From assembly GCF_963506605.1 (NCBI RefSeq), contig NC_083277.1:47802001-47866000 (forward strand): a stretch of 64,000 nucleotides of DNA. Reading direction: 5' to 3'. A program made the translations under genes and the position numbers. Numbering within the stretch: position 1 is the first letter of the stretch; each line of letters opens with the position of its first letter. This DNA is from Zootoca vivipara (lineage: Eukaryota). Positions 1-64,000 of this stretch are shown in pieces. A model generated the notes under the pieces. The model ran no database searches. It was not told the DNA's origin and saw only the letters and a list, made by a program, of their open reading frames with translations.

Positions 1-884
1 GTGGGAAAAAAGAGGACTCCAGTAACACAATATACTTTCTTCAGACTGGGGTGTGTAAAATACAGTGTTTACCCGAAATTTGGATGGTATGGGCATGTTG
101 AACAGAGCATGTTGTTATGATGATTTAAGACAATGATAGCCATATGTCCTAAATGCGAGGAATCCGCACACAGATTGCATCTGTTTAGCAACAAGCACCG
201 ACCATTTGACTCATTTGTAACCTGGGACCGATTATATTTCTTTCTGTTGGCGTTTTATTGAAAAGGAAAACAAATCTGTATGAGATTATTTCCCCAGAAA
301 ATCTGCAGGGCACTTTGTAACTTTGCTGTTCTGTTCTCAGTCATCTTGTGATGTGAACAGTTTCATTTCTTTAAAAGCTCACTTTAGCATGCCCGCCAGG
401 TGGCATGCAAAAAGTTCATTTGGGTGAGTATGTTGTTACTGTGCGGAAAAAATACCTCGCTATTAGCAGTCCTCTTAAAGTTCATAATTACAAGGAGCCC
501 AATTAGGTTAAACATTCTTGGAAGGAGGAGAGTCATGGACACCAATCACAGCTCAGACAAAACTAAGCAAATACCATAAGGCTGATTTGTAAGGCTGTAT
601 GCCAGGGGAACTGTAGGCAAGCCTGGGTGGATCTGAAGCCTTGAGGGAAAAGGAATTATACAGCCCTTGTACTTTCCATGACAAAGCACAGGGAAGCTTC
701 CCAAATCAATACAGTCTGTAAAGGGAGTTTTAGCTTTTGATGAGGCCAAAAATCATTCGTTCCCCAAACCCCAGTGTTAAATGCAAGTAAGATATGCTGA
801 CTGTTACAACTGTAAAAGAAGCATATAGTTTACATTTATTACTGATGCTTTGGTGAGGGAAGTTTAGAAAATTAGGACTTGCAT

Positions 885-885
885 C

Positions 886-917
<32 letters not shown>
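885..917. repeat. (CA)n microsatellite
   Basis: Direct reading. Confidence 0.9.
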
Positions 918-1109
918 GAGTACCAATGTTTTCAATACAAAATTCTAACCCTTCACCATACTAGAAAGACGGAGTGGGGATACGGAGCTTTTTCTAATAG
1001 GAAAAACCAGGAACAGTAGATTATCTAGAGTATTTAAAACATGCTTAATGCCACAGTTCTGAAAACTGGGCACAAGCATATGGGAGTTCCATTCTTTGTT
1101 GTTGTACAA

Positions 1110-1352
1110 GGAAAGCAAACACGACATCCTTAAATCAAGAACAAATAGATTAAAAAACAGTTTTTATCCAAGAGCTATAACCATCTTAAATGCTGTAACT
1201 AAATACTGTAATATGATCCTGGGGAGTTGTGATGTGTGTGTATGTGTGGCTGTAATTGTGCTTTTGTTTTTATGGGATGGCATTCAATTTCGTTGTACTA
1301 TGTACAATGACAATAAAGTATTGATCTATCGATCTATCGAATGATCTATCTA
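1110..1352 (+). mobile_element. Rex1/Babar-like LINE 3' fragment
   Basis: C-terminal motif RTNRLKNSFYPRAITILN, then TTTCGTTGTAC...ACAATGACAATAAAG and an (ATCT)-like tail. Confidence 0.7.
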
Positions 1353-2121
1353 TACTTGACACTGGGACTCAGCTACATTAGTAAAGAAACAATGATTTGA
1401 ATGCGCTATAAACATGCAACGCAAGATGGCGCCAGAGAGCAAAACAAATTTTATATGCGATTTTCCATAGGGTTTTCTCCCCCCCTTTGTTATAACGATC
1501 TAATTTCTGACTTATTTATAGCAGCTTTTTTCCTGTCTGTAGAGCCATCCCAGAAGTGGGCAAATCAGAGGCCTGAGGCCTTCCCTCAGGTCCGCTCCCC
1601 GGGCATAAAAGTAGGCCGGGGCTGCCCTAAGCAGATGACATTTTGTTAATGTAGCTGTTTAAAACTGAACAGAAGGAAACTGTTAAAGTAAAGGGACTTT
1701 CATGGTGGGGGCTTTCCCATTGTGACGGCCCAGAACTGGAGCCTAAGCTGTTAGCATCTTTGCTAAGTAGATGCTTTAGGGGAAGAGATTATATTTGGAA
1801 CATTAGTTCTCGAATGCCCCCTCCCCACTCACCAAATCAGAGACAGATTCAAAACAGCAAAGCAGACATTTTCCAGTTCAATTTCTGCAGACCAGATTTT
1901 GTAAAATTATTTGGTTGCAGTTGCGGTCCCACACTGAAAATACACGACACTCTTGCTGTTCGGGACTGGATTGAACTCCCTAGTTCATGTTAGCAGAGTC
2001 AAGCAGATGGAGTCCAGAGACAAATCCTGATAATACTTTACTGAGAAAAACTCAACAAGACACAGAGTGTAATTTGAGGAGAATGGCCTTCTACATAGCA
2101 GGGAGAGACTTTGGAACAAAC

Positions 2122-2278
2122 ATTGTTGTTGTTGTTTAGTTGTTTAGTTGTGTCCGACTCTTCGTGACCCCATGGACCATAGCATGCCAGGCACTCCTTT
2201 CTTCCACTGCCTCCCGCAGTTTGGTCAGACTCATGTTCGTAGCTTCGAAAACACTGTCCAACCATCTCATCCTCTGTC
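2122..2278 (-). mobile_element. BovB (RTE) LINE 3' end
   Basis: (TTG)n tail on + followed by GTGTCCGACTCTTCGTGACCCCATGGAC; homologous to the copies at 45453 and 58592. Confidence 0.9.
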
Positions 2279-3274
2279 TCAGAACTGCACAGGCAACCAG
2301 AGCATGTGTGCATCATACCATTCTCCTGGTTGGTAAGCAACACCTCCACACACTCCTTGGCAGTGGCAGACTTTGGGCTCTCAAATTATAGTGGCGCCCT
2401 GAACAACACTAAAATTCAATGCCGCCCCCGGCTTCTCGTGCTCTGTTCTACAGAATTGTTGTAGTGCCCATGCAGCATAGCACCCAGTGCAGCTGAACCG
2501 GTTGTGCTTCCCTAAAAACCCCTCTGCTCTTGGGAAGTTAACACTGGGAGCAGAATTAACCCTTAAAATAAACATGCAATGTAAGAGCCCATTGCTGCTC
2601 CATATAACACAACAGGGACAAGAAGGTTAGAGAAAGCCCGAGGGATCAGTATTCAGATCTCTGCCTGGTCTGCTTCTCTTGGCTCAGCAGTTCTGGTTTC
2701 TCTCTTGCCGTCTAGCAGAAAACCGAGCAGAGAAGTTGGCTGCCAGCCAGCAGATGTATATTAAAGACTGATAGCAGAACTATTCCCAAGTACTACTTGC
2801 TGAGAAATAAATATAGGATTCTAAAAAAAGAATAATGAATCTGCATTTCCTAAAACATTGGCTTAAAAGCCCACAAAACTGTTTCATAGTCACTGAAGTA
2901 AGATAAAATACTGTGTGTTTAGTGTCCTCCATGGTAAAATGATTCGAAATCCTGTGGAACTCATATTACCCAAGCCTCATAAATCTGATCGATTCACCTC
3001 ACCGTTGCAAAATGTTAGAATGTGGACTGAAGCAATCACAGTGGCCCTTCTTCTCAGGCTGGATGAGTGCAGGTGTCCATACTCTTGCAAACTCTCTGCA
3101 AATGCATGGAATTAATGTTCATGAGAGGCACTTCTCGTGGGCTAGACCTGGCCTTCTGGCTTGGCTAGATTTCACCTATGACCTTTTCTGAAGGCCCTCT
3201 CCAGTGTAATTCCTGCATAAACAGCATTTCTGTTTATCTGATCCTTTGATTATCTGAAAAATGCAGAATGCAAA

Positions 3275-3500
3275 AATTTGATATCCCGCTTTATCACTAC
3301 CCTAAGGAGTCTCAAAGCAGCTAACAATCTCCTTTCCCTTCCTCCCCCACAACAAACACTCTGTGAGGTGAGTGGGGCTGAGAGACTTCAGAGAAGTATG
3401 ACTAGCCCAAGGTCACCCAGCAGCTGCATGTTGAGGAGTGGGGACGCGAACCCGGTTCACCAGATTACGAGTCTTCCACTCTTCCACTACACCACACTGG
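3275..3500 (-). mobile_element. tRNA-derived CORE SINE (Squam3/MIR-like)
   Basis: Reverse-complement tRNA-like head (CCAGTGTGGTGTAGTGG...GGGTTCGCGTCCCC), core TGGGTGACCTTGGGCTAGTCA, L2-like tail. Confidence 0.75.
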
Positions 3501-4824
3501 TGTAGTGGCACCTTCTCTCATGAATTTCTTCTCCAACCATGAATAAAAGTGAACTGAAGAGATCCCTGCCTGCCCATGTCTATATCTGAATTTTCGATGG
3601 TGTCTTAGAGAGTGTAGGTGTAAATTTTTGTATTATGTAAGGATTTCCAGTGGTGTTCAAACTTGCCCATTATATGGATGTGACATTTTAAAGTGGTAAC
3701 AGCGCTGCTACATGGTTATATTTGGCACATGAAGCTAATAGACTAGGTTTACTTCATCCATACATATCTGTTTGGACTTGTGGTCAATTCTCTTATACCA
3801 CCAAAGAAGGAAATTGTCTGTCTCTTTTCTATTATACACTGGTGTTTATCATATATAAGCATTTGTTTGTTAGTGGCTTTCTTTCATTTTCATGCCTCTA
3901 GGTATTTGTTTTGAGTTTTACATGGTTGTAAAAATTTATTTAGTTGTACAGTATTTGAGATGTCTTTTCTCTATCCATATTTTATTTCCCAACTTGTTTG
4001 CTGTTGTTTTGGCTTTTGAGGTTGGATTACATCCATCTCTCTCTGTTTCTTCACAGGATCCTCTTGATCTTGTAAGTTCAATGCCACATTCTAGAGGAAA
4101 ATTGGAGAGAAGCAGCGGACAGATCAAGGAGGACAGGCAGAAGCCTGGGAGACCAAATTCCAAACTCCCTGGGGTACAATCTGGGATGGGTGGAATGCCG
4201 TATTTTTTAAACTGGCCATTGGATGAACAAAGCTACACTGTCAATTTGCTTGCAAGGACTCTTCCCACCATCTCTTGCTCCCCCCGCCCCTGCCCCAAGT
4301 GCATGGCGTTTTTGGCCTGCATATATGTGATTTCCGACCCACCCCTTCTATAAAAACATTTCCACAGCAAAATGCAGATTCATTTGTTATAGTTAAGGCT
4401 GCATTTTTGTTCGGCCTGTTTGGCAGGCTTCCTTTGCACTTTCTGGCAGGCAATGGCCAGCTGAGATTTAGCACTAACAAATGGAGGATCTGCTGACACA
4501 ACAGAATGGCTTTAATAATCTCTGCAGCAAGCGGGACAAGATACTCCGAAGTGCTGCCAGCTCTTCCCATCGCAAGAGCCAATGGGACTGCGGCTTCCCC
4601 TTTCCCTCCCCTGCCTCTGGAGAATGCCGCTCTCTCACTCTCTTGAAGTTTCCACTGACCAGAGAGCTCTCTTGGGTAGCCGGGTTTAATGCAATGAGCT
4701 AGAGATGTTCATCATGGCCAAGCATGGTAGGAAAAAGTGCCCAACGCCATTCAAGGAAGACAGCGTTGATGTAAACGGAACTCCAAAGAAAGTTCTACAA
4801 AATATGGATCCACAATACACAACA

Positions 4825-5300
4825 TACATTCAAATCACATTTCCTCCGCTCACCCAAGAATCCTGGGAACTGTAGATTCGCTCTGTGAGGGGTAGACTAC
4901 AGTTCCCAGCACTGTCGGGGGAAGAGTTGTGTTATAAATATATGGTGTGTATGCAGCCAAAGACTGTGTTCTTTATCCTTACAGCTCTCTCTCTCTCTCA
5001 TTACAGTATATATAACTGGGCTGGAAATGTTCCACATATCTTTCTTAAACGTTGACACTGAAGGCATCGGCTGACAATTTAAACTAATATAATCTACACC
5101 ATACATTTAAAGCATCTTTTTGCTACTTTAACAGCCATGACTTCCCCCAAGGAATCCTGGGAACAGTAGAATGCTGAGAGACGCCTCATAGAGCTATAAT
5201 TCCCAGCACCTTTAACAAACTACAGTCATCACAATTCTTTGAGAGTAGCCCTGACTGTTAAAGTAGCAGAATGGCGTTTTAAATATATGGCCTGAATGTG
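4825..5300. mobile_element. Two old palindromic MITE-like elements (CACCATACATTTAAAGC...GCTTTAAATGTATGGTG family); a third copy lies at ~25650-25815
   Basis: Recurrent inverted termini and internal GAATCCTGGGAACTGTAG / CTACAGTTCCCAG inverted motifs in three places. Confidence 0.5.
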
Positions 5301-5961
5301 ATTTAAGACTCCTTATGCTGTCTTGGACCAACAAAGCTAAAAGACCCTCAACATGTTGGTCTTCAGTTACCATGTCCTGTCAGAGCAAGGATTTCTGCTT
5401 GCACAGTGGGGACTAGCTATATGTTGGAAGATTCCGGACAAGCAAAAGAAAGGATTTATTTATACAATCCTCCAAGATTTAGTGACGGCTACCAATGTGG
5501 ATGACTGTAAAAGAGGTTTAGACAAATCCACAAAGGGTATGGCTATCAATGCCGACTTGCCATGATGACTGCATACTACGGTACTTCCAGAATAGGGGTA
5601 GCCAGCAGTGAGGCTGCAAGGAAACTAAACGGGGAACCAGGTCTGGGTTAGGGCAGCACTCTGCAATACTCTGTCACAGGTGTGACATTGTGCCAGCAGA
5701 AGAGACCCCATGCCTGATGCTACCATTGTTGCTGGTTAAGCACTACGTAAGAGAATGAGGTGAAGGGGCGCGGGTGGCGCTGTGGTCTAAACCACAGAGC
5801 CTAGGGCTTGCCGATTGGAAGGTTGGTGGTTTGGGGGAGCTCCTGTTGTTCGGTCCCAGCTCCTGCCAACCTAGCAGTTAGAAAGCATGTCAAAGTGCAA
5901 GTAGATAAATAGGTACCGCTACAGCGGGAAGGTAAACAGCATTTCCGTGCGCTGCTCTGGT

Positions 5962-6050
5962 CATAGCTGCCAAGTTTTTCCTTTTCTCGCGAGGAAGCCT
6001 ATTCAGCATAAGGGAAAATCCCTTAAAAAAGGGATAACTTGGCAGCTATG
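5962..6050 (+). mobile_element. ~90-bp hAT MITE (CATAGCTGCCAAGT TIR), copy 1
   Basis: TIRs; 8-bp TSD GCTCTGGT. Confidence 0.92.
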
Positions 6051-6198
6051 GCTCTGGTTCGCCAGAAGCGGCTTAGTCATGCTGGCCACATGACCCGGAA
6101 ACTGTCTGTGGACAAACATCAGCTCCCTCGGCCTATAGAGCGAGATGAGCGCTGCAACCCCAGAGTCATCTGCGACTGGACCTAATGGTCAGGGGTAT

Positions 6199-6635
6199 TG
6201 TCAGGGTTTTTGTGACTACTCTTGAGTAACGACCCTCCACATGCTTGTCTTTCAGGAACTTTTATTGGTGCACATTATTTACAGTGAATTGAGCTGCTGG
6301 TTTCATGTCTCATCAGTCCGATTCAGAATCCGGCACTGCCCCTTTTCGTGACCTTGACCAACATAAGAGTCGCGGGACAGCTAACCTCCTCCCCTTTCTC
6401 CTCCTCCTTAATTCCGGTGGGGGGGGGAGGTCTCCGGCCCTTCTGAGTCCCCTCCTCTCTTTCCCCATCCCTCTCTTCCTGCCTGAGGAGCAGTGGCTCT
6501 TGGATGTTGCCAGAGCTCTGGCACTCCCTCTCCATCTCCTGACTTTCCCCTTCTGACCCTTCGCTTTCATAACTGCTGGGAGATGGGCTGCTCCTGATGA
6601 GGGGGGGCTGTTCCCTATAAGCCCTCCCCCTTACA
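6199..6635 (-). mobile_element. Solo LTR (437 bp)
   Basis: Ends TGTCAGGG...CCCTTACA (TG..CA with short inverted termini), 5-bp TSD GGTAT, AATAAA on minus at 6266-6261; splits the SINE tail. Confidence 0.85.
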
Positions 6636-8369
6636 GGTATCTTTACCTTTAAGAGAATGGGGTAAAACATTAATTTTAACCCAGCTTTCATTTCAGACTA
6701 TACCTTTATTACACATCTTAACTTGTGTTGCTTTTGCCTTTAAAACCCCCAAACATCAAATAAAGCAGTGAATAAGTGTCCATGTCACTGATCTGCCTTC
6801 TCCACCCTACCCAATGTAAATTACACAAATCATTATCCAAACTTTTTATTATAATAATAATGGTTTGAAAATTCCTCAGAGGAATAGACTTCTTTTATAT
6901 AATTTCATACTGAAATGAATAACTTCAAGCACCCCCTTTGGTCTTTTGCCAAGAGTCCTTTTTAGTTCAATTTTCCATTGTTTTAAACCAGAGGCCTCCC
7001 ACCATTTTGCCTGTAGCTTCATGGTTTCCTCACTCAACCTTCCTGCCTCTCTTAACTTTCCTTATCAGTTGGGGAGGGGGACACTTGCCCTACTCTACAG
7101 AGGACATTCCTCTATTTGAAAGGCTGTCCATCTCTTCCAAGTGCTCTGTCAGATTAATGAGTCACAAGGAGGGAAAGTGTGAGGGGGCCTTGAAGCTGGA
7201 CAACAGACTGAGTGGGCTTTCAGACTTCCCCACCACAGTGAGAAGAACTGTATTTCTATTATATTTCCATTCAAATTGTGGTAATTATTTCTAAATGTGG
7301 ATCTTTTCACATAAATTAGCATGTGCACATTTTAAGCAAAAGCACATTTGTTACAGTTACGTAACAGGCAAATTGTCTTGTCTTCTTACAGGTCTTGTTT
7401 TCTGTTGTTTAGGTATGAACACACTACGAGCTGAGTTAATGGCAAATGAAGCTTTGTTCTGCCCTCCTTTTTCTTTTTTTGGAGCATACATAGAGTAGAA
7501 GCTAACTTCTCCAGCCAGACCACACCTTTGAGACGGCTCTCCAGGGGCTGGTCTCCTGGGTCAAAGCTGTTTCTCTTTAAGGGACCCCATGCCAGATATC
7601 AAATCGGGAACGAATAGATATTTTACACTCATGAGGATTAATCACACAAGGTCTTCCTTCACGCTGAATGGTGCTTGGATGCCCTCCCTGCACATTCCCT
7701 GTGCCCCTCTTCAGCAAGGCCTTTCTTTTAAACTCTTCCCAGTTCCCACTGTGACTTCACTTCAGAAGTTGCATCTAATCTATGTTGACATATGAATATG
7801 CATTGACTTGTTACTATCAGGACTGGATGTTCTCTGTCTCTTCTTGCAAAAGCTGACTCTTGTGCCAGGGAATTCCCAGTGCTTTACGTTATAATTACAT
7901 ACAGTATATTTATATTTATCTGCTTTGATAATACTCCTTCCTAGAATCAAACTTTTGCTAGGGCTGGGTTGCAGAGGGGAATAGCAACCACGGCACTGGC
8001 CTTGGACGGCCAGGATGGCCACACAACAGCAGTCATTATGGGCAGCTAGACTGGTGACTGGAAGTGGCCGCTGAGACCATATAACACCAGTCCTGAAAGA
8101 CCTACGGTACATTGGCTCCCAGTACATTTCCGAGCACAATTCAAAGTGTTGGTGCTGACCTTTAAAGCCCTAAACAGCCTCGGCCCAGTATACCTGAAGG
8201 AGCATCTCCACCCCCATCGTTTAGCTGAGATCCAGCTCCGAAGGCCTTTTGGTGGTTCTCTCACTGTGAGAAGTGAGGTTACAGGGAACCAGGCAGAGGG
8301 CCTTCTCGGTAGTGGCGCCGCCCTGTGGAACGCCCTCCCATCAGATGTCAAGGAAATAAACAACTATCT

Positions 8370-8757
8370 ACAGGTAGGTAGCCGTGTTGGTCTGACGTAG
8401 TTGAAACAAAATTAAAAAATTCCTTCTAGCAGCACCTTAAAGACCAACTAAGTTTTTATTTTGGTATGAGCTTTCGTGTGCAAGCTTCAGATACACTGAA
8501 ATAGAAGTCCCCAGGCGCTATATGTAGAGAAAGGGTGGAGAGGGCGCATCACTCAGTCGTTTACAGTCATCAACAGCTATCAGTCAGTCAATCACCCATT
8601 TCCACCACCCTTCTGAGTGATACCCCCTCCCCACCCTTTCTCTACATATAGCATCTGGGGACTTCTATTTCAGTGTATCTGAAGAAGTGTGTATGCACAC
8701 GAAAGCTCATACCAAAATAAAAACTTAGTTGGTCTTTAAGGTGGAAGGAATTTTTTA
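8370..8757. mobile_element. Penelope-like element fragment with inverted duplicated terminus
   Basis: ACAGGTAGGTAGCCGTGTTGGTCTG terminus shared with the copies at 53406 and 55000; inverted arms ~8415-8530 and ~8630-8755; TSD-like AAACAACTATCT / AAACAACTCCCT. Confidence 0.8.
8675..8712 (+). ncRNA. Minimal type I hammerhead ribozyme motif (Penelope-associated)
   Basis: GTAT-CTGAAGA-A-GTGTG(TATG)CACAC-GAAA-GC-TC-ATAC: stem I GTAT/ATAC, core CUGANGA and GAAA, stem II hairpin, palindromic AGCT in place of stem III, UC cleavage dinucleotide. Confidence 0.7.
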
Positions 8758-8977
8758 AAACAACTCCCTGACTTTTAGAAGACACCTGAAGGCAGTCCAG
8801 TTTAGGGAAGTTTTTAACGTTTGATGTTTTATTGTGTTTTTAATATTCTGTTAGGAGCCGCCCAGAGTGGCTAATAATAATAGCTCCAGACAGCTGCCAG
8901 TTCCTTCCTACTGCCCTTAAAAATCAAATGCAAATACTGTAATGACGTTCCAGAGTGCTCTTACTTTAAGGAGTAAG

Positions 8978-9150
8978 GAGAAGGGCCTTAACGGAATGGC
9001 TGATCATCTGCTTTGCATGTAGAAGGCCCTGGGTTCTCTCTCCAGAATCTTCAGGTAGGACCAGGAGGGATCCCTGCCTGAAATCAATGTAGTCAGTACT
9101 GCATTAGATGGACTATTGGTCTGACTCAGTGTGTGGCAGTTTTCTGGGCT
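8978..9150 (+). mobile_element. Old tRNA-derived SINE (related copies ~11200-11375, ~24490-24665, ~42010-42140)
   Basis: tRNA-Ala-like CATCTGCTTTGCATGTAGAAGGCCCTGGGTTC head and TAGATGGAC...GGTCTGACTCAGT tail recurring in several copies. Confidence 0.55.
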
Positions 9151-9602
9151 TCTATGTTATTTATCTCCCCCCCCCCCTCCAACTTCCCTTTGCTACCTCG
9201 TTCCCCTTCCTTTGTGTTGTTTACCCCTTTAAACATCTGTTGTTAATTGTGTGCAGGGTAGGTGCCAAGCGTCTTAAAGCACAAACTGTTATGCCATGAG
9301 GCTGCACAATACCCCAGGGGCTTATACCCAACATGCTGGCGGCTCTTCCAGTTGAGGGGGAAAGGCTACAGACGATTTCCCTCCAGTCGCGATGACAATG
9401 ATGTCTCTGCTATGGTAGTTACGGCACTTTCCAATCCATATTTCAGCCATACCTCATATAACCCTATCCCACCGCGCCTCACCTGTCATATGCCCAGAAA
9501 ACCACTTGCAAAATGAGAGGCATCCTATCCTGCAGGCGTAGAGAAGTCCTGCTCATGAAGAATTGGCTCCATGATTTTCTGTTAACATGTAAGATAAGTT
9601 CA

Positions 9603-9997
9603 ATGCCTTATGAGGAACGGCTTAGGGAGCTGGGTATGTTTAGCCTGGAGAAGAGAAGGTTAAGGGGTGATATGATAGCCATGTTCAAATATATAAAAGG
9701 ATGTCATATAGAAGAGGGTGAAAGGTTGTTTTCTGCTGCTCCAGAGAAGCGGACACGGAGTAATTGATTCCAGTTACAAGAAAGAAGATTCCACCTAAAC
9801 ATCAGGAAGAACTTCCTGACAGTAAGAGCTGTTCAACAGTAGAATTTGCTGCCAAGGAGTGTGGTGGGGTCTCCTTCTTTGGAGGTCTTTAAGCAGAGGC
9901 TTGACAGCCATCTGTCAGGAATGCTTTGATGGTGTTTCCTGCTTGGCAGGGGGTTGGACTGGGTGGCCCTTGTGGTCTCTTCCAACTCTATGATTCT
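9603..9997 (+). mobile_element. CR1 LINE 3' end
   Basis: PYEERLRELGMFSLEKRRLRGDMIAMFKYIKG motif; ends TTCCAACTCTATGATTCT. Confidence 0.92.
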
Positions 9998-10694
9998 GCT
10001 GAAAAATGAAGGACCCAGACAAGCAGCTATTTACAAATGCTCACCTTAGTAGTTATTAACATGGAAAGCGGCCAGGGTTTTGCAACAGTGTTTTGGAACA
10101 CCTAGCATTTGCACAGTACAATGTAAAGCTATAAAAATTTCCATGTGCGTGGTCTGAATCCATTGCCACATCTTGATTTAATGCATCTTAGGACAACATA
10201 TGTGCCACATGTATTTGGCTCTACCTTGCAAGGCATTTCATTTTCAGAAAAGCTTTCTAGTTGTTCAGCTCCCTATCAGAAGTACTCTCTCTGATCACTG
10301 TTTTTATATAGAACCAGGGAAATCAAGGACATATATATTATGTATTTCGCTGTCCTCTAAGTCAGAGTGTGAAGAACAAATTCCACACTGAATGGTTGAA
10401 GAGGTGGGAGTTTTGGTCTAATTTACAGATAATTGATATGTAATAAGAAGCAAGGGGTTATATAGAACGGCAAAAAGAGACAGATGTGCATGACCCTCGA
10501 TGAAGCCAAAACAAAATGTGATGGATTTCCATGTTAATGAGGTCACTGTTAACTTTGGCTTGTGTTATTATGACTTTGCTCAATTTTATCTGATCCTTTT
10601 AACATCTTGTCTTGTTCCAATGTTATGACTTACGTCAAACAAATACATTTCGGTTAAATTCTGTTTATATCACTTGTGAAGTGAACTTGCTAAT

Positions 10695-11010
10695 AGGGAT
10701 AGGAAAATCATTCCATCTCTGTTGCTCTTAGTTTCTCATTTTTGCAGTCTTAAATTCAGTTCTTCACATTTCCACATCAGCTTGCATTTTTTTTTTAAAA
10801 AAAGTCATGAAAATGCACCAGCATTTTATGGTGCATTTCCCAGTATATAAATGTTGCCATGCAATTTTGCTTAACGCAATGCATTTTTGTATGACATTTT
10901 CACCCTTTTCATGCATGCTTTACCCTGGTATATGCTTTTTTTTGACACATTACTTACCTCATAGGTTTGTCTTTAAATGTGAACTGAATTGAATTTATTC
11001 TCCTTCCCTA
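10695..11010. mobile_element. Old non-autonomous DNA transposon, TAGGGAT...TCCCTA termini (related copies ~29490-29985 and ~41010-41475)
   Basis: Three diverged copies share internal AT-rich blocks and inverted termini. Confidence 0.45.
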
Positions 11011-11101
11011 TCAGCTGCTGCCTGTAGGAATATGTGCTAATGTGAGCTGAATGGTGGTTTAGACAAAACTCACAGTAATGAAGTAACTTGAACATTAGGG
11101 A

Positions 11102-11192
11102 CATAGCTGCCAAGTTTTCCCTTTTCTCGCGAGGAAGCCTATTCAGCATAAGGGAAAATCCCTTAAAAAAAAGGGCTAACTTGGCAGCTATG
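11102..11192 (+). mobile_element. ~90-bp hAT MITE, copy 2
   Basis: TIRs; 8-bp TSD ATTAGGGA. Confidence 0.92.
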
Positions 11193-11457
11193 ATTAGGGA
11201 AAGGGCTGTAACTCTGTGGTAGAGCAAATGATTTGCTTGCACAAGATCCCTGGTTAAATCTCCAACATATCTAGGGGAAAGCTTTGGGTTTCACTTGCCT
11301 GAAACCATGGAGAGCAGCTGCCAGCCAGTGTTGACAATACTGAGATAGATAGATGGTTTGAGTATAAGTTCCTACACCAACTCAAAATCATGGGATAAGT
11401 TCAAAAAATCTGGAATCTCCAAGATAAAACACATCTTTGGTTTTAGATACTTTGAGA

Positions 11458-12058
11458 CAGGGCCCCCAAACTAAGGCCCAAGGGCTGGATGTGGCCAAAT
11501 TGCCTTCTAAATCCGGCCCACGGACAGTCTGGGAATCAGCATGTTTTTACATGAGTAGAATGTGTCCTTTTATTTAAAATGCATCTCTGGGTTATTTGTG
11601 GGGCCTGTCTGGTGTTTTTACATGAGTAGAATGTGCATAGCTGCCAAGTCTCCCGTATTCCCCGGGAAACCCCCGTTTTCCCAGCCGTTTCCCACTGGCA
11701 GCCCGGATTTTTAAAAACCCCATAAATCCCCTGGATTCTTACCGGCCCGGGGAGGCTCCTTTTGCGCATGTCTGGAGTTTCTGGACATGCGCAGAAGCAA
11801 TTTCTGGCACTGCGGCCATTTTGGAAATGGGCAGAGCATGTGTACAAGCGACTTCCGGTGCTGCTCTGCCCAGTTCCAAAATGGTCACAGCACGACTTCC
11901 GGTACCGATCCCGGATTTTTCAATCTGGGAGTTGGAACCTATGAGAATGTGTCCTTTTATTTAAAATGCATTGCTGGGTTATTTGTGGGGCATAGGAATT
12001 CATTCATATTTTTTTTCAAGATACAGTCCGGCCCCCCACAAGGTCTGAGGGACAGTGC
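11458..12058. mobile_element. hAT-like non-autonomous element (CAGGGCCCCCAAACT end) hosting a nested MITE
   Basis: CAGGG...CAAACT terminus; internal ~70-bp tandem unit (TTTTTACATGAGTAGAATGTGTCCTTTTATTTAAAATGCAT..); other end degraded. Confidence 0.6.
11636..11943. mobile_element. 308-bp GC-rich hAT MITE of the CATAG(C/G)T(G/T)CCAA family
   Basis: Imperfect TIRs CATAGCTGCCAAGTCTCCC / CATAGGTTCCAACTCCC; 8-bp TSD AGAATGTG. Confidence 0.88.
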
Positions 12059-13079
12059 AAGTTGAGACATGAGTCACCATCTCTTTAGCAGACTAAATGT
12101 TTTTTTTTAAACATGGGTTGCGAACATGGGGGACAGGCGACACTGATTTGTATCTCTTTGAAGCTATATGGGCCTAATTCTGATATGGGTCTTAGTATGG
12201 TGTACTGTGCTTCTATACCACCCAGCTCAGAAAATTAGAGGCAAAACCAAAGTTAGAGGCTTTTGGAGCTGCTAATATTCACTCCCTTTGTGTGTGGGTG
12301 GGGTGGGGTGGGGAGACTAGGAAGTACAGTAAAATAAATACATTGTGCTAACTCGGTTTATGTCAAATTTGCCAAAAAGGGTGACTGTCATGCACAGATA
12401 GATTGCCAAGCCTTCCTTCCGCAACAGGCTGAGGGAAGGGGCATAACCCCATAATGTCATTCATGTGAAATATCAATTTCTCCAGAAAAAAACACACAAG
12501 GCAATAAATAACACCATGTGAAATAATTTTAGTGGAAAATAAAAAGTGTATGTTCTGGGTTTACTACTACAACATGGTGGGCACATGCTAAGGTTCTTTT
12601 TTAACACACCACAATTAATTGCAAGTTACCGTATATAAAATGTTTTTGGTTGTGCTCATGATCAAAAAGCAGCCTGTGATTTACGATTTGGGACATTTTC
12701 ACCAAAGCCCAAGAGGTTATGAAAATAACACAACCTGCTTATAAATTGACATGAGCAAGATTTCTCATATATTTATACTCAAACCAAAATTATGATAATA
12801 ATTCACATGGAAAACATTAAGAGCTTCAGGGAAATGCTTTTTGGTTCCCTGCGCTGTGGTTATTGGCTCCAATGAAGTATGCAGCAAAGGTCTACTGTCA
12901 AACTCTTCTGTTTTCCCCATTCAAACATTGATAGATTTCTTAAAACCTTGTATTGTTTTATAGTCATTAGCCTACATAGTTTGCAGCTCAAAGCTTTCAC
13001 ACCTGCTTTCTTGAGCATTTCCAATTAGAAGAAAGTTGGGAAGCTACTTTAGGCTGTAAATTGTGTCCTCCCTCAAAGA

Positions 13080-13555
13080 AGGCACGTGTTGCGGTGAGAC
13101 CTGGAGACTGACTTCCTGTGTTGTGGGTGGTTAAGATTGGTCAGCCACAACACCCGATTGGTAGGTCCCTCAATGTTGGGTTCAATCTGGCCAATGGGGT
13201 GCAGTCCAAAAGGATAGAGGGACCTATATATACCCATGCTCTCACCATCCCTATGTGAAGGGTATTCCGTTAAAGGAATCCAGGGACTCAATGGTTTGGT
13301 CAACCCTGAGAGGGGTTGTGCCCATGCCTGAGTCCAGGGGGACATCTGGGTGGTGGACATAGCATGTCCCCGGCTTTCTGCCATTCCGGGTGTTCACCCT
13401 AGGCTGACCTATGGCTGATGCCCTGGGTCAGCGCTACCTGCAAGGGTGCAGGGAGCTAATCGAATCAGAGCCTTTGCAACCACTCACTTTCTGTAATCAA
13501 TAAACTTGTGGCCTAAATTCTGCCAAAAAACAAACTAAAATTTGAGTCATGTGTG
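13080..13555 (+). mobile_element. LTR-like or tyrosine-recombinase retroelement terminal repeat-like sequence
   Basis: Several ATTGG/CCAAT boxes, TATATATA (~13225), AATAAA (~13499); ends and TSD not resolved. Confidence 0.4.
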
Positions 13556-13596
13556 AATGGGGGATGTCTCTGGGTCTGAACATGCAATGCTGTGTG

Positions 13597-13597
<1 letters not shown>

Positions 13598-13667
<70 letters not shown>

Positions 13668-13674
13668 TGTGTGT
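13598..13674. repeat. Compound (CT)n(GT)n microsatellite
   Basis: Direct reading. Confidence 0.95.
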
Positions 13675-14428
13675 CAGGGTCATAGGATACAGTGGAGCTC
13701 ACTCTCAGACCTTGTGTAGAATCCCTCTTCCCTCTCACATCAGAGGTTGTACGTGGTAGGGCGAAAAAGGTATGTTGAGGTAGTTCAAGAGCATGTCAAA
13801 GATGAACCCCAAAATGGCTTGGACCCAAAGGACTGAAAGCCACCTAGGTGTGCTGAAATGTGCAGTTCCCAGTGGAGAGGAGGGAAACGTCTTCTTTTTT
13901 AAAAAAATCCAACCTTCCTGCAAAACGGACAGAAAACCACAAAGGTAACCCTTGGACCCACTTCCCAGCAGCTCATGATATGGGTGGTTAAACAGCTCTT
14001 GATTCCACCACCAAAACCCCCGGGTTGCATTGCACCCTTAATATGGCAAATTGGTGTGTTTGTAATGCGTGAAGCAGTCTCAAATCCAACCCTTTCCCAC
14101 TACATGTAAATACTTTGCATATATGTATTAGAACTTTTCTAATTTATACAAAGCCTGTATCATCCTCAAACTGTGGCCACCTGTTGAGATAAGGAGATTC
14201 CCCAGCAAACCTAATAATGGTATTATGCTCTCACATTGGAGGGTCGCCCTCATCTGATCCTCTCACTTGTGCTACATTGAAATTTCTCCTGCATCTCCCC
14301 TCCCAGGATTGTTCATCAATTAATGAGAAAGGAAATTGCACTCAAAAATTATCAGAGGGAGAAAATCCTTTTTTGGCGAGAAGAATCTCAGGAGTGGGTG
14401 CAGAGTATTTGTTGTACTTACTGTACCT

Positions 14429-15163
14429 CTTTCTTTTGCTTAAGGAGAACCATTTTTATTGTTTTCATCATACAACTGACTAGGTTTTTATGGGGGAGGG
14501 GAAAGCATATCAAGATGTTTAGACAGTCTCTCTCATGATCTTGCTTAGTTTCTGAATCTTGGTCTTTGTCGACATGTCAACGAATTTCTCTCCAATGCTG
14601 ACAACCATTCCACCCAAGATTGTTGGGTCAGTCTTTTATCTCGTTTCAGTATTTCTCCTTTAGCTTATAGCCATTCAAAGCTGCCTTCAACTCCGCAAGA
14701 TTAGCTTAATCCAAGGGCTGAGCAGTAGTTACGGAGCATAAAACCTCTCCACTCATAATCTTAGCAAATGCAGAAATTATACCTGGCGTGTTTTTCAAGC
14801 GACCATTTTCAGCAAGCAAATTGATAAAGTTGACAGTGACATTTTCTCTTTAGCTAAAATTTCATTCACGGTCTTTTGCTTTTCTGCACTCTTTATGTGA
14901 GGATTCATGACAATGACAGAAAATTTAGGGTCCTTCTAAAGTGTCAGAACTCGAGTCAGCTCTTTCTCAACCTGGTCCAACTTCTTCTGCTTAGAAGCAG
15001 CAGAGTAGAGTGCAGTAGCATACCGACCTTCAAGGCCAAATACTTGAATTGGTGGCTGTACCAGTTTTGATGCTGGCCTGATTAGGCAGGTGCTGAAGCA
15101 GCGCACCTTCTGAGCCAGCCATCTTCTCCTCCTGTAGGTCAAGCTGGGCCCTCCTCGTCCTCC
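14429..15163 (-). pseudogene. ATP5PO: Processed pseudogene of ATP synthase peripheral stalk subunit OSCP
   Basis: Intronless. ATG at 15122 and stop at 14521-14519. Fragments read [55 protein letters not shown]...[23 protein letters not shown] and [38 protein letters not shown]. Frameshifts and in-frame stops, AATAAA (14460-14455), A-rich remnant, TSD ACTGTACCT at 14420-14428 and 15164-15172. Confidence 0.95.
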
Positions 15164-17568
15164 ACTGTACCTTATTTTGAGGCGGCCGAGGAGTATTTAA
15201 GAGAAGGAGTGGCCTTCCTTTCATTCTACAAATCATCTCACCAGCGGTCTGCATTCTGCAGCCTTCCTGACTGTCTGTGCTTCAATAAAAACCCACGGAG
15301 CCTCTTTGAAGATCAGGAAGCACAGGCAACCAGGAAAGAAAACTGGGAAACTACTGGAAAGGAAAACAGACACACGACCCTCAGCAACCTTGTCACAATA
15401 AAGTGAGCTCAAAACTCCGCACTCATTGAAATTGTACAAAAATTGTGAGGTGAATGAAGCAGAAAAAAGAAGCCTCTTTTGCAAAGGAACAAAACTTTTC
15501 AAAAACGGAAAGACAGATTTTAGTTCAGCACTACCTTCGACTCTCTTCATCAGCCATAACAAGCAGGGACAAGAAATAGATAAAAATCAATGTGATATGA
15601 TAATCATAATAATCATAATAATTACCATGGATACTAGGCAAGTTGTGTGAACCGCCCTGAGACCTCCAGGTAAAGGGCAGTATATAATTCAATAAATAAT
15701 AATAGGCAATTCCAGCACTTTTTGTCATACATAATTCGTTACCACAACTATCATGCTGCCAAACACAGCTCATTGCTAGTGTAAACAGGATCATCCCCAT
15801 GCTTGCAGATGTCCAAGAGACATGAGCCAGAAACATTTCTTAAGATTTCAAGCATTGCATCTTGGTTAAATCAATATCATAGGGATATGGTGAGGCATTC
15901 TGGTTCGTTCACATATTTATATCTAGATCAGTTTCCTGACATGGGTTATGCATTATAGCAAATTTCCAGTACAAATTGCAAGCAGAGTTTCCCGAATCTG
16001 GATTGGAATTGCAGTGGTGTGTGCATGTTTTAATTAGTCAAATAACTCCCAGTCCAGACCAGCCCCCACATGCTAACTGGGGAAAGCTTCTATTGTATTC
16101 AAGGGCAAGCTACAAGATCAATCAACATTCTGTTTAGTTTGGAGCCATAGTGTTCAACTATAGGAGTTGCTATAGTGGTTCATGTGTTTGATGGAAACAG
16201 CTATACAAAACATACCCCTGAAGGATTATTCCAAAAAATGTTTCTCTCCCCCCCCCCAAAAAATCATTTATTTAGGAACCTGGATCTCCTTCGTCCCCCC
16301 ACTTCCATCTACCTCCTTGCATTGTACATGGGATCTACGGGGAGACAGAGATGGTACAGCCTGCAGTCATGCAAAATGTAAGGCTGGTAGGGAAATCTTC
16401 CAAACCAAATCATTTCTAATTGGGAGAAGGGCAGGTGAACGGGAAGAGAGGGGATGCTGTTACTTCCAATATTTCAGGGTTAGTTCGGCTCTCTAAACTC
16501 CTAGTTGCGTGTTCTCTCTTACAAAGCAGAATAAAGAGCATTTGGAATTGGAAATGTCACAACCTATTTCCACTGTAGAACTACTCCTCTGCTTTAGCAG
16601 ACAGAAAGTGTTGAGCATTCTCCTGTCCCAACTTGCTGCTCAGTAAATACTGTGTGTGCCTGGCCTGAATAGTGTAGCAGGGAATGTATATAATCTGCTC
16701 TTGTAAAAATCAGTTCACTTGAGGGCAAGCACATGAAGTAATCCCACTGCCAGTTTTGCCAAGATCAAAAGGACTTTGTGTGATGCTACCATCCCACACA
16801 GTGTTTTTGAATCTCAGGAGCAATTTGGGGAGCAAATATAATAATGTGCTCTGCTGGTCATGTGCAAACGTCCGCAGGGTTCAGGAGTAGGCTGATTGCC
16901 TTGCCTGCAAAGTCAATGGCTGGAATCTGCATACACTAAGATGATCAATCAACAACATTCATCTGAGGATAAAGGGATATAACGCCCATGTATGTACTGT
17001 GAGTCCTCAGTTCCTTGACCTTCATATGCAGATGTAACAATGCCTAATATAATTGCAGTGAAACAAGATTGGCTTCAGGCTTCCTTTAAAACCTGCTAAT
17101 GTCAAAGGCATGTTTGACAAAACTATATCTGGGTCCCTTGCGCCTCTCTTCAGTGAATTTAAAAATTGATTTTAAAAAAAACAAACCAGGTCTGAGAAAT
17201 CAAATTTGAGCCTTCTGGTACAATGCTGTGACCCATAACTGTTGTTTGCATATCACTTCATAAAATATGCAGAGAGCTTTCCCTAGCAAAATAACATATA
17301 TAGGGGAAAATGTGAAGCTGAAAATTGCACTGCACAGCTAACCAACTTCAATGATATTTTTAATCAGATTGAACAAGCAATTATGGTTTATAAAATAAGA
17401 CAGATAAAAAAAATTAATCTGCAAAATACTGCCAACAATTTAATGATATATAATATATATATACATTTTAATATTAAAAGTAAATTGTAAATGTGTCTTT
17501 ATAAACAATAGGCATAAAATAGATCTATAATAGTAAAAGCTCTGCCTCTCTTTTTAAAATGCTTTTTC

Positions 17569-17576
17569 TTCACAGT
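17569..17576 (-). promoter_or_regulatory. miR-27 8mer target site (ACTGTGAA)
   Basis: Exact 8mer in the PPARG 3'UTR; miR-27 is an established PPARG regulator in mammals. Confidence 0.75.
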
Positions 17577-17616
17577 AATTTCTTTAAGTATGTAATATTT
17601 TTCCCTCTCAAAGAAG

Positions 17617-17624
17617 TAGTGCAA
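17617..17624 (-). promoter_or_regulatory. miR-130/301 8mer target site (TTGCACTA)
   Basis: Exact 8mer in the PPARG 3'UTR; miR-130 is an established PPARG regulator in mammals. Confidence 0.72.
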
Positions 17625-17670
17625 TTTGAACAACGTACATAATGTCAATGGATTAGAAATTCTACATCCC

Positions 17671-40849
<23,179 letters not shown>

Positions 40850-42649
40850 TGTAAACCCTGAAACAAAAGAGAGATGAATGAGTGGGTTTTTTGGGGGGGT
40901 GGGACTATATCAATATATAGTTCCTTAATTAAACATGGCCAACATAAGATCAATGTAGTGGGAAAACAGTAGTGGTAAAAAGCAGATGGGCAAAATGGAT
41001 GCACGGAAGGTAGGGATGGATGGATATATCAATTTCAGTTTCTAATGTTTTCAGTTTTAAAGTCCAGGTCTCCACATTTGCATATCAGAAGTACCATTGG
41101 TATTCATCAGTGAATTTCTACTAATATACACATATTGGTATGTAGGTTTGCCTAACATATACATTTCTGCAAAGCAATTTCCTCTAATATAGTACATTAG
41201 AATAATAGGATCATAGAGTTGGAAGGGATCCTGAGGATCATCTAGTCCAACCCGCTTGAGATTATTTTCAGTAATATATAGATTTTGATGCATACTTTAC
41301 TCTAGCATATGCATTTTTGTTGACGTTACTTGATAGGCGATCTGTATTGCAAAATTTGAAGACGTGCAAATTTCAAAGGATGGTTGTTTTCCAGTTTGCA
41401 TATTGCTTCAGAAAGTGTGGATTAATTAGGTCCCCTTTTAAATGCAAACATAATTAAATTTCTTCTCCACCCCTAACAGATAAATAGATGAAATCAAAAT
41501 AGAAAGTTCATGTTCCAAAGAGAGATACTTTGGGACACACACACACACACACACTCACAACAGATGACCATGCCAGATGTGTAATGGCTTTTGAAACAAC
41601 CCAGTTTACCACGCAGCTTGGGTAAGAGAGCACTGTTTAAGAAACGAGTCGAAAGCATACATGGGACATAATAAGCAGTTGTTCTTTGGATCCCAGCCAA
41701 CATTTGTGCCCTGAACATTGCCAATCCACAGCTAACCAAAAACAGAGAACATAGCAAGGCCAAAACGCAACTTCGGTTTTTGGAAGCTCAAAAAGTAAGA
41801 GGCATAGAAACCCTGAGGGAAACTTGCTGCATTGAATAAAATGTGAGTATCTGAGTGATATATTGCTGTTCTTTAAAAACAAAATGTACTTTTGCAAAAA
41901 GTCCATGCCTCAAAATAGGGCTGGTTAGGAGAACTTATTTTTATTATCTCTGGTTTTTATTCTGACTTGGATGGTTTTAATTTATCTGCTGTATAATCTC
42001 TTTTTTCCCTCTGGTAGCAGGGCTGGAAATCCCCCTTCCCCTGCCTGCCTGACAGTGATGAGGCACCTCATCAGAGAATACCATGCTGGGCTAGATGAGC
42101 AAATACTCTGACTCAGTATAAGTCTGCCTCATATGTTTCACTTATGGCATGAGAGAAGACCCATATTTTTTTCTAGCCATCTAGCAAAAGAATCTCCAAA
42201 TATGACGCAGTAAATCTGGAACAATACCAAACCTTGATGAAAAATAAAATAAAATAATCATGGTATTGCAAAAGGAAATGGTTACACTGCATCCTACTTA
42301 ATAATAATAAAAGCAAGCATTTATATAGTACAGGTGTGGAGAAACCTTGGTCCTCCAGAAGCTTCTGAACTATTGCAATTCAGATACATCAGGAGGCTCA
42401 ACAGTTCCCCACACCTGATATTTCAAGCATATTTATCACACAACCATTACCATCTCTATTTAGACATAAGTCCTACTGAATTCATTGGGGCTTACTTCCA
42501 CATCAGTGGGGTTAGAATGGCAGCCTAGGTACCTCTTCTCAGGAACGCTTACAAGAAGTCGGCAATGTAGTCCAGAATTAATATGTAACACTGAAAAGGG
42601 TACAGGCTGAGACCACCTAGATGGTTTTCTGAACATACACACTTTACCG

Positions 42650-42891
42650 CTGCAATACCATTATCATTATTAAATGTATATAATTCCCTTCATCAAAAGA
42701 TCTCCGGGCGGTTTACAGAATAAAATGCAAGATAAAACACAAGTAAATAATTAAACCAAAACAACAAAACAATAACACCCCACTCCCCACAGACACATTT
42801 AAAAGGCTGCAGAATATTAATCAGCCTAGTTGAAGAGGAACGTTTTTGCCTGGCGCCTAAAAATATGAAGACACCAGGCGAACCTCTCTGG
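42650..42891 (-). mobile_element. L2 LINE 3' fragment
   Basis: GGGCGGTTTACA tail motif and TTGAAGAGGAACGTTTTTGCCTGGCGCCTAAA typical of the reverse complement of L2 3' ends. Confidence 0.6.
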
Positions 42892-43064
42892 CAGGGGTGC
42901 CAACTTGAATAAAATATCAGGGGACCCAGGCAAGCCCCACCTCACGTAATCGATCACACAAACCAATTGAATGCCAATGCCCATCAACATCTGGAGCCCG
43001 CCCCCTCAATTATTTTATTGGGGGGGGGCAAAGGGACCTCAACCCATAGGAGTTGGGTCCTATG
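42892..43064. mobile_element. hAT MITE (CAGGGGTGCCAACT / CATAGGACCCAACT ends)
   Basis: Imperfect TIRs; TSD CTCTCTGG/CTCCCTGG. Confidence 0.75.
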
Positions 43065-43118
43065 CTCCCTGGGGTTGTGGTGGTAGTTTCCCCCTCCCAT
43101 ATAGGCCACTGCTTAAAT

Positions 43119-43255
43119 CAGGCACCCCCAAACTTGGGCGCTCCAGATGTTTTGGACTACAATTCCCATCTTCCCCCGACCACTGTTCCTCTTAGCTAGG
43201 GATCATGGGAGTTGTAGGCCAAAACATCTGGAGGGCCACAGTTTGGGGGCGCCTG
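43119..43255. mobile_element. Palindromic 137-bp hAT MITE
   Basis: CAGGC(A/G)CCCCCAAACT TIR; perfect TSD GCTTAAAT. Confidence 0.9.
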
Positions 43256-43911
43256 GCTTAAATCAAACAACCTATCCATACCTGGTGCCTTCCAGATGCT
43301 GCTGTCAGCCACAGCTATCATGGATAATGTCTGGAGGGCACCAGATTGGGGAAAGCTGAATTAGAACCACAAAATACCCAAGGTTAGAACTAATCTTGTA
43401 AAAAAAGAGTAAAAGAAGTAAAAAAGAGAGAGGCTTACTTAGCTTGGGTATTTCATTTGAACTTGGGACCTGTTGGCATGTGTGGACTTTACACCTTTAT
43501 GTAATAAAAACCTGTCTGGTTCTGTTTACTTTGAACCAGCTAACAGCACTATGTCTTTTTCTAAGCAGCTTTTGGCGAGAAAGACAGCAATATTTTATCA
43601 TATAACGTTCTAAGAATAAGGAGGAGAGGCTTGTGTCAACTTTTAACTTCCTCTGTGACATACGCAAACATTTCACAGTAGCTGGTGCCACTGCTAAGGC
43701 AGCAGATGTCCTCTGTGACCCGGGTGAGTCTGGGCATGCCTTTAAGTTTGCAATCCTAAGCATACGACTTTGGAAATAAACTCCCCTGAAACCAATGGGA
43801 TTTTCTTCTGAGTAAACATGTCTAGGAGAAAGTTGGAAAAATACTGTTGTTTTGCTTTTAAAAAGCGATTACAACACACTTAATTCGGGTAAAAGTACTG
43901 AACGTATAAGT

Positions 43912-44019
43912 CAGGCAAACTTGTCCCTCCAGATGTTTTGGGACTACAACTCCCATCACCCCTAGCTAACAGGACCAGTGATCTGGGATGATGGGAATTG
44001 TAGTCTCAAAAACATCTGG
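43912..44019. mobile_element. Palindromic hAT MITE, truncated
   Basis: CCAGATGTTTTGGGACTACAACTCCCATC..GATGGGAATTGTAGTC..AAACATCTGG. Confidence 0.75.
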
Positions 44020-45065
44020 TGGTCAGGTGTTTGCTTGAAGTAGGACATTTATGGAATCTTAAGGTAGGATATTCATTCATTCATTCACCCATAAGCATTT
44101 CTAAACTGCTTAATCACACAAAGGAGGAATCAGTGCAAGAGCCCTTCTTTGCCTGTAACTCTACTTCACTGGGAGCGCGTTGGTGGGTGGAACCATTGCT
44201 GCTGGCCCCCCAGACCTCAATCAGTTCAAAATATAGCTACTGTCTAAAATTAATTGTTGACTGGGACTTTAAGCTATAGGTTTAACATTCTCAGACCACA
44301 ATCTCAGTAACAAACAATTATCTGTGATGATGGAGGGAAAGCATTCTGGACCACCACATCCTTTTGGCCAAGTTTCAAGTATTCAGTGAGAAAATTCTGT
44401 CCGATACCAAAATTATGGCCAAAGGTTTGCAGCCTCCTTGTGCCAGAAAATGCAATGAACTAGAAATGAGTACAGCTAGTCAAGTACTCCGGTGCCATTA
44501 AACAAGGTGGCATTATGGCGCAGCAGGTAGCTACAATGGTGCAAATGAACTAGGGTGTCAATAATACAGACGCATATCAGAAAAAAAATCTGGAAATTAT
44601 CTAGAAATAAAATTAGAATGTGTATTTATTTAAAATGCATATTATACTTGGATCGTGGGCTGTATCATAATGGGATCATCTAGGTGCCTGCAGCAATTAT
44701 ATGACTAGAAATTATTGCAAGTAATTTACTGAGCACAGCATTATATCAAAATAAAAAGGAACACCTTGTTCTTTTAAAACACTGCAGGCTTTATTCAGCA
44801 ATGCACTAAAAGCAACAGTTATTATGCTTGCTAATCATCCCAAAGCCTGTATGGAAATAGATGAAGGAACATCAAAACTAGTAGCTGGCTAGATAAAATG
44901 TAACAAATGATTAACACAATGTAGAAATGGAGACTTAACTGGAGAGATAGATAATGGGTGTGAAAAACAAATTTCTCTGGAAATGCTTCAGGCACCTTGT
45001 TCTCTAAAAATTAGATGACACCCAAGATTTTTAAACAATTATTTGGCTCCATGCAGGGTTAGAAC

Positions 45066-45066
<1 letters not shown>

Positions 45067-45103
<37 letters not shown>
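45067..45103. repeat. (TAA)n microsatellite
   Basis: Direct reading. Confidence 0.95.
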
Positions 45104-45105
<2 letters not shown>

Positions 45106-45452
45106 CAGCTCCTGAAATTGCAGTCCTGATTTCTAATAATCTGAAGGGTCTTCCCCCCCCCCTCCAACTGCCAAAGGGTAATAGAAATTGTCTTGCAAAA
45201 GTATTCAGTCACTGAATGTACAGAGACAGCTTAAGATGAGCACGCAACGTAAAACTGCCATAAACCACTTAGAGGTTTTATAAACAGCTTACAATCAATT
45301 TTCCTACATTCAAACGGTATGTAAATGCTCTTAAATAAGTGAAGAATGAAGAAAAATAGATAGTAAACAACAAAATTCTTAGTGGTTTATAGGGATGAAC
45401 ATTGCAACAGAGAAGCAGTTAAAAGTGTTCTATAGGAACAATTAATATTTGT

Positions 45453-46088
45453 CTGGCAAATAGAAGGGGAAGAAATGGAGGCAGTGAGAGATTTTACTTT
45501 CTTGGGTTCCATGATCCCTGCAAATGGTGACAGCAGTCATGAAATTAAAATACGCCTGCTTCTTGGGAAAAAAGCAATGACAAACCTAGACAGCATCTTA
45601 AAAAGCAGAGACATCACCTTGCTGACTAAGGCCCGTATAGTTAAAGCTATAGTTTTCCCAGTAGTGATGATGTATGGAAGTGAGAGCTGGACCATAAAGA
45701 AGGCTGATCACCGAAGAATTGATGTTTTTGAATTATGGTGCTGGAGGAGACTCTTGAGAGTCCCATGGACTGCAACAAACCTATCCATTCTGAAGGAAAT
45801 CAGTCCTGAGTGCTCACTGGAAGGACAGATCCTGAAGCTGAGGCTCCAATACTTTGGCCACCTCATAAGAAGAGAAGACTCCCTGGAAAAAGACCCTGAT
45901 GTTGGGAAACACTGAGGGCACAAGGAGAAGGGGACGACAGAGGACGAGATGGCTGGACAATGTTCTCGAAGCTACGAACATGAGTTCGACCAAACTGCGG
46001 GAGGCAGTGGAAGACAGGAGTGCCTGGCGTGCTCTGGTCCATGGGGTCACAAAGAATCAGACATGACTAAATGACTAAACAATAACAA
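45453..46088 (+). mobile_element. BovB (RTE) LINE 3' fragment, frameshifted RT C-terminal region
   Basis: MEAVRDFTFLGS...KAMTNLDSILKSRDITL..YGSESWTIKKA..FELWCWRRLLRVPWTA; GACTAAACAA tail. Confidence 0.95.
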
Positions 46089-46187
46089 TATTTCACACAT
46101 ACACAAAAACCTAATGAAGATATTTGATATTTGCTTGGATGAGTTGCCAGCTTCCATCCCCAGTGTTGTTTCTAACATTATAGTTTA

Positions 46188-46466
46188 CAGTGGTCCCTAG
46201 ACTTACAAACTTAATCCGTTCCGAATGCACATTCGTAGGTCGGAAAGTTTGGAAGTCGAAACGCGGTTTCCCATAGGAAAAAAAAATATTTGGAAAAATC
46301 CATGTCAAAAAACTGCATGTAAAAAATCGTAAGTCGAGGAAACTGCATTTAAAGCTGCCAACGGTTTCTGTTCGGATGTAGAAAAATTCGTAAGCGTGCA
46401 CCATTTGTCCCGTTCGTAAGTCGAAACCTACGGATGTCGAGTAATTCGTAAGTCGAGGGACCACTG
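46188..46466. mobile_element. Tc1/mariner-superfamily (Tigger/Tc2-like) MITE
   Basis: TIR CAGTGGTCCCT(A/C)GACTTAC; TA on both flanks. Confidence 0.9.
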
Positions 46467-47336
46467 TACATAGAATTTCTAGTGTCCTGAAAAGTAGGAT
46501 TAGGATCAGGGCATATTGGCCATGAACTTTTAAAGTTCTTTCACCATGAGCTTTAGGAGGGGGAAAAGACACACTTTCCCAACAGTTTGCATTGTGATGT
46601 CTATATATTTGTTGTGTATTAGCCTGGGAAAAGGGTGATTTATAAATGTTTTAAATAAATAAAAGAATCATGTCTAAGAGATTACCATGGCACCAACCTG
46701 TCTCCCCCCTGCCCTGCTCAATCCCTGTTCACAAATTACCCTATAAACCATGCTTACTCTCTGTTAACCTGAATGGCTTGCTGCACTGCATTCTAGACAT
46801 TTCCTACCTACAAACAGATGAAAATATTGTCTCTAGACCTGTTACAAAGAAGCAGTCACAACATCCTGATATAATACTTGTTTTTTTACAAAACCAGTAA
46901 AGGCAAAGTTACAAAAAAGCAAATTCCTAGAGATACAGCCAGGCAAAAGGAGAGAGAAAATAATAAGGGTATATTGATTTTATGTTGATTTTTATTATGA
47001 CAATGACACACAAACTGTATTTTTAACCATTTGATCAGCACCAGGAAGGCCTTGGTGACATAAGGTGTAGCCCTGGGGATGGTGAATCGGGAGAGAGGCT
47101 AAGGCTGGCTTTCTGCTTCACATCTGTGCTAGCTGCAGGCCAGTACTGTGCTAGTTTCCATTTTGTAGTGCTAGCAGCAGACAGCCTATGTACATATCTA
47201 CCCTTACACACAGCAGGCCAATAGCATGCTGCAAATATATTTACTATCTTCGTAGACTCAAAATTCATATAGTAAAGTGAATACCATGTTATAGTAATGT
47301 ATATATCATTTAATTGTCATTTGGCCAGAATATAGA

Positions 47337-47339
<3 letters not shown>

Positions 47340-47369
<30 letters not shown>

Positions 47370-47386
47370 TGTATGTATGTATGTAT
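47340..47386. repeat. (TATG)n microsatellite
   Basis: Direct reading. Confidence 0.95.
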
Positions 47387-48544
47387 AAATCAGCTTGGAA
47401 AACTGGGCATTGCATACTCCTTTAAGTTCCACCCAGCTAGCATGGACCATTATGTATGTATAGTCTGCCTTGTGCCGTGTTGTTGTTTAAGTCTGGTCAA
47501 CCGCTATGCTCCTGTTTTGCACTCTTTCTTCCTGACTGTCTTCCTATCCATTGCTGTTTTGCTGTGCTGCTGCAGAGTCAGCAGAGGGAGCAAAACCAGT
47601 GAACTCAGAGCACACCTGACCCCATTCAGTTATGCCCTTAAACATCATCAAAGTTCACTGAAGATCAAATTGCAGGTAGTAATCAAAATTAACAGTGTAA
47701 AGGTGACAAGTGAGTTTTAATGTTTTTTTGCAGTACTTCCTTCATCTTAATTATAATAGATTCATATGACACAACTCATGTGGGTGTATATAGTTCTGCA
47801 GATCTCCACCATGTTTACCTGGAAGAAAGTCCCATTGATTGATTTATGCTTCACCCTGAGACCTTGACATTAAAAGCATAGCCTATATCAATCAGTAGGC
47901 TTAGCATTCCACTGCAAGTCCCAGACTGCAATCTTCAGCCATCCTCTTATCTGTTGTACTTTTGAAGTACAAGTAGCGATGAGCCATATGTAGCATAGTG
48001 CCTTTTCTGCGTTAGTTGGCTAAATATTCCCCACCCCCCTCTATCAACTTGACATTGCATTCTGAAAACCTTGTCCTGGAACTGGGTGTTAGTGAGTGCA
48101 TGTTTATCTATTTTGGACTAAATAATTGTTCTGTTTCTCCAACAGCCCTGGGCCTGTACAGGACTGGTGGGTTGTGTTTGGCTTGATGGGTCACACTCAC
48201 AAATTAAGGATGCTTGACCTAAAGAATTGGCAAAACACTATTTACTAAAAATATTTTTGGGGGAAGAAACAGCACATGGATTTTTAATCTGCCAGTTTCA
48301 TTAATAACTCATTAACAGCGTGGGAAGGACCATCGTGCAGTAGTAGAGCACACAGTTTAACTGCATATAGTAGTGGCCGGCAGAGTACAGCTTCGTGATG
48401 TGGAGGTCGTTGCTGATAACCAAGAGGGGTGAAGTGGCAGGGAGGTTGGTGTGGTGTGGGCACAGTGGCAGAGCCAATCCAATGCGCCTACACTGAGACA
48501 ACCCCCTTTCCCTTACCCTCTCTCTTGGTTGCTGGCATCATATG

Positions 48545-48993
48545 CTTACCTTCCAAGTCCCGGACTGCAGAATCCGGGACCGGCAGCCGTGTGACACCGG
48601 AAGTTGCGTTGACGTAACTTCCGGTGTCACTTTGCCCTTCTGTGGGCACCAAAAATGGCCGCCACCGGCTTTGAAAGTCACTTGTACGCATGTCAGGAAG
48701 TATGTCGACGCAACTTCCGGTGTCGCTCTGCCCATCTATGGGCACCAAAAATGGCCGCCGCCAACACCGGAAGTCGCGTCTGTGCACTTCCGGACATGCG
48801 TAGATGCGACTTTTGAAGCCGGCAGCGGCCATTTTGGGTGCCCATAGAAGGGCAAATCATAAAGAAAAAAAATGGCTGCCGGCAGGAGAAAATAACTGAG
48901 AAAAAAGGGAGACGAAGTGATACGGCGGACCACCGGGAAAAGGTAAGTAAAAACGGGGGTTTCCCGGGGAAAACGGGGTACTTGGCAGCTATG
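48545..48993. mobile_element. ~450-bp GC-rich hAT MITE of the CATAGCTGCCAAG family
   Basis: Right end CTTGGCAGCTATG, left end CTTACCTTCCAAG; CATATG repeated on both flanks (partial TSD); internal ACTTCCGG repeats. Confidence 0.8.
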
Positions 48994-49441
48994 CATATGT
49001 AAAAAAGAAACACCACTTTCTTGGGTTGATAACCTACTGACCTTTATCTTGTCTGACCACAACTTCAGTTTCTTAGCCATAATTCAGCCCATGACCAACT
49101 CCAAGCACATTTTTAGCACTTTGAAAGTTACATGTGCCCCCAATAGAAAGAAGAGAGGGAGAGGGTATCCTTTACAGATCAAAATATCCAGCTCATCCTG
49201 TCCATTACCTGGCATTGATCATCCACCACAGGAACCAAACAGAAGGGAGGTTGAAATGTGCCTACATGATTGTCCAAAAACATTTGGAGAACAGTCTCCA
49301 CCAGTTCAGAGGCCTCACAATAGCCTCCTTTCACCACTGGAAGATACAGGTTGAAGCCATGAAAAGCTATTTTGCCCAGCAAAGTGGAGAAACAAATCAG
49401 AGACCACTGATGCTCCTTTAAAGTCTAATGTATCCTTTGTT

Positions 49442-49531
49442 CATAGCTGCCAAGTTTTCCCTTTTCTCGCGAGGAAGCCTATTCAGCATAAGGGAATTTC
49501 CCTTAAAAAAAGGGATAACTTGGCAGCTATG
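49442..49531 (+). mobile_element. ~90-bp hAT MITE, copy 6
   Basis: TIRs; 8-bp TSD CCTTTGTT. Confidence 0.92.
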
Positions 49532-49931
49532 CCTTTGTTTTGGGAAAGCCTAGGATTCGAGTTCCTTACTTTTGAAGTTCTGACCAGGCCCCAGGCTGGA
49601 CCAGATCAGATGACCAACTATGGGAATATTGCAGCAATCGACCCTAAACTGACTGCATACCATCCAAATGATAATGTCCTGTTTTTCAGCTCCTCGGCAA
49701 CCTCACAGACAATTTAAGAGGAAAATTTGTCCCGGAATTTGCATATTGCAAAGATAAGTGCAAGATTTCCCAGATAAGCGCAAGATTTGCCAGTCAGGTC
49801 ATTCAAGTCCTAACTAGTACTCCCTACACACAGCCAACACATTCGTTTACTTTTGAAATAGATGGAGGTCTTTCTTTTCTTTGCTGTCAACATGGAAATC
49901 TCATTTCAGCCAAGGTATGTTTATATATACC

Positions 49932-49932
<1 letters not shown>

Positions 49933-49980
<48 letters not shown>

Positions 49981-49995
49981 TCTCTCTCTCTCTCT
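49933..49995. repeat. (GT)n followed by (CT)n microsatellite
   Basis: Direct reading. Confidence 0.95.
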
Positions 49996-50530
49996 TTAAA
50001 AGGAAACATAGCAAGAACATATTATTTTGATCTGACCAGCTGCATTATCACAGAAGTTAACCACGTGTGAGACAGAACTGAATCAGTAAAAGAAGCTTCT
50101 TGGTCAGAGAAACAAGCACACATTTGAAGGTAGACAAAATCCTCACTTATTAATTTTATATAGCAATTCCAAACATTACATGCAGCTGAACACTTTTTTT
50201 AAAAGAAACACATTAACTTCATCTGTTTACCAGTATTTACTTTATTGGTATCCTGCTCTTCTTTCAAGAAGTTCAGGGGCAGCATATACAAGGGAATCCC
50301 AGTTTATATCCCTGTAAGCACCTTTGAAGCAAATTAGGCTCAAATCTAGCCAATGGACTTCACTGGTGTAAATTTTATAGTAACTCGTGATGTTATCCTA
50401 GTCATACTTGCTTGGGTAGTAAGTCTCACTGAACTTTATGGATTCTGCTATGGGTGTATATTATACAGTGATTTGGCATTCTCCTTCTTACTTTAGAATG
50501 CTTTGATTTCTTGCATTTTCTGCAAGATTA

Positions 50531-50902
50531 GGTAAAGGTAAAGGGACCCCTGACCATTAGGTCCAGTCGTGACCGACTCTGGGGTTGCGCGCTCATCTCG
50601 CATTATTGGCCGAGGGAGCCGGCGTATAGCTTCCTGGTCATGTGGCCAGCATGACAAAGCCGCTTCTGGCAAACCAGAGCAGCACATGGAAACGCCGTTT
50701 ACCTTCCCGCTGTAGCGGTTCCTATTTATCTACTTGCATTTTGACATGCTTTCGAACTGCTAGGTTGGCAGGAGCTGGGACCAAGCAACGGGAGCTCACC
50801 CCGTCACAGGGATTCGAACCGCCGACCTTCTGATCAGCAAGCCCTAGGCTCAGTGGTTTAACCACAGCGCCACCTGGGTCCCTACAGCGCCACCTGGGTC
50901 CC
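50531..50902 (-). mobile_element. Sauria SINE with duplicated 5' end
   Basis: Full SINE reverse complement; TSD TGCAAGATTA (50521-50530, 50903-50912). Confidence 0.93.
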
Positions 50903-51676
50903 TGCAAGATTACAAGGGCTCAAAAAGTTCAAATAATACACAATGGTCCAAATTCTGTATTTTGGAGAGAGGAGGTTAAGAGAAAATACATACTTCAACT
51001 CAGAGGTAGGCAGCTTGAAATCCTATGTATTTTGCTAAGACTGAACTCCTATAACACTTACCTTAAGCTCAATGGAACTTCCTTCTGAGCAGACATGTAT
51101 GGGATTGCACTATTATGCTGCTTTAAAATATGTGGAATTTGGATGCTTTGAGCATGTACTGGATGGGTGGTCAGAGATGTAAAAATCTGCTTATCACTCA
51201 CCTAAGCTCAGTTTGTTTTCAAGAAATAAAAGGCTATTACTTACAGTTCAGCATCTGGAATAACAAGGTGATAAAAGGAAAACAACTCCACTGCCAAAAG
51301 CTACTTACAGTGCAATCCTATCCTTATCTACTCAGAAGTAAGTCCCACAGAATTCAATACTGTTGGTCCTTCTCCCAAGAGACTCTGCAATCCTTACCCC
51401 ATTTTCCCATTAGTATGCATAGGATTACAGCCTTAAAGATATATTCCATTTGAATGTTCTGTTTAAATACAACTGCTAATTAGTAAATCTTAAAAACTGG
51501 CCTATACTTTTTAAAAACAGAGTAAATTCCAAGCATGTGTTACTAAATATAAGATTTTCATAGCACTAAAATATTTGTGTTCAATCACACGATTTCCACA
51601 TTATGGTATAAATGTTGTCAAACCATGCTTGCAAATAGTCACCACTTAGTTGCCTCAGGCAAACAAGAATTGTGGG

Positions 51677-51924
51677 GGGACGCGGGTGGCGCTTTGGGTT
51701 AAACCACAGAGCCTAGGGCTTGCTGATCAGAAGGTCACATTTCTATGATCAGAAATGGCATTTCTGTGTGCTGCTCTGGTTTGCCAGAAGTGGCTTTGTC
51801 ATGCTGGCCACATGACCTGGAAGCTGTACGCCGGCTCCCTCAGCCAATAAAGCGAGATGAGCGCCGCAACCCCAGAGTCGGTCACGACTGGACCTAATGG
51901 TCAGGGGTCCCTTTACATTTACCT
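51677..51924 (+). mobile_element. Sauria SINE with internal deletion
   Basis: Head and tail present, middle ~110 bp missing. Confidence 0.88.
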
Positions 51925-52440
51925 AACTAGTGCGGCAATTTTTTAAACCTCAAGAAAGGGAAGCTCTTTTATTGCCTTTTAGGCTGGCTGGCTACTTATA
52001 TTGTGTTTTACAGCAAATTTTCTTATTTTGATTTTGTTATAGCATTTAAATTATCATTCCCCACTTTGGGAACATGAATGATGAAGAGATGTAAATATAC
52101 ATAACAAACAAACAAACAAAGGACTAACTTAGATTGCAGCCCTATACTCATTTACAAGGGACTAAATACTATTGAACTCAACAGGGCTTACTTCCATGCA
52201 GACAGGATTGTATTGGACAGTATGTGTGGGCACGCAGACAAATAAAAGTGTTTGTTTTACTGATTTTGTAATTCTGTGTTAAACTTTATGGATATTTTTT
52301 TTACTATGGACATGTTTTGGCTTGCAGGTCTCTTATAAGTACAGCACAGATGTTAAAGTATCCTATAGCCATTGTAATACTTTTGTTAGCTACTCAGTCT
52401 CCATGCGAGGGAAACAACTTGACATAATTAATATTAAGTA

Positions 52441-52679
52441 CAGTCATACCTTGGGTTACAGACGCTTCAGGTTCCAGGTTTTTAGGCTGCACACCGCGCC
52501 GAACCTGGAAGTACCGGAATGGGTTACTTCCGGGTTTTGGCGCTTGCACAGAGGCACTAAATCACGCTTTGCGCATGCACAGAAGGGCCAAATTGTGACC
52601 CGTGTGTGCGCAGACACGGCGCTGCTGGTTGCGAACGTGCCTCCCACACAGATCACGTTCGCAACCCGAGCGTCCACTG
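52441..52679. mobile_element. Tc1/mariner-superfamily MITE
   Basis: Imperfect TIRs CAGTCATACCTTGGGTT / CAGTGGACGCTCGGGTT; TA on both flanks. Confidence 0.75.
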
Positions 52680-53405
52680 TACTACTCCACCAGTTCTAAA
52701 TACACCAGCTGAACTCCTGATGAAATACGCTTAGGGTTGCACTGCAAATCATTTCAATATCCTAATCTTTATTTGAATATTGGCCCCATTCAATTTTAAG
52801 AGAACTGGCTTCTACATAAGTAGCTCAGGAATTTGGTGTGGTAAACTCAACTCAATAATTAACAAGCTTAAAGATTTTATTTGTTTATGATGGCACAACA
52901 GCAGCCTTTATGACTTTACTTTAGGCTCTAATTGGCTTGTGGCTACTCAGGAGGATCACAAGTTACTCAGCATGCCTACTTAGGGCCAAACTAAATGAGG
53001 TAATACAGATCTGTGACTAGATCTCCCAGGTCTATTAAATTTTGGCTAATAGCAGGTGTGCAAGTTAGATCTGGGGAAATGCTATGAAAATGCTAGTGTT
53101 ATATTTCCAGGTGCCTGTATCTCCAGACATACAGATTTTTTTTTAATCCCCAAGGAATAGTTGTTTCACACATTACATATCAGAAAACATTTGTCTGACA
53201 CTGAACATACACTTCCAAGGAAGCTCCGGCTAACCCTAGCTCCCTGACGATTGTACAAGTATAATGACATATTAGATACATTGAAAACATTTTTGTGTAT
53301 GCCTAAAAATGAAATGTGTAAAGAAGCCAAAAGTCAAATTTCAAATCCTTTGGAGCAAAGCCATACTATGATCAGCTAAGTTTTAATGTGGCAGCCATAT
53401 TTGTT

Positions 53406-53562
53406 ACAGGTAGGTAGCCGTGTTGGTCTGGCGTAGTCGAAACAAAATAAAAAAATTCCTTCCAGTAGCACCTTAGAGACCAACTAAGTTTGTCATTGGT
53501 ATGAGCTTCCGTGTGCATGCACACTTCTTCAGATACACTGAAACAGAAGTCACCAGATCCTT
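53406..53562 (-). mobile_element. Penelope-like fragment with mutated hammerhead (GAAA>GGAA, 53499-53536)
   Basis: Shared terminus; TSD ATATTTGTT. Confidence 0.82.
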
Positions 53563-53837
53563 ATATTTGTTGTCTGTGTGCTGCCCACACATGTGGAGTG
53601 TCTAATTCTAACATCAGTGAGACTGCGCAGGTGGGGAGAGGTGATCTTTTATTTCAAGCATCTCTCACTCAGCTTGGCTTAGTGCCAATGTCAAAAGGGA
53701 AGGGGAAGAGTTTTTACAACAGACTCGAGTGGAGTTTAACAGTATGTCCTTTTCTTTTTATAAAAAAAGTATTTCCCTTGAAATTGTGGCATTAATGTGT
53801 CATTGATGTGCCAGAAGGAGACCTAGTTCCATATTTA

Positions 53838-54186
53838 AAGGTAAAGGGACCCCTGACCACTGGTCCAGTCGTGACTGACTCTGGGGTTGCGGCGCTCATC
53901 TTGCGTTATTGGCCAAGGGAGCCGGCGTACAGCTTCCAGGTCATGTGGCCAGCATGACAAAGCCGCTTCTGGCGAACCAGAGCAGCACACGGAAACGCCA
54001 TTTATCTTCCCACTGTAGAGGTACCTATTTATCTACTTGCACTTTGACCTGCTTTTGAACTGCTAGGTTGGCAGGAGCTGGGACCAAACAATGGGAGCTC
54101 ACCCCGTCATGGGGATTCGAACCGCCGACCTTCTGACCGGAAAGCCCTAGGCTCTGTGGTTTAACCCACAGCGCCACCTGTGTCCC
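53838..54186 (-). mobile_element. Sauria SINE
   Basis: Full length; TSD TAGTTCCATATTTA. Confidence 0.93.
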
Positions 54187-54999
54187 ACATAGTTCCATAT
54201 TTAGTTGCTTGACAAAATGAGTTCCTGATCTTTGCCAGCTGGAGCAAAGGTTTTCACTAAGAGGTCAGTTTTTATGAATCATGGCAGAGTGGGAAGGATC
54301 AAATGTTTGGGCTCTCAAAGAAGAGATCACAACCACCTTGCTCTTCTTCTGACCTAAGTCATGCTTTGGCTTAGCATGACTTTCAAACCTGGGCTCATGG
54401 TTTAGCTCTCCTAGATAAGCCACAAGCTGGAAGCCATATGACGAGCCTTAGTTGCATCTTGTGGGTTGTCTGGAGAGAGCTAAACCACAAACACAGGCTT
54501 GGATGGCATGCTAAACCAAACATGGCTTAACACAGCACAGCAGCAGAACAACCAGAAAGGAGCAAGGTTGCCTCAACCTCCTCTCTAGGAGCCTGTAGGT
54601 GTTCTCGTTTGCACTAAACAATGGCTTATCTTAGCATTACATGCAAATACATTAGCTGCCTACCAGTATTTAATGAGATGAAACCCAGAGAGCAATACCT
54701 ATTACTTTAATCCATTTCACTTGTCATTTCAAGCTCATCTGATGGAACATGAAGGAAATTCTGGATAAATATTCTTTGTGGAACAAAACTATGTAAGACG
54801 CACTTCTGTGTATGTTTACTCAGAAGTTCATCCTACTATGTTTCATAAGATTTATTCTCTAGTAAGTACATTAGGATTTCACCTGAAGTATACTTTTGTG
54901 AAGACATCTATTTTTCTTTCATCATTTCCCCATAAACTGAAGATCTACTTTCTTTTCTGATGAGTATACCTTTACCTTAGAAGAACTCAGATAAATGGT

Positions 55000-55186
55000 T
55001 ACAGGTAGGTAGCCGTGTTGGTCTGACGCAGTCAAAATAAAAATAAAAAATCCTTCTAGTAGCACCTTAGAGACCAACTAAGTTTGTCATAGGTATGAGC
55101 TTTCATGTGCATGCACACAAAAGCTCATACCTATGACAAACTTAGTTGGTCTCTAAGGTGCTACTGGAATGATTTTTTATTTTTAT
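55000..55186. mobile_element. Penelope-like fragment forming a fold-back hairpin
   Basis: Inverted arms centred on GTGCATGCAC; TSD TCAGATAAATGG (54987-54998, 55187-55198). Confidence 0.85.
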
Positions 55187-56141
55187 TCAGATAAATGGGT
55201 TTATTTCACATGTAAGAGTGCTAAAGCAGAAATAATAACTTTTCGTTTCTATTATTTAAATATGCTAATTGCTTATTAGAGATGTCCAAACTGAAAATAA
55301 TGCTGCCACCATGGAGCAGTACTTCAGGGTTCCTAACACTGTTTCAGAAATATCTATGATACTAAGTTTATGTGGTTAACTTGTATACATTAGTTTAGTG
55401 TCTGCTAAAACTAAAGCTACAGTACTGCAAAGCAACTGAGAAAGAGCAAAAAAGGGCATTAACTTTCACTGGGGAGCTGGGTTTCTGATAATATGAGCAA
55501 TGTTTCCTATGTCACCTTCATCTTTTTGATTGACTCTTCTTTATTTCTGTGTGTCTAATTCCAGCTTTTCCCCTTTTGTGGCACCATCCCTGAATGTATC
55601 GTTCTGAACTGGCATCTCCCCAACACCTGTCAGCTTTCATACAGAAGCCCATGAGGAACCTGTACAACTGACATGAATGCTTGTGCTAGCAGAGTGCATA
55701 GAAGGTTAAGACTTCCCCTTAACAAGCCTTTATTTTCTCACCTGCACAATCTCAAGAAAAACAAACTAGCCACTTTTTGTTGATAAACCAAAGCCATTTC
55801 ATGCAACTGCACTTTTGAACCAAACAAATCCTTTATAACAAATGCCAACTTGTATTAACATGCACATGGGCAGAAATCACTTTGTGTTTATTGTACCTTG
55901 TTTGCATATGTGGGAGAGGGAGAGAGATTCATCTACTTCCACTGCGGTGAGTCTAAACTAAAATGATGTTGCTCTTGTGTAACAGAGTGAAATCGAGAAA
56001 GGGTTCCAAGACATTCAGTATAGCACAAACCTCCATGGACAAACTTTATCAAATGAATAGTTTTAACCTCAGTTGGTAGCTATATACACAAATGGGTGTC
56101 GATAAAGCACTCTACTAACTGTGAATGCATAAGCACTTAGG

Positions 56142-56276
56142 ATCATAGAATTGTTGGAAGGGACCACACAGGTCATCTAGTTGAATCCCTGCAATGCAGG
56201 AATCTTTCCCCCCCAAATGTGGGATTTGAACTCACAACCCTGAGATTAAGAGTCTCTTGTTCTACCGTCTCAGCTT
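56142..56276 (-). mobile_element. tRNA-Lys(CTT)-derived SINE with CR1-type 3' tail (possibly Squam2-like)
   Basis: Minus strand reads GGTAGAACAAGAGACTCTTAATCTCAGGGTTGTGAGTTCAAATCCCAC..., then TAGATGACC...GGTCCCTTCCAAC..TTCTATGAT. Confidence 0.75.
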
Positions 56277-56841
56277 AAAATGGGAACTCTCGAAACTTTG
56301 CAAATTCTATACTGATGATCGAACCAGGTGTAATTTAGCTCCTTTTCTAAATAGAAGTATTACAATATTTCCCTCTTTCTTCAATTCAGGGCATGCAATT
56401 AAGCTCAGTTTTGCATTATACATGCAGGTTTTAAAATCATGATTAAATCAGCAGGAGATCAATGTTTCCCACTTGTAGAAGAACTAACTACTTGTGACAC
56501 AGCCCACTCTGCCTGCAACAACTTTGTCACCACCTGCCTTTCCAACATTCTTACATTTTATCTTACCCTTCTTCCAAAGATCTCAGAATGGCATACATGG
56601 CTCCACACAGAACTTTCCACCCTCACCAGCATCCTTGTGAAGCTGGTTAGGCTGAGAGATAATGACTAGCCCAAGGTCACAGATGAATTTCATGTCTCAT
56701 AATAGATTTAAGCCCAGGCTTCTCTGAATTCGACACTCTACTGAGTAAATCAGCACCCACCCACCCCCAATTTGGTTTACATGTTATGAATTCTTTTTAG
56801 TCATTTGGTTTATTTTCTCTGTTGGAAATTATAGGCTTGAA

Positions 56842-56842
56842 G

Positions 56843-56891
<49 letters not shown>
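56842..56891. repeat. (GTT)n microsatellite
   Basis: Direct reading. Confidence 0.95.
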
Positions 56892-57311
56892 GTTATAGAT
56901 CTTGTTGTTTTATGACTGTGCTTTAACTGCATTTTATCATCTTATGTTTGTGAGCCAGCCCCCAAGCCATGTTATTGGGGTGGTCCTGTATAAATTTAGT
57001 AAGTGAAGTCTGTAACCGATTAGGAAGCTGTTCCTGAGACACTTATTTGTAGGTTTGCAAAAATGTAGAAAGGCTATAGTGCAAGCCACTATGCAGTCTA
57101 GAGTGTACTGCCCTGCTCACAATCATGCAGGTTTTCTGCTTGTGGATTATAGACACCTGGATGGTCACTGTGTGAAACAGGAAACCAGATTAGATGGAGC
57201 TTTGGCATGATCCAGCCAATAGGGATCTTCTTATGTTCTTAATGTGTTAATAAGTTTTATAACAAATTGTGGTCCCCCCCCCCCAAAAAATGTGGTGTTG
57301 TATTTTACTAA

Positions 57312-57406
57312 CTGCGGGAGGCAGTGGAAGACAGGAGTGCCTGGCGTGCTATGGTCCATGGGGTCACGAAGAGTCGGACACGACTAAACGACTAAACAAC
57401 AACAAC
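57312..57406 (+). mobile_element. BovB 3' terminal fragment
   Basis: GGAGGCAGTGGAAGACAGGAGTGCCTGG...GACTAAACAACAAC; TSD ATTTTACTAAC. Confidence 0.9.
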
Positions 57407-58591
57407 ATTTTACTAACAAGATGATGTTTCTTGTGAACTGCTTTGCGCACAGCCTACTGTGGAAAAAGCAGCACATGTTATTTATTTATTCTTAATTCAT
57501 TATCAATAATATTAAATTCGTGATTAACGGCTGAAAGATTTAGGTTTTGATCAAAAGCGTCACTGACTTCTCAACAGGCAGAGCTGGTTGTGCCTAAACA
57601 TCCTTTGCTTTCTAAAGGTTCCTGTGGTGTCATTTTGGATGCAAATCCTGTTCTTCCTTAATGGTAATTCTATATTTGTACAGTAATTGTAGCACAACTG
57701 CATAGCCTTGGATGAAAATCCAAGTTGATTGGCCACGTGAGCTTGTTCTTCAGCCACGCTAAAATATATATATAACAGTGAGGTAGATATTTCTGTTAGG
57801 AATTATTTAATGAAATCCGTACACCGGAAATTTAACATTGGGGAATGGGATTTCAAAATATTGTCATGTACAGGGAAAATCTTCTTAAAAGATGATATAA
57901 TAAAGAGACTTGAAGATTTCAACCTATGTATATTTCAGGATGTAAATGCATGGCTTTTTAACTTAAAGGTTATATGTTCTGCTACGAAGACACTGAGTCA
58001 TCTCCTTGCCCAGAATTCTTACAAAATATGCAAAGGGCAAAAGTCCATGTATTTTCTTTGAAAAGCACAAAAGGAGGAAGTCTCTGTTTCTGTGCCCTTT
58101 TTGTCTAACATGCTGAAAGCCAAGGCTTTTGAGGAGTGGGATCAGTAATTTGAATGGAGCTTGGTTTTTTAACATAAATTATACTGTAACACCTGCTTAA
58201 TATAAGCAAGGAAGGAAGGAAGAAAAGGGGTAGAATTTAGTTCCCTTCCATTGCATGTACATATTTTCTGGTTTCCCACTTGAAGACAGTAAAGCTGAAA
58301 CATCTCATTTGGACACGTGTCAGTTTTGTATCATGAGTTTTGTAGTATATATTTTACGCAGCACAGACAGAGTATTTTGAGAATGCTGCAAGGCACACTT
58401 CTGTAAGGCATTTCATTCCATATGCACTTTTACACTGGGAAAGGTGCACTGCTTCTGTGTGAAACTCACAATTATTCACCTCAGCATACAAAGGGAAGCA
58501 TACAAAGTAAGCTGCTCATGGGGGATAGGTGGTGATGTAGTACAGTATTTGCTTGGCTATCATCTTTTCAGTTGACCTTGAAATAGGAAAT

Positions 58592-58863
58592 TCACTGGAA
58601 GGACAGATCCTGAAGCTGAGGCTCCAATACTTTGGCCACCTCATGAGAAGAGAAGAATCCTTGGAAAAGACCCTGATGTTGGGAAAGACTGAGGGCACTA
58701 GGAGAAGGGGACGACAGAGGACAAGATGGTTAGACAGTGTTCTCGAAGCTACGAACATGAGTTTGACCAAACTGCGGGAGGCAGTGCAAGACAGGAGTGC
58801 CTGGTGTGCTATGGTCCATGGGGTCACGAAGAGTCGGACACGACTAAACGACTAAACAACAAC
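58592..58863 (+). mobile_element. BovB 3' fragment
   Basis: SLEGQILKLRLQYFGHLMRREESLEKTLMLGK...; (CAA)n tail; TSD ATCATCTTT (58559-58567, 58864-58872). Confidence 0.94.
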
Positions 58864-59247
58864 ATCATCTTTCCAGAATATCTGTGTGGCCCTTCAGAAC
58901 ACCATATAGGGAGAAGATCTGGAAGATGTAAAGTCTATTTTCACTTATGGGGCAGGATCTCTGCAATCTAAAAATACACTTCCATCATATTTTTTTCTGA
59001 AGGAAGAACTACATGAGGAACTATGAAACTCTCACTCTGACTTTTTGTTACCCCTGAAGCATGCCTGGTACTGCTGCTAATCATCATGTGGTTGTAGTGG
59101 GTGTGTATTACGTAACTGAGTGACTGTGCCATTTGGCTGCTCAAGAGATCAAAAAAAAATTACAACCCCTGAATCAGCATTTGACATCCTAAAGAGCAAG
59201 CCTTGCTGAATGACAAAGAGCATAGGAAGCAGGGCAATATCTTAGGC

Positions 59248-59383
59248 CAGGCATCCCCAAACTGTGGCCCTACAGATGTTTTGGCCTACAACTCCCATGA
59301 TCCCTAGCTAAAAGGACCAGTGGTCAGGGAAGCTGGGAATTGTAGTCCAAAATATATGGAGGGCTGAATTTTGGGGATGCCTG
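59248..59383. mobile_element. Palindromic 136-bp hAT MITE
   Basis: CAGGCATCCCCAAA TIR; TSD TCTTAGGC/GCTTAGGC. Confidence 0.9.
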
Positions 59384-61134
59384 GCTTAGGCAGTTATTGA
59401 AAGCCCCACTCAAAACTCTTTGTTTGAAAAGCTTGTAGGATATGCTATCTACACTTGAGAAGATGCCCTAAAATAAACTCTGGATGGATCCATGGGTGAT
59501 CCCCACTGCAACTGGAAAGTAACAGCAGAAGACCAGGAATAGTACACTTCCTGCATTCCTTCCATATACAACTCTCCAACTGGAACCATTTTATATCCAA
59601 GATGGGTCCTTAGAGGCAGCATCATCCCACATCCTGTTGTTCCTGTCCTTTGTGAAATAAGGCAAATGTAAGAGCTCTCACATGATTTCCATGAAGCATA
59701 CTGTTTTCAGCAAGGACAGTCCTTTTTTGGAACTTTTCAGTTGACCTTGAAATAGGAAATTCAGACAATCACTCTGTCTTGGCCCTTCACACAGCGAAGT
59801 CCAACTTTTAAATGATAAGGTGGACTTTGCAATGTGTCCAGCGGAACTCACGCTCAGGTAAGTGTGTATAGGACTGCAATCTTAATTAAGTTTTCAGAGT
59901 GCCCTTACTATGAGATGCTCTCAGAAAAGGAAACGGAAGCTCGCAATTCTGAACATTTTACAAAATATGCAGATATGTATAATTTAGTATAGTTTATCCC
60001 AGCTAAAGTATTGAGCCTTGGAGAACCAGAATGTGAGAGAGGTGAGAGGCAGATATAGAGATACAAAGAACTTGAGGTCAAGGAAAGAAGGGATCAGTAA
60101 AATAAGCACACAAATCCTGGAATCTAGCTATTGAAAACACTTCCAATATAATTAAGAAAAAAACGATGCCTTTCTGGACAGTAACCAGGCTAAAAGCTTA
60201 CCATTTTATATTTTGTAATGAATGTACATCAATGAACCAGCTCCTGGATATAACCCACTGTTTTAAATACGTTAATGCTCTTGTACAATGCAAATTTGTT
60301 TATTGAGATAACACCAGAAAGGAAGATGTTCATATGAATCAATAAACTAATTAATTATAAGTGACTGGCTATCGGATGTTAAAAAAACTGATTCAAGCTA
60401 CACCAGTAATGAAGTCAGAACACTGTATGATCTGATATTTCTCCAGGATCACCACACCTGTTGCCACGCTGCCTTCAAATGTCATTAGTATATATGTCCA
60501 TATTTAGGAGGAATTATTCTCGAAGTTAATCCATAGGATAGGAACTGCCTCATTACTTGGAAGTGCTGGGGGGGGGTCAGATTTCTAACAAAATTTTAAA
60601 ATTAAAATTGCTCACGAACAAAGAGCATAACAAAAATTCATTGGATAGTCAGATGATGTCTGTAATAATATTGAAACAATAGACCAAGGAAGACAAATGG
60701 CAAGAGATCTCCCTGCTCTTATGATACATACAAGCCCATGGAAGGATTTAATTATGTTAAAATTAACCTTTTAAACATAGCTAAGAGGAAATATACCACT
60801 CCACTAGACAGAGATATGCATTCCTTTTGATCATGCTCAAGCAAAGTAGGTAGGCGTGCAAGTGGAAAAAGACATGCATTTCATTACCACATCCAAAAAG
60901 CAAAGCACAGCATGGGCAAGGGAATAGATTATGTCATGAGCACATGAAGACAGTATGGTATGTATTGGAAGAATGTTACAAAACTGTCTGTGGTGGGTGT
61001 CAAGAGAGGCACAACGAGGCATGAATTGAGACCTGGACAATGAGCCGACTATGAGAGACTTGAGCAGACTTGGGCTTATGGTTTAACAAGTACCTTCAAG
61101 CATGGCCGATTATGGTTTAATAAGTAGCTCAGAG

Positions 61135-61345
61135 AACTAGTGTAGCATAGTAGCACTGAGAGAATGCCATGAAATGGGAGCCTCCAGTTCAAATCTCTCC
61201 TCTAGGTGAGACTTGAGGCAAGGCACTTTCCCTTCACCTGCCTCCTGGGGATAATGCTGACCTAGCTTACAGGGCTGTTGTTAAGGATTACAGCGATAAC
61301 ATATGAGACGCTCTTTAAATACTCACATATTTTGCACAAGCCAAG
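61135..61345 (+). mobile_element. Old MIR/CORE-like SINE
   Basis: tRNA-like head TAGTGTAGCATAGT..AGTTCAAATC, core-like GGGGATAAT..CTTACAGGGCTGTTGTTAAGGATTA. Confidence 0.5.
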
Positions 61346-61943
61346 CATTACTATAATTATTATTATTACTCCAAAACATAAATTATAAGAATGTAAATCA
61401 TTAGAATAAATTATGGAGTACAGATGTAAATCAATAATATAGCCAGAGCGTAACTTGAATATTAAAAGTGGGTAACTTATAATTTGAATGTGCATCTATT
61501 ATCATATCATCAATATGATTATTCAAAGTGTCAATCAAGGAAGCTAATGACTCCACCATTAATGATTTTGCAACCTAAAGGCTTCTGCATGAGGCTGTTG
61601 ACTAATAGTAATAATAATACTTATTTCATATCATAGCTATCTTTAAATCGAAACAGAACATTTTTTCCTGAATGCTACAGCTGAGTGCTATTTTTTATAT
61701 TTGTACCCAACCTTTCTACAATGAGCTTACCATCCTAATTTAGCATCAGCACAACCCTATGCAGTAGATTAGGCTGAGAGGCAGCAGTTTCCCCACTGCC
61801 ACCCAGAAACTGCATGACTGGGTGAAGATTCACACATAATCCTTACTGTTAATTGTTACATTTGTTAGTCACTTGATAATAATAATAAAAAAGGCCCAAG
61901 GCGACTTAACAAGATATATTGTAGAAGGATAAAATCAATTAAA

Positions 61944-62528
61944 GGGACGCAGGTGGTGCTGTGGGTTAAACCACAGAGCCTAGGGCTTGCCGATCAGAAG
62001 GTTGGCGGTTCAAATCCTCGCGACGGGGTGAGCTCCCATTGCTCGGTCCCTCCTCCTGCCAACCTAGCAGTTCGAAAGCACGTCAAAGTGCAAGTAGATA
62101 AATAGGTACTGCTACAGCGGGAAGGTAAATGGGGTTTCCGTGTGCTGCTCTGGTTCGCCAGAAGTGGCTTTGTCATGCTGGCCACATGACCTGGAAGCTG
62201 TACGCCGGCTCCCTCGGCCAATAAAGCGAGCAGGGCCGTCTTAAGTATATTTGGCGCCCTGGCGCCGTGGTGCGACGGATCCCTCCGGCGCCCCTGCCCC
62301 ACCCCGTTTCCCAGCGTGGTGGGCGGCCGGAGCTGCGCGGTCGGGCTGGCGGGCAGTCGGCCGGGCTGGTGGGCGCAGCTGCGCAGCGCCCGCCTGGCGG
62401 GCAGGCACCCTGGCACCCTGCTCCACCCAGCCTGGCCGTAGGGCCGGCCACTGAAAGCGAGATGAGTGCCGCAACCCCAGAGCCGGTCACGACTGGACCT
62501 AATGGTCAGGGGTCCCTTTACCTTTACC
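61944..62528 (+). mobile_element. Sauria SINE interrupted by a GC-rich hAT MITE
   Basis: Full SINE; TSD TAAAATCAATTAAA (61930-61943, 62529-62542). Confidence 0.93.
62231..62453. mobile_element. 223-bp CpG-rich hAT MITE
   Basis: Ends CAGGGCCG / CGGCCACTG; perfect 8-bp TSD AAAGCGAG. Confidence 0.88.
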
Positions 62529-64000
62529 TAAAATCAATTAAAAGCAAGATAATTTTAAAGCAACAAACAACACAAGGGTGTTTCTCATCATACACTGCAA
62601 CCCAGCTATTGACATTGTAGTCAATGGCAATGAAGTTTAATGGAAGTGTTCTGCAGGACTGGATAAGTTGTAGTTACCTCGACACCTGCTAGTTTTATGC
62701 AATCAAATTGATGGCTACTGTGCACAAATCTTATGCAGGTTCTAAGGAAACAGAGTGTGATTCTTTCATGTTTAAGTACTGCTGACGTCAATGGATCAAG
62801 TTGTTTTAGCAGGACCCATTTGTGACTACTAGATTTACTTGAACTCAGACTACTCTGTATCTACAGTTTTTTTAAAAAAAAGTTATTTCAAGCCAGGGCC
62901 AACCATTACATAATTTTTCTGAATCTGTAGTCTGCTTGAAGGAGTGACTGCTTTGACAGTTCCTAACAACTTTATTATGAGAAGATGATGTCATAGAATG
63001 GAGGAAAAGGAGACCATTCCACTATTGGTGCTAGGTTGCCCTTACCCAATTCCATTTCCCACTAGTTTTACACCCAACTCTTGAGGCAAGTCACCAGGAG
63101 TGCTGGGAAAAATCATTGCCAGAAGAAGAAAGGTGCTCTAAAGACAAATGGGAGGTATGTATGTCAACCCAAGAACAAACTGAACCATTATGCGCTGACG
63201 TTCATGTCCTTATTCCACTAATTTTGCCTGAATGCAAAGAACTTTCCCTGGCAGCATTTCAACAACTTATTACTGGAAAGTTGTCAGTGCAGTAGTCATG
63301 TAGCATCATTCCTGAAGCTCCCTGGGAATTTAGATTGTCACAGTTATTAGGAAGTGACCTTTCCCTCAGATTTTTTTTTTAAACTTTATTTTAAGACCAA
63401 GCCAGCATGAAATTTCTCCATTGGGAGTAGCTGTGCTTCCTTCACAGATAAGGAAAACAGCAGTGGCAAGATTCTGGAGCAAGGAGTTCCATCTATTTTG
63501 ACAGTACATGGCACTGAGGTCTTGATAGATGCCTAAAGCAATATGCCTAGCAATCAAAAGGAAAGTAATGAAGTGTGCTAAGGAAAACAGATACATGACC
63601 AAAAAGTATTTTTCCAAGTCTTTTCTTCTAGCAGTCCCAGGCTTAGGAAGGTGCCTCTAAGTGTTTGGGTTGGGTTTTTTATTTAAAAAAACCTTTTACT
63701 CCTAAAACAATATTCCCTTGGATATAGTTTTGTTATTTAACTGAAGGGCTTCAATTCAGAGAACAAAGCTCACTTTCCAATGAAATCAATGAGACATGTT
63801 AAGATGTGACTTATTTAAGTTCCAGTAATTTCAAAATACCATAGCCATTATTTTTCTTTGGATTGGGACCTGTGCCTGGAATTTCAGATAAACCCTTTAA
63901 CTTTTATAACAACTGTTCTATGCATGCCGTCTCCTACCCCTAACTCTCTTCGGTTCAGCTGCATAAGATTCTCCACTACTTCCCTAATAATCTAAAACCA

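What the first reader, a model, noticed from the sequence alone, without database searches (positions are those of the whole stretch)
8675..8712. Intact minimal hammerhead ribozyme motif inside a Penelope-like element
Seen: GTAT CTGAAGA A GTGTG-TATG-CACAC GAAA GC TC ATAC. All catalytic core nucleotides are present, with stems I and II and the palindrome AGCT where stem III should be. Established: Penelope-like retroelements carry minimal hammerheads lacking helix III that are thought to cleave as dimers via such palindromes. The other copies here are disabled in different ways: stem II deleted (~8464-8494), GAAA>GGAA (53499-53536), truncated (22740-22770), folded back (~55093-55130). Inference: a lizard-wide family of self-cleaving RNA motifs, with disabled copies lying sense to the PPARG transcription unit (22740 in intron 5; 53499 upstream of coding exon 1), where an active ribozyme could be harmful.
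Basis: partly seen in the sequence, partly recalled or inferred. Interest (0 to 1): 0.7.

Follow-up and report, generated by a model that had tools for sequence, protein, structure and literature searches.

The report
Penelope hammerhead at capped RNA start
This self-cutting RNA motif is real but ordinary, one of over 18,000 near-identical copies spread by a Penelope-type jumping gene with no sign of being purged from genes; many copies begin exactly at its first letter with an extra G, so the motif likely sits at the capped start of the jumping gene's RNA.

Summary
Observation confirmed. 8675-8712 (+) is an intact minimal type I hammerhead with a palindromic AGCU mini-helix III. It lies in the pseudo-LTR of a young RT/GIY-YIG Penelope-like element (Neptune-type linker, 3,030-bp unit, 925-codon open frame). 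The 30-nt core has 18,108 exact matches in this genome. The class was described in 2014.

The selection idea is not supported. This copy is 9 kb beyond the PPARG stop codon and on the opposite strand. In 1.69 Mb of oriented gene bodies, intact motifs were 12 sense and 11 antisense. The commonest core lesion is CpG decay at G12. Transcribed across the whole fold-back insertion, this copy is predicted to be locked in a long hairpin.

One side result is useful. About 22% of core-intact copies diverge just before stem I, and 2,665 of those 4,023 carry an extra G there, about 31 nt below a TATA-like box. Under 1% show a purine at the cut site. The hammerhead is therefore likely the first 38 nt of a capped mRNA that is copied uncut. 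The scan noted this before in other genomes. Cleavage is untested.

The parts
8675..8712 (+). Minimal type I hammerhead: stem I 8675-8678/8709-8712, CUGAAGA 8679-8685, extra A 8686, stem II 8687-8691/8696-8700, GAAA 8701-8704, AGCU palindrome 8704-8707, predicted cut 3' of C8708. One C>T change from the family in loop 2.
8370..8757 (.). Inverted (fold-back) insertion of two pLTR pieces of a Neptune-type Penelope-like element; arms 79% complementary; no ORF
8358..8369 (+). Left copy of a likely 12-bp target-site duplication (right copy 8758-8769, 2 mismatches); the target is itself an older repeat
   Evidence: read by eye
8643..8650 (+). TATA-like box TACATATA at -32 from G8675 (TACATAAG at -31 in L045 and L008); promoter role inferred
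8464..8494 (-). Hammerhead remnant in the mirror arm; A9 and the 5' strand of stem II are lost
22677..22770 (-). 5'-truncated pLTR piece in the last PPARG intron, same strand as PPARG; lacks CUGA and has C11.1>A
53403..53564 (-). pLTR piece with a complete hammerhead carrying A13>G (53509); upstream of the first detected PPARG coding exon; not shown to lie inside the transcript
54998..55187 (.). Fold-back pLTR piece with its junction at 55111/55112, the centre of the stem II palindrome; both arms carry CpG-type transitions
17671..40909 (-). PPARG coding span (PF12577 exon near 40.8 kb, zinc-finger exons near 39.8 and 38.4 kb, ligand-binding exons near 26.5 and 17.9 kb, stop at 17671); context only

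Best explanation
The motif is an intact minimal hammerhead carried in the terminal repeat of a very abundant Penelope-like retrotransposon, it likely forms the first 38 nucleotides of the element's capped RNA, and this lone fold-back copy likely does nothing to PPARG. SHOWN: family identity, copy number, position outside and opposite to PPARG, no strong orientation bias in gene bodies, pile-up of copy starts at stem I with an extra G, and rarity of starts at the cut site. INFERRED: RNA polymerase II starts at G8675-equivalent, about 31 nt below the TATA-like box. The element's RT primes at one of two tail sites about 90 or 130 nt downstream, or in the next pLTR, copies uncut RNA to its 5' end and copies the cap as an extra G. 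Cleavage after C17 would need a partner copy or the element's protein and would remove a 34-nt capped leader, so it would act on translation or stability of the element's RNA, not make the template ends. Dispersed copies then decay neutrally, mostly by CpG loss at G12.
For: Family: GIY-YIG frame upstream on the same strand; 3,030-bp unit, 925-codon frame, RVT_1 and GIY-YIG over cut-off, CX4CxxC linker; 18,108 exact 30-nt cores, reversed control 0. Start pile-up: 4,023 copies lack the templated T before stem I vs 1,569 lacking the next base; 2,665 of the 4,023 have G there. Of 40 GG copies, 8 have a TSD abutting GG; in 4 of these the G is not in the target and in 4 it can be microhomology. Self-priming at stem I is not the main source: 28 of 40 show no further match. 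GG occurs in several subfamilies and in copies that run on into the ORF (10 GG, 3 AG, 87 TG of 100 listed). Cut site: 85 purine-preceded vs 14,512 pyrimidine-preceded 3' halves in one subfamily. An extra G marks capped full-length L1 ends (PMC11702581, one passage). Anolis PAc RT primes internally on uncut RNA and its hammerhead needs protein (PMC11167929). Orientation 12:11. G12 substituted in 10 of 64 fragments vs 4 of 537 letters at the other ten core positions. Whole-insertion fold gives P=0.0 for stems I and II.
Against: No RNA evidence for the start site: reads on a full element show no pile of starts at stem I or at C17 (fragmented libraries, signal swamped by dispersed copies). 16 of 40 GG copies adjoin an inverted arm that can supply the G, 2 of 40 are long copies with T>G, 5 have a TSD plus filler, and 9 had no TSD. 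Non-templated C addition by the RT would also give an extra G without a cap. D. virilis Penelope has a TATA-less internal promoter and an intron before the hammerhead (PMC2377424, PMC4209133), so the layout is not universal. The orientation test has 23 intact motifs from 21 large genes. An earlier unreviewed scan note reports starts at the cut site in another genome. No cleavage was measured.
Confidence: 0.7

Rival explanations
1. One reading: intact hammerheads cut host pre-mRNA, so sense-strand intronic copies survive mainly when disabled.
For: In the window, both copies lying sense to PPARG (22740, 53499) are disabled and the intact one is antisense. Xenopus retrozyme arrays are under-represented in introns (bioRxiv 2026.07.22.740005, passages; strand not tested in the passages seen).
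Against: 12 sense vs 11 antisense intact; among complete motifs 12 of 26 sense and 11 of 22 antisense are intact. Single-orientation intact insertions were 6 sense vs 2 antisense. A single minimal motif showed no cleavage in vitro (PMC4209133).
Confidence: 0.1
2. The hammerhead processes tandem transcripts into unit-length or circular templates, so cleavage defines the ends that are reverse-transcribed.
For: Proposed in PMC4209133 (discussion read). Tandem units with a hammerhead every 3,030 bp exist, as do 293-bp and 598-bp arrays. Frequent variants within the motif fall on tolerated positions N7 and H17, as expected if source elements are selected for catalysis.
Against: Only 85 of 14,597 3' halves have a purine in place of C17; 1 of 78 sampled fragments starts within 5 nt of the cut; copies carry both sides of the site. 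PAc insertion did not need cleavage in vitro (PMC11167929).
Confidence: 0.12
3. The motif is kept mainly as a structure and dimerisation signal (14-nt stem II palindrome plus AGCU) bound by the element's protein; catalysis is marginal.
For: Family stem II is a perfect palindrome; predicted duplex -25.2 kcal/mol (window copy -21.2) vs -3.9 for AGCU. Fold-back junctions fall in it (55111/2; several). PAc protein is predicted to be a dimer (PMC11167929).
Against: All catalytic positions other than the CpG are almost invariant while N7 and H17 vary. PAc core mutants lose cleavage and a compensatory pair partly restores it (PMC11167929).
Confidence: 0.08

Closest known systems
Minimal type I hammerheads in pLTRs of metazoan PLEs, palindromic mini-helix III variant (Cervera and De la Pena 2014, PMC4209133; results and discussion read)
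   Same: [quoted passage not shown]
   Different: Copy number is higher (18,108 exact cores vs about 9,000 motifs in Xenopus tropicalis), one homogeneous family dominates, stem II is itself a perfect palindrome, and the parts read do not mention copy starts at stem I
PAc (Poseidon of Anolis carolinensis) hammerhead (Frangieh et al. 2024, PMC11167929; main text read)
   Same: Lizard PLE, hammerhead at the pLTR-ORF junction, an ATG in stem II, two tail ends, copies made from uncut RNA
   Different: This family has the Neptune-type CX4CxxC linker; in the young subfamily the stem II ATG opens only an 11-codon frame and the long ORF's first Met lies about 135 nt downstream
EN+ PLEs, Neptune/Nematis type (Craig et al. 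2021, PMC8557442; passages)
   Same: RT, Zn-finger-like linker, C-terminal GIY-YIG, partial tandems, inverted 5'-truncated copies, 30-40 bp tail
   Different: No tree was built, so Neptune vs Nematis is not resolved by test
Non-LTR retrozymes (bioRxiv 10.64898/2026.07.22.740005; abstract, introduction, part of methods, passages)
   Same: PLE-derived type I hammerheads; this genome has tandem arrays of 293 and 598 bp
   Different: The window copy is a lone fold-back insertion, not a tandem array

Membership tests
Minimal type I hammerhead (PLE type) | Core C3-U4-G5-A6-N7-G8-A9, G12-A13-A14-A15.1, U16.1-H17 | tested here: met
Minimal type I hammerhead (PLE type) | Helix I 4-5 bp closing the motif; helix II with G10.1-C11.1 and an extra base after A9 | tested here: met
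   4-bp stem I, 5-bp stem II; both form in the 38-nt MFE. In 8675-8760 stem I probability is only 0.01; in the young family's first 135 nt about 0.5
Minimal type I hammerhead (PLE type) | Absent or tiny palindromic helix III | tested here: met
   AGCU; near-invariant in sampled fragments
Minimal type I hammerhead (PLE type) | Covariation in the stems | tested here: inconclusive
   Stems are nearly invariant in this one family; no compensatory pairs to count
Minimal type I hammerhead (PLE type) | Self-cleavage after H17, as dimer or with protein | not testable with these tools
   RNA-seq shows no end pile at C17, which fragmented libraries would rarely show
Rfam hammerhead families | Covariance-model match | tested here: not met
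   No hammerhead family at E<=5
EN+ Penelope-like element | Single ORF with RT and C-terminal GIY-YIG | tested here: met
   L045 925-aa frame: PF00078 and PF01541 over cut-off; the window copy itself has no ORF
EN+ Penelope-like element | pLTRs from partial tandems, inverted truncated copies, optional 30-40 bp tail | tested here: met
   22 of 53 insertions inverted; 3' ends cluster near +88 and +125
Neptune clade | CX2-5CxxC linker between RT and EN | tested here: met
   CNKPRCQLC vs PMC8557442 passage; a Zn-finger-like linker is also described for Nematis
Neptune clade | RT phylogeny | not tested
Non-LTR retrozyme | Tandem units each with a hammerhead | tested here: not met
   Window copy is an inverted pair with one intact motif

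The most novel reading that the evidence does not exclude
In this PLE family the hammerhead is a self-decapping switch. It occupies nucleotides 1-38 of the capped mRNA, and dimer- or protein-triggered cleavage would remove the cap and a stem II upstream ATG, so only uncut RNA is translated and copied. The thousands of G-tagged 90-130 bp mini-copies are a genomic record of cap copying by a telomerase-like RT.
Probability: 0.3. Interest if true: 0.62.

Novelty: new member of a known kind. Interest (0 to 1): 0.3.

Why it matters
The motif itself adds little: PLE hammerheads, including reptile and lizard ones, are in print. Two points are useful. First, strong purging of intact sense-strand copies from introns is excluded in this sample, which fits lone copies being catalytically silent. 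Second, hammerhead function in PLEs is still called unclear (PMC8557442). If the motif starts at the cap, its role narrows to controlling translation or stability of the element's RNA, which CAGE and a reporter can test directly.

Tried and rejected
Rfam scan: only hairpin-driven miRNA matches below gathering score and one tRNA-like hit; no hammerhead. Sequencing-run search: no RNA holder listed. Raw RNA reads on a full element: depth peaks on the hammerhead-tail region, 46-88% of laid reads run on into unlike sequence, no start or end pile at C17 or at stem I; uninformative. Transcription of the window copy and library strandedness could not be examined. Self-priming at stem I as the source of the extra G: rejected as main cause. 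RT stalling at the structure: rejected by reasoning, since RT would meet the 3' strand of stem I first. A single GG-starting master SINE: unlikely, as GG occurs in several subfamilies with unrelated flanks, though three copies (L228, L229, L231) share one junction. One gene of 21 (PDZ_C14a) had reversed T/A skew and may be mis-oriented; dropping it changes nothing. A SINE control showed no bias (62:62). Lunse et al. (PMC5785218) is not held; known only through a review passage and reference (PMC6765202). Eight literature searches were answered; none showed a paper on copy starts or cap-G at PLE hammerheads, but subscription papers, Repbase/Dfam entries and all supplements were not seen and may hold this family.

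Full report
OBSERVATION. A scanner for type I minimal hammerheads finds only this site in the window. Sixty shuffles gave 0.08 loose hits each and no strict hit. Rfam has no matching hammerhead model. The motif lies in the right arm of a fold-back insertion, 8370-8757, whose arms are 79% complementary and which is flanked by a likely 12-bp duplication.

WHAT IT BELONGS TO. The 30-nt core matches exactly 9,023 times forward and 9,085 times reverse in the 1.44-Gb genome, and the reversed control never matches. Longer copies carry a GIY-YIG frame upstream on the same strand. Eight fetched loci show a 3,030-bp unit from hammerhead to hammerhead and open frames of 925-932 codons, with RVT_1 and GIY-YIG over their cut-offs and a CX4CxxC linker like that described for Neptune elements (PMC8557442, passages). 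The best 150 endonuclease matches are 99-100% identical, so the family is young.

POSITION RELATIVE TO PPARG. PPARG is on the minus strand, with coding exons from about 40.8 kb to the stop at 17671 and poly(A)-signal words at 17472, 17444 and 17364. The intact copy is 9 kb beyond the stop and on the other strand. An RNA read through the whole insertion on the plus strand is predicted to be one long hairpin in which stems I and II have probability 0.0. From its own putative start, stem II forms (0.9) but stem I hardly does in this copy (0.01).

TEST OF THE SELECTION IDEA. I took gene spans from same-strand Pfam exon hits (PDZ, CUB, I-set), fetched 1.687 Mb from 21 genes, and turned each to the host's sense strand. 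Twenty of 21 show the expected T-over-A skew. BLAST found 78 pLTR fragments in 53 insertions, 22 of them inverted pairs. Intact motifs were 12 sense and 11 antisense (95% interval for the sense share 0.31-0.73); non-intact fragments were 31 and 24; Fisher p=0.81. A stricter scanner gave 11 and 10, with 0 hits in five shuffles. A true sense share of 25% or less is rejected (p<0.005) and 33% is marginal (p=0.045); 40% is not excluded. In the same DNA an RTE-like LINE was 15 sense to 30 antisense and a SINE 62 to 62. The commonest core lesion is at G12, which sits in a CpG: 10 of 64 fragments, against 4 of 537 letters at the other ten core positions. Frequent variants elsewhere in the motif fall on N7 and H17, where the ribozyme tolerates change (tolerance is textbook knowledge). 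This suggests selection on source elements and neutral decay afterwards.

WHERE COPIES BEGIN. In the sample, 5' ends peak at the first base of stem I (9 of 78 at -4, 20 of 78 between -5 and -1) and only 1 lies within 5 nt of the cut. Genome-wide, 4,023 core-intact copies lack the templated T before stem I, about 22% of the count (the patterns differ slightly), against 1,569 lacking the next base. G replaces that T in 2,665 of the 4,023. Of 40 such copies, 8 have a duplication abutting the GG (4 with a G absent from the target, 4 where it can be microhomology), 5 a duplication plus filler, 16 an inverted arm, 2 are long copies with T>G and 9 are unresolved. They come from several subfamilies, and 28 of 40 show no sign of self-priming. 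Among 100 listed of 101 copies that run on into the ORF, 10 begin GG and 3 AG. A TATA-like box lies at -31 to -32. At the cut site, 85 3' halves are preceded by a purine against 14,512 by a pyrimidine. An extra G is the known mark of a copied cap in full-length L1 insertions (PMC11702581, one passage).

MECHANISM. I infer that transcription starts at the first base of stem I. The RT primes internally at the tail (3' ends cluster near +88 and +125; shown in vitro for Anolis PAc, PMC11167929) and runs to the capped end of uncut RNA, leaving many 90-130 bp hammerhead mini-copies and longer or inverted ones like 8370-8757. Cleavage, if it occurs, needs a partner or protein: a single minimal motif did not cleave in vitro and dimers were weak (PMC4209133), and the PAc motif needed protein (PMC11167929). 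It would remove a 34-nt capped leader. Against this, RNA reads give no start pile, the G could be non-templated, and D. virilis Penelope has a TATA-less promoter (PMC2377424, passages).

COMPARISON AND NOVELTY. The motif meets the sequence and structure criteria of the minimal PLE hammerhead, palindromic variant, described in 2014 for Neptune and Poseidon elements and for reptiles; activity is untested. It is a new member of a known kind. The start-site inference did not appear in the eight answered literature searches. Earlier unreviewed notes of this scan reached the same reading in other genomes and one reached the opposite; I had formed the reading before that call. Papers seen: PMC4209133 (parts 1-2 of 4), PMC11167929 (parts 1-2 of 4 and passages), bioRxiv 2026.07.22.740005 (part 1 of 5 and passages), passages of PMC8557442, PMC6765202, PMC2377424, PMC11702581 and PMC7353768 (nothing relevant). 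No supplements were read.

VERDICT.

Noticed in passing
G000:C3:91909166-91911654 and G000:C1:2777820-2779678: Tandem arrays of hammerhead-bearing units (9 listed units of 293 bp; 4 of 598 bp), retrozyme-like and the arrangement best suited to dimer cleavage in cis
   Followed up: no
L228, L229, L231: Three unlinked copies share one identical inverted junction upstream of GGTATC, so a fold-back composite appears to have been amplified as a unit
   Followed up: no
window 55098-55125 and family stem II: Stem II is a perfect 14-nt palindrome; the predicted dimer is a stem II strand swap, and fold-back junctions often fall in it
   Followed up: partly
window 8370-8380, 53406-53416, 55001-55011 (+): The reverse strand of the element's tail reads CAG|GTAGGT, like a splice donor (consensus recalled); both strands of some subfamilies also carry AATAAA
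   Followed up: no
L052 (about 15 kb left of the window): Two tandem LTR-retrotransposon-like RT frames of 813 and 497 codons; label from recall
   Followed up: no
window 56211-56284 (-): tRNA-like Rfam hit at 33.7 bits, over the gathering score of 29; possibly a SINE head
   Followed up: no
L045:4100-7560: RNA reads cover the hammerhead-tail region far more deeply than most of the ORF, mostly joined to unrelated flanks, so mini-copies appear common in host transcripts
   Followed up: partly
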